From assembly GCA_035535975.1 (NCBI GenBank), contig DATLPC010000098.1, positions 16,859 through 80,858 of the forward strand: 64,000 bases of DNA. Reading direction: 5' to 3'. The notes under the pieces are model-generated. The model had not been told where the DNA came from and made no database searches. It saw only the letters and a program-made list of their open reading frames with translations. Positions 1 through 64,000 of this stretch are shown here, piece after piece. Position 1 is the first letter of the stretch; the number at the start of each line of letters is the position of its first letter. The DNA is from Gemmatimonadaceae bacterium (GTDB lineage: Bacteria > Gemmatimonadota > Gemmatimonadetes > Gemmatimonadales > Gemmatimonadaceae). A program made the position numbers and the translations under genes.

Positions 1-749
1 CAAATCGCCGAGCCGCTCGAACCACACGACGATGGGTCGATCAAACCCGCGCGATCGCTGCAGAGCGAGTTCCAAATCCGAACGACGGAGCCGGTGCCCG
101 CATCGAGGACCGCGATGTGCCCCTGATACGGCGGCGCGTCGCCGATGTAGCCGCCCGTGACCGCGATGACGTGACCGCGGGAGAAGTTCAGCGCCGACGC
201 GATCTTCTCACGCGTCGGCAGCAGCGTGATGGGAGTGCTCCACTGGGCGTGCCCGTCGGAGACGGCGAGCTTCTGAATCCGGCCGTCCGGCGACGCGGCG
301 TAGATCGCGCTGCGGTCCGGGTCGGCGACGGGAGTCGCCGTCGTGATTCGATACGAGCCCGACCACTGCGAGTAATTCGGCGGCGTGTACTCCCAGAGAA
401 TCGAACCGTTGTTGGCGTCGATCGCGATCGTCTTGCCGTACGTCGTCGTCACGAAGAAGACGTCATGCTGCGCGCCGCCGACGCCGACGTCGTGCAGGTA
501 AATCGCCGCCGCGTCGACGGTGCCGTCGAGCGCGACCTGCTGGCGTTGCATCGACGCCAGTGAATCGGCGGTGATGCCGGTCGGCGCGTTGAAGACCCCC
601 GACCGGCCTTCGTCGACATTGAAACGAATCCAGTCATGTCCGTTAGCGACGACCGGCGGTGCGCTGCCTGACGACGAGTCTGTGCTCGGCGACTTCGTTG
701 ACGTCTCGCAGGCAACGGCGAGAGCGAGGACCGCGGCGAATCGAAGCAT
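1..749 (-). CDS. PQQ-like/beta-propeller repeat lipoprotein (BamB/YVTN-like); N-terminal part only, gene runs off the window start
   Basis: Absent from the ORF track because there is no stop inside the window. My minus-strand translation from ATG 749..747 gives MLRFAAVLALAVACETSTKSPSTDSS (signal peptide plus lipobox LAVAC). Blade-like repeats follow: FFVTTTYGKTIAIDANNGSILWEY, IYAASPDGRIQKLAVSDGHAQW, HVIAVTGGYIGD. The frame stays open to base 1 and third positions are G/C-rich. Confidence 0.6.
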   Translation of the reverse strand, partial: MLRFAAVLALAVACETSTKSPSTDSSSGSAPPVVANGHDWIRFNVDEGRSGVFNAPTGITADSLASMQRQQVALDGTVDAAAIYLHDVGVGGAQHDVFFVTTTYGKTIAIDANNGSILWEYTPPNYSQWSGSYRITTATPVADPDRSAIYAASPDGRIQKLAVSDGHAQWSTPITLLPTREKIASALNFSRGHVIAVTGGYIGDAPPYQGHIAVLDAGTGSVVRIWNSLCSDRAGLIDPSSCGSSGSAI

Positions 750-754
750 GACAG

Positions 755-1774
755 CTAGAACAGCGTCTCCTGCGGTGTCTGCGGCGTGAAGCCGAAATGG
801 CGGTACGCTTGCGGCGTCGCCACGCGCCCGCGCGGTGTGCGCTGCAAGAAGCCATGCTGCACGAGAAAGGGCTCGTACACTTCCTCGATCGTGTTCGGAT
901 CTTCCGCGATCGCCGCGCCGATTGTGCCGATGCCGACCGGGCCGCCGTCGAACTTTTCGATGATCGTCTTGATGATCCGCGCGTCCATGTCGTCGAGCCC
1001 AAAGGTGTCGACGTCGAGCAGCGCGAGGGCCTGGTTGGCGATCTCCAGCGTGATCATCCCGTTGCCCTTCACCTGCGCGTAGTCGCGTACTCTGCGAAGC
1101 AGTCGATTTGCCACCCGCGGCGTTCCTCGGGCCCGCCGGGCGATCTCAGTGGCGCCCGCGCCGTCGATCCCGACGTTCAAGACCTCGGCGGTTCGCCGCA
1201 CGATCAGCTCGAGGTCCTCGGCGGGGTAAAAATTCAGGCGCTGCTCGATGCCGAAGCGCGCGCGCATCGGCGGGGTGAGCAGGCCGAGCCGCGTCGTCGC
1301 GCCGATGAGCGTGAACTTCTCGATCGGCATCGTGATCGTCTGCGCCTTCGGGCCTTCGGACAACCGGATATCGATGCGGTAGTCCTCCATCGCCGGATAG
1401 AGAAACTCCTCGATGATGGGCTTGAGGCGATGGATCTCGTCGATGAACAGGATGTCGCCGTCGCGCATGTTCGTCAGCGTCGAGACGAGATCGCCGGGCT
1501 TCTCGAGCGCGGGACCGGAGCTCGTCCGGATATTCACGCCAAGCTCGCGCGCGATCAGCTCGGCGAGCGTCGTCTTGCCGAGTCCCGGCGGACCGAAGAA
1601 CAGTGTGTGATCGAGCGGCTCGCGACGCGCCAACGCGGCGTCGATGTAGATCCGGAGGCTCTCTTTGACTTTCTGTTGCCCGATGAACTCAGACAGGCGC
1701 TGCGGGCGCAGCGATAGCTCGACGACCGATTCCTCGGCGATGACTTCCGGCGTGGTGATTTCGGCTCGTGTCAT
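755..1774 (-). CDS. ruvB: Holliday junction branch migration DNA helicase RuvB
   Basis: 339-aa ORF with Walker [11 protein letters not shown]-terminal [19 protein letters not shown] and DEIHRL are colinear with RuvB along the full length. Confidence 0.95.
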
Positions 1775-1883
1775 TCCTTCACACTACCAGGCGGGGGATG
1801 AAAGGCCAATGCGCGTCGGCGCTCGTGAAACATACCGAAAAGACGCCGAAAACGCCGAACATTGCTAGAATACTCAGCCCGCT

Positions 1884-2864
1884 ATGAGCCAGATCATCGT
1901 CGAGGAGCTGACCAAGACCTTCCGCGTCGCCGAGCGCCGCGGCGGCCTGTTTGGATTTCTGCGGCGACGCTGGCGCGAAGTCCACGCGCTCCAGCGTGTC
2001 AGCTTCGCGCTCCGCGAAGGTGAGCTGCTCGGCCTGATCGGACCGAATGGGGCGGGGAAGTCGACCACGATCAAGATCCTCTGCGGCATCCTCGAGCCGA
2101 CGAGTGGCCGCTGCGAGGTCGGTGGACTCGTACCCTGGCGCGAGCGCATCCGGCACGTGGCTCGAATCGGCGCCGTTTTTGGTCAGCGCACGCAACTCTG
2201 GTGGGACCTCCCGGTCGCCGACAGCTTCGCATTGTTGCGCGACGTCTACCGCGTGGCGCCCGACGACTATCGGCGCGCCCTCGACGAGCTCATCGCGCTG
2301 CTCGACCTCGAGCGGTTGCTCTCGACGCCGGTTCGCCAACTCTCACTCGGCCAGCGCATGCGGTGCGAGATTGCGGCGAGCATGCTGCACCGGCCGCGCG
2401 TGCTCTTTCTCGACGAGCCAACGATCGGACTCGATGCCGTCGCCAAGCTCGCGGTGCGCGACTTCGTGCGAACCCTCAATCGTGATCGTGGCGTCACCGT
2501 GATTCTCACGACGCACGACATGCACGACGTCGAGGCGCTCGCCGAACGGGTGATGGTGATCGGCAAGGGACAGATCTTGGCCGATGGGACGCTGGCGTCG
2601 CTCCGGCACGACGTGCTCCGCGAGCGGCGACTGCGCGTCCAGTTTGCCGAGGAAATCGGCGATTTCGAGATACCCGGCACGGTGATTCGGCACCGATCCG
2701 GACTCTCCGTCGAGCTCTCGTTCGATCCGCGGCAGACGCCGGCGCACGCACTCATCGCCGACATTGCCGCTCGGTACGACGTCGAGGACGTTCACGTCGA
2801 CGAGCCGCCGATCGACGAAGTCGTCGCGCGCTTCTACGCGCGCCACGAGCTCGAGGCGCGATGA
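1884..2864 (+). CDS. ABC transporter ATP-binding protein (ABC-2 type)
   Basis: Walker A GPNGAGKST, signature LSLGQRMR, Walker B VLFLDEPT. The stop overlaps the start of the next gene. Confidence 0.9.
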   Translation: MSQIIVEELTKTFRVAERRGGLFGFLRRRWREVHALQRVSFALREGELLGLIGPNGAGKSTTIKILCGILEPTSGRCEVGGLVPWRERIRHVARIGAVFGQRTQLWWDLPVADSFALLRDVYRVAPDDYRRALDELIALLDLERLLSTPVRQLSLGQRMRCEIAASMLHRPRVLFLDEPTIGLDAVAKLAVRDFVRTLNRDRGVTVILTTHDMHDVEALAERVMVIGKGQILADGTLASLRHDVLRERRLRVQFAEEIGDFEIPGTVIRHRSGLSVELSFDPRQTPAHALIADIAARYDVEDVHVDEPPIDEVVARFYARHELEAR

Positions 2865-3697
2865 GCGGGAGGGGAAGCCACGCGCTGACGCCGTACGTCG
2901 CGGTCGTCCGCGCGCGCTTCGGCGTGCTGTTGCAGTATCGCGCGGCGGCCATTGCGGGCTTTGTGACGCAATGCTGGTGGGGCGGGATCAAGGTCATGGT
3001 GCTGACGGCGTTCTTTGCCGCGAGCGCCGGCGCGCCGATGACTCTTCCGCAGGCGATCGACTATGTGTGGCTCGGCCAAGCGTTGTTCACGATGCTTCCC
3101 TGGTCGGGTGACCCGGATGTCGCGCGAATGGTTCGGACCGGCGACGTCGCTTATGAGCGCCTGCGCCCTCTCGACACTTATGCGTTCTGGTACTCGCGGG
3201 CCGTTGCGCGGCGAACGGCGAATCCTGCGTTGCGGGCACTTCCGATGCTGCTCACGGCCGGAGTTCTTCTTCGCGTGGTCGGCTGGTCGGCGTATGCATT
3301 GCGCGCGCCGGCGGGCGTCGCGGCGTCGCTACTCTTTGTTGCTTCCATCGCACTCGTCATCGCGCTCTCGGCGGCCGTCTCGGCGCTGATAGACGCGCTG
3401 ACCGTCGCGACGTTGTCGGACCGTGGCGTCACGGTGCTCGTCTCGCCGCTCGTCATCGTGCTCTCGGGGAGCCTGGTGCCGTTGCCGCTTTTCCCCGATT
3501 GGCTGCAGCCGATTCTTCGGAATCAGCCATTCGCCGGATTGATGGACACGCCCTTTCGCATCTACACCGGAAACCTCGCCGCCGGCGGCGCGGTATTCGC
3601 GCTGGCCCGCCAGGCAATCTGGGTGGTCGTCCTGGTGCTCTTGGGGCGGGTCGTCATGGCTCGCGTGATGTCGCGTCTGCAGACGCAAGGTGGTTGA
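2861..3697 (+). CDS. ABC-2 family transporter permease
   Basis: 278-aa polytopic hydrophobic protein, translationally coupled (ATGA) to the upstream ATPase. Confidence 0.75.
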   Translation: MSGRGSHALTPYVAVVRARFGVLLQYRAAAIAGFVTQCWWGGIKVMVLTAFFAASAGAPMTLPQAIDYVWLGQALFTMLPWSGDPDVARMVRTGDVAYERLRPLDTYAFWYSRAVARRTANPALRALPMLLTAGVLLRVVGWSAYALRAPAGVAASLLFVASIALVIALSAAVSALIDALTVATLSDRGVTVLVSPLVIVLSGSLVPLPLFPDWLQPILRNQPFAGLMDTPFRIYTGNLAAGGAVFALARQAIWVVVLVLLGRVVMARVMSRLQTQGG

Positions 3698-3700
3698 GCG

Positions 3701-4489
3701 ATGAATGCGCTCCGTCTGTACGGTCGCTACATCGCGACGTCGATTCGCTCGCAACGCCAATACCCGGCGTCTCTCATCACGACATCGATCGGCGCGTTCG
3801 CGGCGACGATCACCGATTTCGTCGGGATTTGGGCGCTCTTCGCGCGCTTTCGCCGTCTCGAGGGATGGGCATTCGGCGAAGTCGCGTTGCTCTACGGCGT
3901 GGTCAGCGTGTCTTTCGCGCTGGCCGACAGTTTGACGCGCGGCTTCGACGTATTTGGAGAACAGTTCGTCAAAACGGGAGATTTCGATCGGGTTCTCGTG
4001 CGCCCGCGATCGGCGGTTCTCCAGTTACTCGGCTACGAGCTTCGGCTCACGCGAATCGGTCGTCTCGCGCAAGGCGCGTTCGCCTGGGGCGTCGGCGCAC
4101 ACCTGTCAGGGGTGGAGTGGTCGCCGGCGTCGTGGGCCGTTCTGGCGTTCGCCGTGGCGGGAGGCATCGCACTGTTTTCCGGAATTCTCATGGTGCAAGC
4201 GACGCTCGCCTTCTGGACCGTCGAGAGCCTCGAGGTCGCGAACACGCTGACGTACGGCGGGATCGAGGCCGGCCAGTATCCCCTCGACGTCTACGCGCGC
4301 TGGTTCCGGAATTTTCTCGTGTTCGTCGTGCCGATCGGGTGCATCTCATACTTCCCCGTGAGCGTGGTGCTCGGCCGCGTGAACGCTCTGCCGTACGCTT
4401 TCGCCCCCGCATTTGGCTTCGTCTTCCTGGGCATCGCGCTGCGGATTTGGACGTTCGGCGTGCGCCACTACACGTCGACCGGATCCTAA
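3701..4489 (+). CDS. ABC-2 family transporter permease (second subunit)
   Basis: 262-aa hydrophobic protein starting 3 nt after the previous permease. This is the typical ATPase plus two ABC-2 permease arrangement. Confidence 0.75.
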   Translation: MNALRLYGRYIATSIRSQRQYPASLITTSIGAFAATITDFVGIWALFARFRRLEGWAFGEVALLYGVVSVSFALADSLTRGFDVFGEQFVKTGDFDRVLVRPRSAVLQLLGYELRLTRIGRLAQGAFAWGVGAHLSGVEWSPASWAVLAFAVAGGIALFSGILMVQATLAFWTVESLEVANTLTYGGIEAGQYPLDVYARWFRNFLVFVVPIGCISYFPVSVVLGRVNALPYAFAPAFGFVFLGIALRIWTFGVRHYTSTGS

Positions 4490-4656
4490 ACCCGCCCGCA
4501 CAATCCCAACCCCGCCTTAGGGGTCAGACTCCGAAGTTTTTTGATGGGCCAAAACATCGCATTAGGGGTCAGACTCCATTCGGGGGGCCGGGCATCGCGC
4601 TCCGGATTTGGACGTTCGGCGCGCGCCACTACACGTCGACCGGATCCTAAACCCGC
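4429..4656. repeat. 67-bp direct duplication of the permease gene 3' end flanking a 94-bp insert that carries two copies of TTAGGGGTCAGACTCC
   Basis: 4429-4495 and 4590-4656 are identical except for 2 mismatches (gggcatcgcgct[g/c]cggatttggacgttcggcg[t/c]gcgccactacacgtcgaccggatcctaaacccgc). The insert at 4496-4589 has ttaggggtcagactcc at about 4517 and about 4563. Confidence 0.85.
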
Positions 4657-4675
4657 AGCCGCGACACGAAAGCAA

Positions 4676-5551
4676 TTAGGCCAGGAGCTCGCTGACAGAC
4701 TCGATCGTCGGATCCTGTCGGGGCTGGGGCCGCGTCACTCCGACCCGCAGGCGATTGGCGATCGAGACATCGTTGACGGCGTCCGCAACGCCGGTCGGCA
4801 GTTTGGCGAAGCGAGCGTAGAGCTTCGCGAGATCGACGTTCAGCCTCCCGATTCCTTCGATCTCCATGCGAGCGATGTGTAGTCGGCTGGCGGTGCCCGG
4901 GCGGTCGAGACGCCAATGCCGGCGAGCGACCATCGTGTCGATGACCGGCTTCTCTTGTTCAACGGACGACGCCACCAGCGGCCGGTACCACGTCAGAAAG
5001 TCGAACGCCCGTCCCCGCTCGACGACAATCGCCGCGCCCCAGCCGTCCTGCGACCATCCACCCGTGATCAGCTTCTTGTTGCGAAAGTATGGGTTGATGC
5101 ATTCGCCGCGGCTCGTCGGAAAGACCAAGACCTCGCCGGGTTCCCACAGAAACGGTTGCGGCCGCTGAAGCATTCGACCGCGTTTCACCTCAGCCGGCGA
5201 CAGAAGGCGCGCGCGAAGCTCGGCGAGGTTTTGCGAGCGCCTCCGGCGGTCGCGGTCGGGCATTCCGAGCTGCGCCATGACCTCCAAGTCGCGTCCCGAA
5301 TCGATGATCTCGAGCGCCGCTTCGCGCGCGCGCGACGAATGCACGCCGCGCCGCGCCAGTTGGTCCGCGACGACGAGCCAGAAGATCGTGTGGTCGGCGT
5401 CGTCCGCATTGGTCGCCGACGGACGCTCGACGTCGACGAGGAGATCGACGAGCTTCTCCGCGTCGAACGGCAGCCGGGCGACTACGGCGACTGTGCGTCG
5501 TAGATCAGCCGCAAAATCCCCGGAGTAGAGAGATGAACCCCAGCTGCCCAC
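4676..5551 (-). CDS. hypothetical protein with DUF4259-like N-terminus
   Basis: 291-aa ORF with coding-like G/C third positions. The N-terminus MGSWGSSLYSGDFAADL resembles the MGxWG..DND.A.D start of DUF4259 proteins. The rest is unassigned. Confidence 0.5.
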   Translation of the reverse strand: MGSWGSSLYSGDFAADLRRTVAVVARLPFDAEKLVDLLVDVERPSATNADDADHTIFWLVVADQLARRGVHSSRAREAALEIIDSGRDLEVMAQLGMPDRDRRRRSQNLAELRARLLSPAEVKRGRMLQRPQPFLWEPGEVLVFPTSRGECINPYFRNKKLITGGWSQDGWGAAIVVERGRAFDFLTWYRPLVASSVEQEKPVIDTMVARRHWRLDRPGTASRLHIARMEIEGIGRLNVDLAKLYARFAKLPTGVADAVNDVSIANRLRVGVTRPQPRQDPTIESVSELLA

Positions 5552-5563
5552 CGCGGACCTCGC

Positions 5564-6751
5564 TCAAACGTGGGCGCGCAACCTCGACAGCCGTTCCGCC
5601 GCGTCCTCGAGCGTCTCTTGCTTCTTGCAGAAGGCGAAGCGGGTGAACTTTCGCCCGTCCTCCTTCTTCGAGTAGAAGCTCGAGCCCGGAACCGTCGCGA
5701 CGCCGATTTCCTGCGTCATCCACTTGGCGAACGTCACGTCGTCGAGATCGCTCAGCGGCGAGAAGTCGGCGAGCACGAAATACGAGCCTTCGGGGAGCGC
5801 GAACTCGAAGCCCTGCTCCTTGAGCACCGCGCAGAGGAAATCGCGTCGGGCTTTGTAGCCCGCCGCGAACTGGTTGTAATAATCGGCACCGAATGCGAAG
5901 CCGACGGCTGCCGCGGTCTGCAACGGAGCTGGGGCACCGACGGTGAGGAAGTCGTGCACCTTGCGGATCGGGCCGGTCTGGGCGGGCGGCGCGATGATCC
6001 AGCCGATGCGCCAGCCGGTGCAGCTGTACGTCTTGGAGAGCGACGAGATCGTGATCGTTCGCTCACGCATCCCCGGCCACGTGGCGATCTCGTGGTGATG
6101 TCCCTTGTACACCATGTGCTCGTACGGCGCGTCGGTGATCGCCCACGCGTCGTGCTCGATGCACAAATTGGCGATGAGCGACATCTCGTCGCGCGTCAGT
6201 ACGCGGCCCGTCGGGTTGTGCGGCGTGTTGACGATGATCGCCTTCGTGCGCGACGTGAACGCCTTGCGCAGCTTGTCCGGATCGAGCGACCAGTTGGGCT
6301 GATCGAGCGGCACGAACACGGGATTCGCGCCCGCCAGAATTGCGTCGGGACCATAATTCTCATAAAACGGCTCGGGAACGATCACTTCGTCCCCCGGCTC
6401 CATCAGCGCCATGAACACGGACGCCATCGCCTCCGTCGCGCCGCACGTCACCGTCACGTGCGCGTCGGGATCGACCTCCATGTTGTAGAAGCGCCGGTAC
6501 TTCTCGGCGATCGCCTGACGCAGCACCGGCGTGCCCCACGTGACCGCGTATTGGTTGATGTCGGCGTTGATCGCGGTACACGCGGCTGCTTTCATGACCT
6601 CCGGCATCGGGAAGTCGGGGAAGCCTTGCGCGAGATTGACCGCGTTATGCATGGACGCGATGCGGGTCATCTCGCGGATGACGGATTCGGTGAACGTCGC
6701 GGTTCGTCGAGCAGCAAGCACAGTCTTATCCTCGAATTTTGCCAAGGGCAC
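5564..6751 (-). CDS. class I/II PLP-dependent aminotransferase (YbdL/kynurenine-aminotransferase-like)
   Basis: 395 aa with NLAQGFPDFP, QYAVTWGTP, CGATEA and SLSKTYSCTGWRIGW (PLP-lysine motif). The listed start overlaps the ruvA stop by 26 nt. An in-frame GTG at 6721 is an alternative start. Confidence 0.85.
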   Translation of the reverse strand: MPLAKFEDKTVLAARRTATFTESVIREMTRIASMHNAVNLAQGFPDFPMPEVMKAAACTAINADINQYAVTWGTPVLRQAIAEKYRRFYNMEVDPDAHVTVTCGATEAMASVFMALMEPGDEVIVPEPFYENYGPDAILAGANPVFVPLDQPNWSLDPDKLRKAFTSRTKAIIVNTPHNPTGRVLTRDEMSLIANLCIEHDAWAITDAPYEHMVYKGHHHEIATWPGMRERTITISSLSKTYSCTGWRIGWIIAPPAQTGPIRKVHDFLTVGAPAPLQTAAAVGFAFGADYYNQFAAGYKARRDFLCAVLKEQGFEFALPEGSYFVLADFSPLSDLDDVTFAKWMTQEIGVATVPGSSFYSKKEDGRKFTRFAFCKKQETLEDAAERLSRLRAHV

Positions 6752-7337
6752 GTCGGATCAAGTCCGCCGCCCCCGAGCCGGTTCCTGCTTCATCGATCGC
6801 CTGGCGCACCGCCCGTTCGGCGTCGCCCGTTGAGTAGCCCAGGGACACGAGCGCGCGAATGGCGTCTTCAGCCCCCGCACCTTCCGGCCGCGGAGCGCCC
6901 CCTCCCCCGAAGCCGGGAAGGGAAACTTGCAGGTCGTCGAGCTTGTCGGCGAGGTCCAAGATCAGTTGTTCGGCCTTCTTTCGACCTACGCGCGGGACAC
7001 TCTGGAGCGTTGCGAGGTCCTTGTCGCGGAGCGCTCGAACCAGCCGTTCGGCGGTCAGTGTCGAAAGAAGCCCGAGCGCCAGCGCCGGGCCGACACCCTT
7101 GGCGTTGAGCACGCGCTGGAAGACTCGCTTCTCGAATCCGTTGGCAAAGCCGAAGAGCTGCCAGCCGTCTTCCTTGACGACGAGATGCGAATGCAGCGAA
7201 ACCGTCTCTCCGGCGCGCGGTAGCGACTCGTAAACCCCGAGCGGGATCGCCAGCTCGTACGCGACGCCGCCGGGGGTCATGATCTCGACGCGATCGAGGT
7301 CTTTGCTGAGCAGTGTTCCGCTGACGTGCGCGATCAC
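6726..7337 (-). CDS. ruvA: Holliday junction DNA helicase subunit RuvA
   Basis: 203 aa. MIAHVSGTL...GVAYEL at the N-terminus, the HhH region VLNAKGVGPALALGLLS and a C-terminal domain, positioned directly after ruvC. Confidence 0.9.
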   Translation of the reverse strand: MIAHVSGTLLSKDLDRVEIMTPGGVAYELAIPLGVYESLPRAGETVSLHSHLVVKEDGWQLFGFANGFEKRVFQRVLNAKGVGPALALGLLSTLTAERLVRALRDKDLATLQSVPRVGRKKAEQLILDLADKLDDLQVSLPGFGGGGAPRPEGAGAEDAIRALVSLGYSTGDAERAVRQAIDEAGTGSGAADLIRRALGKIRG

Positions 7338-7849
7338 AATCGGGCGGCTCGAGCGCGAATGCCCTTGATCGACGGCGCGCGAATGGCCATCAGACAGGCC
7401 AGAGCCGCGGCGACCCCATCGGCGGCGTCGGACGGTTGAGGAACCGATTTGAGTCTGAGCAGCCGCATCAACATGAACTGCACTTGCTCCTTCGTCGCCG
7501 CGCCCGTCCCGACGACCGCCTTTTTGATCTCGGCGGGCGGAATCTCGTGGATGTCGACGTTCGCCCTGCGTCCGGCCAGCAACACGACGCCGCGCGCATG
7601 TCCCAAGACAACCGTCGTCCGGACATTCTTGGCGTAGAACACGTCCTCGACCGAGAGGGCGTCGGGCCGGTGGCGCGCGATCAGCTCGGAGACGCCTTCA
7701 AAGATCTCGAATAGCCTGTCGGCGAGTGGATCGCGCGGTTTGGTCCGGATCACGCCGCATTCGACAAGGGAGACGAGCCCGAGCCCGTCTCCCTCTACGA
7801 CACCGTAGCCGGTGTTCGCTGTTCCCGGATCGATGCCGAGGATGATCAC
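7334..7849 (-). CDS. ruvC: crossover junction endodeoxyribonuclease RuvC
   Basis: 171 aa starting MIILGIDPGTANTGYGVVE. The stop overlaps the ruvA start. Confidence 0.95.
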   Translation of the reverse strand: MIILGIDPGTANTGYGVVEGDGLGLVSLVECGVIRTKPRDPLADRLFEIFEGVSELIARHRPDALSVEDVFYAKNVRTTVVLGHARGVVLLAGRRANVDIHEIPPAEIKKAVVGTGAATKEQVQFMLMRLLRLKSVPQPSDAADGVAAALACLMAIRAPSIKGIRARAARL

Positions 7850-7865
7850 TCGGCTGTGGACCGCA

Positions 7866-8615
7866 TCATCCGTCGGCCCTCGCCATCTCGCTCACGTCCA
7901 TGTCGAAGTTGGCCCAGACCTTCTGGACGTCGTCGAGCTCCTCGAGGGTCTCAAGCAGCTTGAGGAGGGAATCGCCTTCCTTGCCGCCGATCTGAATGGT
8001 GTTCTTCGGTACCATGGCGAGCTCGGCTTCGACGACCTGGACGCCCTTGCCCTTGAGCGCTTCCTGCACGGAGTGGAAATCGCCCGGCGTGGTCGAGATG
8101 AGGAACCGATCGTCCTCGCGCTGCACATCCTCGGCGCCGGCATCGAGCGCCTTCTCCATCAACGAATCCTCGTCGATTTTCGACGCGTCGACGTAGACCT
8201 GACCCTTCTTCTCGAACATCCAGGCGACCGAATTCGGCGTCCCGAGGTTGCCCCCGAGCCGCGACATCTTGCTGCGAACCTCGGCGACGGTGCGGGTCGG
8301 GTTGTCGGTCACCGCATCGATCAGCAGCGCGACGCCACCAGGGCCGTAGCCCTCGTACGTGACCTCGTGGTAATCGACACCCTCGAGCTCGCCCGTGCCC
8401 TTTTTGACCGCTCGCTCGATGTTCTCCTTGGGCATGGAGTTCGAGCGGGCCGTGTCGATGGCGAGCCTGAGGCGCGGATTCCCCGACGGATCACCGCCGC
8501 CGATTTTGGCGGCCATGGTGATTTCACGAATCAGCTTCGTGAACAGTGCACCACGCTTGGCGTCAGCAGCCGCCTTGTAGTGCTTGATTTGCTTCCATTT
8601 ACTATGACCGGCCAT
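7866..8615 (-). CDS. YebC/PmpR family DNA-binding transcriptional regulator
   Basis: The internal Met of the 366-aa ORF gives MAGHSKWKQIKHYKAAADAKRGALFTKLIREI, the canonical family N-terminus (ATG at 8615..8613). The upstream 117 codons are Arg-rich and lie in a repeat region. Confidence 0.9.
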   Translation of the reverse strand: MAGHSKWKQIKHYKAAADAKRGALFTKLIREITMAAKIGGGDPSGNPRLRLAIDTARSNSMPKENIERAVKKGTGELEGVDYHEVTYEGYGPGGVALLIDAVTDNPTRTVAEVRSKMSRLGGNLGTPNSVAWMFEKKGQVYVDASKIDEDSLMEKALDAGAEDVQREDDRFLISTTPGDFHSVQEALKGKGVQVVEAELAMVPKNTIQIGGKEGDSLLKLLETLEELDDVQKVWANFDMDVSEMARADG

Positions 8616-8687
8616 AAGCGAAGGCAAAGGACAAGTACAATATACCGCCCGGAGAGGCGGACGGCGCGAACCGCTGACGGCGCGGGG

Positions 8688-8905
8688 GCCGAACTTCGCG
8701 GCTCCCGAACGGCGCAGGATCCAACCACGGGGCAGCGAGCGTGAACAGCGTCGCGTTCTTAGGCGTGCGTCGTCCTCGGGTTCTGCCCTTGCGACCGTTT
8801 GGCAGCCGCGCCGTTCGGGAGCCGCGAAGTTCGGCAGCCGCGAAGTTCGCACTGCGCAACCCCCACGAAGTTCGCACTGCGCCCCCCGCGAAGTTCGCAC
8901 TGCGC
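8688..8905. repeat. Perfect 28-bp inverted repeat pair (MITE-like) followed by three tandem CGAAGTTCGCACTGCGC units
   Basis: 8688-8715 gccgaacttcgcggctcccgaacggcgc is the exact reverse complement of 8808-8835, with a 92-bp spacer. cgaagttcgcactgcgc recurs at 8841, 8866 and 8889 (periods 25 and 23), with a partial copy at 8825. Confidence 0.8.
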
Positions 8906-8917
8906 TTCCCCCGCCCT

Positions 8918-9778
8918 TCAACCGCCCCCCGTCTCCTCTTCGATTACTTCTTCGAACCTTTCCCACTTCTCGTAGAAATAGAGATCCACATATCCTTTCG
9001 CGCCGTTCCGGTTTTTTCGCACAATGAGCTCGGTCGCCCCCTCGATATCGCGGCCCGGTTGATACATCTCCTCGCGGTAGAGCGCGAGGACGACGTCCGC
9101 TTGTTCGGCCAGAATGCTCGCGCCGCCGAAGTCCTCGAGGGTCGGCCGACGATCAGCTCGGGAACCCAAATGCGGAAGCGACGTGGTTGCGACCAGGGCC
9201 ACGTTCGCGTCGAGGGCGAGCGCCTTGAGGTCTCGCGCGGCGAAAGCGAGCGAATCGTCGAGTGAGCGGCCGGGCTGGAGGAAGGTGGAGAGCGGATCGA
9301 CGACCAGGAGCTGGACGTCATCCATCCCGCGAACCACCGATCCAAGCGCGGCGGCGTCCCGCGCCGCGAGGCGTTCGACGACGGGAAGGCAGTCGCGCAG
9401 GCGAAGCGCAGTAGCACCCGCCCGGCTCCGTTCCTCGTCGTCCAACGTCCCCAGGCGGAGGTCATCGATTCGCGCGCGGGCTTCCATCGCGAGGATTCGT
9501 TCGAGCACCCGCTCGCGCGTCATCTCCGCGGTGAGGAAGGCGCTTGGTTGGCCGCGCGAGGCAGCGCGGATCGCGAACGCAAGCGCGAGCGACGATTTCC
9601 CGCTCGCCGTGTCTCCGCCGAGCAGCACGAGATCGCCGCGGCGGAAGCCGCCGCCGAGCAGGCGGTCGATACTCGGAAAACCGCAGGAGATCGTTCCGGG
9701 CGACGACTGTCCGTCGCTCACCGCGTCGACGCGGGAGAGAAGGGTCGATAGCGGCGAAATGTCGGTGGTGCGTGTCAT
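8918..9778 (-). CDS. DnaB C-terminal-domain (RecA-fold) ATPase lacking the DnaB N-terminal domain
   Basis: 286 aa with GFPSIDRLLGGGFRRGDLVLLGGDTASGKSS (Walker A), LLVVDPL (Walker B-like) and the DnaB-type end ELIVRKNRNGAKGYVDLYFYEKWERFEE. Confidence 0.75.
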   Translation of the reverse strand: MTRTTDISPLSTLLSRVDAVSDGQSSPGTISCGFPSIDRLLGGGFRRGDLVLLGGDTASGKSSLALAFAIRAASRGQPSAFLTAEMTRERVLERILAMEARARIDDLRLGTLDDEERSRAGATALRLRDCLPVVERLAARDAAALGSVVRGMDDVQLLVVDPLSTFLQPGRSLDDSLAFAARDLKALALDANVALVATTSLPHLGSRADRRPTLEDFGGASILAEQADVVLALYREEMYQPGRDIEGATELIVRKNRNGAKGYVDLYFYEKWERFEEVIEEETGGG

Positions 9779-9815
9779 CGTTGTCGCTCCCAGTCGCTCA
9801 CCGACGGTACGACGA

Positions 9816-10214
9816 TCAAGCGGTCGCCGACAGCACGGTTACGAGTTGCGCGAGCTCGAGCCGTGACGCCGGGTCCAGAAAAGCTTCGACGGCTTTGACG
9901 ACACCCTTGATCGCCTCGGCGACTGCCCGCGGGTCTGTCGCCGACGCGTCAATGGAGCGCTGCAGAGCGGCGCGCGCGGGCGCCGGAAGCGCGAGTGTCG
10001 CAAGCCACGTTCTGCCGTGCGCGGCGCGGTCGGCCCTCGTCTCGGTGGAGAGACCGCGCTCGGCGAGCGTATCGTGCGCCAACCGCGCAACGACGTATGC
10101 CGCGAGCACTACCTCGCGTTGGCCTCCGAGTGGCGCGCGTCCGGCAAGGGACGCGAGGGCAGGGAAACGAAAGCTCGTCGGAGCGAGCGCGTACGGAGGC
10201 GCGGCGAGAAGCAC
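9816..10214 (-). CDS. hypothetical protein (start uncertain)
   Basis: Frame with G/C-rich third positions ending 37 nt upstream of the DnaB_C-like gene. It has no internal Met. The track start (TTG 10310) would overlap the divergent response regulator start. GTG at 10214 or 10109 is a plausible start. Confidence 0.3.
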   Translation of the reverse strand: MLLAAPPYALAPTSFRFPALASLAGRAPLGGQREVVLAAYVVARLAHDTLAERGLSTETRADRAAHGRTWLATLALPAPARAALQRSIDASATDPRAVAEAIKGVVKAVEAFLDPASRLELAQLVTVLSATA

Positions 10215-10301
10215 GGCAAAAATCTGTGCTCTTACTCGAACCGCCGGAAGCCGCAGCCCGAATAGGACGGACCCGCGAGGCTCGTGCTGTATATTTCCGC
10301 C

Positions 10302-11864
10302 ATGGCGCAACCGGCGAAATCCGTACTCTGGGTAGATGACGAGGCGGAGCTACTGGAGCCTCATCGCATGTTCTTGCGAGACAAAGGCTTCGAGGTCGAA
10401 ACGGCCACCAACGCCGAAGACGCGGTTGCTCTCGTTCGCCGCCGTCCGTTCAACCTGGTTCTGCTCGACGAGCAGATGCCCGGCAAACGTGGCATGGAGG
10501 CGTTCCACGAGCTTCGCGAAGCAGATCCGAACGTCGCCATCGTCATGGTCACGAAGAGTGAAGAAGACTCGACGATGACGGAGGCGATCGGCGCGGCGCT
10601 CGAAGGCTACCTCGTAAAGCCCGTCACGCCGCGGCAGGTCTACGCGGCCATCACGCGACTCCTCGATGGCGCGAAGATCCGGCAACAGGCCATCGCACGC
10701 CAGTTCGTCGATCGATTCCGACAGCTCCAGACGGAACCGATTCGCGGCATGGGCTGGCGCCAATGGGTCGATCGGTTCGCCGAGCTCACGCGCTGGGACT
10801 TGGATCTCGTCGGCGCCAATGAGACGGGACTCCACGAGTCACTGCAAGGACTCTATCCCGATCTCCGGCGCGAATTCGCCTTGTACATCAAGACGGCGTA
10901 TCCGCAATGGCTGCGCGATCTCGAGGGCGATCGTCCGCCGCTGTCGATCGACATCGTACCCGAATTCCTGCTGCCAATCCTCAAGACCGATAAGCAGGCG
11001 ATCTTCATCGTCATCGACTGCATGCGGCTCGACCAGTGGCGCTCGCTCGAGCCGACGGTCGCGCAGATGTTCGACGTCGAGACCACCCACTATTTCAGCG
11101 TGCTCCCCACGGCGACACCCTATTCGCGCAATGCGCTGTTCAGTGGGTTGTTTCCGGGCGAGATCGCCGCGCGCTTTCCCGACTGGTGGGGTGAACGCGA
11201 GGACGAAACGCTCAACGCTCACGAGCGCGACCTGCTCGAAGCGCAGATTTCCGAGCTCAAGCTCTCGATCCCGGTTCGGTACGAGAAGGTGTCCACCGCC
11301 GCCGAAGGCGACGACATCGAGCGGCGACTGGCGCGCGTCATCGCGCCGGAAGGCATCTCGGCGTTCGTGTTCAACTTCGTCGACCTGCTGACGCACGGTC
11401 GCTCGGAATCGGCGATCCTCTACGAGGTCGCGCGCGATGAGATCGCCCTCCGGCAGCTCACCCAGCAGTGGTTCCGACGATCGGCGCTGTACTCGGTGCT
11501 GCAGGAGGCGGCGCGACGCAAGGTGAAGGTGCTCGTCACGAGCGATCATGGCTCGATCCACTGCCGAACGCCGGCCACCGTCTTCGCGAAACGCGACGCG
11601 ACGCAGAACCTTCGCTACAAATTCGGCGAAGACCTCCGCGCCGAGAATCCCGAACAAGGCCTCCTGTTCAAGAACGAGGATTTGCTCCGGCTGCCGCGTC
11701 GTGGGCTCGGGGCCAACACGCTGCTGGCGACGGGCGATTCGTTCTTCGTCTATCCGACAAAGCTGCGCGAGTACCAGAGCCGCTATCGCGGCTCGTTCTT
11801 GCACGGCGGCGTGACGCCGGAGGAGTGCATTCTTCCGGTCGCGCTCCTCACGCCGCGACGCTGA
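10302..11864 (+). CDS. PorX-like response regulator: receiver domain fused to a PglZ/alkaline-phosphatase-superfamily domain
   Basis: N-terminus VLWVDDEAELLEPHRMFLRDKGFEV...LVLLDEQMPG (CheY-like). C-terminal half has AIFIVIDCMRLDQW, LFSGLFP and VTSDHGS, typical of PglZ/AP-superfamily metal sites. ATG at 10302 chosen over the upstream GTG at 10284. Confidence 0.8.
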   Translation: MAQPAKSVLWVDDEAELLEPHRMFLRDKGFEVETATNAEDAVALVRRRPFNLVLLDEQMPGKRGMEAFHELREADPNVAIVMVTKSEEDSTMTEAIGAALEGYLVKPVTPRQVYAAITRLLDGAKIRQQAIARQFVDRFRQLQTEPIRGMGWRQWVDRFAELTRWDLDLVGANETGLHESLQGLYPDLRREFALYIKTAYPQWLRDLEGDRPPLSIDIVPEFLLPILKTDKQAIFIVIDCMRLDQWRSLEPTVAQMFDVETTHYFSVLPTATPYSRNALFSGLFPGEIAARFPDWWGEREDETLNAHERDLLEAQISELKLSIPVRYEKVSTAAEGDDIERRLARVIAPEGISAFVFNFVDLLTHGRSESAILYEVARDEIALRQLTQQWFRRSALYSVLQEAARRKVKVLVTSDHGSIHCRTPATVFAKRDATQNLRYKFGEDLRAENPEQGLLFKNEDLLRLPRRGLGANTLLATGDSFFVYPTKLREYQSRYRGSFLHGGVTPEECILPVALLTPRR

Positions 11865-11868
11865 GCCG

Positions 11869-13749
11869 ATGGGCGCGCCGATCATGTCCGCTCGACCCGG
11901 CTCCAAGCGCGCGTTCGCCGACTACCGGCGCCTGCTCGAGTTCCTGCGCCCGCACTGGTGGCGCATGGCGGGCAACGTCGCGTTCAACGTCATCGCGGCG
12001 GCGCTGAACACCTTCGTGTTCACGCTGCTCATGCCCTTCCAGAACGAGATCTTCAACAAGGACAAGTTGATCTCGGTGGGAGGCTGGCTCGGCGGATTGC
12101 AGCAGCGCCTGATCGGCCCATTCGTCGACTCGACGACCGATCGCCTCGGCACGCTCAAGGTGATCATGATCGCGATCGTCGTCATCGTGCTGATCAAGAA
12201 CCTGTTCCAATGGCTCGCCGGGCAGCTCGGCGCGTCGCTCCAGGAATACGTGACGCGCGACCTCCGCGACCGCGTCTTCCGCCACATGCAACGGCTGCCG
12301 CTCGGCTACTTCCACAGCACGAAGGTCGGGCAGATCCTCACGCGGATCCTGAACGACACCGATCAGACCAAGACGCTGATCACCGAGCTGGTGACCAAGA
12401 CGGTTCAGAACGGCGCGACGGTGTTGACGACCGTGATCACACTTCTGGCGCTCTCACCGCGTCTCACTCTGCTGTCGCTCGTCATTGCTCCGCTGCTCAC
12501 CCTCACGCTCCAGCCGATCCTGCGGAAGCTCCGCCGCGGGCATCGCCGGCTGCGCAACGAATACGGCGAGATCACCAGCGTGCTGCAGGAGGTAGTGAGC
12601 GGCATTCGCCTCGTGAAATCGTTCGGCGGCGAGCGGTACGAGGACGGACGGTTCACCGGCGCCAGCCACGAGTATTCGCGCGGCATGGTGCGGATCACGC
12701 GAGTGTCCCTCCTTTCGCAGCCGCTCACCGAGATCATCGGCACCTCGATCGCCGTGATCATCCTCTGGATCGGGGCGCAGGCGGTGATTCGTCCGGGGTC
12801 CGGCCTCGATGCTGCAACGCTGATCACGTTCATGATTCTCGTGATGCAGCTATTGCCGCCGCTCAAACAGCTTTCTCAGACGCCGACCACCGCGCAGCAG
12901 GCGATGGCCGCGGCCGAGCGACTGTTCGACGTCCTCGACCGCGAGACCGAAGCGGAGCGTGACAGTGGGACCCGCGTGATCGACCGTTTCGACCGCTCGG
13001 TCGAGTACGACGGGGTGTCCTTCGCGTACGAGACGGAGCCCGTCCTGCGTGACATCAGCTTCCGCGCGGCGAAGGGCGACGTCGTCGCGCTCGTCGGCGC
13101 CAGCGGCGCCGGCAAGAGCACGCTCGTCGACTTGCTTCCGCGCTTCTATGAGCCCACGGCCGGCCGGATTCTCATCGACGACATCGACACGCGCCAAATC
13201 ACGCTCACGTCGCTGCGATCGCTGACGGGCATCGTCAGCCAGGACACCGTGTTGTTCAACGACTCGGTTCGCAACAACATCGCGTACGGCGCCGCCGGCA
13301 AGTTCACCGACGTGCAGATCGAGCGAGCGGCCCGGGCCGCCAACGCGCACGACTTCATCGCCGCGCTTCCCAATGGCTACGACACCGTTCTCGGCGAACG
13401 AGGCACACGATTGTCGGGCGGCCAACGCCAGAGGATCGCCATCGCGAGAGCACTGCTCGTCGATCCGCCGATTTTGATTCTCGACGAAGCCACATCGGCG
13501 CTCGACACCGAGTCGGAGCGCCTCGTGCAGGAGGCCGTCGACCGGCTCCTCGCGGGACGCACGGTGTTCGTGATCGCGCACCGGCTTTCCACGATCGTCC
13601 ACGCCGATCTCATCCTCGTTCTCGATCGAGGCCGCATCGTCGAGCGCGGCACGCACATGGAGCTCCTCGCCGAGCGCGGAACGTACTTCCGTCTCCATTC
13701 GTTGCAGTTCGGCGAAGCGGATGCCGCGGAACGCGTCGGCACCGCCTGA
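11869..13749 (+). CDS. ABC exporter, fused permease/ATPase (MsbA-like lipid A/lipid flippase family)
   Basis: 626 aa with six N-terminal TM segments. Walker A GASGAGKST, signature LSGGQRQR, Walker B ILILDEATSALD. Followed by a glycosyltransferase and a lipid A acyltransferase. Confidence 0.85.
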   Translation: MGAPIMSARPGSKRAFADYRRLLEFLRPHWWRMAGNVAFNVIAAALNTFVFTLLMPFQNEIFNKDKLISVGGWLGGLQQRLIGPFVDSTTDRLGTLKVIMIAIVVIVLIKNLFQWLAGQLGASLQEYVTRDLRDRVFRHMQRLPLGYFHSTKVGQILTRILNDTDQTKTLITELVTKTVQNGATVLTTVITLLALSPRLTLLSLVIAPLLTLTLQPILRKLRRGHRRLRNEYGEITSVLQEVVSGIRLVKSFGGERYEDGRFTGASHEYSRGMVRITRVSLLSQPLTEIIGTSIAVIILWIGAQAVIRPGSGLDAATLITFMILVMQLLPPLKQLSQTPTTAQQAMAAAERLFDVLDRETEAERDSGTRVIDRFDRSVEYDGVSFAYETEPVLRDISFRAAKGDVVALVGASGAGKSTLVDLLPRFYEPTAGRILIDDIDTRQITLTSLRSLTGIVSQDTVLFNDSVRNNIAYGAAGKFTDVQIERAARAANAHDFIAALPNGYDTVLGERGTRLSGGQRQRIAIARALLVDPPILILDEATSALDTESERLVQEAVDRLLAGRTVFVIAHRLSTIVHADLILVLDRGRIVERGTHMELLAERGTYFRLHSLQFGEADAAERVGTA

Positions 13750-13752
13750 TCG

Positions 13753-14850
13753 ATGCGCACTCTCTTCTATCTCAGCGACAGCGCATGGTCGGGCTGTGCT
13801 CGATTTCTTCTCGCCGCGGCGACCGAGCTCCGTGCCCGCGGCGTCGAGACGACGATCGCCTGCTGCGCCGACACGCGGCTTGCCGCGTGGGGCGCCGAGA
13901 GTGGAATCGACGTCGTCGAGATCAATGGAAAGGCGTCGACGCCGGGCGGCGCATGGGATCTTCGGCCCATCTTGAACGAGCGCGGCGTCGAAGTCGTGCT
14001 GGTCACGACGCAGCGCGACCAATTGCTGACGAGCTCCGCGAAATTGTTTGGCGGAAGAATCCCCGTGCTGCGGCGCGTTCCGCCATTCGGCCGCGTCGAC
14101 CTGACGCGCGGCGGCAAGCTCGCCCTCAGAATGGCGGCCGCGGGATTGATCTTCACCACGGAAAAGGAAGCCAAGGAAGCGCACGGAGCCGGCTGGACGA
14201 TTCCGAACGCCGTGGTGCCGCTCGGCGTCGACAGCGCCTCCTACGACGAGGCCCAACCGATCGCGCGCGCCGAGATCGACGCGCCGCCCGAAGGCGTTCT
14301 GATCGCGTGTCCGTACGAGCGCTCCGGTCGGAACCGCATCGCGACGCTTTTCCGCACGCTGTCGCTCGTCGTCCCGCGGCACCGCGACATGCACGCGGTC
14401 GTGTTCGGGCCCGGCTCGCTCGACGACGAGCTTCGGTTGCATGCCGCGGCGCTCGGTGTCAGCTCGGCGATCACGTTCCTTGGCGACATCGACGCGCCGT
14501 TGCCGGTGATGCGCGCCGCGAATGTCGTGTGGGCAGTCGCCGACGGCGACGGCGGTGCGTTCGCCTGCCTCGACGCGATGGGACTTCGCCTGCCGGTGAT
14601 CGCCGAGCGAACGGTACTCTATCAGCACTACGTGGCTGACGGGATTACGGGACTCCTCCTGTCACCGGCCGACCCGGCGACGACCGCGTCGAACGTCGCC
14701 GCCTTCATCGCCAACGATGAGAAGTGTCGCTCGATGGGGAACGCCGGGCGCGCGCGCGCGCAGCGGGATTTCCCCGAGACATCGATGGTCACGGCTCTCG
14801 AGCAGGCGTTGGCCGCGGCGGTATCCGGCTCGAGCAAGGTGACGCAGTGA
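13753..14850 (+). CDS. GT4-family (group 1) glycosyltransferase
   Basis: 365 aa with GT-B fold hallmarks in the C-terminal half (FLGDIDAPLPVMRAANVVW..., LDAMGLRLPVIA...). Tightly linked to the exporter and acyltransferase. Confidence 0.7.
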   Translation: MRTLFYLSDSAWSGCARFLLAAATELRARGVETTIACCADTRLAAWGAESGIDVVEINGKASTPGGAWDLRPILNERGVEVVLVTTQRDQLLTSSAKLFGGRIPVLRRVPPFGRVDLTRGGKLALRMAAAGLIFTTEKEAKEAHGAGWTIPNAVVPLGVDSASYDEAQPIARAEIDAPPEGVLIACPYERSGRNRIATLFRTLSLVVPRHRDMHAVVFGPGSLDDELRLHAAALGVSSAITFLGDIDAPLPVMRAANVVWAVADGDGGAFACLDAMGLRLPVIAERTVLYQHYVADGITGLLLSPADPATTASNVAAFIANDEKCRSMGNAGRARAQRDFPETSMVTALEQALAAAVSGSSKVTQ

Positions 14851-14852
14851 GC

Positions 14853-15788
14853 ATGGCGGACGCGATCCACCCGTCGCTCGCTCACCGCGCGGAATACGCC
14901 GCGCTCCGCAGCGCGGTCGCCGCGGTCGAGCGGCTCAGCTTCAAGCGCGCCGGCACGATCGGCGAGCGCATCGGACGCTTGGGGTACTCGCCGATCGGCA
15001 TCAGGCGCGCGGTGGTCGAGCGACAGCTGTCCGCGGCGTTTCCGGACAAGAGCGCGGACGAGATCGCGACGATCGCGCGCGCCGCGTACGGACACCTCGG
15101 CCGAACGAGCATCGAGACGGCGATCCTTCCGTCGTACAGCGCCGAGCAAATCGTCCAGCTGTTCGAGGAAGTGAATGGATGGAACATCGTCGAGGAGCGG
15201 CTGGCGCGCGGGCGCGGTCTGATCGTCGTCACCGGTCACCTCGGCAACTGGGAGTTGGGCGGCGCGTACCTCGCCGCGCGCGGGCTTCCGATCGACGCCG
15301 TCGCGCGCCACATGGCCAATCCATTGTTCGACCGCTATCTCACGAGCACGCGGCATCGAATCGGGATGACGGTGGTGCACGACGAAGATGCGGTCCGGCG
15401 CGTCCCGCGGTCGTTGCGCGACGGCCGCGCGGTAGCGTTTCTCGTCGATCAGGGCGCGGTGGGACTCGCGTCGACGTGGGTGCCGTTTTTCGGCCGCTAC
15501 GCGAAGACGCCGCGCGGCCCGGCGGTGTTCGCCCTCCGGCTCAATTCACCGGTCGTCTTCGGCGCGGCGATTCGCCGGCCCTCCGGGCGCTATCGCCTGA
15601 CCTTCGAGCCGATCGACGTCGTCGACACGGGCGATCGCGAGGCCGACGTCGACCGCATCGTCGCCGACTACACGCTCGCGCTCGAGCGCTGGGTGCGACG
15701 CGTGCCCGAGCAGTATTTCTGGCATCACCGGCGCTGGAAGCATCAGCGCCCGGGCACGCCGCGCGAGCTGGGAGATCCGCTGCTGTGA
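14853..15788 (+). CDS. lysophospholipid/lipid A biosynthesis acyltransferase (LpxL/HtrB family)
   Basis: The internal ATG at 14853 lies 2 nt after the GT stop. Protein MADAIHPSLAHRAEYAAL... contains VVTGHLGNWELGG, the HX4D-type acyltransferase motif region of the LpxL family. Confidence 0.75.
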   Translation: MADAIHPSLAHRAEYAALRSAVAAVERLSFKRAGTIGERIGRLGYSPIGIRRAVVERQLSAAFPDKSADEIATIARAAYGHLGRTSIETAILPSYSAEQIVQLFEEVNGWNIVEERLARGRGLIVVTGHLGNWELGGAYLAARGLPIDAVARHMANPLFDRYLTSTRHRIGMTVVHDEDAVRRVPRSLRDGRAVAFLVDQGAVGLASTWVPFFGRYAKTPRGPAVFALRLNSPVVFGAAIRRPSGRYRLTFEPIDVVDTGDREADVDRIVADYTLALERWVRRVPEQYFWHHRRWKHQRPGTPRELGDPLL

Positions 15789-16666
15789 GCCGCGCCACGC
15801 AACGCCTCGGCTCCGATCGGCGAGCCTGGTTCGGTGGCGGCACGATCGTTCTGCTCGCGCTCATGGCGCTCGCCGCACCGCTCGTTGCCGGCCACGACCC
15901 GTTCGGCATCGATCTCATCAACTCGCTGCAGCCGCCGTCGCCGCAACACTGGTTCGGCACCGACATCCAGGGGCGCGACGTGTGGGCCAGGCTCGTGTAC
16001 GGCGCGCGCGTTTCGCTCTCCGTCGGGATCATCTCGCAGGGCATCGCGCTGTCGCTCGGCGTGATCCTCGGCTTGCTGTCCGGCTATTACGGGAAATGGG
16101 TCGACGAGCTCGTGATGCGCCTCGCCGACGTCACGCTGGCCTTTCCGACGCTGCTCTTGCTGATCGCGCTCGTCGCGGCTCTCCAGCCTTCGCTTCCCGT
16201 GGTGTTCGCGACGATCGGACTCGTCGGCTGGGCGGGGATGGCACGCCTGGTTCGCGGGCAGGTGCTCGTGGTGCGCGAGCTGGAGTTCGTGCAGGCCGAG
16301 CAAGCGCTCGGCGCCGGCGACATCAGAATTCTCATACGGCACATTCTCCCGAGCGTGGTCGCGCCGGTCGTCATCGCCGCCACACTCGGCGTGGCCGGCG
16401 CGATCATGGCCGAGTCGTCGCTCTCGTTCCTCGGCCTCGGCGTCCAGCCACCGACGCCGAGCTGGGGCGCGATGATCGCCGACGGCCGCGATCTCTATCA
16501 GCTGCGACACGCGCCGTGGACGTCGGTCTTCCCGGGCCTGGCCATCGGAGCCGCGGTCCTCGGTTTCAACTTGCTCGGCGACGCGCTGCGTGACGCGCTC
16601 GACCCGCGCGCCGTGCGCGCCGCGATACCCCGGGGCGCCGGCCTTCCTGACATCGCCCGCCCATGA
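15785..16666 (+). CDS. ABC peptide-type transporter permease (DppC/OppC family), orphan
   Basis: GTG at 15785 overlaps the acyltransferase stop (GTGA). HWFGTDIQGRDVWARLVYGARVSL and the EAA-loop region EFVQAEQALGAGDIRILIRHILP are typical of DppC/OppC. No DppA/B/D/F genes are nearby. Confidence 0.85.
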   Translation: MSRATQRLGSDRRAWFGGGTIVLLALMALAAPLVAGHDPFGIDLINSLQPPSPQHWFGTDIQGRDVWARLVYGARVSLSVGIISQGIALSLGVILGLLSGYYGKWVDELVMRLADVTLAFPTLLLLIALVAALQPSLPVVFATIGLVGWAGMARLVRGQVLVVRELEFVQAEQALGAGDIRILIRHILPSVVAPVVIAATLGVAGAIMAESSLSFLGLGVQPPTPSWGAMIADGRDLYQLRHAPWTSVFPGLAIGAAVLGFNLLGDALRDALDPRAVRAAIPRGAGLPDIARP

Positions 16667-17814
16667 GCTACGACGTCGAGGCATTGCGCCGAACGGAGTT
16701 TCCGCGGCTACTCGCTGAAGACATCATCTATTTCAACAACGCGTCGACGGGTCCGCTGCCGCGCCGCACCGAAGAGACTGTCGCCGACTGGGCGCGACAC
16801 CGCGCCGTGCCGCATCGCATCTCACAGGAGATGGAGTTCGGTACGCTGGAGGTGGGACGCCAGCTGATTGCGGAGCTGATCGGCGCGCACGAGTCGGAGA
16901 TCGCGATGGCGACCAACACGACCTTCGGGCTCAATCTCGCGGCGTTTTCGCTGCCGCTCGAGCGCGGCGATGTCGTCCTCTCGCCCGATCGTGAGTTCCC
17001 GGCGAATGTCTACCCGTGGATGCAGCTCGCCGCGCGGCGCGGAATCGAGTATCGACGCCTGCCGTGCGACGACGGTCCGCTCGACGTCGCGCGTTTGTCG
17101 CGCGAGCTCGAGGACGATCGCGTTCGCGCCGTGACCGTATCGTGGGTGCAGTTCGCGTCGGGCGCGCGCGTCGACCTCGCCGCGCTGGGAAGGCTTTGCC
17201 GGGAGCGCGGCGTGTACTTCGTCGTCGATGCCATCCAGGGTCTCGGTCCGCTCACGCTCGACCTTCGCTCGTCGCCCGTCGACATCCTCGCCTGCGGCGC
17301 GCAGAAGTGGCTCCTTTCGCCGTGGGGCGCCGGCTTCGTCTACGTGAGACGCGACCTGGTGCAGCAGCTCCAGCCGCACGACGTCAGCTGGCTCGCCGTT
17401 CGCGGCTCCGACGATTTCACGCGCCTCACCGACTACGACCTCACCTGGCGCGACGACGCGAGGAAATTCGAGTTCATCACGCTCCCCTACCAGGAATTCG
17501 CGGCGATGAACGCGACGCTCGAGCTGATCCAGGAACTGGGTGCGGCGAACGTCGCCGCCTATAGCCAGTCCCTCGCCGACCGGATCGTCGAATGGGCCTG
17601 CGCGCGGAGCGACGTGACCCTCGTGACGCCGTCCAAACCGGGCCAGTACGCGTCCGTCGTGTCGGTTCGACCTTCCGATGCCGCCGCCGCGAGCGCGCGA
17701 CTCTCGGCAGCCGGCGTCGTGCATTCGTTCCGGGAGGGAGGAATTCGGTTGTCGCCCTACTTCTACAACACCGTCGAGGAGATCGATCGGGCGCTCGCGA
17801 TTATCGGCGCGTGA
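16663..17814 (+). CDS. class V aminotransferase-fold PLP enzyme (cysteine desulfurase/IscS-like family)
   Basis: 383 aa. IYFNNASTGPLP, AVTVSWVQFASG and FVVDAIQGLG...ACGAQKWLLSPWG are motifs typical of class V enzymes. ATGA overlap with the upstream permease. Confidence 0.8.
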   Translation: MSYDVEALRRTEFPRLLAEDIIYFNNASTGPLPRRTEETVADWARHRAVPHRISQEMEFGTLEVGRQLIAELIGAHESEIAMATNTTFGLNLAAFSLPLERGDVVLSPDREFPANVYPWMQLAARRGIEYRRLPCDDGPLDVARLSRELEDDRVRAVTVSWVQFASGARVDLAALGRLCRERGVYFVVDAIQGLGPLTLDLRSSPVDILACGAQKWLLSPWGAGFVYVRRDLVQQLQPHDVSWLAVRGSDDFTRLTDYDLTWRDDARKFEFITLPYQEFAAMNATLELIQELGAANVAAYSQSLADRIVEWACARSDVTLVTPSKPGQYASVVSVRPSDAAAASARLSAAGVVHSFREGGIRLSPYFYNTVEEIDRALAIIGA

Positions 17815-17826
17815 ATCCCCGCCGGC

Positions 17827-20274
17827 TCACGAATCCCGAATCGCCACGATCGGATCGACTCTCGCGGCGCGCCGAGCCGGCCCCAGACTCGCAACGGCTG
17901 CGACCCCGACAAGGAGCACTGGGACCACGACAAGAGTGGCCGAGTCATTGACATTCGTCTCGAAAAGCATCGACCGCACCAGTCGCGCACCCGCCGCACC
18001 CGCCGCCACGCCCACGACGACGCCCACGCTCACCAACAATGCAACATGCCGCATGACGAGCCGTCGAATGTCCGACCCCGTGGCCCCGACAGCAATTCGC
18101 AGCCCGAATTCGTGCGTCCGCTGCGTGACGCCGTAGGCGACGATGCCGTACAGACCGATCGCCGCGAGAAACAGCGCGATCGCGCCGAATGTCGTCATGA
18201 GACTCATCACGAACACGCGTGGGTCGCGCAATCGGCTCCCGAAGCCCTCGGTGCGCGGAGCCGGCTTTTGGCCGAGATAGGTGATCCCCGGATCGACGTC
18301 GTGAATGACGCGGTCGATCTGCGCCGCGACCGCCGCCGTCTGCGGTCCGCGCACGACGAACGTCATCCACGGCCACACCTCGAGTGTGTACGGCAAGAAG
18401 ACCTGCATCGGCGGATCATTCGCCGCGCCCGCGGCGCGATGGTCGGCTACCACGCCGACGACCGGTAGCGTGATCGGCTGATTCACGTCGGCCCGCGCCT
18501 GCGATTGGCGACGAATCGTGATGCGCTGACCGACCGCCGCGCCGCTCGGCCAGAGCTTTCGCGCGAGGTTCTCGGTGACGATCAAACCGGCGGGCGCTCG
18601 TACGTCCTGCTCGGTGAATCCACGGCCGGCCACGATGCGAATGCGAAACAGGTCGAAGTAATTCGCCGACACGGGGTGATAAAGCGCTTCCGGCGCGGTC
18701 GTGCTGCGCTGGTCGTCAGTCTCGACGCGCGTCGAGAGGAGCGCGCCTCCCGCGGCTGCAACGCCCTCCACCGATGGAATCGCCGACGTGGCGTCGATGA
18801 GCCGTTTGTAGAGCGCTGCCGCCTCGGCGGGCGCGTCATAGCGATGCGCCGGCGGTGAGATCGAGAACGACAGTACGTCGGGATCGTAGCCGAGAGAGAC
18901 GCCGGAGAGCCGCCGCAGGCTTTGAATCAACAGGCCGGCGGCGATGAGAACGGCGACTGCCAGCGCCATCTGTGTCGTCGCCAGCACGTCACGCGTACGG
19001 CGCTCGGCGACTCCGTGCGCGCGCGGCGCCGATCCGCCGCGAAGCCGCGCGATGAGGCTGCCGCGCAGGACCTGCATCACGGGAAGCACCGCGACCAGCA
19101 TGATCACGACGACGACCAGGGCGACGACGAAGCTCAGCGTGCGCGTGTCGATGTGAAAGTCACCGGAGAACGGCAAGCGCTGCGCGGCGTACGGCCGCAA
19201 CGCACCGATGAACATCATCGCCAGTCCGACCGCGCCGGCGCCCGCCGCGGCGGCGATGATCGCGACTTCAGTCAGCTGGAGTCGCGCGAGACGCCACGCA
19301 CCGGCGCCGAGCGCGGCACGCACAGCGAGGTCCTTTGTCCTGACGCTGGCGCGCACGAGCATGAGGTTCGCCGTGTTCGCGCAGGCGAGCAGCAGCACCA
19401 AGGCGATCGCGCCGCCGATCATGAGAAGCGTCGTCGACAATGGTCCGAACATCTCGTCCGACAAACTGCTCGTCCGAACACTCGTCCAGCGGGCCTGCTC
19501 CACCGGATACTCTCGAGCGAGCCGCTGTTCGATCGTCCGCATCGCTGCGGAGACGCCGGCCGGGTCGCCGTGCTCGCTCATGCGGATGATCGCGCGGCTG
19601 TCGACGTGGAGGCTCCGCTTCGTGAGCGCCGTCTTCGTCGCCTGAAAGACGGCGATCGGTTGCCACAGCGTCGGCGGAAGCCAGAAACCGCCGCCGGCGA
19701 AATTCGGGAAGGCAAAACCGCGGGGCATGACGCCGATGACTTTCGTCGGCACGCTGTCGACGCTGATCGTCGCTCCGATCGCCGACGGGCTCGCGTTGAA
19801 GCGCTTGACGAAAAACTCGTGCGAGATGACCGCGACGCGCGGCGACCCCGGGAGCTCGTCGTCGGGGAGGAATGTCCGGCCGATCTCCGGCTGCATCCCC
19901 ATCAGCGCGAAGAATCCCGGCGTGACGAACGCCGCGATGCTGCGCTCCGGACCTTCCGGATTCTGGATCATCACGCCGTCGCCGCGAATGAACGCAAAGC
20001 CGTCGATGGCCCCGCGAAGCGCCGGCGACTCCGCCCGCCAGTCGAGATACGTCGGGTAGGACGGCACTCGCCTGCCGCCCGTTTCGCTCTCTTCGTAGAT
20101 CGTGCGCAGACGGCCCGCGTCGCGATACGGCAGGCCGCGGACGAATACCGCATCGACGACGCTGAAGACTGCCGCCGCACTGCCGATGGCCAGCGCGAGC
20201 GTGAGGACGGACACACCGGCGAACACCGGCGCGCGTCGCAAGGATCGGAAGGCGGTTCGGACGTCGCTCCACAT
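17827..20274 (-). CDS. ADOP-type duplicated FtsX/MacB-like orphan permease
   Basis: The internal start gives MWSDVRTAFRSLRRAPVFAG, the typical N-terminus of this family. There are two MacB_PCD/FtsX modules and no adjacent ABC ATPase. Confidence 0.8.
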   Translation of the reverse strand: MWSDVRTAFRSLRRAPVFAGVSVLTLALAIGSAAAVFSVVDAVFVRGLPYRDAGRLRTIYEESETGGRRVPSYPTYLDWRAESPALRGAIDGFAFIRGDGVMIQNPEGPERSIAAFVTPGFFALMGMQPEIGRTFLPDDELPGSPRVAVISHEFFVKRFNASPSAIGATISVDSVPTKVIGVMPRGFAFPNFAGGGFWLPPTLWQPIAVFQATKTALTKRSLHVDSRAIIRMSEHGDPAGVSAAMRTIEQRLAREYPVEQARWTSVRTSSLSDEMFGPLSTTLLMIGGAIALVLLLACANTANLMLVRASVRTKDLAVRAALGAGAWRLARLQLTEVAIIAAAAGAGAVGLAMMFIGALRPYAAQRLPFSGDFHIDTRTLSFVVALVVVVIMLVAVLPVMQVLRGSLIARLRGGSAPRAHGVAERRTRDVLATTQMALAVAVLIAAGLLIQSLRRLSGVSLGYDPDVLSFSISPPAHRYDAPAEAAALYKRLIDATSAIPSVEGVAAAGGALLSTRVETDDQRSTTAPEALYHPVSANYFDLFRIRIVAGRGFTEQDVRAPAGLIVTENLARKLWPSGAAVGQRITIRRQSQARADVNQPITLPVVGVVADHRAAGAANDPPMQVFLPYTLEVWPWMTFVVRGPQTAAVAAQIDRVIHDVDPGITYLGQKPAPRTEGFGSRLRDPRVFVMSLMTTFGAIALFLAAIGLYGIVAYGVTQRTHEFGLRIAVGATGSDIRRLVMRHVALLVSVGVVVGVAAGAAGARLVRSMLFETNVNDSATLVVVPVLLVGVAAVASLGPARRAARVDPIVAIRDS

Positions 20275-20287
20275 GGTCCGCTCACTG

Positions 20288-20328
20288 AGAGATAAGAAAT
20301 TGTCGTCACGGGACAATATTTTATCTCT
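20288..20328. promoter_or_regulatory. AT-rich nested palindrome between the tyrS stop and the ADOP permease start (operator or terminator candidate)
   Basis: agagataa-ga-aattgtc-gtcacgg-gacaata-ttt-ttatctct. The outer 8-bp and inner 6-7-bp arms are complementary. It sits 14 nt upstream of the permease ATG. Confidence 0.3.
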
Positions 20329-20375
20329 GGTCCGTTTAGTCAAGGCCCCTTTTGGAACCACGGGCAGAAGTAACC

Positions 20376-21650
20376 TTACGCTTGCACCAGTCCGTAAGTC
20401 TTTGCGCCCTTGCGGACGAGCACGAACTCACCGTCGAGCAGGTCGTCGGAACTCACCGGCTCGCGCTCCGGACCGATCCGCCGGCCGTTGAGATAGACGC
20501 CGCCCTGCTGGAGCATGCGGCGCATGTCCGCCTTGCTCGAGAATAGCGCCTCCGGTCCGACCAACGTTGCCTCGAGAACGTCGTAGGTCGTCAGCTCGTC
20601 CTTTCGCTCGACCGTGAAGACCGGAATCTCGAGCTTGAGGGCGAGCAGAGCATCTCGCGACAACGATTTCGGATCGGCGCCGCCGAACAGCAAACCGGAG
20701 ACTTCTTCCGCCGCGCCAAGCGCCTTATCACCGTGGACGCGCCTTGTCACGTCGGCGGCCAGCGCACGCTGCGCTTCGCGCCGCTCCGGCCGCTCGATGA
20801 GGGCCCGTTCGTGGGCCTCGATATCCGCGTGCGAGAGAAGAGTGAAAGATCTCAGGTACCTCGCCGCGTCGCGGTCGTCGGTATTCACCAGGAACTGATA
20901 GAACTTGTATGGCGAGGTGAGCGTCGCGTCGAGCCAGACTGTTCCGCTCTCTGTCTTACCGAACTTGCTTCCGGCCGAGGTCGTGACGAGCGGAGCAGTG
21001 ATCGCGTGCGCGTCCGTGCCGAGGGTTCGCCGAATGAGCTCGATACCCGCCGTGATGTTCCCCCATTGGTCGCTGCCGCCCATTTGCAGCCGCACATCGT
21101 GCCGGCGCCTGAGCTCGAGAAAGTCGTACGCCTGAAGCAGCATGTACGAGAATTAGGTGTATGAGATTCCGGCCTCCATGCGGCCTTGCACCGAATCCTT
21201 TTGCAGCATGTAGTTCACGGTGAAGTGCTTGCCGACGTCGCGCATGAACTCGACGGCCCGCAATTCGGTCAACCAGGTAGCATTATCAATCGCGCGCGCC
21301 GCGTTGGCGCCGCCGAAATCGAGGAAGCGCTCGAGCTGTCGTTGTATTTTCGCCGCGTTCGTTGCCACGAGCTCCGGATCGGCGAGCGGACGTTCCGCCG
21401 ATTTGCCGCTCGGATCGCCGATCAACCCGGTCCCGCCGCCGACGAGGGCGACGGGCCGATGACCATGCTGCTGCAACTGAACCAACAACATGATGACCAA
21501 CAGGTTGCCAATGTGCAGGCTCGGCGCGGTCGGATCGAAGCCGATATAGCCGGACAATTGGCCGTCGGCCAAGGCGTCGGCGACGCCCTCGGTCCGCTGA
21601 TAGAGCAGCCCTCGCCATTCCAGCTCATCGAGCAGCGCATGAGATCGCAT
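20376..21650 (-). pseudogene. tyrS: tyrosine--tRNA ligase interrupted by a single in-frame TAA (otherwise intact)
   Basis: Two adjacent same-frame ORFs. The upstream one has the HIGH region PTAPSLHIGNL. The downstream one has GGSDQWGNITAGIELIRR and the KMSKS equivalent KFGKT, plus an S4-like C-terminus. The junction reads GISYT-TAA-FSYMLLQAYDF, with the stop at 21153-21155. Confidence 0.85.
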
Positions 21651-21684
21651 GGCACAAAAATAGACGGTACATGAGTCAACCCGT

Positions 21685-24102
21685 ATGCTGATTCCATTCT
21701 CCCGACGCTTCCGTACGCGTTTCCCGTGGTTTGCCCGGACCTTCGCGCTCACCGCGGCGTTTTTGTTGTCGTTCGGCGTCGGCTTCGCGTACGCGAGCTG
21801 GGCCATGGTCTGCCGTGCCGGACGGTGTCCCTCGGCGAACGCGCTCCGCGATTACGAGCCTCGACAGACCTCCAAGATCCTCGCCGCCGACGGCCGGCTG
21901 ATCGCCGAGCTCGGCTTGGAAAAGCGGACGCTCGTCAAGCTCCAGGACATTCCGCCGATCGTGCGCAACGCGTTCCTGACGATCGAGGACAAGCGCTTCT
22001 ACAAGCACTCCGGTATCGATTGGGTGCGCGTCCCCGGTGCGCTCCTCACCGACCTCAAAAACCGGAACTTCAGCGAAGGCTTCTCGACGCTCACGATGCA
22101 ACTCGCGCGGAACATCTTCCCCGAGCGCATCTCACGTGAGAAGTCATTGGTGCGAAAGCTCAAGGAAGCGAAGGTCGCCCGCGCGATCGAAGACGAGTAC
22201 TCGAAGGACAAGATTCTCGAGCTCTATCTCAACCAGATCAACCTCGGCAACGGCGCGTACGGCGTCGAAACGGCGTCGCAAAGGTATTTCGGCAAGTCGG
22301 TGCGTGACCTGAGTCTTGCCGAAGCGGCGACGCTCGCCGCGATCCCCAAGGCGCCGGAACGCTACAACCCGCGCTCGGCACCCGACCGCAACATTCAGCG
22401 ACGCAACACGATCATCGCGCTGATGCGCGACGGGGGAATCGTCAGCGCCGCCGAAGCGCGCGAGGCGCAAGCGACGGCGATCCGCCTCGCCCCGCGAATC
22501 GACGCCGGCGAAGCGGCGCCCTATTTCGTCGAGTGGGTTCGCCAGCAGCTCGATGACAAGTTCGGCAAGCAGCTGTACGAGCAAGGGCTCACCGTTCATA
22601 CGACACTCGACCTCGAGATGCAGACCGCCGCCGAGCGCGCGCTCGAGCGACAAATCAAGCTCATCGAGGCAGGGAAGTTCGGCGCGTTTCCGCACGTCAG
22701 CTACGAGCGCTATATGGCGCAGTCGAACGGCGGCGATGACACCGATCAGCCGATGTCGCCCTACTTGCAGGGTGCTTTTGTCGCGATGGACCCGCGCACC
22801 GGCGCTGTCCGTGCGCTCGTCGGCGGCCGCGACTTCGACGACAGCAAGTTCAATCGCGCCGTGCAGGCGATTCGTCAGCCCGGATCGACGTTCAAGCCGA
22901 TCGTCTACGCCGACGCGATCCAGAATGGTCGCCCGCTTTCCTACATCCTCGACGACTCGCCACTCACCGTGGAGATCGGCAACACGACGCGCTGGGAGCC
23001 GAAGAACTTCGACGGCGCATTCGAGGGAAAGATCCCGATGCGTCGCGCGCTGTTCGAGTCGCGCAACGTGCCGACGATTCGACTCGGCATCGAGCTCGGA
23101 ATCCCCAGCGTGATCGACGAAGCGCGGAAATTCGGCCTGACGACGCCGATTCCCGGCTATCCGTCGATCTTCATCGGCGCGGCCGACGTCTACCCGATCG
23201 AGCTGGTGGCCGCGTACAGCACTTTTGCCAACCTCGGGACGCGCGCCGAGCCGATCACCATCACCAAGGTCGAGGATCAGAGGGGCAGCGTGCTTTGGGA
23301 ACCGCAGCCGACGACGCTGCCGATCATGTCGCCCGAAGAATCGTGGCTCATGGTGAGCATGATGAAGGACGTCGTGCAGCGCGGTACGGCGGCGGGGAGC
23401 GTTGGGTCGCAGATCCGCTTCCCGGCCGGGGGGAAGACGGGGACGACGAACGACGGCACGGACGTCTGGTTCGTGGGCTACACGCAGGATCTCGTGGCCG
23501 GCGTCTGGATGGGTTTCGACAAGCCGACCAAGATCAAATCCAACGCGCAAGGCGGCATTCTCGCCGCGCCGGCGTGGGTCGCGTTCATGAACGAGGTCTA
23601 TCGTCGCCGGCCGGCGCCCCGTGATTGGGCGATGCCGGCCGATATCGTTCAGCGGCAGGTGGACGTCTCAACGAATATGCTGGCAACGCCGTACTGCCCG
23701 CCGGCCGTCGTGGTCAGCGAGTACTACATCCCCGGCACGGACCCGCTGTTGCCGTGCGATGTCCACACCGGGGCGCTGATGCCGGATACGTCCGGTGTCG
23801 GAGCCTTGTACCCCCGGACCGACAGTCTCGGGCGTCCGATACCTACGCCCGGCACGCCGCCCGGAGTCCTTCCGCCAAACGGCATCCGGCCAGTTCCGAC
23901 TCGCCCAGGCGCCGATACCTCGCGTCGATACCGCGACTCGACGATTTTTAGCTTGCCGTCGCGCGATTCGACACGCCGGCCGGATTCTCTCCGGACGGAC
24001 TCGTTGCGCATGAGGTTGGACTCGCTGCGGCGTCGCGACTCGGCCGTCAAACGCCCGCCGCGGCCGGACACGTTACAACGGAGCAGACTTCAGCTTGAAT
24101 AG
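21685..24102 (+). CDS. class A penicillin-binding protein (PBP1A-type transglycosylase/transpeptidase)
   Basis: 805 aa with an N-terminal TM anchor. GT51 motifs EDKRFYKHSGID and RKLKEAKVARAIE; transpeptidase motifs STFKP, SRN and KTGT. Low-complexity Pro/Arg/Asp/Ser C-terminal tail. Confidence 0.9.
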   Translation: MLIPFSRRFRTRFPWFARTFALTAAFLLSFGVGFAYASWAMVCRAGRCPSANALRDYEPRQTSKILAADGRLIAELGLEKRTLVKLQDIPPIVRNAFLTIEDKRFYKHSGIDWVRVPGALLTDLKNRNFSEGFSTLTMQLARNIFPERISREKSLVRKLKEAKVARAIEDEYSKDKILELYLNQINLGNGAYGVETASQRYFGKSVRDLSLAEAATLAAIPKAPERYNPRSAPDRNIQRRNTIIALMRDGGIVSAAEAREAQATAIRLAPRIDAGEAAPYFVEWVRQQLDDKFGKQLYEQGLTVHTTLDLEMQTAAERALERQIKLIEAGKFGAFPHVSYERYMAQSNGGDDTDQPMSPYLQGAFVAMDPRTGAVRALVGGRDFDDSKFNRAVQAIRQPGSTFKPIVYADAIQNGRPLSYILDDSPLTVEIGNTTRWEPKNFDGAFEGKIPMRRALFESRNVPTIRLGIELGIPSVIDEARKFGLTTPIPGYPSIFIGAADVYPIELVAAYSTFANLGTRAEPITITKVEDQRGSVLWEPQPTTLPIMSPEESWLMVSMMKDVVQRGTAAGSVGSQIRFPAGGKTGTTNDGTDVWFVGYTQDLVAGVWMGFDKPTKIKSNAQGGILAAPAWVAFMNEVYRRRPAPRDWAMPADIVQRQVDVSTNMLATPYCPPAVVVSEYYIPGTDPLLPCDVHTGALMPDTSGVGALYPRTDSLGRPIPTPGTPPGVLPPNGIRPVPTRPGADTSRRYRDSTIFSLPSRDSTRRPDSLRTDSLRMRLDSLRRRDSAVKRPPRPDTLQRSRLQLE

Positions 24103-24108
24103 CCATTC

Positions 24109-24864
24109 ATGAGTTGGCAGCCGACTGACTGTCACGCGCACACGATTTTTTCTGATGGCGCGCTCACCATCGAACAGGTGGTCGAGCGCGCCGCTTCGTT
24201 GAACGTGGTGCCCTCCGTGGCCGACCATATCTCGCGCGATGTCGCGCGGGCCGTGGACTCCGTCGAGCGAGCCCGCGAGTACATCGCCGCGCTCGACGAG
24301 CACGACGTCCTCCGCGGCGGCGAGTTTTGCTGGCACGACTCGCTCTGGCGCGAGCTTCCCGACGATCTCGTCGCGCGGTTCACGCATCGCCTCGGCTCGC
24401 TGCACGCGGTGCGTCTGCCGAGCGGCGATCTGGTTCATGCTTTTAGCCGCCGGCCGCCCGGGATCGACGTCGACGACTACATGTGGGCGCACCTCGAGTC
24501 GCTCGAGGCGCTCGCTCGCGAGATGCCGGTGGACATCCTGGCCCATCCGACGCTGGTGACGCTCCCCTTCCGCCGTCTGCCGATCGACGAGCTGTGGACG
24601 CCAGAGCGCGAGGAGAAAATGGTCGACGCGTTGTTCGCCGCCGGTATTGCGTTCGAGATCTCGAATAGATATCCGCCGCACGAGCGGCTCGTAAAGCGCG
24701 CCATCGATCGTGGCGTACGCATCTCCCTCGGCTCGGACGGCCACACCCTCGAGCAGGTCTCCGACATCGCCGCGCCGTTGGCGATGGCCCGGCGGCTCGG
24801 CGTTCGGGAGGAAGACATCTACGATCCGCGACGCCACGGATCCAAGACGGCCGCTCGAGCGTGA
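24109..24864 (+). CDS. PHP-domain metal-dependent phosphoesterase
   Basis: 251 aa. N-terminal DCHAHTIFSDG with further His/Asp positions (VADHIS, LAHPT, SDGH), typical of the PHP family. Confidence 0.65.
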   Translation: MSWQPTDCHAHTIFSDGALTIEQVVERAASLNVVPSVADHISRDVARAVDSVERAREYIAALDEHDVLRGGEFCWHDSLWRELPDDLVARFTHRLGSLHAVRLPSGDLVHAFSRRPPGIDVDDYMWAHLESLEALAREMPVDILAHPTLVTLPFRRLPIDELWTPEREEKMVDALFAAGIAFEISNRYPPHERLVKRAIDRGVRISLGSDGHTLEQVSDIAAPLAMARRLGVREEDIYDPRRHGSKTAARA

Positions 24865-26213
24865 TCCGCTACCGCGCGCGGTGGATCGTCCCCGTCACGT
24901 CGCCGCCCGAAGCCAACGGCATCGTCGCCGTCGACGGCAATCGCATCGCCTACGCCGGGCCGGCGTTCGAAGCGCCGCCGGGTGACGAGGTGAACCTCGG
25001 CGACGTGATCCTGATGCCGGGGCTCATCAACGCGCACTGCCACCTCGAGCTCACCGCCATGCGCGGTTTTCTCGAAGACCTCGATTTCCGGCGGTGGATT
25101 CTCCGTCTCACCAGCGCACGCCAAGCAGTTCTCGACCGTGACGCGTTGCTCGATTCGGCGCGCTACGGCATCGAAGAAGGTTTGCGAGCGGGAATCACGA
25201 CCTTCGCGGATACCTCCGACTCGGCGGTTGGACTGCAGGCGATGCGCGAGGCCGCGGTGCGCGGCATCGTGTATCAAGAGGTGTTTGGGCCTGACCCGTC
25301 GCAGTGCGCGAAATCGATCGCCGACCTGCGCGAGAAGGTCGCCGGGCTGCGCTATCTCGAGACACCGCTCGTGCGCGTCGGCGTCTCGCCGCACGCGCCG
25401 TATACGGTCTCCGACGATCTATTCAAAGGGACGGCGAACCTCGCTCGCGAGATGCAGCTTCCCGTCGCCGTTCACATCGCCGAGAGTGAGCTCGAGTGGG
25501 AGCTCGTCGCGAAGGGATCCGGCGGGTTCGCCGATGGGCTGCGTCGGCGCGGGATCGAGGTGGCGCCGCGTGGCGAATCGCCGGTCGCGCTCCTCGACGC
25601 GTGCGGCGTGCTCGACACGCATCCGCTGCTCATTCACTGCGTTCGCGTGAACGCCGCCGACGTCGAGCGAATTGCGTCATCGTCGTCCACGGTCGCCCAC
25701 TGTCCGGTGTCGAACGCGAAGCTTGGTCACGGGGTCGCGCCGCTGCTCGACTTGCTCGAGGCGGGGATCCCGGTCGGTCTCGGTTCGGACTCGATGGCGA
25801 GCAACAATCGCATGGATCTGCTGGAGGAAGCCCGCGTCGCTCTGCTCGCGCAACGAGCGGTGGCGCAAATGTGCGATGCGCCGCAAGCGGCGGACATGAT
25901 CGAGCTCGCGACGATAGCCGGCGCGCGCGCCCTGGGAATCGACGCCCAGGTTGGATCGCTCGAGGAAGGGAAGCAGGCCGATCTCACGGCATTCGCCATC
26001 GAGCCCGCGGTACCGATCCAAGACCCCGTGGCCGCGCTCGTGTTCTCGATCAGTGCATCGCGCGCCCGATTCGTGACTGTGGCGGGCCGTGTGCTCATTC
26101 GTGACGGCGAACTCGTATCTCCGAGACCTGGTTTGGCCGAGCGGATGCAGGGATTGGGTGAGGCGTTGGCGTCGTGGCTCGATTCAGGAGGTGAAATGCG
26201 AGGATCCGTGTGA
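24861..26213 (+). CDS. amidohydrolase-superfamily deaminase/chlorohydrolase-like protein (MtaD/SsnA-like)
   Basis: 450 aa with PGLINAHCHLE (HxH metal site), HIAES, LIHCV and GLGSDS motifs. Overlaps the PHP gene stop. Confidence 0.8.
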   Translation: MIRYRARWIVPVTSPPEANGIVAVDGNRIAYAGPAFEAPPGDEVNLGDVILMPGLINAHCHLELTAMRGFLEDLDFRRWILRLTSARQAVLDRDALLDSARYGIEEGLRAGITTFADTSDSAVGLQAMREAAVRGIVYQEVFGPDPSQCAKSIADLREKVAGLRYLETPLVRVGVSPHAPYTVSDDLFKGTANLAREMQLPVAVHIAESELEWELVAKGSGGFADGLRRRGIEVAPRGESPVALLDACGVLDTHPLLIHCVRVNAADVERIASSSSTVAHCPVSNAKLGHGVAPLLDLLEAGIPVGLGSDSMASNNRMDLLEEARVALLAQRAVAQMCDAPQAADMIELATIAGARALGIDAQVGSLEEGKQADLTAFAIEPAVPIQDPVAALVFSISASRARFVTVAGRVLIRDGELVSPRPGLAERMQGLGEALASWLDSGGEMRGSV

Positions 26214-26414
26214 CGTTAAGAAACCGGTTTGCGGATGTTGTAAGCAGCATTTCCCTTGTTTGCGTGGTGTCCCGAGCATAGCTTGCTATTGGTAGAACCT
26301 TCCGGCGCATGTAGTTAGGCGTCCGAGGAGCGTGGCCCTGTCCACCCGTTCCCGCTCCCGCCCTCAACAACCAGGCGGGAGTTTGTGTACCGGCCTTGGA
26401 ATAGGGGAGGTTTC

Positions 26415-27005
26415 GTGGTCGTTGGCTGTCTGGCACTCAACGCGTCCTACGAGCCGCTGACGATGGTTCCGATGCGGCGGGCGCTCCGTCTCGTGATCGA
26501 CGGCAAGGCTGAGATCGTCGAGGCGGACTCCGATCGCGTCGTTCGATCGGAGCGATTGACGCTGCCCAGACCCGCCGTCATTCGCCTCACCAAGTTCATT
26601 CACGTGCCGCGGCGCTTCCGCCGGCAAGTGACGAACACGTTCCTCTTCGCGCGCGATCACTATCGCTGCCAGTATTGCGGCCGTCACCTCACGGAGCTCA
26701 AGCCCCGTGAAGCGCTGACGCGCGACCACTTGATGCCGCTCTCTCGCGGTGGCACGAATGACTGGACGAACGTCGTCACGGCGTGCAGCCCGTGCAACAC
26801 GCGCAAGGGCAACCGTCTCCCCGAGGAGATCGGCATGCACCCGCTCACGCACCCGGTCGAGCCGCACTTCGTGCACTTGAGCTGGGCGGTGCGCCGTCTC
26901 ACGCCGACGCAAGCGCGGTACATCAAGACGTTCTACGGCTCCGAAGTGCTCCACCATCTCGAGCAGCTGGAGCACCGAGGAATGCACCGACATTTTAGGG
27001 CATAA
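26415..27005 (+). CDS. HNH endonuclease family protein
   Basis: CQYCG...LTRDHLMPLSRGGTNDWTNVVTACSPCNTRKG is a canonical HNH/zinc-finger core. GTG at 26415 is preceded by GGGGAGG 5 nt upstream, so I prefer it to the track start at 26385. Confidence 0.8.
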   Translation: MVVGCLALNASYEPLTMVPMRRALRLVIDGKAEIVEADSDRVVRSERLTLPRPAVIRLTKFIHVPRRFRRQVTNTFLFARDHYRCQYCGRHLTELKPREALTRDHLMPLSRGGTNDWTNVVTACSPCNTRKGNRLPEEIGMHPLTHPVEPHFVHLSWAVRRLTPTQARYIKTFYGSEVLHHLEQLEHRGMHRHFRA

Positions 27006-27215
27006 ACGGCGCGTTTAAGAGCCGCTTTTAAACGGCGCACTTAAGAGGCGCTCTTAAACGGCGCATTTAAGAGGCGCTTTAAACGGTGCCCTTAACTAGC
27101 GCTCTTAGAGGCGCCGTCTACCGGCGCTTTTTGAGCGTTTTTTAGTAGCGCAGTTTATTAGCGCGTGTCACACGGCGCCGTTTACCAGCGTTGTTTAACA
27201 GCGCTTTTTATGCCG
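27003..27215. repeat. Array of about 16 degenerate 13-bp units alternating TAAACGGCGCnnT / TAAGAGGCGCnnT
   Basis: Reads taaacggcgcgtt taagagccgcttt taaacggcgcact taagaggcgctct taaacggcgcatt taagaggcgcttt aaacggtgccct taactagcgctct tagaggcgccg..., decaying towards 27215. It fills the whole convergent intergenic region and is AT-richer than its surroundings. Confidence 0.8.
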
Positions 27216-28344
27216 TATGCCGTTCAAAGCGCCGTATCGAAAACAAACTCAAATCAAACTTAGAACTCCCATCGGTCACCAAGTCGGCCACTATCTCTCC
27301 GACGACTGACGCGAACTTGAAGCCGTGGCCGGAGCACGCCGATACCACGTGCACCCGCTCGTGGCCCGGCAGCCGGTCCATGATGAAATGCTCATCGGGC
27401 GTATTCGTGAACAGACACACCGACGAGCGCAACGCGCGGCCCGAACCTCCCGGGAAGTAGCGCCGCGCGAACGTGTGAAGGATCTCGATGTCCACGTCGC
27501 GAACGCCACGGTCGACGGCGTCCGGGTCGACGCGCTCGCCGAGGTGGTGGTATCGCCCCACCTTGAATCCCGGGCTGCCCCACTCGGGAAATCCGTAGTA
27601 GCGCCCTTCTTCGACCGTCAGATTGAACACCGGGAAACGCTCCGGCACGAACGTCGACGCATCACCAATCTCGAACCACGCGACGACCTGACGCTCCGGC
27701 TCAAAAAGTCCCGCGTAGTCCGGAAGGAAATCCGCCATCCAGGAGCCCGCGCTCAAGACGAGATGATCGGCGACGTACGCGCCCTGCTCGGTCTTCACCT
27801 CGACGCGGTCGCCGCGCTCCTCCCACGTCAGGACGCGCTCGCCCGATCGGATGGTCGCTCCGTCCGCACCGGCCAGACGCGCGTGCGCGGCGACGGCGGT
27901 CTCCGGAATGAGGAACCCGCCGTCCGGCTGAAACAAACCCAGGTGGTCCGGCGGCAGGTGATACGCCGGAAATCGCCGCGTGAGCTCGGCACTCGTCAGC
28001 ACCTCGTGTGGTAGCCCGTGGATCGCGCACGAACGCCGCGACCCTTCGAAAACCGGATCGCCCGGCGCGCTCGCGTCGATCGACCCGGTGCGCACGAACA
28101 ACCGTTCGCCACAGCGGCGCTCGAGCTCCGCCCAAAGCTCGGCCGCGCGAACGAGTAACGGCACGTACGACGGATGCTCGTAGTACGCGATGCGAATGAT
28201 CCGGGTCAGTCCATGGGAAGAGCCGTGATCGTTCGGCACGTCGAATCGGTCGAAGGCGATCACGCGCTGTCCACGCGCCGCGAGATGCATCGCCGCCGCA
28301 CTCCCCATCGCCCCCGCCCCGACGATGATCACGTCGTACCGCAT
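27208..28344 (-). CDS. solA: FAD-dependent N-methyl amino acid oxidase (monomeric sarcosine oxidase / N-methyltryptophan oxidase family)
   Basis: MRYDVIIVGAGAMGSAAA (GxGxxG), HGSSHGLTRIIR and CSGHGFKFASVVGEI (the covalent-FAD Cys region), colinear with SolA/MSOX. Start taken at ATG 28344. Confidence 0.8.
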   Translation of the reverse strand: MRYDVIIVGAGAMGSAAAMHLAARGQRVIAFDRFDVPNDHGSSHGLTRIIRIAYYEHPSYVPLLVRAAELWAELERRCGERLFVRTGSIDASAPGDPVFEGSRRSCAIHGLPHEVLTSAELTRRFPAYHLPPDHLGLFQPDGGFLIPETAVAAHARLAGADGATIRSGERVLTWEERGDRVEVKTEQGAYVADHLVLSAGSWMADFLPDYAGLFEPERQVVAWFEIGDASTFVPERFPVFNLTVEEGRYYGFPEWGSPGFKVGRYHHLGERVDPDAVDRGVRDVDIEILHTFARRYFPGGSGRALRSSVCLFTNTPDEHFIMDRLPGHERVHVVSACSGHGFKFASVVGEIVADLVTDGSSKFDLSLFSIRRFERHTA

Positions 28345-28375
28345 CTCGTGCCTCGCGTACCAAAACACCGCGTTG

Positions 28376-28422
28376 GGGGTCAGACTCCCTGTTACATGAA
28401 TTGTAACAGGGAGTCTGACCCC
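28376..28422 (-). terminator. Perfect 21-bp stem hairpin built from the GGGGTCAGACTCC repeat family; probable terminator after the DUF4390 gene
   Basis: ggggtcagactccctgttaca-tgaat-tgtaacagggagtctgacccc. It starts 3 nt after the stop of the upstream minus-strand gene and is followed on the minus strand by gtgttttg. Confidence 0.55.
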
Positions 28423-28424
28423 AT

Positions 28425-29060
28425 TTAGGGAACTGTGAATATGCCCGAGCGACGTTCGTAGTGACGCTTATCCCCACCGAGAAGGCGCGAGACGAGCGTC
28501 CCGAGCCCATTGCGGATCGCCTTGAGCGGATTCCGGCTCGGCGCCTCGGGGCCCCGCAGCCATTGTTGGAGTGCGTCCAGATCGCTCACCGTCAATGTCT
28601 GTACGTCCAGCACGAGATTGTAATAGAACTTTCCCGCGCCGTCGGGGTGCAGATCGACGCGCAGCGCGCGGCCAAACGCCGCCTCCGCCGCCACGATCGT
28701 CGGAAAGCCGCCGTAGTTCTCGAGCAATCGTCCTTCATCGCCGCGGCGAACCGCGTTGAACATCTCCACCGCCGGATCGAACGCGACGAGCACGTCCCAC
28801 TCGGTCAGTCCGCGCCGGTCATCGCCGAACACTCCTCCTTTTTGCCACAGCTCGAGACGATAATGAATCCGCGCCGGAAACCCGTTGTGGAGGAGCTCGC
28901 GTGTCTTCGAGTCGCCGAGCAGGCTTTCGGTGCTCACCGTCGCGCCGACGGTCGGCGCACTCGCGGCCGCGAACGCCACGTCCAATTGAACGCGCGGCCG
29001 CTGCGCCACGAGTGGCGCCGCCCAAAGAGCAAGACCGACGAGCCAGGCGCGCACACGCAC
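28425..29060 (-). CDS. DUF4390-like secreted protein
   Basis: 211 aa with signal peptide MRVRAWLVGLALWAAPLVAQ. The pattern LLHNGFPARIHYRLELW...FPTIVAAEAAF...GKFYYNLVLDVQTLTVSDLDALQQWLRG matches my recollection of DUF4390. Confidence 0.5.
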   Translation of the reverse strand: MRVRAWLVGLALWAAPLVAQRPRVQLDVAFAAASAPTVGATVSTESLLGDSKTRELLHNGFPARIHYRLELWQKGGVFGDDRRGLTEWDVLVAFDPAVEMFNAVRRGDEGRLLENYGGFPTIVAAEAAFGRALRVDLHPDGAGKFYYNLVLDVQTLTVSDLDALQQWLRGPEAPSRNPLKAIRNGLGTLVSRLLGGDKRHYERRSGIFTVP

Positions 29061-29062
29061 GG

Positions 29063-30769
29063 CTAGAACCGGTGCCTCAACCGAACGAAGAAGTTCACCG
29101 GTTCGGAGGGTGTGGCGAGCGACTTCGCGGCGTACACGCCGATGCCCTGAATGTCGAGACCGAGTCCGACGTCGGACCGAAATGTCGACAGCGGCGGTAA
29201 GCTCGTGCGCGAGTAGGTCAGCCCGTCATCGCGCGCTCCCACGCGCCAACCCCGGCCGGCGTCGGCGAACAGCACCCACACCGCGTCGCCGTGCGCGCCG
29301 TGATAGTAGCGTGGCCAATCGCCCCAAATCCGGCTGAAGTCGAAGCGCAAGTCACTTCGGTATTCGACTTGAGCCAGCGCGATCCGGTCGCACTCAGCGG
29401 GCGGTCCCGGCAAGGAAACACCGGCGTTGCACGTGCCGACGTCAATCCCGGTTCTCGATCCGTGAAAGTCGTACCCCGGGAGTGCGCCCGGGCCGTCGAC
29501 GGACAGTCGCCGCTCGAGCGGAAGCTCGTCGCCGCCGAGCAATCCGGCGAACACGACCCGCAAGTTGAGCTGGGCGTCCGGTCCGAGGCGGGTGTAACGA
29601 CGAACGTCGAAGAATCCGCGCATGTAATTCACGGCGCCGATTCGCGGCGTCACATCGGACGTCTGCCCCGGCGACTCGATCGTGCCGCTTCCGTGCTCCG
29701 CGTCGGCGCGCACCCACCATCCGGACCATGGGTCGTCCGGATCCGTCCGCGTATCGACACCAAGTGCCAGATCAGCGATGTGAAAGACGCCCTGGTCGAC
29801 GCGTGGGTTCGGCCGCCACGGATCGCCGCCGTGGAACAGCGAAAACGGATTGTGCGCGGAGCGCGCCGTCCATCGCTCGACGCCGTACGATCCCGTGAGG
29901 CTGAGATCACGCGCGCCGTACAACGTCACGTATCCATTCGTGCCGTGACGCTGATAGTAGTCACGGTAATCGCGACGGACGACGACCGCGGCCAGCGCTG
30001 TCTCTACGTCGCTCAGCTGCCAGTCCTCGACCGGATCGACCAGGTTGAAGATCCGTCCGCCGACGCCGATCCCTCGCTCGCGGCCAAATCGCACTTCGCC
30101 GGCCAGTCTATGTCCGACGTCGGCATGCTCGGAGTTGAAGCTGCCGGTGCGCGTGATCGCCGCGGCGTCCGCGTCGAAGCTCCCCCACGGCGTCAGACGA
30201 TGCGCCATTGGACCGAGGCTGATCGGTAGGCCTTCGACGCGGTTGTACGCCCCGGCCTGCACGACGCGAACCGCTTCACTGCGATTGCCGTCCGCGTGCC
30301 GCTCGAGCCGGCGCCACCAACTGTCCGGTTCACGCGCTTCGTCCTCGACCGCGATGATCCGAGCCCCTTCCTCGCGGTAGCGCAACGTGTCCGTGAACAC
30401 GCGAACCGCACCGGCGACGCGCGCCGAATCCCGCCCGGTCAGCGTTCCGCCGACAATGAGGATCTCGCCGTCGATGCGCGCCGTCGGGCGAAGCGCGACG
30501 GAACCGTTTACGGCGACCACCGAGCCGGCGACGTGGCCGGCGATGTCCAGCGTACCGCGTTCGAACGCGACGTTGCCGTTGATCTCCTCACCGCTCGCGA
30601 TCTCGAGTCGACGCGCCGCGCGAATGGCGTTTGGCCCGTTCCAGCGGGCGACCACTTCGCGCCGCACGTCGGGCGGTACAGCGCCAAGTCGCGCTTCGGT
30701 CGGTGAGCGCTGTGCTCCGGCGAGTGCCGGGACGAGCCCCGCCACGAGCGCCAGCCTTTTCATCAACAT
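29063..30769 (-). CDS. outer-membrane protein: bactofilin-like beta-helix N-terminal region fused to an Omp85/surface-antigen-like beta-barrel
   Basis: Signal peptide MLMKRLALVAGLVPALAGAQ. INGNVAFERGTLDIAGHVAGSVVAVNGSVALRPTARIDGEILIVGGTLTG is a bactofilin-type repeat pattern. The C-terminal half has alternating beta-strand character and ends ...FFVRLRHRF (terminal Phe). Confidence 0.55.
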   Translation of the reverse strand: MLMKRLALVAGLVPALAGAQRSPTEARLGAVPPDVRREVVARWNGPNAIRAARRLEIASGEEINGNVAFERGTLDIAGHVAGSVVAVNGSVALRPTARIDGEILIVGGTLTGRDSARVAGAVRVFTDTLRYREEGARIIAVEDEAREPDSWWRRLERHADGNRSEAVRVVQAGAYNRVEGLPISLGPMAHRLTPWGSFDADAAAITRTGSFNSEHADVGHRLAGEVRFGRERGIGVGGRIFNLVDPVEDWQLSDVETALAAVVVRRDYRDYYQRHGTNGYVTLYGARDLSLTGSYGVERWTARSAHNPFSLFHGGDPWRPNPRVDQGVFHIADLALGVDTRTDPDDPWSGWWVRADAEHGSGTIESPGQTSDVTPRIGAVNYMRGFFDVRRYTRLGPDAQLNLRVVFAGLLGGDELPLERRLSVDGPGALPGYDFHGSRTGIDVGTCNAGVSLPGPPAECDRIALAQVEYRSDLRFDFSRIWGDWPRYYHGAHGDAVWVLFADAGRGWRVGARDDGLTYSRTSLPPLSTFRSDVGLGLDIQGIGVYAAKSLATPSEPVNFFVRLRHRF

Positions 30770-30826
30770 GCCAACTCCGGATTTCGGATGTCGAACGCCC
30801 TCCCCCCTCCACACAGCGCGTCGTCG

Positions 30827-32215
30827 CTACTCCATCGCGCTACCGACGGCGATCCCCAAGCGACGCATGCGCCGGTAGAGATTGGGGCGGTCGGTCTTGA
30901 GGCGCCGCGCGGCCTCGGCGACGTTGCCGCCGGTGACCGACAGGGCGCGCGCGATGAGCGTGCGTTCGTAGTCGTCGAGCGTGTCGCTCAAGGAATGATC
31001 GAGGAGCGCCGGATCGGGAAGGGGTGTCGGCGGCGTGAGTCGCGCAGCCCGCTCGAGGGGAAGGACGGCCGCGACGTCGTTGTGCGTTACTGTGCGTCCG
31101 GCGTGCAGTATAGCCAAACGTTCCACGATGTTCGCCAGCTCGCGGATGTTTCCGGGCCAGGTGTATCTCGTGAGCGCCGCCACCGCTTCCTCGGACCACG
31201 ACGGCATCGCCTGGCCGGTGCGCATCCGGTGCAGCGCCGAAAAATGCCGAACGAGCGCCGGGATGTCGGTCGGGCGCTCGCGCAGCGGCGGGATCGGAAT
31301 CGGGATCACATTCAGGCGGAAGAGCAGATCGTCACGAAACGCCCCTTCCGCCGACGCGCGGGCGAGATCCTTGTTCGTCGCGGAGACGATCCTCACGTCC
31401 ACCCGAATCGGCTTCCCGCCGCCGACGCGCTCTATTTCTCGAGCTTCGATCGCGCGCAGCAGCTTGGCCTGCGCTTCGGCGCCGAGATCACCCACCTCGT
31501 CGAGGAAGAGCGTCCCCCGATGCGCGAGCTCGAACCGTCCGATCCGACGATCGGTCGCGCCGGTGAACGCGCCGCGCTCGTGGCCGAACATCTCGCTCTC
31601 CACGAGATCGCGCGGGATCGCCGCGCAATTCACCCGCACGAACGGTCGATCGCGCCGCGGACTCCCGCCGTGAATCGCGATCGCGACGAGCTCCTTTCCG
31701 GTTCCGGATTCCCCCGTGATCAGCACTCGCGAGTCCGTCGGTGCAATTCGCGCGATCAGCGCGCGCACCTGTTGCATCCCCGGACTGTCCCCAATCATCT
31801 CGCCGCTCAAACCGAGGTCGGCACGGAGGACTTTCGCCTCGCGACGCGCTTGCCGGAGCTCGAGCGCCGACGACAGCGCGAGCAGCACCCCTTCGGGGCT
31901 GAGCGGCTTTTCCAGAAAGTTGAACGCACCGAGCTTCGTCGCCTTGACGGCGTCACTCAGTCCGGCGCGGCCGCTCATCATGATCACGGGCACCTCCGGC
32001 AGCGACTCGCGCAGTCGCGCCAGCGTCGCCATGCCGTCCAAGTCGCCGGGGATCATCAAATCGAGCAGAAGCGCGTCCGGCTCGGCTTCGAGCGCGCGCG
32101 CGATTCCTGCCGCGCCGTCCTGCGCGTCGCGCACTTCGTATCCTTCGCCGGCCAGCAACGCGCCGACCATGCGCCGGATATTCGGCTCGTCGTCGATGAT
32201 GAGAACGCTCGGCAT
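30827..32215 (-). CDS. sigma-54-dependent response regulator (NtrC/NtrX family)
   Basis: Receiver domain VLIIDDEPNIR...LLLDLMIPG. AAA+ domain with GESGTGKEL and ERGAFTGA (GAFTGA loop). C-terminal Fis-type HTH GGNVAEAARRLKTDRPNLYRRMRRLGI. Confidence 0.9.
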   Translation of the reverse strand: MPSVLIIDDEPNIRRMVGALLAGEGYEVRDAQDGAAGIARALEAEPDALLLDLMIPGDLDGMATLARLRESLPEVPVIMMSGRAGLSDAVKATKLGAFNFLEKPLSPEGVLLALSSALELRQARREAKVLRADLGLSGEMIGDSPGMQQVRALIARIAPTDSRVLITGESGTGKELVAIAIHGGSPRRDRPFVRVNCAAIPRDLVESEMFGHERGAFTGATDRRIGRFELAHRGTLFLDEVGDLGAEAQAKLLRAIEAREIERVGGGKPIRVDVRIVSATNKDLARASAEGAFRDDLLFRLNVIPIPIPPLRERPTDIPALVRHFSALHRMRTGQAMPSWSEEAVAALTRYTWPGNIRELANIVERLAILHAGRTVTHNDVAAVLPLERAARLTPPTPLPDPALLDHSLSDTLDDYERTLIARALSVTGGNVAEAARRLKTDRPNLYRRMRRLGIAVGSAME

Positions 32216-32224
32216 GTACGCGGA

Positions 32225-32572
32225 TTACGCCGGCGTTCGAGGAGAGGACGAGGCGTCGGACAGACTGCGCTGCTTCTGTTCGGCCAGAAGCTTCGCCGAG
32301 AAACGCTGCGCCTCGGCGATGCGCTCCACTTCGATCGCGACGGCTTCGACAGCCTGCTCGATGCGCTCGAGACGCGCCGTCGCGTCGGAGGACAGTTGCG
32401 CCGGCGGAAGTACCGGCTGCGGCTCGAAGAATCGTCGCAGAATCCATCGAAAGAGCGGAGATCCGATGCCCAGGATCAGACACCCGGCGAGAAAGTACTG
32501 CCCCACCTGGATCGCGGCGCGAATCGCCTCGGGTGGGATGTTGAAGTCGGGCGGCCCCTGTGTGATCAGCAC
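32225..32572 (-). CDS. small single-pass membrane protein, paralog 2 (PspB-like organisation)
   Basis: 115 aa, GTG start with GGAG 8 nt upstream. One TM segment (VGQYFLAGCLILGIGSPLF), then ARLERIEQAVEAVAIEVERIAEAQRFSAKLLAEQ, shared with the neighbouring ORF. Confidence 0.55.
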   Translation of the reverse strand: MLITQGPPDFNIPPEAIRAAIQVGQYFLAGCLILGIGSPLFRWILRRFFEPQPVLPPAQLSSDATARLERIEQAVEAVAIEVERIAEAQRFSAKLLAEQKQRSLSDASSSPRTPA

Positions 32573-32586
32573 GAGCGGCGCTCCAT

Positions 32587-32871
32587 TCAGGATGGCGGCT
32601 TCGATAACCCGGGAGCGGCGGCGGTGTTCCGCTCAGCGAGCAGCTTGGTCGTGAAGCGCTGTCCCTCCGAGATCCGTTCGACCTCGATCGCGATGGAATC
32701 GAGCGCTTGCTCCATCCGCTCCAGGCGCGCGCCGACGTCCGGAGGCAGCACCGGCTGGCGTGGCTCTCGCTCGATCCGCCGCGCGTAGGCCTTGGCGATC
32801 GGAATCCCGATCGCCGTCACGCCGGTCATGATGAACAGGACGATCGGCACCATCAACGGACTAATTCCCAT
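32587..32871 (-). CDS. small single-pass membrane protein, paralog 1 (PspB-like organisation)
   Basis: 94 aa from ATG 32871, with GGAG 6 nt upstream. TM segment ISPLMVPIVLFIMTGVTAIGIPIA, then ARLERMEQALDSIAIEVERISEGQRFTTKLLAER. Overlaps the kinase stop by 11 nt. Confidence 0.55.
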   Translation of the reverse strand: MGISPLMVPIVLFIMTGVTAIGIPIAKAYARRIEREPRQPVLPPDVGARLERMEQALDSIAIEVERISEGQRFTTKLLAERNTAAAPGLSKPPS

Positions 32872-34168
32872 CGGTCGCTCCATTTCCGTTCCGGCTGCCA
32901 TTCACCGGCAACACGAATCGAACCTCCGTGCCGCGGCCCGGAGTGCTCTCCGCCGTGACGGTTCCGTCGTGCGCCAACACCGTTTGTCTGGCGATCGCGA
33001 GACCAAGCCCCGTCCCGCCAGGCTTCGACGTCATGTATGGATCCCAGATGCGCAACAGCCTCTCCGGCGCGATGCCGCAGCCGGTGTCACGCACCGCGAT
33101 CTCGACGGCGTCGCGATCGGCGATCGGTGCGCGACGCACGCGTACGTCGATGCGGCCTTCACCGTCGCCGCACTGACGGCAGGCGTCCACCGCGTTCAAC
33201 ATCACGTTCGATAGTGCGCGTGCGAGTGCGTCGTGGTGGCCGTCGATCATCGGCACGGCATCGTCGATCTCGACGAGCGATTCCATGCTCGGCGGAATCG
33301 TCGCGCGCGCCGTATAGCGGGCAAGCTCGCCGACGTCGACCGGCGCGCGCGGGCCTTCGGGCAGGCGCCCGAATTGCGCGAAGCTTCGCGCCATCTCCTC
33401 GAGGCGATGGGATTCGATGCCCAACACCTCCACCGTTTCCGCCAGCTCCGGCGGCGCGTCACGCCGAAGTCGATCCACCGCGAAGCGGATCGGGGTGAGC
33501 GGGTTTTTCAATTCGTGCGCAAATTGCCGGGCGCTCTCGCGGAGCGCGCTGGCGCGTTCCGCCTCGAGCTCGCGCGCGCGCGCCGTTTCGAGCTCGCCGG
33601 CCATGTCGCGCATGCGTCGTCGAAGGACCTCGAACTCCGGTGCGCCGCGCCGGGGCGGCGTCACGGGAAGCGCCTCTCGTCGGCCAATCCGCTCCGTCCA
33701 CCCGACCAGCTCTTGCAGCGGCCGGCTCAAATTCCTGCTCAAGTGACCGGCAACTCGCGACGCGACGACTCCGATGATCAGCACCGCCGCCAGCGTCGAC
33801 AAAGCGAGGACCTTCGCGCCCTGTCGCAACACGAAATCGGCTTGCCGTGAGTTCACCAGGCTGCGGCGAAGCGTTTGCTCGTGCGCTTCCACGGCAGTCC
33901 GCTGACTTGGTGTCAGCGGCGCCGAACGCACGGCCATGACGGCGCGCTCGCCGGTGAATGCCACGCTGTCCCAAGCCGCGGTGCCGGTGACGAGCGGAAG
34001 CACGAACGATCCTGTAGCGTTCCAGGCAATGGAGATCAGAATCGACGGAATGAGCGCGAAGGCCAGCAGGATGAACAGGAGGCGGCCGCGAAACCCGACA
34101 CGCTTCACAAAGGCTCTCCTCCTCCCCCCATTACGCGATGGGCGGAACACCGGTTTCGGGTCAAACAT
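32861..34168 (-). CDS. sensor histidine kinase (NtrY/NtrB-like; 2 TM + HAMP + HisKA + HATPase_c)
   Basis: H-box FAHELKNPLTPI, N-box NVMLNAVDA, G-boxes RDTGCGI and GGTGLGLAI. Start set at Met13 (34168) because the track start would lie 20 nt from the divergent yjbQ-like start. Confidence 0.85.
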   Translation of the reverse strand: MFDPKPVFRPSRNGGRRRAFVKRVGFRGRLLFILLAFALIPSILISIAWNATGSFVLPLVTGTAAWDSVAFTGERAVMAVRSAPLTPSQRTAVEAHEQTLRRSLVNSRQADFVLRQGAKVLALSTLAAVLIIGVVASRVAGHLSRNLSRPLQELVGWTERIGRREALPVTPPRRGAPEFEVLRRRMRDMAGELETARARELEAERASALRESARQFAHELKNPLTPIRFAVDRLRRDAPPELAETVEVLGIESHRLEEMARSFAQFGRLPEGPRAPVDVGELARYTARATIPPSMESLVEIDDAVPMIDGHHDALARALSNVMLNAVDACRQCGDGEGRIDVRVRRAPIADRDAVEIAVRDTGCGIAPERLLRIWDPYMTSKPGGTGLGLAIARQTVLAHDGTVTAESTPGRGTEVRFVLPVNGSRNGNGATDGN

Positions 34169-34224
34169 ACGCTGCGCCGCGGGCACCAACCACCAGGACG
34201 GCAAGGGACGGGGGAAGCGACGAC

Positions 34225-34650
34225 ATGAAGACGCACACGAAGTATCTCACCTTCAACACGAAGAAGCGTCAGGAGATCATCGACATCACCGAGGAAGTCG
34301 AGCAGTGTCGATCCGCCGCCGGAATCAGCGAGGGCATGGTGCTCGTCTCGGCGATGCACATCTCGGCGTCGGTGTTCGTGAACGACCACGAACCGGGTTT
34401 GTGGAAGGACATCCTCGATTGGCTCGAGCAGTCCATCGCGCCCTGGGATCCAGACCGCTACCGCCATAACAGCGGTACCGGGGAGGACAACGCCGCGGCG
34501 CATCTCCGGTCCCTTACCATCGGCCACGAAGTGATTGTGCCCGTCACCGCGGGACGCCTCGACCTTGGCCCTTGGCAGCGCATTTTCTATGGCGAGTGGG
34601 ATGGCCAGCGGCCGAAGCGCGTGATTCTCAAAGCGCTGGGGGACGCCTAA
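34225..34650 (+). CDS. YjbQ/UPF0047 family protein (secondary thiamine-phosphate synthase-like)
   Basis: MKTHTKYLTFNTKKRQEIIDITEEV...VSAMHISASVFVNDHEPGL...NAAAHLRS...GPWQRIFYGEWDG is a family-typical pattern. ATG at 34225 follows GGGGAAG. Confidence 0.85.
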   Translation: MKTHTKYLTFNTKKRQEIIDITEEVEQCRSAAGISEGMVLVSAMHISASVFVNDHEPGLWKDILDWLEQSIAPWDPDRYRHNSGTGEDNAAAHLRSLTIGHEVIVPVTAGRLDLGPWQRIFYGEWDGQRPKRVILKALGDA

Positions 34651-34789
34651 ATGTGGCCGCCAATAGCCTTAGCTTCACTGTCCGCCTAAGTTTAAAGCTT
34701 GATCCGAAGAGCCCTTTGGCATGAATTCTAGACATACCCGAGCACCATCCCGGTCGCAGAGCGCCCTCATTCACCGCGGGCCGCAGGCG

Positions 34790-36526
34790 ATGAACGCCGC
34801 ACCGCAGTACGCGGCGCCGATTCACGCACCTAACGCCGCGCTCCTCATCGACTTCGACAACGTCACGATGGGGATTCGCTCCGACCTCGGAAAGGAGCTG
34901 AGAAGCCTCCTCTCGTCGGAGATCATCAAGGGCAAGGTCGCGGTTCAACGCGCCTATGCCGACTGGCGGCGATACCCGCAGTACATCGTCCCCCTGACCG
35001 AAGCCTCGATCGATCTGATCTACGCGCCGGCATACGGGTCATCCAAAAAGAACGCGACCGACATCCGCCTCGCGATCGACGCGCTCGAGCTCGTCTTCGT
35101 CCGGCCTGAAATCGGAACCTTCATTCTGCTCTCCGGCGACTCCGACTTCTCGAGCCTCGTCATCAAGCTGAAGGAATACGGCAAGTACGTCATCGGCGTC
35201 GGCATTCGCGAATCGTCGAGCGACCTGCTCGTCATGAACTGCGACGAGTACTACAGCTACAACGCGCTCGCTGGTCTGGTGAAGGCGTCGGACGAAGAAG
35301 CCACGGTTCGCAAATACGACCCGTGGGAGCTTGTAACCGAAGCCGTGCAGCGCATGAAGCGCAACAACGACGTCATGCGCTCCGATCGCCTGAAGCAGGT
35401 CATGCAGGAGATCGACAACACCTTCGACGAGAAGAATCTCGGGATCTCGAAATTCTCGCGCTTCTGTCAGGAAGCCGCGCAGCGCGGCTTGCTCTCCGTC
35501 ACGAAGCTCGAAAACGGCCAGCTCGAGGTCGATACGCCGGATACCGTTACCGCCGAGGCTCCGGCGCGCGTCGCCGCGTCGCCGACTCTCACGCCGGGCG
35601 AACCGGGTGAAGCACCGGGTGCCGCCGCCGCCGCCGCCGAAGAACGCGGTGGACGGCGCAGCCGGCGAGGCCGTGGCGGCCGTGGTCGTGACCGTGAGGA
35701 CCGCGGCGATCGCGAGCCCCGTGGCGATCGTGAGCCACATCCGACGCCCGTCGCGACGGCCGCTCAACCACCGATCGAGCCCGAGGCGACGCCTCCGGCA
35801 CTCGTCGAGACGCATGTCCCGGATACGTCTGCCGGCTCGACCGGCGAGCGACTCACTCGTGGCGAAGCGTTCGATCTTCTGCGTCGCACGGTCGCCGATC
35901 TCGCTCCCGGCGACGAGTCCGTGCGGGCGAGCGATGTACGCGCGCGCGCGCGTCAGCTGCTTGGCCGCGACTCCGAAAGTCTGAGTGACCGGATGTTCGT
36001 TCGCATCCTCAAGGACGCGCACGACGAAGGGATCATCGATCTTCGCCGTCGTGGAAACGACTTCGAGATCGCTCGCGCTGCCGACGCCGCGCCGGTCGCC
36101 GAGCAGTTGGCGCTCTCCGAGCAGAAGGCAACGCCGCCGGCGCCGCGGCAAACCACGGCCGGGGCGACCGGACCGCGTTTTGGCATGGGGCCGCGTGGCG
36201 CAGGTCCGCGTGGTCGGCCGTCGGCGCCGCCTCCGGAGCTTTTGAACATCGGTGTAGTCGATACAGGAGAACCGGCAGCTCCATCCGCGGCCAGCGCGCC
36301 GGTAAGCGCGAATGGTGGTCCACCCTCCGAGGAGACGGGACCTCGGCCGAGACGAGGCCGCGGCCGTGCCAAGACCGCGGGCGAGGCGACGGCCGGCGCG
36401 AGCGAACCAGCCGCGCCCGCAGCTAAAGCCAAGCGTGCGGCCGCCGGCGGTGGGGCCGCTGCCAAGAAGGCTCCGCGCCGCGGCGGACCTCGAGCGAAGA
36501 AAGGCGCCGGGCAGACCGAAGGATGA
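34790..36526 (+). CDS. NYN (LabA-like) nuclease domain protein with two OST-HTH/LOTUS domains and RG-rich disordered regions
   Basis: ALLIDFDNV...NATDIRLAIDALE...LLSGDSDF gives the NYN active-site pattern. Two LOTUS-like segments follow (VMRSDRLKQVMQEI...FSRFCQEAAQRGLL and VRASDVRARARQLL...FVRILKDAHDEGII), separated by ERGGRRSRRGRGGRGRDREDRGDREPRGDRE. ATG 34721 is an alternative start. Confidence 0.8.
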   Translation: MNAAPQYAAPIHAPNAALLIDFDNVTMGIRSDLGKELRSLLSSEIIKGKVAVQRAYADWRRYPQYIVPLTEASIDLIYAPAYGSSKKNATDIRLAIDALELVFVRPEIGTFILLSGDSDFSSLVIKLKEYGKYVIGVGIRESSSDLLVMNCDEYYSYNALAGLVKASDEEATVRKYDPWELVTEAVQRMKRNNDVMRSDRLKQVMQEIDNTFDEKNLGISKFSRFCQEAAQRGLLSVTKLENGQLEVDTPDTVTAEAPARVAASPTLTPGEPGEAPGAAAAAAEERGGRRSRRGRGGRGRDREDRGDREPRGDREPHPTPVATAAQPPIEPEATPPALVETHVPDTSAGSTGERLTRGEAFDLLRRTVADLAPGDESVRASDVRARARQLLGRDSESLSDRMFVRILKDAHDEGIIDLRRRGNDFEIARAADAAPVAEQLALSEQKATPPAPRQTTAGATGPRFGMGPRGAGPRGRPSAPPPELLNIGVVDTGEPAAPSAASAPVSANGGPPSEETGPRPRRGRGRAKTAGEATAGASEPAAPAAKAKRAAAGGGAAAKKAPRRGGPRAKKGAGQTEG

Positions 36527-37182
36527 TCAAGAACGCCGCGCCACGAGCGCGGCGTTCTCGTCTCTCGCCGCCGCTTCCACCAGCCTTCTACGATCGGCCG
36601 ACCGAGACGGTTGCGCGCGAGCTCTTGGGCGCCGTCCTCGAATGTCATACCCCCGATGGCGTCGCTTCAGGCCGCATTGTCGAAACCGAGGCGTACCTCG
36701 GCGAACATGATCTCGCCTGTCATGCCGCCGCGGGGAAGACGACGCGCACCGCGCCGCTCTACGGTCCGCCAGGCATCGCGTACGTCTACTTCATCTACGG
36801 GATGTACTGGTGCTTCAACGCCGTGACGCGCGCCGAACATGAGCCAAGCGCCGTGCTGGTCCGCGCTGTCGAGCCGCTGGATGGCGTTGAGCTGATGCGT
36901 CGCCGACGATCCAAAGCGCGCCGCGACATCGATCTGACCAACGGCCCCGGGAAGTTGTGCCTTGCACTCGGCATCGACGGGGCGCTGAATTGGTCGCCAC
37001 TCCAACAGCCTCCGCTCCTCATTCGTCAGGGCATACCGATCGATGACGCAGACGTCGTCATTACGCCGCGCATCGGAATCACCGCGTCTGCCGACTGGCC
37101 GCTACGCTGGTTCATTCGCGACAATCAGTATGTCTCAAAGACCCCGCCGCATTTTCCACGTTCTCGCATCGACACGAAATAA
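36523..37182 (+). CDS. mpg: DNA-3-methyladenine glycosylase (Mpg/AAG family)
   Basis: FYDRPTETVARELLG, IVETEAYLG, LYGPPGIAYVYFIYGMYWCFNAV, NGPGKLCLALGI. ATGA overlap with the upstream gene. Confidence 0.85.
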   Translation: MIKNAAPRARRSRLSPPLPPAFYDRPTETVARELLGAVLECHTPDGVASGRIVETEAYLGEHDLACHAAAGKTTRTAPLYGPPGIAYVYFIYGMYWCFNAVTRAEHEPSAVLVRAVEPLDGVELMRRRRSKARRDIDLTNGPGKLCLALGIDGALNWSPLQQPPLLIRQGIPIDDADVVITPRIGITASADWPLRWFIRDNQYVSKTPPHFPRSRIDTK

Positions 37183-37215
37183 AAAGGCCGGTCGTAAAGA
37201 CCGGCCCTTTATTTT
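37181..37215. terminator. bidirectional rho-independent terminator
   Basis: aaaaa-ggccggtc-gtaaa-gaccggcc-ctttatttt: an 8-bp GC stem flanked by an A-run and a T-run, between convergent mpg and the outer-membrane protein gene. Confidence 0.7.
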
Positions 37216-37239
37216 GTCGCCGAGTCGCCGAGTCGCCGA
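37216..37239. repeat. GTCGCCGA x3 tandem repeat
   Basis: gtcgccgagtcgccgagtcgccga lies directly between the terminator and the stop codon of the minus-strand gene. Confidence 0.9.
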
Positions 37240-37240
37240 G

Positions 37241-37906
37241 TCAGTCCCGGTCGATCGACGTTCCGACGTTGTAACGGACCCCGAACTCGAGCGAGAGGTT
37301 GAACGGACGACCGTTGTAGAGAAGGAAGTCGTTCTGGGCAACCGTCGCCACACCTTGCGCGAAGACGGAGAACCAGGATGCGCGACCCTGGAGCCCGCCG
37401 ATGAACATCGGCGAGATACTGACCTTGCGGTCTTGAATCGTTGCCTGCGCGAACGTGAGCTGATCGACGTTGCCGAACGGCCCCTGCGGTGTTGCGCTGG
37501 CAACCTGCTCGACTGAGAACCCCGCGCCGGCGTACGGGTGGAACCGGTCGTGCCGGCCAGGAAAGGCCAACAGCGCCATGTCGAACTTGCGCATGTTCTT
37601 CAGGTCGATGATGCGCGCGCCGCTGTCCGCCGGCGAATTGGGATCGCGCAGCGTCAGCGCCTGCTGCGTGAAGAACGCCTGGCTGCCTGACACGTACAGG
37701 CCGGCGTGTGTGCGCGTGATGAGCCACTCGACGCCGGCGAGCGGATAGCCCCTGTACTGTTGCGCGGTGTCCGCCAGGGCAAAGCCACCGGCTTTGACGC
37801 CCCAGAACCAAGCGTCCTTGAATTGACGGCCGTGCTGGGCGGCCGCGGCGTTCGGAAGCACCGCAGCGATCGCGGAAGCGATCGTCAAGGCACGGATCGT
37901 TCGCAT
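37241..37906 (-). CDS. small outer-membrane beta-barrel protein (porin/OmpW-like class)
   Basis: Signal peptide MRTIRALTIASAIAAVLPNAAAAQ, then alternating aromatic/hydrophilic strands (WFWGVKAGGF, GLYVSGSQAFF, SLEFGVRYNVG). Confidence 0.5.
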   Translation of the reverse strand: MRTIRALTIASAIAAVLPNAAAAQHGRQFKDAWFWGVKAGGFALADTAQQYRGYPLAGVEWLITRTHAGLYVSGSQAFFTQQALTLRDPNSPADSGARIIDLKNMRKFDMALLAFPGRHDRFHPYAGAGFSVEQVASATPQGPFGNVDQLTFAQATIQDRKVSISPMFIGGLQGRASWFSVFAQGVATVAQNDFLLYNGRPFNLSLEFGVRYNVGTSIDRD

Positions 37907-38098
37907 ACGACTCCTCGACAAGTGGATGACAGCCGGTGAGCCGGCTCTGTGTGTCGGACGACAGGGCGGTTAGAACAGTCACGCTCGCTTGCGCCGGATG
38001 CCCCATCGCGCCGTCTCGCGCGGCGTCAAAGAATTTTGCTATAGCCGTGCCCGGGCGGGCTGGCCGGGCGCTGTGACGGGCTTCACATTGCGAGAACG

Positions 38099-38422
38099 AT
38101 GTCTTCCATCCTTCCCGGAACGCGCGAGTTCGAGACGGCGGTCTACGGAACCGTGTTCGGCCGGCGTACGGATGTGCTTCACCGCCTGCGGGTCGGCGAC
38201 CGGCTGATTCTCGTCCCGGACCCACCAGGAACCGACGAGCCGAACGTTTGGGTACACGCGCCGGGGGGCGACGTGATCGGCCACCTGTCTCCCGACATCA
38301 ACGCGTGGCTCGTTCCCTGGATGCTCGACGGCGGCCGCTGCGGCGGCGTCGTCACCCACGTCGCGGGCGACGAGGTGGCGAGCTATAAGAGACTTATCAT
38401 TACCGTACGATGCCGAGCTTAG
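38099..38422 (+). CDS. stand-alone HIRAN domain protein
   Basis: 107 aa. VYGTVFGRRTDVLHRLRVGDRLILVPDPPGTDEPNVWVHAPGGDVIGHLSPDINAWLVPWMLDGG matches the HIRAN pattern (G..f..r...l..G..l.L..eP.N..D.nA..V....G..iGyl.). Confidence 0.6.
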   Translation: MSSILPGTREFETAVYGTVFGRRTDVLHRLRVGDRLILVPDPPGTDEPNVWVHAPGGDVIGHLSPDINAWLVPWMLDGGRCGGVVTHVAGDEVASYKRLIITVRCRA

Positions 38423-39608
38423 CGCCGACCTTCTTGAAGACGCGCACTGCCTGATCGAGATCGTCGCGCGTGTGCGCGGCCGAGATTTGACAGCGTACGC
38501 GCGCCGTCCCGTGCGGCACGACAGGGAAGCCGAACCCGGTGACGAACACGCCCTCGTCGAGGAGCATGTCGCTCATCTGAATCGCCGCCGCCGTCTCGCC
38601 GACGATGATCGGAACGATCGGCGTATCGCCGGGAATCGGGTTGAACCCGGCTTCGGTGATCTGCTCGCGGAAATACGTCGTGTTCTGCCGAAGCTGCTCG
38701 ACCCGCTCGGGATGCTTCTCGACGAAGTCCACCGCGGCCAGCGCGCTCATGGCGACGGTAGGCGGCAACGCGTTCGAGAAGAGCTGCGGCCGCGAACGCT
38801 GCGTGAGGTAATCGGCGAGGACGTTCGGACCGGCGACAAATCCCCCGGCGGCGCCGCCGAGTGCCTTTCCGAGCGTCGATGTGATGATATCCACCTCGCC
38901 GACGAGGCCGAAGTGCTCGGCGACACCGCGCCCCGTCTTGCCGAGCACGCCGGTCGCGTGCGAGTCGTCCACGGCGACGACGGAGTTCGTGTCCCGCGCG
39001 ACCTGGAGGATGTCGGGCAGTTTCGCGATCGCGCCTTCCATCGAGAAGATGCCGTCCGTCCAAATCATCCGTCGCTTGGCGCCTTTCGCCTCGGCGAGCT
39101 TGGCGCGGAGGTCGTCCATGTCGCCGTGCTTGTAGACGGCCGTCGTGCATTTCGTGATCGCCTTGGCGAGCCGCATCGAGTCGATGATCGACGCGTGATT
39201 GAGTGCGTCGGAGACGATGAAGTCCCCCTCCTGCGCGATCGTCGCGGTGAGTCCCTCGTTGGCGTTCCACGCCGACACGAAGCTGAGCGATCCCTCGCAG
39301 CCGACGAACTTCGCCAGCCGCTCCTCGAGCTCGCGATGGATCGTGAAGGTTCCGCAAATGAACCGCACACTCGCCGTTCCCGCGCCGAACTTGTGCAAAC
39401 CGTCGATGCCCGCCTGGACGACGCTCGGTTCATTGGCCAGGCCGAGGTAATTGTTGGACGAGAGGATGAGCACATCGCCCCGTCCTTCCATCTTCACCCG
39501 CGCGGCTTGTGGCGAGTCGAGATGATTGAGGCGCTTGTAGACCTTGTCGGCCTTCAGTTGATCGATGGTGCTCTGGAGAGAGTTCGCAAAATCGGCGTTG
39601 AGGGTCAC
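38400..39608 (-). CDS. kbl: glycine C-acetyltransferase (2-amino-3-ketobutyrate CoA ligase)
   Basis: 402 aa with SNNYLGLA, VRFICGT, DDSHATG and TSTLGKALGG (PLP lysine). Lies downstream of tdh. Confidence 0.9.
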   Translation of the reverse strand: MTLNADFANSLQSTIDQLKADKVYKRLNHLDSPQAARVKMEGRGDVLILSSNNYLGLANEPSVVQAGIDGLHKFGAGTASVRFICGTFTIHRELEERLAKFVGCEGSLSFVSAWNANEGLTATIAQEGDFIVSDALNHASIIDSMRLAKAITKCTTAVYKHGDMDDLRAKLAEAKGAKRRMIWTDGIFSMEGAIAKLPDILQVARDTNSVVAVDDSHATGVLGKTGRGVAEHFGLVGEVDIITSTLGKALGGAAGGFVAGPNVLADYLTQRSRPQLFSNALPPTVAMSALAAVDFVEKHPERVEQLRQNTTYFREQITEAGFNPIPGDTPIVPIIVGETAAAIQMSDMLLDEGVFVTGFGFPVVPHGTARVRCQISAAHTRDDLDQAVRVFKKVGAKLGIVR

Positions 39609-39652
39609 GTCAAATTCCTAGCTCTTGGAGGACGAAAAACGCAACTACGTTC

Positions 39653-39823
39653 TTGAACCACAGAGGACACAGAGGGCACGAAGGGCGCGGAGGACGACCT
39701 AAGACTCGACGCCTCCCGAGCGGCAGTCAACAAAAAATTGTCCGGACTCGTCGTGCATGAGAGCTGGAAGACCGAGGCACTCCTCTGGGTCCTCTGGGTC
39801 CTCCGTGTCCTCTGTGTTCCAAA
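39653..39823. mobile_element. about 170-bp MITE-like element, copy A, with terminal inverted repeats made of GAGGACAC-type 9-bp subrepeats
   Basis: Left end gaaccacagaggacacagagggcacgaagggcgcggaggac. Right end ctcctctgggtcctctgggtcctccgtgtcctctgtgttcc, its imperfect reverse complement. The core shares tcccgag...caaaaa(a)t...ctcgtcg with the copy at 50042-50211. Confidence 0.65.
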
Positions 39824-39867
39824 TGCTTTCTGTTTCTGGACACTGAAGCGTGCCGGGCGGCAGGTTC

Positions 39868-40893
39868 TCAAGCGATCTCGAAGATCACTTTCCCGGCTTC
39901 ACCAGCCTTGATCGCCCGAATCGCGTCATCCGCGGCTTCCAAGGGGAATCGGTGGGTGATGACGGGCGTCGGATCGAACTGGCCGGAGCGAAGAAAGCGC
40001 GTCATCAAGAGCCACGTGTCGTACATTCGTCTGCCGACGACGCCGTAGATGGTGAGTCCCTTGAAGATGATCTCCGTCGCGAAGTCTATGTCCATCGGCT
40101 TCGACGGAATGCCGAGCATCTGGACGCGGCCGCCGACGCGCACCAGCGAAAAGGCCTGATGGATCGCCGACGGGACGCCTGACATCTCGAGCACGACGTC
40201 CACACCGAGCCCGTCGGTGTGACGTTTCACGACGTCTTCCGCCTCGTTGGGGTGCACTACATCGTGCGCGCCCATCTTTTTGGCGAGCGACAGTCGCGTG
40301 TCCTTGACGTCCGACGCGATGATGCGCGACGCGCCCGCTGCCTTGCAAATCCCGATCGCGAAGCAGCCGATCGGTCCGCATCCGGTCACGAGCACCGTCG
40401 CGCCCGGGATCTCCGCGGTCAGCGCCGTGTGAAAGGCGTTGCCCATCGGGTCGTGAATGCCGCCAACGTCGAACGAAACATCGTCGTCGAGATGCCAGAC
40501 GTTGGTCGCCGGCATGGCGATGTATTCCGCGAAGCATCCGTCGCGATCGACGCCGATGATCTTCGTGTACGGACAGACGTGTGAGTTGCCGGTTCGGCAG
40601 AGCAGACAGCGCCCGTCCACGATGTGTCCCTCGGCCGTCACGCGATCGCCTTCGCGCACGTCGGTCACGAGCGAGCCGACTTGCACGACTTCACCGGCGA
40701 ACTCGTGCCCGACGACGATCGGCGGCTTCACGCGGCCCTGCGCCCACGGATCCCAATCGTAGATGTGCACGTCGGTGCCGCACACACCGGCGCGGCGAAC
40801 GCGAATCAGAACTTCGTTGTCCTTGATCGTCGGTTCGGGAACGTTCTTCAACGCGAACCCCGGTCCCGCTTTCTCTTTCACCAGCGCTTTCAC
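39868..40893 (-). CDS. tdh: L-threonine 3-dehydrogenase
   Basis: GTG start at 40893 gives VKALVKEKAGPGF... (E. coli Tdh starts MKALSKLKA...). Zn-ADH motifs GVCGTDVH and GHEFAGEVV, and the GCGPIG NAD-binding loop. Confidence 0.9.
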   Translation of the reverse strand: MKALVKEKAGPGFALKNVPEPTIKDNEVLIRVRRAGVCGTDVHIYDWDPWAQGRVKPPIVVGHEFAGEVVQVGSLVTDVREGDRVTAEGHIVDGRCLLCRTGNSHVCPYTKIIGVDRDGCFAEYIAMPATNVWHLDDDVSFDVGGIHDPMGNAFHTALTAEIPGATVLVTGCGPIGCFAIGICKAAGASRIIASDVKDTRLSLAKKMGAHDVVHPNEAEDVVKRHTDGLGVDVVLEMSGVPSAIHQAFSLVRVGGRVQMLGIPSKPMDIDFATEIIFKGLTIYGVVGRRMYDTWLLMTRFLRSGQFDPTPVITHRFPLEAADDAIRAIKAGEAGKVIFEIA

Positions 40894-41087
40894 GCGCGCC
40901 GCTCCAATGTCGATTGTCGAAAGTGATCGTTGACGCCGCACGAAACGTCGCACGCCACGAGTGTTGATGGAAGCCACGAACACGGCCGCGTCTATTGCGT
41001 GCGATAAAAACATTTCTATATTCGCTTTCAAGCACCCGAGTCAACGCGTGTTTGCGTGTTGTCGCACGGAACGCACGAGGGTACTGC

Positions 41088-42722
41088 GTGGGTCAGTCTC
41101 GACGCGAATTCATCAAGTCGACAAGTGCCGCCCTGGGCGTGGCGGGAATCGCCCCACTTTCCGGCGGTCGCATCGCGACCGACGCGCTGTTCCCACCGCA
41201 AGCCTCTTCTGAACACCCGATCGCGCCCGAGCCGAGCATCACCGAGCTCGCCGCGGTCGCGCTGGACGCCGCGAAGAGCGCCGGCGCCGAATACGCCGAC
41301 GTCCGCTTCGTGCGCAATCGCAATCAGAGCGTGTCGACGCGCGAACAGCGTGTGTCCGGCGTGTCCGACAACGAGACGTACGGCTTCGGGGTGCGCGCGC
41401 TGGTCGGCGGTTGCTGGGGGTTCTCGGCGAGTCGCGAGCTGACGAAGGACGAAGTCGCGCGCGTCGCCAAGCAGGCCGCCGCGCAGGCGCGTGCCAATCG
41501 GTCGGCGCTCGTCCGACCCGTGCAGCTGGCGCCGGCGCCGGTCGTCGCCAACGGAACGTGGAAGAGCCCCATCGAGACGGATCCGTTCAATGTTCCGATC
41601 GAAGAAAAAGTCGCGCTGCTGCTCGCCGCGAACCAGGCGGCGCTCGGCGTGAAGGGCGCGCGCTTCGTGAGCTCCAACATGTTCTTCCTGCGCGAGGAGA
41701 AAACCTTCGCGTCGACCGAAGGCTCCAACACCTTCCAGGTCATTTATCGCACCCAGCCGTCGATGACCGTGACGGCGGTCGGCAGCGGCGATTTCGCGAC
41801 GCGTGAATCCGTCGACATCGCGCCGCGCGGCGTTGGGTACGAGCACGTGCGCGACGCGAAGTTGCTCGAGATGGCGCCGAAGTGGGCGAGCGAGGCTGTC
41901 GAGAAGCTCTCCGCCAAATCCGTCGACGTCGGACGGTACGATCTCGTGCTCCATCCGTCGCACCTCTGGCTCACGATTCACGAGTCCGTCGCCCATCCCA
42001 CCGAGCTCGATCGCGCGATGGGATACGAAGCGAATTACGCGGGCACGAGCTTCGTCGCGCCGCCCGAGAAAGTGCTCGGCGCGCTCAAGTACGGATCGGA
42101 GCTCATGAACATCCGCGGTGACCGGACGCAGCCCGGCTCCTTGTCCGCGTGCGGTTGGGATGATGAAGGCGTAAAACCGGAAGAGTTCGACATCATCAAG
42201 AAGGGCGTGTTCGTCGACTATCAGACGACCCGCGAGCAAGCGTTGTGGCTCGATTGGTACTACAAGAAGCTAGGCAAGCCGACGCGGTCTCACGGGTGTT
42301 CGTACGCGCAGACATGGTCTGCGGTGCAATTCCAGCGCATGCCCAACGTCTCGCTTCTCCCCGGAGCACGAGATCTTGGTTGGGATGATCTGATCGCCGC
42401 CACCGATCGCGGGATCGCCATCATCGGCGACGGCTCGTTCTCGATCGACCAGCAGCGCTACAACGCGCAGTTCGGCGGCCAGGTCTTCTACGAGATCAGG
42501 GGCGGGAAGATCACCGGCATGCTCAAGGACGTCGCCTACCAGATGAAGACGCCGGAATTCTGGGCCAGCCTCGACATGGTCGGCGGTCCCAAGAGCTACT
42601 TCTTGGGCGGCGCGTTCGGTGATGCAAAGGGACAGCCGGTTCAGGTGAACGCGATCAGCCACGGCGCGCCGGTGACGCGCTTCCGGAACGTGAACGTCAT
42701 CAACACGGGCCGGACGGCATGA
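41088..42722 (+). CDS. tldD: TldD-family metalloprotease with twin-arginine (Tat) signal
   Basis: GTG at 41088 after GAGGG. The N-terminus GQSRREFIKSTSAALGVAGIAPL is a Tat motif. HESVAH is the HExxxH of TldD. Confidence 0.8.
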   Translation: MGQSRREFIKSTSAALGVAGIAPLSGGRIATDALFPPQASSEHPIAPEPSITELAAVALDAAKSAGAEYADVRFVRNRNQSVSTREQRVSGVSDNETYGFGVRALVGGCWGFSASRELTKDEVARVAKQAAAQARANRSALVRPVQLAPAPVVANGTWKSPIETDPFNVPIEEKVALLLAANQAALGVKGARFVSSNMFFLREEKTFASTEGSNTFQVIYRTQPSMTVTAVGSGDFATRESVDIAPRGVGYEHVRDAKLLEMAPKWASEAVEKLSAKSVDVGRYDLVLHPSHLWLTIHESVAHPTELDRAMGYEANYAGTSFVAPPEKVLGALKYGSELMNIRGDRTQPGSLSACGWDDEGVKPEEFDIIKKGVFVDYQTTREQALWLDWYYKKLGKPTRSHGCSYAQTWSAVQFQRMPNVSLLPGARDLGWDDLIAATDRGIAIIGDGSFSIDQQRYNAQFGGQVFYEIRGGKITGMLKDVAYQMKTPEFWASLDMVGGPKSYFLGGAFGDAKGQPVQVNAISHGAPVTRFRNVNVINTGRTA

Positions 42723-44089
42723 CGATTCGCTCCCTGCTCACGACGGCACGCTACCTGTCGCGCGAGGAGTGCGAAGCGATCACCAAGAAAGCACTGACGT
42801 TCTCGCATGCCGACGAGGCCCGGGTTCTCGTCAGCAGCACGAACATCAGCAACACGCGCTTCGCGGTGAACCAGATCTCGACCGGCGGCGATGCATTCGA
42901 TTCGGTCGTCACCGTGATCAGCAAGTTCGGAAAGCGGAGCGGCTCGGCGGCCACCAACCAGCTCGACGACGCCGGCCTGCGCGCCGCGGTCGAGATGTCG
43001 GAGCGTGTCGCCAAGTTGAGTCCCGAAGATCCGGAAGGGATGCCCGAGCTCGAGCCGCAGACCTATCGACCGGGCGTGAATTGGAGCGACGCGACCGCTT
43101 CGCTCGATCCCGCGGCGCGCGCCGACGCCGTCAAGCGAATCACCGAGCCGGCGAAAGCCGCGGGCCTCGTGTCCACCGGCTTCATGGAAGCGATCACGAG
43201 CGCCCAGGCGATCGCCAACAGCAAGGGCCTCTTCGCCTATAATCGCTCGACCGCGTCGGTGCTGACGACGACCGTGCGGACGTCCGATGGCACCGGCTCC
43301 GGTTGGGCCGGGGCGACGCATCACGACTGGACCAAGATCGATCCCTCGACGCTCGGTGCGCGGGCCACGGACAAGGCGCGCAGATCCGTCAATGCCGTCG
43401 CGGTCGAGCCAGGCCGATACACCGTGGTGTTCGAACCCACCGCCGCCGGCAATCTCGTGCAGTTCATCGGCCGCGCGTTGAGCGCGCGTGCCGCCGACGA
43501 AGGCCGCTCATTCTTTTCTGCATCGGGTGGAAAGAACAAGATCGGACAGAAAGTCGTCGACGAACGAGTGACGATCGTGTCCGATCCGTTCGATCCGAAC
43601 ATCGCCGGCGCGCCATTCAGCGGCGACGGTTTGCCCACGAAGCCTGTCGTGTGGATCGAGAACGGAGTACTGAAGAATCTCGACTACGACCGGTATTGGG
43701 CGCAGAAGCAACAGCGCGCGCCGACCGGCGCCGGTGGCTCGATCGGTATGACGGGCGGCACGTCGACGATGGACGATTTGATTCGCTCGACGGAACGCGG
43801 CCTCCTCGTCACGCGCTTCTGGTATTTGCGTCCCGTCGATCAGCGAACGATTCTCTACACCGGCCTCACTCGCGATGGTACGTTTCTCATCGAGAACGGC
43901 AAGGTCACGAAGCCGGTGAAGAACATGCGCTTCAACGATTCGCCAATCTTCATGCTCAACAACCTCGAAGCGATGGGCGCGCCGGTGCGCGTCAGCGCGA
44001 GTGAGGGTGGCGAGCCGGGTCAGGCGATCGCCGTTCCACCGATCAAGGTGCGAGATTTCAGCTTCACGAGCTTGAGTGATGCCGTATGA
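42719..44089 (+). CDS. pmbA: PmbA/TldE-family protein (partner of TldD)
   Basis: 456 aa of the TldD/PmbA fold without HExxxH. ATGA overlap with tldD. Confidence 0.8.
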   Translation: MTIRSLLTTARYLSREECEAITKKALTFSHADEARVLVSSTNISNTRFAVNQISTGGDAFDSVVTVISKFGKRSGSAATNQLDDAGLRAAVEMSERVAKLSPEDPEGMPELEPQTYRPGVNWSDATASLDPAARADAVKRITEPAKAAGLVSTGFMEAITSAQAIANSKGLFAYNRSTASVLTTTVRTSDGTGSGWAGATHHDWTKIDPSTLGARATDKARRSVNAVAVEPGRYTVVFEPTAAGNLVQFIGRALSARAADEGRSFFSASGGKNKIGQKVVDERVTIVSDPFDPNIAGAPFSGDGLPTKPVVWIENGVLKNLDYDRYWAQKQQRAPTGAGGSIGMTGGTSTMDDLIRSTERGLLVTRFWYLRPVDQRTILYTGLTRDGTFLIENGKVTKPVKNMRFNDSPIFMLNNLEAMGAPVRVSASEGGEPGQAIAVPPIKVRDFSFTSLSDAV

Positions 44090-44242
44090 TTGAGCAGCGC
44101 CTGGGACTTCACGCGACTCCGCGGAGTCACGTGTAGCGGCGACCGACTGGAGGGGACGAGAATCCTCTCATGCCGGCCGTCGTCTCGCCGATCCACCGGG
44201 GGATCGGCCGAGAGCAAGAAACTCCATACTGGAGAGATGACC

Positions 44243-44335
44243 ATGGCTGCACGTAAAGGCAAAAAGGCCGCGAAGAAGGGCGGACGCAAGGCTGCGAAGA
44301 AGGGTGGAAGAAAGGCAGCGAAGAAGCGTCGCTAG
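44243..44335 (+). CDS. 30-aa highly basic KAAKK-repeat peptide (hypothetical)
   Basis: MAARKGKKAAKKGGRKAAKKGGRKAAKKRR has 16 of 30 residues Lys/Arg. GGAGAG lies 7 nt upstream of ATG 44243. A strong terminator follows directly. Confidence 0.45.
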   Translation: MAARKGKKAAKKGGRKAAKKGGRKAAKKRR

Positions 44336-44357
44336 TAGGCGGCTGTTAGAGAACATG

Positions 44358-44389
44358 GAGGCCGGCGAGAGCCGGCCTTCTTGTTTTCT
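44358..44389 (+). terminator. rho-independent terminator
   Basis: aggccggc-gaga-gccggcct followed by tcttgttttctt. Confidence 0.65.
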
Positions 44390-44395
44390 TGCCGT

Positions 44396-44670
44396 ACTCC
44401 AAACGGCGGGACAACCCGAGAACGGCGGGAGAGCCCGAAACGGCGGGTGAGCCCGAAACGGCGGATGCGCCCGAAACGGCGGGTGAGCCCGAGACTGCGG
44501 GAACGCCCGAGAATGCGGCGCGTCACGAAAACGGCGATGACCAATCATCGCCGTTTCGGACTTATCCGCTGTTCCGGACTTATCCGCTTCTTGGGGCTTA
44601 ACCGGTTCTTCGGGCTGATCCGCCGTTTCGGGCTCACCCGCCGTTTCGGGCTTTCCCGCCTTTTCGGTCA
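44396..44670. repeat. about 275-bp imperfect palindrome built from about 15 tandem 18-bp units (CCCGAAACGGCGGGTGAG on the left arm, reverse complements on the right arm)
   Basis: CCCGA starts at 44414, 44433, 44451, 44469, 44487 and 44505, with a CACGA variant at 44523 (18-bp period). The centre is aaacggcgatgaccaatcatcgccgttt. The right arm carries gggctcacccgccgtttcggg units and ends 9 nt before the ATP-grasp stop. Confidence 0.85.
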
Positions 44671-44678
44671 GCGCTTTT

Positions 44679-45662
44679 TCAGCGCGAGTACCGCCCCGTC
44701 GCCAACTCCAAAACCCTCCCGACGAGCGCCTCGTACTCCAACCCGCCTTCCTTCGCCGCTCGCGCAAACTCTGCTTCCTTCTCGAGGTAGCAGTTCGGAT
44801 TCACCTCGATCACGTAGATCTCGCCCTCGTCGGACACGCGAAGATCGATTCGCCCGTAATCGCGGAGTCGTAGCGCGTTGAACGCCTCGACCGCCACACT
44901 CTGCATCTTCTCGCGAAGCTCGTCGCTCAGATTCGTGGGAAAGATCGACTTCGTGCCCGCGTACTCGGCGCCCGAGCCTTCACCGTCCTCGCCCCACTTC
45001 GCTTCCCAGCTCGCGATGCGCGGTCGGTCTTCGGGGAAGCCGGTGAAATCCAGTTCGATCACCGGAAGGGCTTGCGCGCTCTCGTTGCCAATGACGCCGA
45101 CATAAAACTCGCGTCCGTCGATGAACTCCTCGACGAGCACCGGCTGTTGATACTCGTCCTGGAGCTCGTGGATGCGCGACAGGAGATCCTTGATCTCGCG
45201 CACGACCGACGTCGCGGTAATGCCAAGCGATGCGTCTTCCTGCGGCGGCTTCACGATCACCGGGAAAGAGATGTCGCCCGCCCAGTCGACGGCGCCGCGG
45301 TAGACCGTCGCGAATTCCGGCGTTTTGATCCCGTGAAACCCGAGAATCTTCTTGGTCAGGCTCTTGTCGCCCGCGACGAGAAGGCCGGCCGGGCTCGATC
45401 CGGTGTATCGCAGATCGAGAAGGTTCAGCAGCGCCGCCACATTCGATTCCAACGCGCTCTTGCCGCCGAACGACTCGGCGAGGTTGAACACGATGTCGGG
45501 CGCGTCGTTCTTCAGCGATTGGACGAGCGGTTCGACGTCGGCGTCGACCGCCAAGCGGTTCGCTTCGTGTCCCAGCGATTCGAGCGCCGACGTCAGTTGT
45601 CCGAGCACCGGATCTTCCGGCGGCTCGAGGGCATCCGCGGTGTGCAGGAGGGTGATCTTCAT
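44679..45662 (-). CDS. ATP-grasp amidoligase of the D-Ala-D-Ala ligase family (not housekeeping Ddl-like)
   Basis: 327 aa from ATG 45662. FPVIVKPPQEDASLGI, LVEEFIDGREFYVGVIG and GRIDLRVSDEGEIYVIEVNPN match the ATP-grasp core. It lacks the GG.S.E..VS N-terminal motif of Ddl and is not in a mur/fts context. Confidence 0.85.
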   Translation of the reverse strand: MKITLLHTADALEPPEDPVLGQLTSALESLGHEANRLAVDADVEPLVQSLKNDAPDIVFNLAESFGGKSALESNVAALLNLLDLRYTGSSPAGLLVAGDKSLTKKILGFHGIKTPEFATVYRGAVDWAGDISFPVIVKPPQEDASLGITATSVVREIKDLLSRIHELQDEYQQPVLVEEFIDGREFYVGVIGNESAQALPVIELDFTGFPEDRPRIASWEAKWGEDGEGSGAEYAGTKSIFPTNLSDELREKMQSVAVEAFNALRLRDYGRIDLRVSDEGEIYVIEVNPNCYLEKEAEFARAAKEGGLEYEALVGRVLELATGRYSR

Positions 45663-46741
45663 TCGTCGTGCACGGACTCGGCGCTGCGTGATCTGCGCGA
45701 ACCGTGCGACGTGGAACCCAGGGTGCGGGTATATCGATAGTTCATGACGACCGCCGTTCCGAACGCAGTGAGCTCGATCAGCGTCGAAGCCTCGAATCCT
45801 CCCACGCGAAGCCCGAGATCGGCCGCGCGCTGACCGAGATGATCGATCAGCGAACGCACTACACTCGGCGCTTCGCCCGTCCAATAGGATATACGCGAAA
45901 CGATTTCACGATAGTGGCGATGAACAAACCACTGCCCCTGCTCGCCACCGGGTGCGTCGTGTGCCGCCATGAAGATCCGTCGCAGATCGGTGTCGAACTG
46001 ACGACGATCGGCGATCGGAACCGTTGCATCTTGATCCGCATAATGTTCGGCGATCGTGTACCGCATCGCCTCCACCGGCAGATCATCTTCGGTCGGTTCC
46101 GGGGCCTCGGGAACGACGCCCGCGATCTCGTGCATGACACCGTCGACGTAGTCGAGCTTCTGCAGCGCGGGCCAGCCGTCGTATTCGCGCTGCCAGCTCA
46201 GCCCCGGCGTCAGCCAGACCGCGAAGGTTTCGGCGAAGTCTTCGTCGGGATGCTTCTGCGCGTACCAGCCGAGGATGTGGCGCACGAAATTGCGCGAGAA
46301 CGGATCGGCGCGATACCGCTCGCGATACGGCCGAGAGAACGGTCCGAAGAGCGCGCGCCATTCGGGGCGTTCGTAAAGTTTGAAGGCGTAGTTGAGCGCG
46401 TGCCCGCATTCGTGGCGGAGGTAGCGCATCGCCTCCACGTCATCCTCGATGCCGCCCGACATCTCGGCTTCGATACGTTCGAGCCGCGAATCCACCAGAT
46501 AAAACGGCACTCCGATGAGCGGTGTCCCGTCAGGGCACCCCCATTGATCGCTCAGATACACGACGGGACGGAAGGCGATATCGCGCGCGGCAAGCTCGGC
46601 GTAGAGCTGTTCCGTCAAGCGCTCTACGCGAGAGCCTCGGATCGAGAGGCCCAGCTCCGAAATCCTGCGTCCGAGGAGAGCGGAGCGCTCTTCCTCCCAG
46701 GCGGTTGGGTCGTCCACACGGGACAAGGGGGCAAACGTCAT
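45659..46741 (-). CDS. putative zinc metallopeptidase (HExxH; Peptidase_Mx-like)
   Basis: 360 aa with LRHECGHALNY (HExxH) and the downstream acidic HPDEDFAETFAVWL. The stop overlaps the ATP-grasp start (ATGA). Confidence 0.7.
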   Translation of the reverse strand: MTFAPLSRVDDPTAWEEERSALLGRRISELGLSIRGSRVERLTEQLYAELAARDIAFRPVVYLSDQWGCPDGTPLIGVPFYLVDSRLERIEAEMSGGIEDDVEAMRYLRHECGHALNYAFKLYERPEWRALFGPFSRPYRERYRADPFSRNFVRHILGWYAQKHPDEDFAETFAVWLTPGLSWQREYDGWPALQKLDYVDGVMHEIAGVVPEAPEPTEDDLPVEAMRYTIAEHYADQDATVPIADRRQFDTDLRRIFMAAHDAPGGEQGQWFVHRHYREIVSRISYWTGEAPSVVRSLIDHLGQRAADLGLRVGGFEASTLIELTAFGTAVVMNYRYTRTLGSTSHGSRRSRSAESVHDE

Positions 46742-46768
46742 ACCGAGCTAAGGTACCAGAAAAGCGAC

Positions 46769-46796
46769 GGGCGAAGGAGAGGAAATTCCTTCGCCC
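46769..46796 (-). terminator. hairpin (10-bp perfect stem) with a short T-run between the small ORF and the peptidase gene; attenuator candidate
   Basis: Minus strand reads gggcgaagga-atttcctc-tccttcgccc followed by gtcgcttttctgg. Confidence 0.5.
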
Positions 46797-46823
46797 GATA
46801 AAGATTTCGCCGGCCGGAAGTGC

Positions 46824-46979
46824 CTAGGCGACCTTGCTCTCGAGTCCGTCCTCAGTGCCTTCCGGGGCAGGGCCCCAGACGTACTCGAAAACAGCTGGAG
46901 CCTCTTCGCCTTCAGGCCCGCAGGAAATCACGATGCCCATCGGCTCCGCGTCCAGCACAGGAGTCTGTTCTGCAATCAT
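46824..46979 (-). CDS. 51-aa strongly acidic hypothetical protein (possible substrate/precursor)
   Basis: MIAEQTPVLDAEPMGIVISCGPEGEEAPAVFEYVWGPAPEGTEDGLESKVA has 11 acidic and 1 basic residues. It is the internal Met of the 90-aa track ORF, whose N-terminal extension is Arg-rich and starts with TTG. G/C third-position bias is weaker than in neighbours and there is no clear SD. Confidence 0.35.
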   Translation of the reverse strand: MIAEQTPVLDAEPMGIVISCGPEGEEAPAVFEYVWGPAPEGTEDGLESKVA

Positions 46980-47100
46980 ATATAGGATGTGGGCGACCGA
47001 AGTGAGGGTTCTTACGGGCCCGGCGGCGAGAACGGTTCGCCGCTCGGGCCCGGTTGCGGTACGACGGGCGATCACAACCGTGACCGACCGGCGCAACCTT

Positions 47101-47117
47101 AAGCACCCTCGATGCCA
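47101..47117 (-). promoter_or_regulatory. candidate sigma-54 -24/-12 element
   Basis: Minus strand TGGCATCGAGGGTGCTT versus consensus TGGCACG-N4-TTGCW, with correct GG-N10-GC spacing. It lies about 120 nt upstream of the 51-codon ORF. The TTGCAAcacaTTGCAA repeat is about 45 nt further upstream. Confidence 0.2.
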
Positions 47118-47242
47118 AACTTGCCACGCTGTCTAAATCATTCCATTGCAATGTGTTGCAAGCATCGCTCCGCGGCTGGTCCGCTGGTTTGTGTCACGAC
47201 GACACAAGGCAATTCGACACGAAGCGTGAAAAACAGACACGC

Positions 47243-47380
47243 CCGGCAGAGAAGGCTCCGGCGGGAAACCTGAGGATGCGGAAAAGCCCGATGAAGCGGC
47301 AAGGCCCGAAACGGCGGGTTTCGGGCTCTTCCGACTCTTCGGGCTCTTCCGACTCTTCGGGCTCTTCCGGTTTTTCTCCG
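47243..47380. repeat. second member of the 18-bp-unit palindromic repeat family
   Basis: Central hairpin gcccgaaac-ggcgg-gtttcgggc at 47304-47326. The right arm has tcttccgactcttcgggc twice, exactly, plus a degenerate third unit. The left arm has degenerate complements. It shares the GCCCGAAACGGCGGGT core with 44396-44670. Confidence 0.8.
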
Positions 47381-47382
47381 TG

Positions 47383-48177
47383 TCAGGCCACGGACTTTCG
47401 CGCAAAGAAAGTCTTGGCCCGCCCGTCGGTCTTTTCGACCGTTACCTCCCAGCCCTTGTATCGGCTGCGGAGCTCCTCGAGCGATACGGCGCCGTTGGAC
47501 TTCCCCGAGGCGGTGATCGTTTGGACGAGGTGAACGCCACCGTCCATGGTCGCGCTCTGAAGGACGCGAATGACTCGGGCGCGCTCGGTCTGGGTCAGCC
47601 CTTCGAGCGCCGCCGGGTTGACGATGACCGCGTTCAGCGGCAGCTCCGACGACGGTGTCCAGGACGACAGGTCGCCGACCTCCGCATGGACGCGGCCCGC
47701 CAAGCCGGCTCCGATCGCCGCTTGCATCACCCGGTCGAGTGCGTCCATCTCGGGCGCCAGCGTGGTGACGTCGCAGCCGTTCGCGGCGAAGTAGAGCGCG
47801 GACACTTCGTCCAGCGCGCCCGCAACCAAAACGCGCCCTTCGGTCGACGGCTGAAGAGCGCGGACGAGAACGTCGTCGGGCCGAAGGCCCCAGTGCTCGG
47901 GTCGACGAAGCTCGTCGATGAGTTTGAGTCGCTTCCGGCGCCAGGTGTCATACGCCGGGAGACGGAGGCGCTTGAAGATGATCCGGTCCACCTCATCACA
48001 GAGCACGAGCTCCGTGAGAGCGAACTGCGGCGCGGCGGAAAGCGACGACACCGCTTCGTCGCCGATCGTGAGGAGCACGCTCCTCGAAACCGACTCCTTG
48101 TAGTTCTCGATTTCCTGTTCGACGAACCGCTCGTACTCGTATTTCAGCGAGCGCGTCAGCCGCTGCGTAGGGGCCAT
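47383..48177 (-). CDS. TehB-like methyltransferase-fold protein with a degenerate SAM-binding loop and an about 100-aa unknown N-terminal domain
   Basis: 264 aa. VLVAGALDEVSALYFAANGCDVTTL aligns with the TehB-type [26 protein letters not shown], but the GxGxG loop is replaced by VAGALDE. Confidence 0.55.
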   Translation of the reverse strand: MAPTQRLTRSLKYEYERFVEQEIENYKESVSRSVLLTIGDEAVSSLSAAPQFALTELVLCDEVDRIIFKRLRLPAYDTWRRKRLKLIDELRRPEHWGLRPDDVLVRALQPSTEGRVLVAGALDEVSALYFAANGCDVTTLAPEMDALDRVMQAAIGAGLAGRVHAEVGDLSSWTPSSELPLNAVIVNPAALEGLTQTERARVIRVLQSATMDGGVHLVQTITASGKSNGAVSLEELRSRYKGWEVTVEKTDGRAKTFFARKSVA

Positions 48178-48244
48178 GCCGTCACAGGTACGAGGAAAGG
48201 ACGTTCGGCAGTAAAGTAGAAGTCATGGTCGCATTCGCAAGTGC

Positions 48245-49204
48245 TCATGCGGGTTCTACATGGACCGTGACTTCCGACGTGCCGAACTCACGCGCGATCG
48301 CGGCCTCGACTTCGTCGGCCAGTCGGTGCGCTTCGTCGACCGATATGATCCCCGACACCGCGATCGTCACCTCCGCGAAGAGCTGCCCCGATGCCGTGGA
48401 TCGCGATCGCACCTTGCGAACGTCTCGAATCTCCGGCACGGCCAGCACGATTCGTCTCAGCTCCTGGGCCGCGATCGCCCGCTCGTCGACGAGGATGGGG
48501 ATCGATTCCCGGAGAATGCGGTAACCGCTCCAGGCGATGATCATCGCGACCGCGATCGCCAGCACCGCGTCGAGATTCGGGTAACCGAGGCGCGACAGCA
48601 CGAGTGACGCGAGCGCGAGCAGCGTCACGAGAATGTCACTCCCGGTATGGGCCGCGTCCGCCATGAGAAACGCACTGCCGAGCTCCCGTCCGCGCCGCCG
48701 CTCGTAGATCACCACGAACCCGTTGACGACGAGGGCGAAGACGATTGCCGCGAGATCGAGTGCGCCAATCGAGACGGGAGTCCGCCGCGCCATCAGCGAC
48801 GACACGACTTCCCGAAGCAGCTCGAAGCAGGAGATCGACAAGAAGCCGACGATGCCGAGCGTGCCGAGCGTTTCGAATTTGTCGTGTCCGTACGGGTGAT
48901 CTTCGTCCGGCGCTCGCCCCGCGACGCGGACGAGCATGACGCCGATCACGTTGTTGAACATGTCGAGGCTCGACTCGAGCGCCGCGCCCAGCACGGCGAG
49001 GGCGCCGGTGCGGATCCCGACGATGACCTTCACGAACGCCACCAATGCGTTCAAGAAGAGAACGACAACCAAAACCCGCCGCACGGCCGGCGATCGGGCG
49101 ACGTCGCCGCGGACCCGGGCAGCATCCGTCCCGCGAGGTGGCGAAATTGAAGTGCGGCTCACCACAGCAAGTTGCCGGTTCCGGCGACTCGCGGTCAACC
49201 ACAC
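48245..49204 (-). CDS. cation diffusion facilitator (CDF) family metal transporter
   Basis: 319 aa with six TM segments. SLDMFNN, HPYGHDKFE and AAHTGSD motifs, and a cytoplasmic C-terminal domain ending EVTVHVEP. Confidence 0.85.
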   Translation of the reverse strand: MWLTASRRNRQLAVVSRTSISPPRGTDAARVRGDVARSPAVRRVLVVVLFLNALVAFVKVIVGIRTGALAVLGAALESSLDMFNNVIGVMLVRVAGRAPDEDHPYGHDKFETLGTLGIVGFLSISCFELLREVVSSLMARRTPVSIGALDLAAIVFALVVNGFVVIYERRRGRELGSAFLMADAAHTGSDILVTLLALASLVLSRLGYPNLDAVLAIAVAMIIAWSGYRILRESIPILVDERAIAAQELRRIVLAVPEIRDVRKVRSRSTASGQLFAEVTIAVSGIISVDEAHRLADEVEAAIAREFGTSEVTVHVEPA

Positions 49205-49221
49205 TACGAGCGAGAACGCGC

Positions 49222-49995
49222 GTGCCAGAGCTTCCCGAGGTCGAATCCGCTGTTCGCCGGCTCCGCGGCGCGCTCGTCGGGCGGACGATCGCCGACGTCA
49301 AGCTGCTTCATCCCGCGCTGCGCCGTCGTCTTTCGCCCGCCCGCGCTCGATCACTCCGCGGCGCGAGAATCGCCGGCGTCGAGCGCCGCGGCAAGCATCA
49401 GCTCGTGCACCTCGAAGACGGGCGTATCCTGCACGCACACTTTCGCATGACCGGCGACTGGACGATCGATACCGTAACCGACGAGCTGCCCCGTTTTGCC
49501 CGCGCCGCCATCGCGCTCGACAACGGCAGTCGCGTCGTTCTCGATGACCCGCGCGCGCTCAGCACGCTCGACGTGCACGCCGCCAACGCCGCGCCGAGTC
49601 TCGGACTCGGCCCTGAGCCGAGCGATCCGGCGCTCACCGCGTCGTCGCTGCACGAGGCCTTCGCCAAGCGTCGTGGTCCGGTCAAGCCGGTCTTACTCGA
49701 TCAGCGGGTGATCGCTGGACTCGGCAACATCTACGCGGCCGAGTCTCTCTGGCGCGCGCGAATTTCTCCGGCTACGCCGGCCGCGTCGTTGTCGAAGAAG
49801 CAGATTGCCGTATTGCTGCGCGCAATTCGCGCCGTCATCGCGAAAGCCACCGGCGCGCGTTACACGGATTCCTCGGTGTCGCGGCTCGCGGTGTATGACC
49901 GGGAGGGCAAGCGCTGTCGGCGCTGCGGTTCAACGATCGAGCGAATCGTGCAGGCCGGGCGATCGACGTACTTTTGTCCCGGTTGTCAGACGTGA
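49222..49995 (+). CDS. mutM: formamidopyrimidine-DNA glycosylase
   Basis: GTG start gives (M)PELPEVESAVRRL. H2TH region LLDQRVIAGLGNIYAAESLW. C-terminal zinc finger CRRCGSTIERIVQAGRSTYFCPGCQ. Confidence 0.9.
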   Translation: MPELPEVESAVRRLRGALVGRTIADVKLLHPALRRRLSPARARSLRGARIAGVERRGKHQLVHLEDGRILHAHFRMTGDWTIDTVTDELPRFARAAIALDNGSRVVLDDPRALSTLDVHAANAAPSLGLGPEPSDPALTASSLHEAFAKRRGPVKPVLLDQRVIAGLGNIYAAESLWRARISPATPAASLSKKQIAVLLRAIRAVIAKATGARYTDSSVSRLAVYDREGKRCRRCGSTIERIVQAGRSTYFCPGCQT

Positions 49996-50041
49996 GCTCT
50001 CGCCGCCGAGCCCCATCCACGGGCAGTCTCGCAAGGGCCGT

Positions 50042-50211
50042 TGGACCACGGAGGACACAGAGGAAATAGAGGACACGGAGGATTTCGGAGGCAAAAGCAT
50101 CCCGAGGTCATACCCAAAAATGCCCGAGCTCGTCGCGCGACGGATTGGCTCGCCCGGGTCGTCCTCTGTGCCCTCTATGTCCTCCGCGTCCTCCGTGTTC
50201 AATCCTTCGCG
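50042..50211. mobile_element. about 170-bp MITE-like element, copy B (same family as 39653-39823)
   Basis: Left end ggaccacggaggacacagaggaaatagaggacacggagga. Right end gtcctctgtgccctctatgtcctccgcgtcctccgtgttc. Sits between convergent mutM and rlmI. Confidence 0.65.
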
Positions 50212-50239
50212 TAACTGACTCGAGGCTAATAGGGCGCGA

Positions 50240-51427
50240 TCAATCGACTCGCTCGACGAGCGCCCCTTTCAAGTATCCAGTTTCAGGAATCGTCAACACC
50301 TCGGGATGATCGAGCGGTTGGCCGGTGATCGCGCGCAGGGCTAATCGGCGGCCCGAGTCGGCGGCGGCGGCGGAGAGCATCTCGAGGAAAAGCGCCTTGC
50401 CGACGTGAAAGCTGCAGCTCGCCGTGAACAGCATCCCGCCCGGCGCGAGGAGCCGCATCGCGCGGAGGTTGATGTCATTGTAGCCGCGCAGCGCCGCGTC
50501 GACCGAGGCGCGATTCTTGGCGAACGCCGGCGGATCGAGCACGATCGTGTCGAATCGCTCGCGTCGGCGTTCGAGCTCTCGCAGATAGTCGAAGGTGTCG
50601 GCTTCGACGAGGGTGATGTTGGTGAGTCCGTTGCGCGCCGCGTTCTCCTCGGCGCGCCGCAACGCGTCGGCGGAGACGTCCACGGCGGTCACGGTTTCGG
50701 CGCGACGCGCCAGGTGCAGGGCGAAGGAGCCGTGATAGCTGAAGCAGTCCAAGGCGCGACCTCGGGCGATCTCGCCTACCAAACGCCGGTTCTCGCGTTG
50801 GTCGAGGAATGCGCCGGTCTTTTGGCCGGTCCAGGGGGCGGCGAGATAGCGGACGCCGTGCTCCTCGATCTCGATCCACTCCGGCACTGAGCCGCGGAGC
50901 AGTTCTACTCCAACCGGGAGCTTCTCCTTGGCCCGCAAGGGAACGTCGTTTCGGGCGAGGATGCCGGTTGGCTGAAACAACTCCTCGAGGACGTCCACGA
51001 TGACGTCACGGAAAGCCTCCAGCCCGGCGCTCATGAGTTGAACCACCAGCCACTCGTCGTACCGATCGCAGATCAGGGACGGGCAGCCGTCACCCTCGCC
51101 GTGAACTACGCGGAAGGCGTTGGCCTGTTCGCGGATTGTGCGGCGTCGGGCCGCGGCGGCGGCAATGCGCTCACGCCACCAATCCCGACCGAGGCATTCG
51201 TTGTCTTCCCGATCGACCAGCCGGAGCGAGATCTCCGAGGCTGGACTCCAAAGCGCGATGCCAAGCGGCTTCCCGCGGTGGTCTTGGACCTGGACTGCCC
51301 CTGGCGGCGTGTCGGGGCGTTCGACCACGTCGCTTCGATAAACCCAGGGGTGGCCGGCGGCCAGCCGGCGGGCTCCTTTGGGAGAAATGCGGGCGACGTC
51401 GTTCGGGTTCTCTCGTGGGCGAGACAC
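50240..51427 (-). CDS. rlmI: 23S rRNA m5C methyltransferase RlmI-like (PUA + class I SAM MTase)
   Basis: ARRLAAGHPWVYRSDV, GEGDGCPSLICDRY, QKTGAFLDQRENR, LDCFSYHGSFA, IVLDPPAFAKN, RGYNDINLRAM and ETGYLKG are colinear with E. coli RlmI. Confidence 0.8.
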   Translation of the reverse strand: MSRPRENPNDVARISPKGARRLAAGHPWVYRSDVVERPDTPPGAVQVQDHRGKPLGIALWSPASEISLRLVDREDNECLGRDWWRERIAAAAARRRTIREQANAFRVVHGEGDGCPSLICDRYDEWLVVQLMSAGLEAFRDVIVDVLEELFQPTGILARNDVPLRAKEKLPVGVELLRGSVPEWIEIEEHGVRYLAAPWTGQKTGAFLDQRENRRLVGEIARGRALDCFSYHGSFALHLARRAETVTAVDVSADALRRAEENAARNGLTNITLVEADTFDYLRELERRRERFDTIVLDPPAFAKNRASVDAALRGYNDINLRAMRLLAPGGMLFTASCSFHVGKALFLEMLSAAAADSGRRLALRAITGQPLDHPEVLTIPETGYLKGALVERVD

Positions 51428-51728
51428 GGGGGAAAGGTAGGCAGGACTGACAGATAAGAGGGTCTTGCGGTCACGTGATACGGCTCACTACGTTCTTGGG
51501 CCGCGCTTAGTCCAGGCTGCTCGTCCCGCCTCAAAGCCGCTCAAGCGCTTGCATGTGACCTTTTGTCATCACCCCAGGGTTTCACGATCGACTCGCGTCC
51601 ATTTGTCTCGCCGACGCGATCGAACTGTTTTTTTGTTGCTTCGAGTACCACGGAACGCCGCCCAGTAGAGGGGCCGGCGCTCCTTCCGTTCTTTGTGCGG
51701 TCGCGTTCTCGGCGTGGCCAGGTGGTAC

Positions 51729-51748
51729 GGGGGAGGGGTGGGGAGGGG
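51729..51748 (+). other. canonical G-quadruplex motif GGGGGAGGGGTGGGGAGGGG
   Basis: Four G4+ tracts with 1-nt loops, on the coding strand 76 nt upstream of the SusC-like start. Flanked by ggtac...ggtacc. Confidence 0.7.
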
Positions 51749-51823
51749 AGCGGTACCGAGTAGTTCGTGTTCGCTTCGAAGCGCAGTTGCAGGCTGCAAT
51801 TCTTTCCTTCTCGAGGGAGCGAG

Positions 51824-54800
51824 ATGACCACCAGGATCACGACGAATCGTGCTCGTGTGTTCGTGTCAGCGCTGTTTGGGGCGCTGTTCGCGATGCCGGC
51901 GGCGGTACATGCCCAGGCACAGAGCGCGGTGATCACCGGCAAAGTGACCAGCGAATTTGGTCAGCCGATTGATCAGGCAAACGTGTACATCAACGACGTG
52001 TCGATCTCAGTACCGACAAACGCGCAAGGTGTTTACACGATCACTATCGCCGGCGCCCGTGTGCAGGGCCAGGCGGTGAACCTCCGAGTCCGCGCCATCG
52101 GCTACCAGCCGGCGGTCATTCCGATCCGCATCACCGCGGGAACCCAGACCCACGATTTCCAGCTCAAGCAGGACGTCAACCGACTGAATGAAGTCGTCGT
52201 GACGGGCGTCGTCGGCGAAGGTGTCGAGCGTGCCAAGGTGCCGTTCGCCATCGGCCGAATCACGTCCGAGGACCTCCCTGTCCCGGCGCTCGATCCGGTC
52301 CAGGCGCTCGCCGGGAAGGTTGCCGGCGTCCGCATCGGCCAGACCAGCGGTGCCCCGGGCTCCACGCCCGAGATCATGCTCCGCGCTCCGACGTCGATCA
52401 ACGCGGATGGCCGTGGTCAAGGCCCGTTGTTCGTCGTTGATGGCGCGGTGCTCAACGTCGGCAGCTTCGACGAGCTTGGCGGTCTCGATATCGAGTCGGT
52501 CGAAGTCGTGAAGGGTGCCGCCGGCGCCTCGATCTACGGCGCGACGGCCGCTCACGGCGTCATCGTCATCAAGACCAAGCGCGGCGCGAACCGCGACGGC
52601 GTCACCTTCACGGGCCGCACCGAATACGGCTTCAGCGATCTGAATAGCTTCGACTACGGCATGCCGCTCAACCACCAGATCCAGCTCGATGAAACCGGCA
52701 CGCGTTTCTGCACCAACGGCGCCGGCGCCACCGCGGCCTGCTCGCGCTCCGTGAACTGGATGTCGGAAGTCTTCCGCATCAACAGCATCGCGACCGACAC
52801 GGTCCGCACCGGCTTCGGCCTCCAGTTTGGTCAGCCCAGCGGCGCCGACCTGCTCAACATCTTCCAGGCCAACATCTGGCCCGGCCAGTACTACAACACC
52901 ATGGCCCAGATGTCGTCGAACGGCGTCCTCGCGCTGCACTCGCTCGATGCGACCGGCCGCGTCGGCGGCGTTCGCTACTATGCCAGCGGCGCGTACACGG
53001 ACGACAAGGGCGCCATTCGCGAGTTCACCGGCCAGCAGAACCGCCGCGCCCGGGTGAACCTCGACTACGACGTTCGGTCGAACGCCAACGTCTCGATAAG
53101 CACGATGTACGATCGGGCGACGCTCGACCTGCACAACGCCAACTTCGGTCAGCTCCTGCGCGGCGCCACGCCGGGCACGAACTACCTCGCCCGCGACACG
53201 CTGGGCCGCCCGATCCTCAACGGCTTCGGTCCGACGTCGCGCCCGACGGGTAACGGCAACGGCGGTTTCGTCTACAACCAGGAAAACGAGATCAACTATC
53301 AAGTCTCGGATCGCTTCCTGAGCAGCGCGACGGCGAACTACTTCCCGGCTGATTGGGTCACCTTCGACGGCACGCTCGGTTACGACAATCGCACGCGAAA
53401 CGCCAAGGATTTCTTCCCGAAGGGCTATCGCACCACGACCGTCAACACCGCCGCCAACTTCGGAAACGCGAACGTCAGCAACCGGCGCGAAGAGGCTCTG
53501 AACACGGCCATTGGCGCGACCTTCCGACACCAGTTCTCGGCTGACCTCAACGCCAAGCTCCAGACCCGCGGCACGTTTGAGGAGGATGTCCTGCACACGG
53601 ACGTTGGTCGCGGCCAGCAGTTCGTCGTGAAAGACGTCTTCACCCTCAGCAATACCAGCACGCAGTTTAGCGTTGGCTCGAGCGAGCAGACCATCAAACG
53701 GATGGGCTTCTTCGCCGGCACGAATTTCGAGTACAAGAACCGCTACATCATCGACGGCACGTACCGCTACGACGGCTCGTCCTTGTTCGGCTCCGGCAAC
53801 CGTTGGGCGCCGTTCGGCCGCGTGTCCGGCGTGTGGCGTCTGTCCGAGGAGCCGTGGTTCCACCTGCCGCACATCAGCGACTTCCGCCTCCGTGCGTCTG
53901 ACGGTACGGCCGGTAACTCGCCGCAGTTCGTCGCGCAATACGAGACGTACAGCTGCTCGGCCACCGGCTGCTCACTTGGCCAGGCCGGCAACTCGAAGCT
54001 CAAGCCGGAAACGACGCGCGAGATCGAGGCCGGCGCTGACCTTACCCTGTTCGACCGCCTCGGCATCGAGTTCACGCACGTGAACGCCAAGACGAACAAT
54101 CAGATTCTGCCGGTTCCGACGCAGGCCTCCCTCGGCTTCGCGACGCAGTGGCAGAACGCCGGTACGCTCGAGAGCAGCACGTGGGAATTGGCCGCGACGC
54201 TTCCCGTCTTGAACAAGCGCAACTTCAGCTGGACGATGCGCGGCACGTGGGACAAGTCGAAGTCGTTCATCACGGAGCTGTTCGAGCCCGAGTTCTTCAC
54301 GAACGGTGGTACGGGCCAGGGCACCGGCAACTTCTTCTTCATGACGGCGGACAAGACGAAGATGGACGGCTTCCAGCGCAACCAGTATGGCTTGGTCTGG
54401 GGTCGCGAGTTCTACAAGGGCTGCGGCATGATGCCCTCGTCGCTGCAGGCGCAGTGCGGCGACGGCAAGGCCTTCCAGGTCAACGACAAGGGTTACGTCG
54501 TGTGGGTCGGCGCGGGCAACAGCTGGCGCGACGGCATCACGAAGAACCTCTGGCAGACGAAGCTCCCGGCCTCGCAGTCGCCGTGGAACGTTCCGATCCA
54601 GTTCGGCATGCCGATCATCGATCGTCCGCTTGCCGGAACCTCCTGCTCGGCGCTCGCACCGCTGTCCTGCCCGGGTGAAGGCGTCGGCGCCCTGCACATT
54701 CTTGGCAGCGCGCTTCCCGACTTCCGCCTGACCTGGAACAACACGATTCAGTTCAAGCGCCTGACCGCCTACGTCCTGCTCGATGGCACGTACGGTCACG

Positions 54801-55231
54801 TCATCAACAACCAGGGCGAGCAGTGGGGCTTGCTCGACTTCAGCTCGCACAACTTCGACCAGGGCGACAACAACGTCGAGACGGCGAAACCGACCGGCTA
54901 CAGCTGGCGCGTCGGTCCGCCCGAATCGAGCGGCGCGGGCGGCTTCTACGACGTGCTTGGCCCGACGAACTACAGCGTCGAGAAGGGCACCTTCACGAAG
55001 ATTCGCGAAGCGAGCCTCACGTACCACGTCGGTGCGCTCAAGGGTCTGTTCGGCGATTGGACCGCGGGCGTCGTGGGCCGCAACCTGTACACCTTCACGA
55101 ACTACAGCGGATACGATCCAGAAACTGGGGCCGGCGCGGGCACAACGGGCTCTGGTCTCATCAACCAGACCGACGCGTTCGGCTATCCGACGCTGCGTCG
55201 CTACACGTTCTCTCTCTCCACGCGCTTCTAG
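51824..55231 (+). CDS. SusC/RagA-family TonB-dependent outer-membrane receptor
   Basis: 1135 aa. Signal peptide, CarboxypepD_reg domain (VITGKVTSEFGQPIDQANVYI), TonB-box-like NEVVVTG, Plug (IESVEVVKGAAGASIYGATAAHGVIVIKTKRG), long barrel and C-terminal ...YTFSLSTRF. ATG 51824 follows GAGGGAG. Confidence 0.9.
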   Translation: MTTRITTNRARVFVSALFGALFAMPAAVHAQAQSAVITGKVTSEFGQPIDQANVYINDVSISVPTNAQGVYTITIAGARVQGQAVNLRVRAIGYQPAVIPIRITAGTQTHDFQLKQDVNRLNEVVVTGVVGEGVERAKVPFAIGRITSEDLPVPALDPVQALAGKVAGVRIGQTSGAPGSTPEIMLRAPTSINADGRGQGPLFVVDGAVLNVGSFDELGGLDIESVEVVKGAAGASIYGATAAHGVIVIKTKRGANRDGVTFTGRTEYGFSDLNSFDYGMPLNHQIQLDETGTRFCTNGAGATAACSRSVNWMSEVFRINSIATDTVRTGFGLQFGQPSGADLLNIFQANIWPGQYYNTMAQMSSNGVLALHSLDATGRVGGVRYYASGAYTDDKGAIREFTGQQNRRARVNLDYDVRSNANVSISTMYDRATLDLHNANFGQLLRGATPGTNYLARDTLGRPILNGFGPTSRPTGNGNGGFVYNQENEINYQVSDRFLSSATANYFPADWVTFDGTLGYDNRTRNAKDFFPKGYRTTTVNTAANFGNANVSNRREEALNTAIGATFRHQFSADLNAKLQTRGTFEEDVLHTDVGRGQQFVVKDVFTLSNTSTQFSVGSSEQTIKRMGFFAGTNFEYKNRYIIDGTYRYDGSSLFGSGNRWAPFGRVSGVWRLSEEPWFHLPHISDFRLRASDGTAGNSPQFVAQYETYSCSATGCSLGQAGNSKLKPETTREIEAGADLTLFDRLGIEFTHVNAKTNNQILPVPTQASLGFATQWQNAGTLESSTWELAATLPVLNKRNFSWTMRGTWDKSKSFITELFEPEFFTNGGTGQGTGNFFFMTADKTKMDGFQRNQYGLVWGREFYKGCGMMPSSLQAQCGDGKAFQVNDKGYVVWVGAGNSWRDGITKNLWQTKLPASQSPWNVPIQFGMPIIDRPLAGTSCSALAPLSCPGEGVGALHILGSALPDFRLTWNNTIQFKRLTAYVLLDGTYGHVINNQGEQWGLLDFSSHNFDQGDNNVETAKPTGYSWRVGPPESSGAGGFYDVLGPTNYSVEKGTFTKIREASLTYHVGALKGLFGDWTAGVVGRNLYTFTNYSGYDPETGAGAGTTGSGLINQTDAFGYPTLRRYTFSLSTRF

Positions 55232-55244
55232 GAGCTGTAGATAA

Positions 55245-56978
55245 ATGAGACGGAATTTCCTACCCTACGTCGCGCTGCTGGCGGCGTTCGGCCTCGGCGC
55301 GTGTGATGACAAATCGCTCGAGGTAACGAACCCGAACTCCGGTGAAACGCAGCGCGTGCTCGGCACGCCGGACGACGCCGAGAAGCTGCTTGGCAGCTAT
55401 TACAAGCGTTGGAACGCGGGGTTGTACGGAGGCGCCAATCCGGCGCCTCCGGGAACCCTGGAAGGCATGGCCAACATCATGTCCTTCCAGAACTACTCGA
55501 GCCTGAACAACGAGTGCCAGAACTCCCGGTATCCGTTCTCAGGTGCCGCGAACACTAACGCGGTTGGCAACAACTGCGGCGGTGACAACTCGAGCACGTT
55601 CAACATCGAGAGCGAAGTTGTTCGCGTCGCCTCGAACTTCCTCACGAACCTCGAGAGCGGCGACCTGAAGTTTACGAGCGCCGCCCGCGAAGCACGTGAC
55701 AAGGCCTTCGCCGAATTCCTGCGCGGCATGTCGCTTGGCTATCTGTCGCTGATCTACGACTCGTCGGCCGTCGTCACCGTCGGTCAGGCGGGTGATGATC
55801 CGGGCAAGCTTCGCGACTATAAAGAGGTCATGGACTCGGCGTACGCCGCGCTCCAGCGAGCGATCGATTACTCGACCGCGTCTGGTGCGGCAGCCGGCGA
55901 CCAGGGCTTCCCGATTCCGAATACCTGGATTCCGACGCCGTCGGCGCTCAGCGCGGCGGAGTTCATCAAGCTCATTCGCTCGTACCGCGCGATGTTCCGC
56001 GCGCAGATCGCCCGCACGCCCGCTGAACGCGCCGCGGCGAACTGGGACCTGATCATTGCTGATGCGCAGGCTGGCATCACGGCCGATCACAACATCGTGA
56101 CCAGCACGACGAACGGCCCGGGTGGTGGATGGCGCCGCATTTACGACGGCGGCACCACGTGGCATCAAATGCCGGCGTTCATCATCGGCATGGGCGACGT
56201 CTCCGGCAACTACCTCACGTGGCTGCAAACGCCGGTGAACGATCGCGGCAACGGCAACGTCGGCTTCTTCATGGTGACGCCCGACCTGCGCTTCCCGCAG
56301 GGCGCGTCGCGCGCGGCGCAGCAGGCGGACTTCGACAAGACCAGCTGCGAAGTGCCGGGCGGACAGGTGAACTTCTCCTGCCGGCGCTACTTCACCAACC
56401 GCCCGACGGGTTCTGACCAGTACAGTGGAAATGGTTGGGGATGGTCGAACTACGACTTCAACCGCTTCCACTGGTGGGCCACGAAGGGCGACGCCGGTTC
56501 GTCGTATAACGGCACGATCGTCTACTATCCGAAGACGGCGCTCGACATGCTTCAGGCCGAGGGTTTGATCCGAAAGGGACAAATCTCCGCGGCCGCGGCG
56601 CTCATCAACGTCTCGCGTACGAAGAACGGCCTGCCGGCCATCACCGACTTCACGGCGGGCGCTCCGGTTCCCGGTGGCGCAAACTGTGTTCCGAAGAAGC
56701 CGTTCGGCAACGGAGCGGGTGCGACGGTCACTTGTGGCGACATCCTGGAAGCCATGAAGTGGGAGTCGCGCATGGAGAACGCCTTCGTGCAGTTCGCGAA
56801 CTGGTGGCTCAATGCCCGCGGCTGGGGCGACTTGGCCAGCGATCTCCCGCTCTTCTGGGCGGTGCCGTATCAGGAACTGCAGGCCCGCGGTTACGCGGCG
56901 TCGGCGATCTATGGCGCTGGAGTTGGCGCGGGCAACGCGCCCAACTCGGCGTCGGCCAAGGGCACCTACGGCTGGTAA
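55245..56978 (+). CDS. SusD/RagB-family outer-membrane lipoprotein
   Basis: 577 aa with lipobox LGAC. Lies directly downstream of the SusC-like gene. Helical TPR-like N-terminal half typical of SusD. Confidence 0.8.
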   Translation: MRRNFLPYVALLAAFGLGACDDKSLEVTNPNSGETQRVLGTPDDAEKLLGSYYKRWNAGLYGGANPAPPGTLEGMANIMSFQNYSSLNNECQNSRYPFSGAANTNAVGNNCGGDNSSTFNIESEVVRVASNFLTNLESGDLKFTSAAREARDKAFAEFLRGMSLGYLSLIYDSSAVVTVGQAGDDPGKLRDYKEVMDSAYAALQRAIDYSTASGAAAGDQGFPIPNTWIPTPSALSAAEFIKLIRSYRAMFRAQIARTPAERAAANWDLIIADAQAGITADHNIVTSTTNGPGGGWRRIYDGGTTWHQMPAFIIGMGDVSGNYLTWLQTPVNDRGNGNVGFFMVTPDLRFPQGASRAAQQADFDKTSCEVPGGQVNFSCRRYFTNRPTGSDQYSGNGWGWSNYDFNRFHWWATKGDAGSSYNGTIVYYPKTALDMLQAEGLIRKGQISAAAALINVSRTKNGLPAITDFTAGAPVPGGANCVPKKPFGNGAGATVTCGDILEAMKWESRMENAFVQFANWWLNARGWGDLASDLPLFWAVPYQELQARGYAASAIYGAGVGAGNAPNSASAKGTYGW

Positions 56979-56987
56979 CGGAGAATC

Positions 56988-57461
56988 GTGTTCGCAGCAG
57001 CTGTTCGATTGGCGGGTGTCGCACTCGCAACGACTCTGGTGGGTTGCTACACGCTGCAACCCATCAGAGGCCCGGTGCCTGAAGTCGGCGCCGTGGTGGG
57101 ACTGGACATCAACGATGCAGGCCGGGTCGCGCTTGGCGGTGCGGTGGGTCCCGAGATCGACCAGGTCGAGGGCCGACTGCTCTCCAAGGACAGCAGCGGG
57201 TACTTGGTAGGTGTTACCTCGCTGCACCTGCTGCGGGGTGGCGAACAAGTGTGGCACGGCGAGCAAGTGCAAGTGAAAAAGGAATACGTGGTGTCGGTGT
57301 ACGAGCGACGATTTTCGCCGAGTCGCTCGGCGGCACTCGCGGCTGTAGGGATCGGAGCGGTCGCTCTCATTGCAAGTCGGTCGCTTTTCCCATCAGGCTC
57401 GATCAATCAACCGATTGGGCCTGATAGCTCTGGGACTTCAAATCGACGTCGGCGGCCTTAA
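56988..57461 (+). CDS. hypothetical lipoprotein with a C-terminal hydrophobic helix
   Basis: GTG start. Lipobox LVGC, a small beta-rich domain, then AALAAVGIGAVALIA and a basic tail. Confidence 0.5.
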   Translation: MFAAAVRLAGVALATTLVGCYTLQPIRGPVPEVGAVVGLDINDAGRVALGGAVGPEIDQVEGRLLSKDSSGYLVGVTSLHLLRGGEQVWHGEQVQVKKEYVVSVYERRFSPSRSAALAAVGIGAVALIASRSLFPSGSINQPIGPDSSGTSNRRRRP

Positions 57462-57498
57462 GCCGTTGTCCGGCGTTCAACCTCGAGGGAGCACCAAC

Positions 57499-58401
57499 AT
57501 GCGAAGGCTTTTCCAACTTTCGACGCTTGTTCTTGCCGCTGGCGTCGTGAGTGCCTGTAGTCCCGACGACGTCGTCGATTCGCCGGTGGGTCCGACGGCG
57601 GGCGTCCGGTTCATCAACGCGGTCCCGGATACCGGCGCGGCGTTCGGACTCGACTTCCGCTTCGTGGATATCGTCGAGAACAGCGCGGCGTTCCGCATCC
57701 CGTTCCGAAACGGTCCGCAGAACACCGTCATTCGGGCCGGCGATACGGTCACCGCGTCCGCCTTGATTCAGTACAAGGCGGCCAAGGCCGGTTCACGCCA
57801 TTTCAAGATCTTCCTCGACGATACGCTCCAAAACGTCGCGTCGGTGGCGCTCAAGGATTCGACGGTGGACCTCACCGCGGGGCACAACTACACGTTCCTC
57901 CTCTGGGGCAACGCGCGGTCGACCGGCTCGGACAAGATGCGTTTGACCGTGATCGACGAAACCGTCGCCGACCCCGGCTCGAGCGTGGCGCTTCGCGTCA
58001 TCAACGCGAGCGGCGCCGCGATCGACGTACGCCACTACGCCTCGACGCTTCCCGCGGGAGCGACGTGGGCGAACGTGGCCGCCTATAGCGTCTCGAGCTA
58101 TGTGACGGCCGCGCCGGCGCAGTACAAGTTCAACGTTCAACCGGCTGGTGGCGGTACGGTGCTGTTCAACGATCGCGTCGCTCTGCCCGGCCAGCCGATC
58201 GGCACGGTCACCGCTGGTTGCACGGTGGGTATCGATTGCGAGGCGACCCCTGGCACGCTCGTTCCTGGGTCTGCCGTGACGCTCATCGTGTTCCCGCGCT
58301 CGGTCGCCGGCAGCAAAGCGGCGAACTTCACGACGCCGGGCGGTTCGTTCATGTGGGATCGTCGTCCGCCTCGTACTTGCACGGTTTCGTTCGGCTGCTA
58401 G
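57499..58401 (+). CDS. DUF4397-domain lipoprotein
   Basis: MRRLFQLSTLVLAAGVVSAC (lipobox). Repeated VRFINAVPD... / LRVINASGAAIDV... modules typical of DUF4397. ATG follows GAGGGAG. Confidence 0.6.
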   Translation: MRRLFQLSTLVLAAGVVSACSPDDVVDSPVGPTAGVRFINAVPDTGAAFGLDFRFVDIVENSAAFRIPFRNGPQNTVIRAGDTVTASALIQYKAAKAGSRHFKIFLDDTLQNVASVALKDSTVDLTAGHNYTFLLWGNARSTGSDKMRLTVIDETVADPGSSVALRVINASGAAIDVRHYASTLPAGATWANVAAYSVSSYVTAAPAQYKFNVQPAGGGTVLFNDRVALPGQPIGTVTAGCTVGIDCEATPGTLVPGSAVTLIVFPRSVAGSKAANFTTPGGSFMWDRRPPRTCTVSFGC

Positions 58402-58434
58402 GCACTCGGGCGCGGTTGCAAATAGTTTTCACGT

Positions 58435-58462
58435 GGGCCGCTGGGTAGCTACCCGGCGGCCC
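58435..58462. terminator. 28-nt near-perfect GC palindrome after the DUF4397 gene
   Basis: gggccgctgggtag/ctacccggcggccc (one G-T pair). There is no T-run, so its function as a terminator is uncertain. Confidence 0.35.
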
Positions 58463-58484
58463 ACGGCCTATTCAATCACATGAC

Positions 58485-58919
58485 ATGCGGTTGCTGACGA
58501 GGAGTTTGTTCCCGCTCATGCTGATCGGACTGTCGGCCTGCGCCGGCGCGGCCTCGGGCGCGCAGCGCGACCATCGGCCGGAGCCGCAGCACGACGTGTT
58601 GACTCGGGACGAGATTCTCGCCTCGACCGCGAACACGGGCGATCTGCTGCGAGCCATTCAGAGTCTGCGCCCAAACTTTCTCGTCACCCACAACAGCGCC
58701 CATTCGCAGCGCTCAGCCGCGGCGCTGCCGATCGCGGTCTACATCGGCCAGATGCGGCAGACGGGTCTCGATGCGCTCAAGTCGATCAGCGCGGCGAACG
58801 TGGCCGAGGTGAAATACCTCGACCCCACCGCCGCGCAAAACCAATTTGGTTTTGGCGCGACTGGCGGGGCACTTGTCGTGAAGCTCTACGAGAAACCGAA
58901 GGACCCTGACGGCGCTTAA
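58485..58919 (+). CDS. lipoprotein consisting of a stand-alone TonB-receptor Plug-like domain
   Basis: Lipobox LSAC. LTRDEILASTANTGDLLRAIQSLRPNFLV...IAVYIGQMRQTGLDALKSISAANVAEVKYLDPTAAQNQFGFGATGGALVVKLYEK follows the Plug pattern. Confidence 0.5.
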   Translation: MRLLTRSLFPLMLIGLSACAGAASGAQRDHRPEPQHDVLTRDEILASTANTGDLLRAIQSLRPNFLVTHNSAHSQRSAAALPIAVYIGQMRQTGLDALKSISAANVAEVKYLDPTAAQNQFGFGATGGALVVKLYEKPKDPDGA

Positions 58920-59470
58920 CCGCGTCCGCCGCCGAGCTTCTCGCGAACCATGTCGTCAGCCTCTTCCTTCTGCTTCGTCAGAAGGTCGGTGGCGGTCTTC
59001 CGCTGCGTCTCGTCGAGGATTGCCATCGCATCGGTAGCCGATGACTCGTAGTTGCCGCGGATCGTTCCGACGACCGCGGTGAGCCCGCGGCGCGCGTTCA
59101 TCATGCGATCGCGTTCATCGTCTTTCGGATCGCCCGAGTGAAGGGGGGGCTGGGCCAATCGCTTCAGTGAATCGAGCGCCTTGAAGGACGGCTCGTTGGC
59201 GTCCTTCACCTTCCCCTCGAGCTCCTTGAGCTTATTGACTTGATCGTCGGAGAGTTTCAGGTCCTTCTTCTTGTCGAGCAACAGCTTGACGGGGCTGGTG
59301 TTCTCGAGATCACCCTTCGAGAGCTTTACACCCTTATTGGCGTTTTCGACGGAGTTCCAATCGGCTTTCGGATCGCCGCGAACGCGGCCGCTACTCCCGC
59401 CTCCGCGCTGAGCCAGAGCGACCGTGGGAACGAGAACGAGAGAAAACAGAGCAACCTTGGTGGGACGCAT
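58916..59470 (-). CDS. secreted helical protein with LTxxQ-like motifs (Spy/CpxP-like)
   Basis: Signal peptide MRPTKVALFSLVLVPTVALAQ. Charged helical sequence with LSDDQVNKL and LDETQRKTA. Confidence 0.4.
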   Translation of the reverse strand: MRPTKVALFSLVLVPTVALAQRGGGSSGRVRGDPKADWNSVENANKGVKLSKGDLENTSPVKLLLDKKKDLKLSDDQVNKLKELEGKVKDANEPSFKALDSLKRLAQPPLHSGDPKDDERDRMMNARRGLTAVVGTIRGNYESSATDAMAILDETQRKTATDLLTKQKEEADDMVREKLGGGRG

Positions 59471-59557
59471 AGTGTTGACTCCGGGTGGGTTGGCCGGGTT
59501 GGAGAGAACCCCCTCAACCTATTTAGCGTTTTCCCCAAGAAAACGTTGAGCGCGCCG

Positions 59558-59621
59558 AGCGTAAGACGGAGTCGAACCGCCGGCTGGGTGTGTCCGACCC
59601 CCGACGAATAAATCTTGCGCC
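59558..59621 (-). other. tRNA-derived fragment / degenerate tRNA-like element
   Basis: Minus strand has a canonical T-arm ggcgg-ttcgact-ccgtc (59565-59581) and a 6/7-paired acceptor-like stem ggcgcaa/ttacgct. Only 33 nt lie between them (41 expected). The anticodon-like stem is 4 bp and position 33 is G, so this is not a functional tRNA. Confidence 0.3.
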
Positions 59622-59702
59622 CTCGCGCGCCGGAGTGCATACAATAATTGCCCGGGCTTACCCGGGATGCCGGATCGGTCCCACCTCTGACCGAAACCAC
59701 TG

Positions 59703-61049
59703 ATGCTGAAGCGCCACCTCACGCTTTCAGTCGTCTGTACGCTCATCGGCTTGCACCCGGCCGCCGCGCAGCGCGGTATGGCTCGGGTTCGTGGCGTCGT
59801 ATTCGACAGCCTACGCGGCAAGCCGTTGGGAAATGCCTCTGTCTCGATTGCTGGAGGAGGGGGCAGTTTCACGATCAACACTGATCCGAGCGGCCGCTTC
59901 GAGTTCGACAGCGTCCCGCCGGGTACCCACATCATTACGGCGCGGCACGCCCTGCTCGATACCATCGGGCTTCCCGGTCTGTCGACAAAAGCGGTTGTTA
60001 CCGAGGGTGGCAGCGACGTCAAACTCAGCGTCCCGTCCTTTGCGAGCATGTGGCGGGTCGCTTGCGGTGACCGTGTGCCGCCGCGCGACAGCGGCATCGT
60101 CTACGGAACGATTCGCGACGCCGAATCGAGCCGGCCAATCGCCAACGCATCGGTCGAGGTGTCGTGGTCCGACTTCGTGCTTCAGCAGCAAAAGATTCGT
60201 GAGCGGCGTTGGCACATCGACACGAAGTCGAACGGCGCGGGCGGCTACGCGGTCTGCGGTCTGCCGCTCGACATTGCGACCCAGCTGCACACGCGGAGGG
60301 AGCAGGCGGAAAGCGGCGTCCTCGATCTGCCGGTCGGCGGAACGCGCGTGCAGCGGCGCGACCTGCTGATCGCCGACAATGACACGAGCGCGCGCGGCCG
60401 CATCCGGGGCACGGTGATCGATCATCTCGGCGCCATCGTCACCGATGCGGTTATCCGCGTGGACACGTCGAGCGAGGGCCGAACCGATTCAACCGGGACC
60501 TTCGAGCTCACTGGGGTTCCCGCTGGGACGCGTGAGGTGAAGGTCCTGGCGATCGGCGCCGAGCCGATGGTCCTCGTGACCGACGTCCTGCCCCGCGAGA
60601 CGACGACGTTGTCGGTACAGCTTCACCCGGTCTACACGCTCAACACGGTGACGACGACGGGCGCCCGCGGCGCGCGAGTGTTTGCGTCCGAGTTCGAGGT
60701 TCGCCGCAAGAGTGGCTTTGGCTACATGCAGGACTCGACGTCGATCGCGCGCTACCCGCAGTTTGTGAACGCGCTGCGATCATTTCCCAGTCTCAACGTT
60801 CAGCAGCGCCCAACGACGCTGATGATCACGGTGCCGAACGGGAAGGGTGGTGACTGTCAGCCCGATGTTCTCATCGATGGCGCGCGCGCGACGTTCAACC
60901 ATCTGCTCGATCTGATGTCGAACGAGATCGGCGGTGTGGAAGTGTACACGCACGCAGCCCACATTCCGTCGCGCTTCGTCCCCGCCGGCATTCAGCCGCA
61001 ATGCGGGATGATTCTCGTCTGGACGAAGTACGGGTTTAGGAACCGTTAG
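59703..61049 (+). CDS. secreted protein with three CarboxypepD_reg-like domains and a C-terminal Plug-like domain (no barrel)
   Basis: VRGVVFDSLRGKPLGNASVSI, VYGTIRDAESSRPIANASVEV and IRGTVIDHLGAIVTDAVIRV modules. The C-terminus ...DVLIDGARATFNHLLDLMSNEIGGVEVYTHAAHIPSRF...CGMILVWTK is Plug-like. Confidence 0.7.
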   Translation: MLKRHLTLSVVCTLIGLHPAAAQRGMARVRGVVFDSLRGKPLGNASVSIAGGGGSFTINTDPSGRFEFDSVPPGTHIITARHALLDTIGLPGLSTKAVVTEGGSDVKLSVPSFASMWRVACGDRVPPRDSGIVYGTIRDAESSRPIANASVEVSWSDFVLQQQKIRERRWHIDTKSNGAGGYAVCGLPLDIATQLHTRREQAESGVLDLPVGGTRVQRRDLLIADNDTSARGRIRGTVIDHLGAIVTDAVIRVDTSSEGRTDSTGTFELTGVPAGTREVKVLAIGAEPMVLVTDVLPRETTTLSVQLHPVYTLNTVTTTGARGARVFASEFEVRRKSGFGYMQDSTSIARYPQFVNALRSFPSLNVQQRPTTLMITVPNGKGGDCQPDVLIDGARATFNHLLDLMSNEIGGVEVYTHAAHIPSRFVPAGIQPQCGMILVWTKYGFRNR

Positions 61050-61070
61050 GCGACTCGGCGGCTACGGCGG

Positions 61071-63533
61071 CTACGGCGGCGGCTTGTCCGGGTTCGGCTC
61101 GTACCCACGCGTCCAGATTACGAGCACGCCGCATTGAGATCCTTTCCGCGCATACTGCAGTGGAGTCTCTGCCGAGGTGGCGTAGAATTCGATTTTGTCG
61201 ACCCGGTCAGTCGGTACCTGTTTGAGATCGAACGGCTCCGTCGGGTCGCGCATGCCATTTTGCAGAACGCCATCCAGAAAAACGAGCGACCAGCATTCGA
61301 TGATCATCCCCTGTCCGGCCTCGAAGGCGTCGGGAACGTGGAAGCCGTAAGCCGCGCGACCGCAGTTCGTGGGTATGTTGCACAGCGGGTCCCGCGGACG
61401 AAGCCGACTCGAAAGCCAGTTGTGTCCTCTCCCGTACGCTATTCCTGTCGACGGGATCGTTGAGAGGACCGTCGCGAGCTCCATACCGTCGTACTTTTGA
61501 ATTTCATCGCGCGTCATGAAGCGTCCGAGCCCGATGCGCTTGTTGTCGTCGAAGCTCTGACGCATCTTGTCGTACGCCGTCGCTGTAACCTTGACGGCTT
61601 CGAGCGTGATCGCCCGGCCGAGGACCACTCGCCGCTCCACGGTCTCCATCCCGTTGAAGGCCAGACGCGTGTCGGCGGCGCCGTAGCCAATCCGCCGCAC
61701 CGACACGCGGTGCTCGCCCGCGGGAATTCCGCTGATCCGGAATTCACCGCGCGAGTTCGTGGTCTCGCTCTTGTTCAGCTCCGGCAGCGCGACCTCGGCG
61801 AGCGGAATCGGCGTGTGCGTCGAATCCGCGACCACCACACCGATGAACACCGAGCCGCGCATCGCCAACGCCTCGAGGCGCTCGAGCGTGAGCTCGGCGC
61901 GGGCGAGCCGCGTTCCACCTTGCAGCTTTACGGTGGTCTCGTCGGCGGTCTCGGCACCCTCGGCGACAGCGCGCAGTTTCACCGCGGTGTTCGCCGGCAC
62001 GCCACAAAGCCGGAACAGTCCGTCAGTGCCGCCTTGGACCTTGGCTTGGCGTACAACGGCCGCACTGTCCGTGCTGCTGGTCGACTGCCACTCGGCGACG
62101 ATCGAGAGATTTCGAATCGCCGCCGTATCGCCTCGCACACGCGCCCGGCCGACCACAATCCCGCGCGACGCGTCGCGCAATCCACCTGGGCCGCACACGG
62201 TCGCCATCAGCTGCTGCGCATTCGGCACTCGCCAGTCCGGATGGACGTTCGGGTCCACGAAGTCGAACGACACCCGATGCGACGCGGCGAGCGAATCGAG
62301 CGAGGGCGTGCGGATGTCGGCCTCGTAGACACCCGGAAGAATACCCGAGAGCGAGAAGCGACCACGATCGTCCGTGCGCGCGCTGAGCTGGGTTCCGACG
62401 AGCGTGACGCGACCGCCCGCGATCGCCGCCCCGGACAGCGAGTCGCGAATCGTCCCACTCAATACGAGCGGTGGTTGTGCCCAGAGTGTGTCGGTGCCGC
62501 GCCGGGCAAAGGCCAACTGACCGCCCGCCACTTGGATCTCGGCCAACTGTCGCTCGGCGCCGTGGCCCGGTCGCACGACCGACGTGAACGCCGGCATGCG
62601 GATGTTCCATTGTGTGATCGCCCAAGTGCCGTCCTTCATCCGCACGAATTGCAAATCGCCGCCCGCCATCTCACCCTGCTCGAAGGGGACGTTCACGAAC
62701 TGAAAGTCCAGGCGACGGAGCTGCGACGACGCGCGATCGACCCACAGCGTGCCGCCGATCTCCGGCGTGCGTTTCCGGTCTGGTGTGGGCTCGAAGGCGA
62801 GGCCGATCAACTCCGCGCGCTTGGAGTCTCGCGTGATGCGGAAGCAGTGATCGTTGGCGAATGCCGGCGAGAGAAGCGCGTCGATCCCCGGCGCGTAATA
62901 CACGACCGAGTTGTCGCGCTCCGTGACCACGTAGCCGATGCGACGCAAGCTGTCCGGCGACAGCGAGAGCCACGGTCGATCGACGTATCCCGTGGACACC
63001 GTTGCCTTCTGTTGGAGGACCTTGTTGCCCTTCGGGTCCAGAACGCGTTCATACGCCACGGTCGTCGCGACGATGTTGCGGAATCCGGTCGTCAGCTCGG
63101 TCGCCGTGAGCGCCGCGCGAACCTGCTCCCAGACGGCGTAAGTCGCCGCCCCTGAGTCGGTGAACGTCTTGCAGGCGTTCTTGTCGGCGACGCGGATCGT
63201 GTCGAGCGTGATCGGCAGACCGGCGACGACGACTCGCTGCGAGATCTCGCCGCCGACTCTGAGCTCGATCGGGGCTGTCGTCGTCGGCCGGAAGCCGAGA
63301 CGAAGCGTTCGAAGGGAGTAAGTACCCGCACTCGGCGCCGCGACGCGGAACTCACCGCGCTCGTCGCTCAGGGCCCGGGCCCGCTGCTGAGAGGTCGCGT
63401 CGATCAACACGACCACGACCCCACTGATCGGCCGGTTCGTCGAATCAGTGACGACTCCACGCACGACCTGGGCGTCGGCGAATGCCGGCGCAAGTGCGAA
63501 GAGTGCGACCGAGGTCAAAACACGACGAAGCAT
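61071..63533 (-). CDS. large secreted CarboxypepD_reg-repeat protein with a C-terminal Plug-like domain (no barrel)
   Basis: The internal Met gives signal peptide MLRRVLTSVALFALAPAFADAQ. VVRGVVTDSTNRPISGVVVVL and other CarboxypepD_reg modules. The C-terminus ...LVFLDGVLQ...VDKIEFYATSAETPLQYARKGSQCGVLVIWTRG parallels the two neighbouring proteins. Confidence 0.7.
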   Translation of the reverse strand: MLRRVLTSVALFALAPAFADAQVVRGVVTDSTNRPISGVVVVLIDATSQQRARALSDERGEFRVAAPSAGTYSLRTLRLGFRPTTTAPIELRVGGEISQRVVVAGLPITLDTIRVADKNACKTFTDSGAATYAVWEQVRAALTATELTTGFRNIVATTVAYERVLDPKGNKVLQQKATVSTGYVDRPWLSLSPDSLRRIGYVVTERDNSVVYYAPGIDALLSPAFANDHCFRITRDSKRAELIGLAFEPTPDRKRTPEIGGTLWVDRASSQLRRLDFQFVNVPFEQGEMAGGDLQFVRMKDGTWAITQWNIRMPAFTSVVRPGHGAERQLAEIQVAGGQLAFARRGTDTLWAQPPLVLSGTIRDSLSGAAIAGGRVTLVGTQLSARTDDRGRFSLSGILPGVYEADIRTPSLDSLAASHRVSFDFVDPNVHPDWRVPNAQQLMATVCGPGGLRDASRGIVVGRARVRGDTAAIRNLSIVAEWQSTSSTDSAAVVRQAKVQGGTDGLFRLCGVPANTAVKLRAVAEGAETADETTVKLQGGTRLARAELTLERLEALAMRGSVFIGVVVADSTHTPIPLAEVALPELNKSETTNSRGEFRISGIPAGEHRVSVRRIGYGAADTRLAFNGMETVERRVVLGRAITLEAVKVTATAYDKMRQSFDDNKRIGLGRFMTRDEIQKYDGMELATVLSTIPSTGIAYGRGHNWLSSRLRPRDPLCNIPTNCGRAAYGFHVPDAFEAGQGMIIECWSLVFLDGVLQNGMRDPTEPFDLKQVPTDRVDKIEFYATSAETPLQYARKGSQCGVLVIWTRGYEPNPDKPPP

Positions 63534-63668
63534 CGCGGTCCTGGGGGCCAAAAAGGGACGATGAACCCAAGGTTTTCGCGGCGCAAGACTGCCTTTGGTC
63601 ACTCCTGGACACCGGCGGTACCGTCGTGCATTCTGTTGGCTAACCCCAACCACCCGTCTCTCGATTCT

Positions 63669-64000
63669 ATGCGTTTTTTCTCATTGTTGTTCCTCGCGGC
63701 TGGCGCGGCCTGCGCTAGTACCCCGGCGGGGTCGGCACCGGCGCAGCCTCAGCCTCAGACGGTTACCGTCGCCGGTACAAGCTCGACGATGCGGGTGGGC
63801 GGCGTCGCGGATGCGACGGGTAGCGCGACCCTGCCGTACACGGTCGAGCAGGTCTGGCGCGTGCTTCCCTTCGTCTTCGACTCGCTCGGCATCCCGATCA
63901 CGGCGATGGACCCCGCCAAGCGCACATTGGGCAACGAATCCTTCAAGGTCCGGGCTCGCCTCAGGGGAACGCCGCTCAGCAAATTCATCGACTGCGGAAC
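63669..64000 (+). CDS. hypothetical lipoprotein, N-terminal part (runs off the window end)
   Basis: Absent from the ORF track because there is no stop. My translation gives MRFFSLLFLAAGAACASTPAGSAPAQPQPQTVTVAGTSST...LPYTVEQVWRVLPFVFDSLGIPITAMDP..., with lipobox AGAAC. The frame is open to the end and third positions are G/C-rich. Confidence 0.5.
   Translation, partial: MRFFSLLFLAAGAACASTPAGSAPAQPQPQTVTVAGTSSTMRVGGVADATGSATLPYTVEQVWRVLPFVFDSLGIPITAMDPAKRTLGNESFKVRARLRGTPLSKFIDCG

What the first reader, a model, noticed from the sequence alone, without database searches (positions are those of the whole stretch)
44679..47117. ATP-grasp ligase translationally coupled to an HExxH peptidase, preceded by a small acidic ORF and an attenuator hairpin: candidate peptide-ligation or RiPP-like cassette
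Three co-directional minus-strand genes form a compact unit.
(1) A 51-codon ORF encodes a very acidic product (11 Asp/Glu, 1 Lys): MIAEQTPVLDAEPMGIVISCGPEGEEAPAVFEYVWGPAPEGTEDGLESKVA.
(2) A perfect 10-bp-stem hairpin with a short T-run sits at 46769-46796.
(3) A 360-aa protein carries HECGH plus DEDFAETFA.
(4) A 327-aa D-Ala-D-Ala-ligase-family ATP-grasp enzyme follows, and its ATG overlaps the peptidase stop (ATGA).

The ligase lacks the N-terminal GG.S.E..VS motif of cell-wall Ddl and is not in a mur/fts context. A small gene followed by a partial terminator and then processing enzymes is the classical layout for a precursor or substrate made in excess over its modifying enzymes.

ATP-grasp ligases are established peptide-bond, isopeptide and ester-forming enzymes (RimK, cyanophycin synthetase, graspetide/microviridin maturases). 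Pairing with a dedicated peptidase suggests a ligate-and-trim or tag-and-remove cycle. I know of no experimentally defined function for this specific pairing.

A weak sigma-54-like -24/-12 element (TGGCAT-N5-GTGCT, 47101-47117) lies upstream. The cassette is bracketed by the two 18-bp-unit palindromic repeats. The upstream TehB-like protein with a degenerate SAM loop may belong to it.
Basis: partly seen in the sequence, partly recalled or inferred. Interest (0 to 1): 0.7.

Follow-up and report, generated by a model that had tools for sequence, protein, structure and literature searches.

The report
Sigma-54 small protein beside ligase-peptidase pair
In this soil bacterium (Gemmatimonadaceae), a real, previously undescribed 51-residue protein gene sits next to a widespread but uncharacterised ATP-grasp ligase and zinc-peptidase gene pair. 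Each has its own sigma-54-type promoter, and comparison with other genomes shows they are two separable modules rather than one proven peptide-modification cassette.

Summary
The 51-codon ORF is a genuine gene: median dN/dS is 0.25, a profile finds 214 clusters, and it has no Pfam or NCBIfam model. It lies upstream of the peptidase in every Gemmatimonadaceae locus with enough sequence.

The architecture differs from the proposal. The small gene has its own conserved sigma-54 promoter (P1), upstream palindromes, a covarying leader hairpin (loop NCCGTTC) and a conserved terminator. The "attenuator" hairpin is that terminator. A second conserved sigma-54-type promoter (P2) follows, and a GTG start lies 13-15 nt after its -12 element. 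The peptidase and ligase therefore form their own, apparently leaderless, unit.

A search seeded on the small ORF finds the TehB-like gene upstream in 66 of 67 loci. The peptidase-ligase pair is missing in 17 of 72. Conversely, the pair occurs alone in other Gemmatimonadaceae, Longimicrobiales, Acidobacteriota and Myxococcota.

The ligase keeps the Ddl-type ATP, Mg and catalytic residues but lacks the D-Ala-binding residues. The peptidase is a zincin with no solved relative.

A substrate or scaffold role for the small protein, which has a flexible tail ending in Ala, remains possible but unproven.

The parts
47383..48177 (-). TehB-like protein (264 aa). It has a conserved N-terminal domain of about 95 aa of unknown kind, then a TehB-type Rossmann domain with a degenerate SAM loop. 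It is the most constant neighbour of the small ORF.
   Evidence: Weak NCBIfam TehB hit. A profile matches TehB structures 2i6g/2xva at E=2e-8 over residues 91-238, with AGxxxE in place of GxGxG. The N-terminal domain is the best-conserved part. The gene lies upstream of the small ORF in 66 of 67 loci found by the small ORF.
47269..47369 (.). Inverted array of 18-bp units (TTCGGGCTCTTCCGACTC and its complement) between the TehB-like gene and promoter P1.
   Evidence: Not present in the 74%-identical relative L001, so probably a strain-specific intergenic repeat.
47192..47204 (-). Palindrome TGTCGTCGTGACA, a candidate binding site for a sigma-54 activator protein.
   Evidence: TGT[CT]-N4-9-[GA]ACA palindromes (mostly N5 or N7) occur in 40 of 60 unique loci within 200 nt upstream of P1. 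Centres lie near -81 and -114. The rate is 1.0 per 200 nt against a background of 0.05.
47102..47117 (-). P1, the sigma-54-type -24/-12 promoter of the small ORF (TGGCAT-CGAGG-GTGCT).
   Evidence: Score of at least 12 of 15 in 60 of 66 unique loci, at a fixed distance from the ORF. It is the only strict match in the 64-kb window. An NtrC-type activator with GAFTGA is encoded at 30827-32215.
47023..47043 (-). Leader RNA hairpin GCGGCGA-ACCGTTC-TCGCCGC, with a conserved 7-nt loop and a covarying stem.
   Evidence: Of 102 hairpins with an NCCGTT[CA] loop in 1.2 Mb of loci, 86 lie in this leader, and the window has just one. Pairing is 87%. There are 111 double-change cells against 50 in shuffles, with 0 of 500 shuffles reaching the observed value. 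No Rfam match.
46824..46979 (-). Small protein gene (51 aa). Family consensus: M-K-K..EPxGI[IV]ISxGxxxExxPxFxAY[VI]WGPxPE......[KR][AV]A-COOH.
   Evidence: Alignments A1-A3. 214 clusters at E<=0.001. Median dN/dS 0.245, and codon-position entropies 0.64/0.49/1.47. No Pfam or NCBIfam hit. AlphaFold2 gives pLDDT 77-86 for residues 11-40 and low confidence for both tails.
46768..46797 (-). Intrinsic terminator of the small gene (11-bp stem, 8-nt loop, T-rich tail).
   Evidence: A G+C-rich hairpin in this gap is found in 64 of 67 loci, usually with a 9-21-bp stem starting 3-60 nt after the stop. Its sequence is not conserved, and most copies have a T-rich tail.
46731..46744 (-). P2, a second sigma-54-type promoter (GGTATG-ACGT-TTGC) directly upstream of the peptidase. 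It overlaps the annotated ATG at 46741.
   Evidence: 68 of 79 unique loci match GG[CT]N[CT]N-N4-[CTA]TGCN; the commonest forms are GGTACG (35), GGTATG (20) and TTGCC (54). The N4 spacer varies. In 57 of the 68, the first in-frame start is a GTG 13-15 nt after the GC. Similar matches occur in loci without the small ORF (L069, L070, L072, L074).
45659..46741 (-). Zincin metallopeptidase (Peptidase_Mx-like). The ORF as listed is 360 aa; the probable true start is GTG at 46717 (MDDPTAWEEER...).
   Evidence: PF15887. H110, E111, H114 and G158-E171 (GWYAQKHPDEDFAE) are invariant across Gemmatimonadota and Terriglobales. AlphaFold2 pLDDT 81.8. No PDB sequence hit and no significant fold hit; the weak top hits are all anthrax lethal factor.
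44679..45662 (-). Ddl-family ATP-grasp ligase (327 aa), translationally coupled to the peptidase by an ATGA overlap.
   Evidence: Pfam. NCBIfam Ddl models score 141 bits or less against cut-offs of 243 or more. Alignment to Ddl structure 4zqi keeps K144, K215, R255, D257, E270 and N272, but S150 becomes A, Y216 becomes W, G276 becomes Y and S281/L282 become A/E. The N-terminal GGxSxE region does not align. The pair is adjacent in all 80 or so loci with room.
44401..44667 (.). Large inverted array of 18-bp units (arms of about 98 nt, 77% complementary) between the ligase stop and the convergent Lys-rich gene.

Best explanation
The region holds two adjacent but separable sigma-54-type transcription units.

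**Unit 1: the small protein gene.** It consists of activator-type palindromes, promoter P1, a leader of about 120 nt with a conserved hairpin, the 51-aa ORF and an intrinsic terminator. It encodes a cytosolic protein of a new family. Its constant genomic partner is the upstream TehB-like pseudo-methyltransferase.

**Unit 2: the enzyme pair.** Promoter P2 drives an apparently leaderless two-gene message for a zincin peptidase and a Ddl-family ATP-grasp ligase, which are translationally coupled.

Unit 2 is an autonomous module found in several phyla. The ligase most likely activates a carboxylate as an acyl-phosphate and joins it to an amine. The peptidase most likely hydrolyses that bond or a competing bond of the same class. 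Its active-site region is nearly identical between phyla. The primary substrate is therefore probably something common to these bacteria, not the lineage-specific small protein.

In Gemmatimonadaceae the two units have stayed neighbours and probably respond to the same kind of sigma-54 signal.

**Shown:** the anatomy, the conservation, the separability and the loss of the D-Ala-binding residues.

**Inferred:** that the promoters are active, that the message is leaderless, the chemistry and the substrate class.
For: - **Small ORF is real:**
- **P1 is conserved and has upstream palindromes:**
- **Sigma-54 activator in the window:**
- **Leader hairpin covaries:**
- **Terminator is conserved in structure, not sequence:**
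- **P2 is conserved with a variable spacer and a GTG at +13 to +15:**
- **Sigma-54-like matches are rare:** the 64 kb holds only four loose matches. Two are P1 and P2; the other two lie under long ORFs on either strand.
- **Separability:** the pair is absent in 17 of 72 loci found by the small ORF, in at least four C-terminal sequence types. There the ORF is followed by the Lys-rich gene and pmbA/tldD.
- **Pair without the small ORF or the TehB-like gene:** L069-L083 and Terriglobales L165-L167, with unrelated neighbours.
- **Peptidase catalytic region is invariant across two phyla:**
- **Ligase residues:**. NCBIfam cut-offs are not met.
Against: - The block TehB-like, small ORF, peptidase, ligase is more persistent than its flanks. 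The cation-efflux (CDF) gene is adjacent in 26 of 51 loci and pmbA is nearby in 13 of 47. The block is intact in every locus found by the peptidase. That pattern usually signals functional coupling.
- Two rare sigma-54-type promoters in tandem suggest one regulon.
- The small protein has a flexible tail with a near-invariant C-terminal Ala. This is what a carboxylate-activating ligase could use.
- I could not check whether genomes lacking the pair at this site carry it elsewhere.
- No transcript data exist. P2 could be some other conserved DNA or RNA element.
Confidence: 0.5

Rival explanations
1. Dedicated scaffold or substrate cassette. The small protein's flexible tail enters the ATP-grasp active site. 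Its C-terminal Ala carboxylate is phosphorylated and extended by an amino acid or amine. The zincin later removes the added group, giving a ligate-and-trim or build-and-release cycle. The TehB-like protein acts as a binding or modifying partner.
For: - The small ORF lies directly upstream of the pair in all 64 or so Gemmatimonadaceae loci found by the peptidase.
- The block outlasts the flanking synteny.
- Both units carry sigma-54-type promoters.
- The C-terminus is almost always Ala, preceded by A or V and usually K or R.
- The tail is predicted to be flexible.
- The ligase lacks the Ddl residues that hold the free amino group of D-Ala1 (the E15 region does not align; S150 becomes A; Y216 becomes W). 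This fits a peptide C-terminus as acyl donor.
- There is precedent: PEARL enzymes extend the C-terminus of roughly 50-aa scaffold peptides through an acyl-phosphate, and a protease releases the product (10.1101/2024.03.12.584671, PMC9016710).
Against: - The pair is conserved without any member of this small-protein family in other phyla and in some Gemmatimonadaceae.
- The small ORF keeps its promoter, its selection pattern and its C-terminal AA where the pair is absent.
- The peptidase active-site region is nearly identical across phyla. That argues for a shared substrate.
- The enzymes have their own promoter, so there is no attenuation logic.
Confidence: 0.27
2. The small protein is a regulator or binding partner rather than a substrate. 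It might partner the TehB-like pseudo-enzyme or modulate the sigma-54 response, with its own mRNA controlled through the leader hairpin. Its adjacency to the enzyme pair reflects a shared regulon only.
For: - Its tightest association is with the TehB-like gene, in 66 of 67 loci.
- The methyltransferase loop is degenerate, which suggests a non-catalytic binding role.
- A dedicated leader hairpin with a sequence-specific loop suggests post-transcriptional control.
Against: - No known regulatory domain is detected.
- The TehB-like gene and the small ORF are not co-transcribed from P1.
- The association could be inherited synteny.
Confidence: 0.15
3. RiPP or graspetide-type natural product. The small ORF is a precursor peptide cross-linked by the ATP-grasp, trimmed by the peptidase and exported.
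For: The layout, a small ORF with a terminator followed by enzymes, superficially resembles RiPP clusters.
Against: - The best ligase matches are all Ddl models, not graspetide maturases.
- The conserved residues of the small protein are G, I, P, Y and W, with one Ser. There is no Thr/Ser-Asp/Glu core motif.
- The centre is conserved and the ends vary, the opposite of a leader/core precursor.
- The locus is a core chromosomal locus with vertical inheritance across a family.
- There is no transporter or immunity gene, and no signal sequence.
- The enzymes occur without the peptide.
Confidence: 0.04
4. The ligase is an ordinary cell-wall D-Ala-D-Ala ligase and the neighbours are coincidental.
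For: The best Pfam, NCBIfam and PDB matches are Ddl.
Against: - It scores 141 bits against cut-offs of 243 or more.
- The D-Ala1 triad and the D-Ala2 site are not conserved.
- There is no mur/fts context.
- It is strictly coupled to a zincin peptidase across phyla.
Confidence: 0.03

Closest known systems
D-Ala-D-Ala ligase (Ddl) and the VanA/VanX pairing of a Ddl-family ligase with a zinc dipeptidase
   Same: The closest sequence and structure family is the same (Dala_Dala_lig_C; PDB 4zqi, E=9e-20). The ATP, Mg and catalytic residues are kept. As in van clusters, a Ddl-family ligase is encoded next to a zinc hydrolase.
   Different: NCBIfam Ddl and Van cut-offs are not met. The E15/S150/Y216 triad and S281/L282 are replaced. 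The peptidase is an HExxH zincin of about 350 aa; from my own knowledge it is not a VanX-type enzyme. There is no cell-wall gene context.
Pearlin pathways (TglA scaffold peptide, PEARL ligase TglB, releasing protease)
   Same: A ribosomal peptide of about 50 aa would have its C-terminal carboxylate activated as an acyl-phosphate and extended, and a protease would then release the product (10.1101/2024.03.12.584671, PMC9016710). The logic matches the scaffold reading of this locus.
   Different: No LanB-like PEARL enzyme and no tRNA dependence is implied here. The ligase is a true ATP-grasp. The small protein and the enzymes are genomically separable. Nothing has been shown experimentally.
LysW amino-group carrier protein with LysX (ATP-grasp) and LysK (metallopeptidase); RimK acting on ribosomal protein S6
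   Same: A small acidic protein or protein tail is used as acyl donor by an ATP-grasp ligase, and a metallopeptidase releases the product (from my own knowledge).
   Different: LysW has a Cys4 zinc ribbon and ends in EDWGE. LysX and RimK belong to the RimK family, and LysK is an M20 peptidase. Here the protein ends in Ala, has no Cys4, the ligase is Ddl-like and the peptidase is a zincin.
Graspetides (microviridin-type RiPPs)
   Same: A small ORF lies next to an ATP-grasp enzyme, sometimes with peptidases (PMC8939145).
   Different: The ATP-grasp subfamily differs. There is no Thr/Ser-Asp/Glu core motif and no leader/core pattern. This is a core chromosomal locus, and the enzymes occur without the peptide.
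Peptidase_Mx (PF15887), and weakly the anthrax lethal factor catalytic fold
   Same: HExxH plus a downstream acidic motif (DEDFAETF). The protein passes the PF15887 gathering score. The only recurrent fold hits are lethal factor.
   Different: Only 76 of 236 profile positions match. The Foldseek hits are not significant (best E=1.9). The C-terminal helical half has no relative. No member of the family has a defined substrate that I could find.
Sigma-54 (RpoN) dependent promoters with upstream activator sites, such as nif and gln promoters
   Same: GG-N10-GC geometry. TGGCAY/TGCT for P1 and GGTAYG/TTGCC for P2. Tandem palindromes lie about 80-115 nt upstream of P1. An NtrC-type activator is encoded in the window.
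   Different: P2 lies only 13-15 nt from the start codon, implying a leaderless message, which is unusual for described sigma-54 promoters. No palindromes were seen upstream of P2 in loci where the pair stands alone. Neither promoter has been tested experimentally.

Membership tests
ATP-grasp superfamily, Ddl-like branch | Significant match to ATP-grasp or Dala_Dala_lig_C profiles, with retention of the ATP/Mg and catalytic residues (K144, K215, R255, D257, E270, N272 in DdlB numbering). | tested here: met
   PF07478 E=3.6e-30. The alignment to 4zqi shows these residues conserved. They are also conserved across 77 orthologues.
D-alanine--D-alanine ligase (functional Ddl) | Score above the curated NCBIfam cut-off. 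| tested here: not met
   Best score 140.8 bits against a cut-off of 243 (NF002378). All Ddl and Van models fall far below their cut-offs.
D-alanine--D-alanine ligase (functional Ddl) | D-Ala1 and D-Ala2 binding residues: the E15/S150/Y216 triad, G276 and S281/L282. The residue roles are from my own knowledge of DdlB. | tested here: not met
   The N-terminal GGxSxE region does not align. S150 becomes A, Y216 becomes W, G276 becomes Y, S281 becomes A and L282 becomes E.
D-alanine--D-alanine ligase (functional Ddl) | A mur/fts cell-wall gene neighbourhood (typical, not obligatory). | tested here: not met
   The neighbours are a cation-efflux (CDF) transporter, the TehB-like gene, tldD/pmbA and a Lys-rich protein gene.
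Peptidase_Mx (PF15887) / zincin metallopeptidase | Pfam gathering score, and an HExxH motif with a downstream third ligand. | tested here: met
   30.2 bits against a cut-off of 27, covering only profile positions 89-164. H110, E111, H114 and D166-E171 are invariant in 56 sequences from two phyla.
Peptidase_Mx (PF15887) / zincin metallopeptidase | Zincin fold confirmed against a solved structure. | tested here: inconclusive
   The model has pLDDT 81.8. No Foldseek hit reaches E<=0.001; the recurrent weak hits are anthrax lethal factor, with probability of 0.44 or less.
Graspetide (microviridin-type) RiPP cluster | Graspetide-type ATP-grasp maturase, and a precursor with a conserved leader and a Thr/Ser plus Asp/Glu core motif. 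| tested here: not met
   The 25 best NCBIfam matches shown are all Ddl/Van models. The invariant residues of the small protein are G, I, P, Y and W plus one Ser. The ends vary and the centre is conserved.
LysW-type amino-group carrier system | Carrier with a Cys4 zinc ribbon and a C-terminal Glu (EDWGE), a RimK-family ligase and an M20 peptidase (from my own knowledge). | tested here: not met
   The small protein has at most one Cys and ends in [AV]-A. The RimK Pfam hit is marginal (E=1.5e-4) next to Ddl. The peptidase is an HExxH zincin.
Pearlin (PEARL) pathway | A LanB-derived peptide aminoacyl-tRNA ligase next to the scaffold peptide. | tested here: not met
   No such gene lies in the locus. 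The resemblance is in the logic only.
Sigma-54-dependent promoter | GG and GC elements separated by 10 nt, conserved in position, with upstream activator sites and sigma-54 machinery in the genome. | tested here: met
   P1. P2. NtrC-type activator with GAFTGA. Promoter activity itself cannot be tested with these tools.
Intrinsic terminator | G+C-rich stem-loop followed by a T-rich tract just after a stop codon. | tested here: met
   Window hairpin. Structural but not sequence conservation in 64 of 67 loci. The T-run is short in the window and in some loci.
Known anti-phage defence systems | Match to PADLOC models. | tested here: not met
   No hit for any of the four proteins.

The most novel reading that the evidence does not exclude
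The roughly 50-aa protein is a ribosomally made scaffold or tag. Its free C-terminal Ala is extended by a Ddl-family ATP-grasp ligase and then trimmed by the dedicated zincin, all under sigma-54 control. This would be an ATP-grasp-based counterpart of pearlin or LysW carrier chemistry, or of Pup-like tagging, in Gemmatimonadota. The TehB-like pseudo-methyltransferase would be an accessory partner.
Probability: 0.2. Interest if true: 0.85.

Novelty: new variant of a known kind. Interest (0 to 1): 0.55.

Why it matters
**A large uncharacterised enzyme pair.** The peptidase-ligase pair is very common. Each of two searches returned thousands of homologues (7,476 and 8,000 scored hits), from Gemmatimonadota and Acidobacteriota. 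I found no experimental work on it. A Ddl-family ligase that has lost D-Ala specificity, and is always coupled to a zincin, implies an unknown amide-bond make-and-break cycle in abundant soil bacteria.

**A new small protein with defined regulation.** The small protein is a new family with an unusually complete regulatory anatomy: activator sites, a sigma-54 promoter, a covarying leader hairpin and a terminator. This gives concrete handles for study in a phylum with almost no genetics.

**Possible new chemistry.** If the small protein proves to be the ligase's substrate, it would extend scaffold-peptide chemistry to true ATP-grasp enzymes.

**Better annotation.** The peptidase start codon and promoter structure are probably wrong in automatic gene calls.

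Tried and rejected
- **Rfam:** a scan of 44000-48500 gave only repeat-driven sub-threshold hits.
- **Family libraries:** Pfam and NCBIfam found nothing for the small protein, even at E<=5 over 63 members. PADLOC found nothing.
- **Plasmids:** tblastn of the peptidase found no match.
- **Solved structures:** the PDB sequence search of the peptidase gave only noise. Foldseek gave no significant match.
- **Literature:** no paper mentions PF15887 or this pairing. The one "Peptidase_MX" hit refers to a Pfam clan in a toxin-antitoxin paper. The 2009 Iyer/Aravind amidoligase survey, which may mention such pairs, is not held.
- **Metagenome scan:** The narrower A3 worked.
- **Small ORFs elsewhere:** I looked for other small ORFs upstream of distant pairs and found none conserved. 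I also checked the long gaps between the small ORF and the peptidase and found only repeats.
- **Complex prediction:** I considered a fused ligase-linker-small-protein AlphaFold run but did not run it.
- **Other sigma-54-like matches:** those at 3235 and 3764 lie under long ORFs on either strand and are probably chance.
- **Paralogues:** none of the cassette genes has a second copy in the window.

Full report
**Observation**

- The 51-codon ORF lies at 46824-46979.
- A terminator-like hairpin lies at 46768-46797, with an 11-bp stem and the tail TCGCTTTTCT.
- A 360-aa ORF at 45659-46741 carries HECGH and HPDEDFAETFA.
- A 327-aa ATP-grasp gene at 44679-45662 has an ATG that overlaps the preceding stop as ATGA.

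Pfam assigns the ligase to Dala_Dala_lig_C (E=3.6e-30). It assigns the peptidase, just above threshold, to Peptidase_Mx PF15887 (30.2 bits against a cut-off of 27). The upstream 264-aa protein is TehB-like. A profile of its orthologues matches TehB structures at E=2e-8, with AGxxxE in place of the GxGxG SAM loop. The 18-bp-unit inverted arrays occur only at 44401-44667 and 47269-47369 within the 64 kb. Database hits name the organism as Gemmatimonadaceae.

**The small ORF is a real gene of a new family**

Close homologues are called as genes in public data. A profile search of 1.84 billion representative proteins finds 214 clusters at E<=0.001, nearly all 45-110 aa long.

The family consensus is M-K-K..EPxGI[IV]ISxGxxxExxPxFxAY[VI]WGPxPE......[KR][AV]A-COOH. 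Over 124 distinct sequences of the 29-codon core, median dN/dS is 0.245. Codon-position entropies are 0.64, 0.49 and 1.47.

No Pfam or NCBIfam model matches it. AlphaFold2 gives moderate confidence for residues 11-40 and low confidence for both tails. "Very acidic" describes the window's copy. Many relatives have a Lys-rich N-terminus.

**Regulatory anatomy of the small gene**

The weak sigma-54-like element is in fact a conserved -24/-12 promoter, which I call P1 (TGGCAY-N5-sTGCT). It scores at least 12 of 15 in 60 of 66 unique loci, at a fixed distance from the ORF. It is the only strict match in the whole window.

Palindromes matching TGT[CT]-N4-9-[GA]ACA, mostly with a 5- or 7-nt spacer, lie 80-115 nt upstream of P1 in 40 of 60 loci. 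That is twenty times the background rate. The window's copy is at 47192-47204. This is the layout expected for binding sites of a sigma-54 activator protein. The window also encodes an NtrC-type activator with the GAFTGA loop, and its kinase.

The transcript leader carries a hairpin with a conserved 7-nt loop, NCCGTTC, and a covarying stem.
- The two main stem forms are GCGGCGA/TCGCCGC and GTCCCCG/CGGGGAC.
- Of 102 such hairpins in 1.2 Mb of fetched loci, 86 sit in this leader. The window has exactly one, at 47023-47043.
- Pair counting gives 87% pairing. There are 111 double-change cells against 50 in shuffles, and no shuffle of 500 reaches the observed value.
- One caveat applies: the sequences were selected for having at least 5 pairs, so it is the compensatory changes that count, not the percentage paired.

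Rfam has no matching family.

A G+C-rich hairpin, usually with a 9-21-bp stem and a T-rich tail, follows the stop codon in 64 of 67 loci. Its sequence is unrelated from locus to locus.

**The peptidase and ligase are their own unit**

Directly after the terminator lies a second conserved bipartite element, which I call P2.
- Its commonest forms are GGTACG or GGTATG, then a variable N4 spacer, then TTGCC. This is GG-N10-GC geometry.
- A relaxed pattern (GG[CT]N[CT]N-N4-[CTA]TGCN) matches 68 of 79 unique loci.
- In 57 of those 68, the first in-frame start codon is a GTG 13-15 nt after the GC.
- In the window P2 is GGTATGACGTTTGC at 46744-46731. The annotated ATG at 46741 lies inside its -24 element.
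- The likely start is GTG at 46717, giving MDDPTAWEEER... This matches where orthologues begin and where conservation starts.

From memory, P2 resembles the Klebsiella nifH promoter CTGGTATG-N4-CTGCA. If P2 is a sigma-54 promoter, the message is essentially leaderless.

Similar matches accompany the pair in loci that lack the small ORF (L069, L070, L072, L074). The Terriglobales loci inspected (L165, L166) have a TTGACA-type sequence upstream instead. Read-through attenuation is therefore not needed to express the enzymes.

**Comparative genomics: two separable modules**

Among 80 genome loci found with the peptidase, the ligase is adjacent wherever there is room. A family HMM finds the small ORF directly upstream in every Gemmatimonadaceae locus from L001 to L068, and in L071, L073 and L076. 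It is absent from the more distant loci L069, L070, L072, L074, L075 and L077-L083. These come from Gemmatimonadaceae, Longimicrobiales, Myxococcota, Thermoanaerobaculia and Acidobacteriaceae. Their neighbours are unrelated to each other. Terriglobales pairs also stand alone.

The reverse search, seeded on the small ORF in metagenomes, gave 80 loci.
- The TehB-like gene is upstream in 66 of 67 loci with room.
- The peptidase is downstream in 55 and absent in 17 with room.
- In those 17, the small ORF is followed directly by a convergent Lys-rich protein gene and pmbA/tldD.
- The 17 include one close relative (L128; its TehB-like protein is 79% identical) and at least four C-terminal sequence types.
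- In these loci the ORF keeps P1 and its C-terminal AA or VA.

So the peptidase-ligase pair, with P2, is a two-gene insert between the small gene's terminator and the Lys-rich gene. The small ORF's constant partner is the TehB-like gene.

Against pure coincidence, the four-gene block outlasts its flanks. The cation-efflux (CDF) gene is adjacent in 26 of 51 loci, and pmbA lies within 3.5 kb in 13 of 47.

**What the enzymes look like**

The ligase aligns to Ddl structures (best hit 4zqi, E=9e-20). It keeps K144, K215, R255, D257, E270 and N272. It has Ala for S150, Trp for Y216, Tyr for G276 and Ala-Glu for S281-L282. The N-terminal GGxSxE segment does not align. All NCBIfam Ddl and Van models score far below their cut-offs. 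It is an active-looking carboxylate-amine ligase with a substrate other than D-Ala-D-Ala. Its family-specific motifs are RYTGSS, ASWxAKW and EVNPNCYL.

The peptidase has no sequence relative in the PDB. Its AlphaFold2 model has pLDDT 81.8, with a disordered but highly conserved loop at residues 140-162. Foldseek finds no significant match; the only recurrent weak hits are anthrax lethal factor. H110, E111, H114 and the stretch GWYAQKHPDEDFAETFAVWLTP are almost entirely invariant between Gemmatimonadota and Terriglobales. This near-identity across phyla argues that the pair's substrate is shared by these bacteria, not specific to one lineage.

**Interpretation**

I favour two neighbouring sigma-54-type units, with confidence about 0.5. 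One is the small-protein gene, partnered by the TehB-like gene. The other is an autonomous ligase-hydrolase module. That module activates a carboxylate as an acyl-phosphate, couples it to an amine and hydrolyses the same class of bond. The two units are probably co-regulated in Gemmatimonadaceae.

The scaffold or substrate model has confidence about 0.27. In it, the small protein's flexible tail with its near-invariant C-terminal Ala is extended and trimmed. The persistent adjacency, the twin promoters and the loss of the Ddl residues that hold a free alpha-amino group keep it alive. It also has precedent in PEARL chemistry on roughly 50-aa scaffolds (10.1101/2024.03.12.584671, PMC9016710). 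The separability data and the cross-phylum conservation of the peptidase weaken it.

A regulator or partner role for the small protein (0.15), a RiPP or graspetide product (0.04) and a housekeeping Ddl (0.03) are less likely, for the reasons given under the rivals.

**Novelty and verdict**

The component families are known: Ddl-like ATP-grasp, Peptidase_Mx and TehB-like. I found no experimental or computational description of this pairing, and the 2009 amidoligase survey that may mention such pairs is not held. The small-protein family, its leader hairpin and the tandem sigma-54 architecture are not in Pfam, NCBIfam or Rfam.

I rate it a new variant of a known kind, with interest 0.55. Its cassette interpretation is only partly supported.

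Noticed in passing
window 47023-47043 (minus strand); leaders of the small ORF in L001-L164: A conserved RNA hairpin with loop NCCGTTC and a covarying G+C-rich stem lies in the small gene's leader. It is duplicated in L027 and L071. A few terminator hairpins after the ORF carry the same loop (L050, L066, L135, L140). Rfam has no matching family.
   Followed up: yes
window 44189-44335 (plus strand); L128, L137, L142, L147, L153, L156, L162: A 30-aa Lys-rich ORF (MTMAARKGKKAAKKGGRKAAKKGGRKAAKKRR, 44243-44335) is preceded by the palindrome GCCGATCCACCGGGGGATCGGC. The same palindrome recurs upstream of this gene in distant relatives. It may be a conserved leader element of a histone-like or polycationic small protein.
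   Followed up: partly
window 44401-44667 and 47269-47369; gaps in L011 and L033: Inverted tandem arrays of 18-bp units flank the block from the small ORF to the ligase. They occur nowhere else in the 64 kb. Other genomes carry different short-unit palindromic arrays in the corresponding intergenic gaps. This suggests a class of strain-specific intergenic repeats in Gemmatimonadaceae.
   Followed up: partly
window 30827-32215 and 32861-34204 (minus strand): An NtrC-type sigma-54 activator (Response_reg, Sigma54_activat with GAFTGA, HTH_8) lies next to a HAMP/HisKA/HATPase sensor kinase. This shows the genome uses sigma-54. Whether it controls P1 or P2 is unknown.
   Followed up: partly
window 47192-47245 (minus strand): Palindromes and half-sites of the type GTGTC-N5/7-GACAC lie upstream of P1. 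They are conserved in position across loci and are candidate activator binding sites.
   Followed up: yes
window 46715-46741 (minus strand): The first ATG of the peptidase ORF lies inside the -24 element of P2. The conserved GTG at 46717 is the more likely start, so automatic gene calls for this family are probably 8 codons too long here.
   Followed up: yes
L165 5595-6000; L166 5472-6000: Terriglobales peptidase-ligase pairs share a conserved non-coding stretch upstream (GTGATCyGCCGTGACCTAyGAACC ... TGTTTArAAT). There is no small ORF and no sigma-54 motif. This may be a different regulatory element for the same pair.
   Followed up: no
window 40995-44089 (plus strand): The convergent tldD/pmbA-like metallopeptidase pair has a twin-arginine-type signal (RREFIKSTSAALGVAGIA) on the first protein, so it is probably exported. 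It is the ancestral downstream neighbour of the small ORF where the ligase pair is absent.
   Followed up: partly
window 46980-46990 (minus strand); starts of the small ORF in related loci: In the window's clade the small ORF start sits in an AT-rich context (CTATATATG) without a GGAGG-type ribosome-binding site. Another clade has GAGAG upstream.
   Followed up: no
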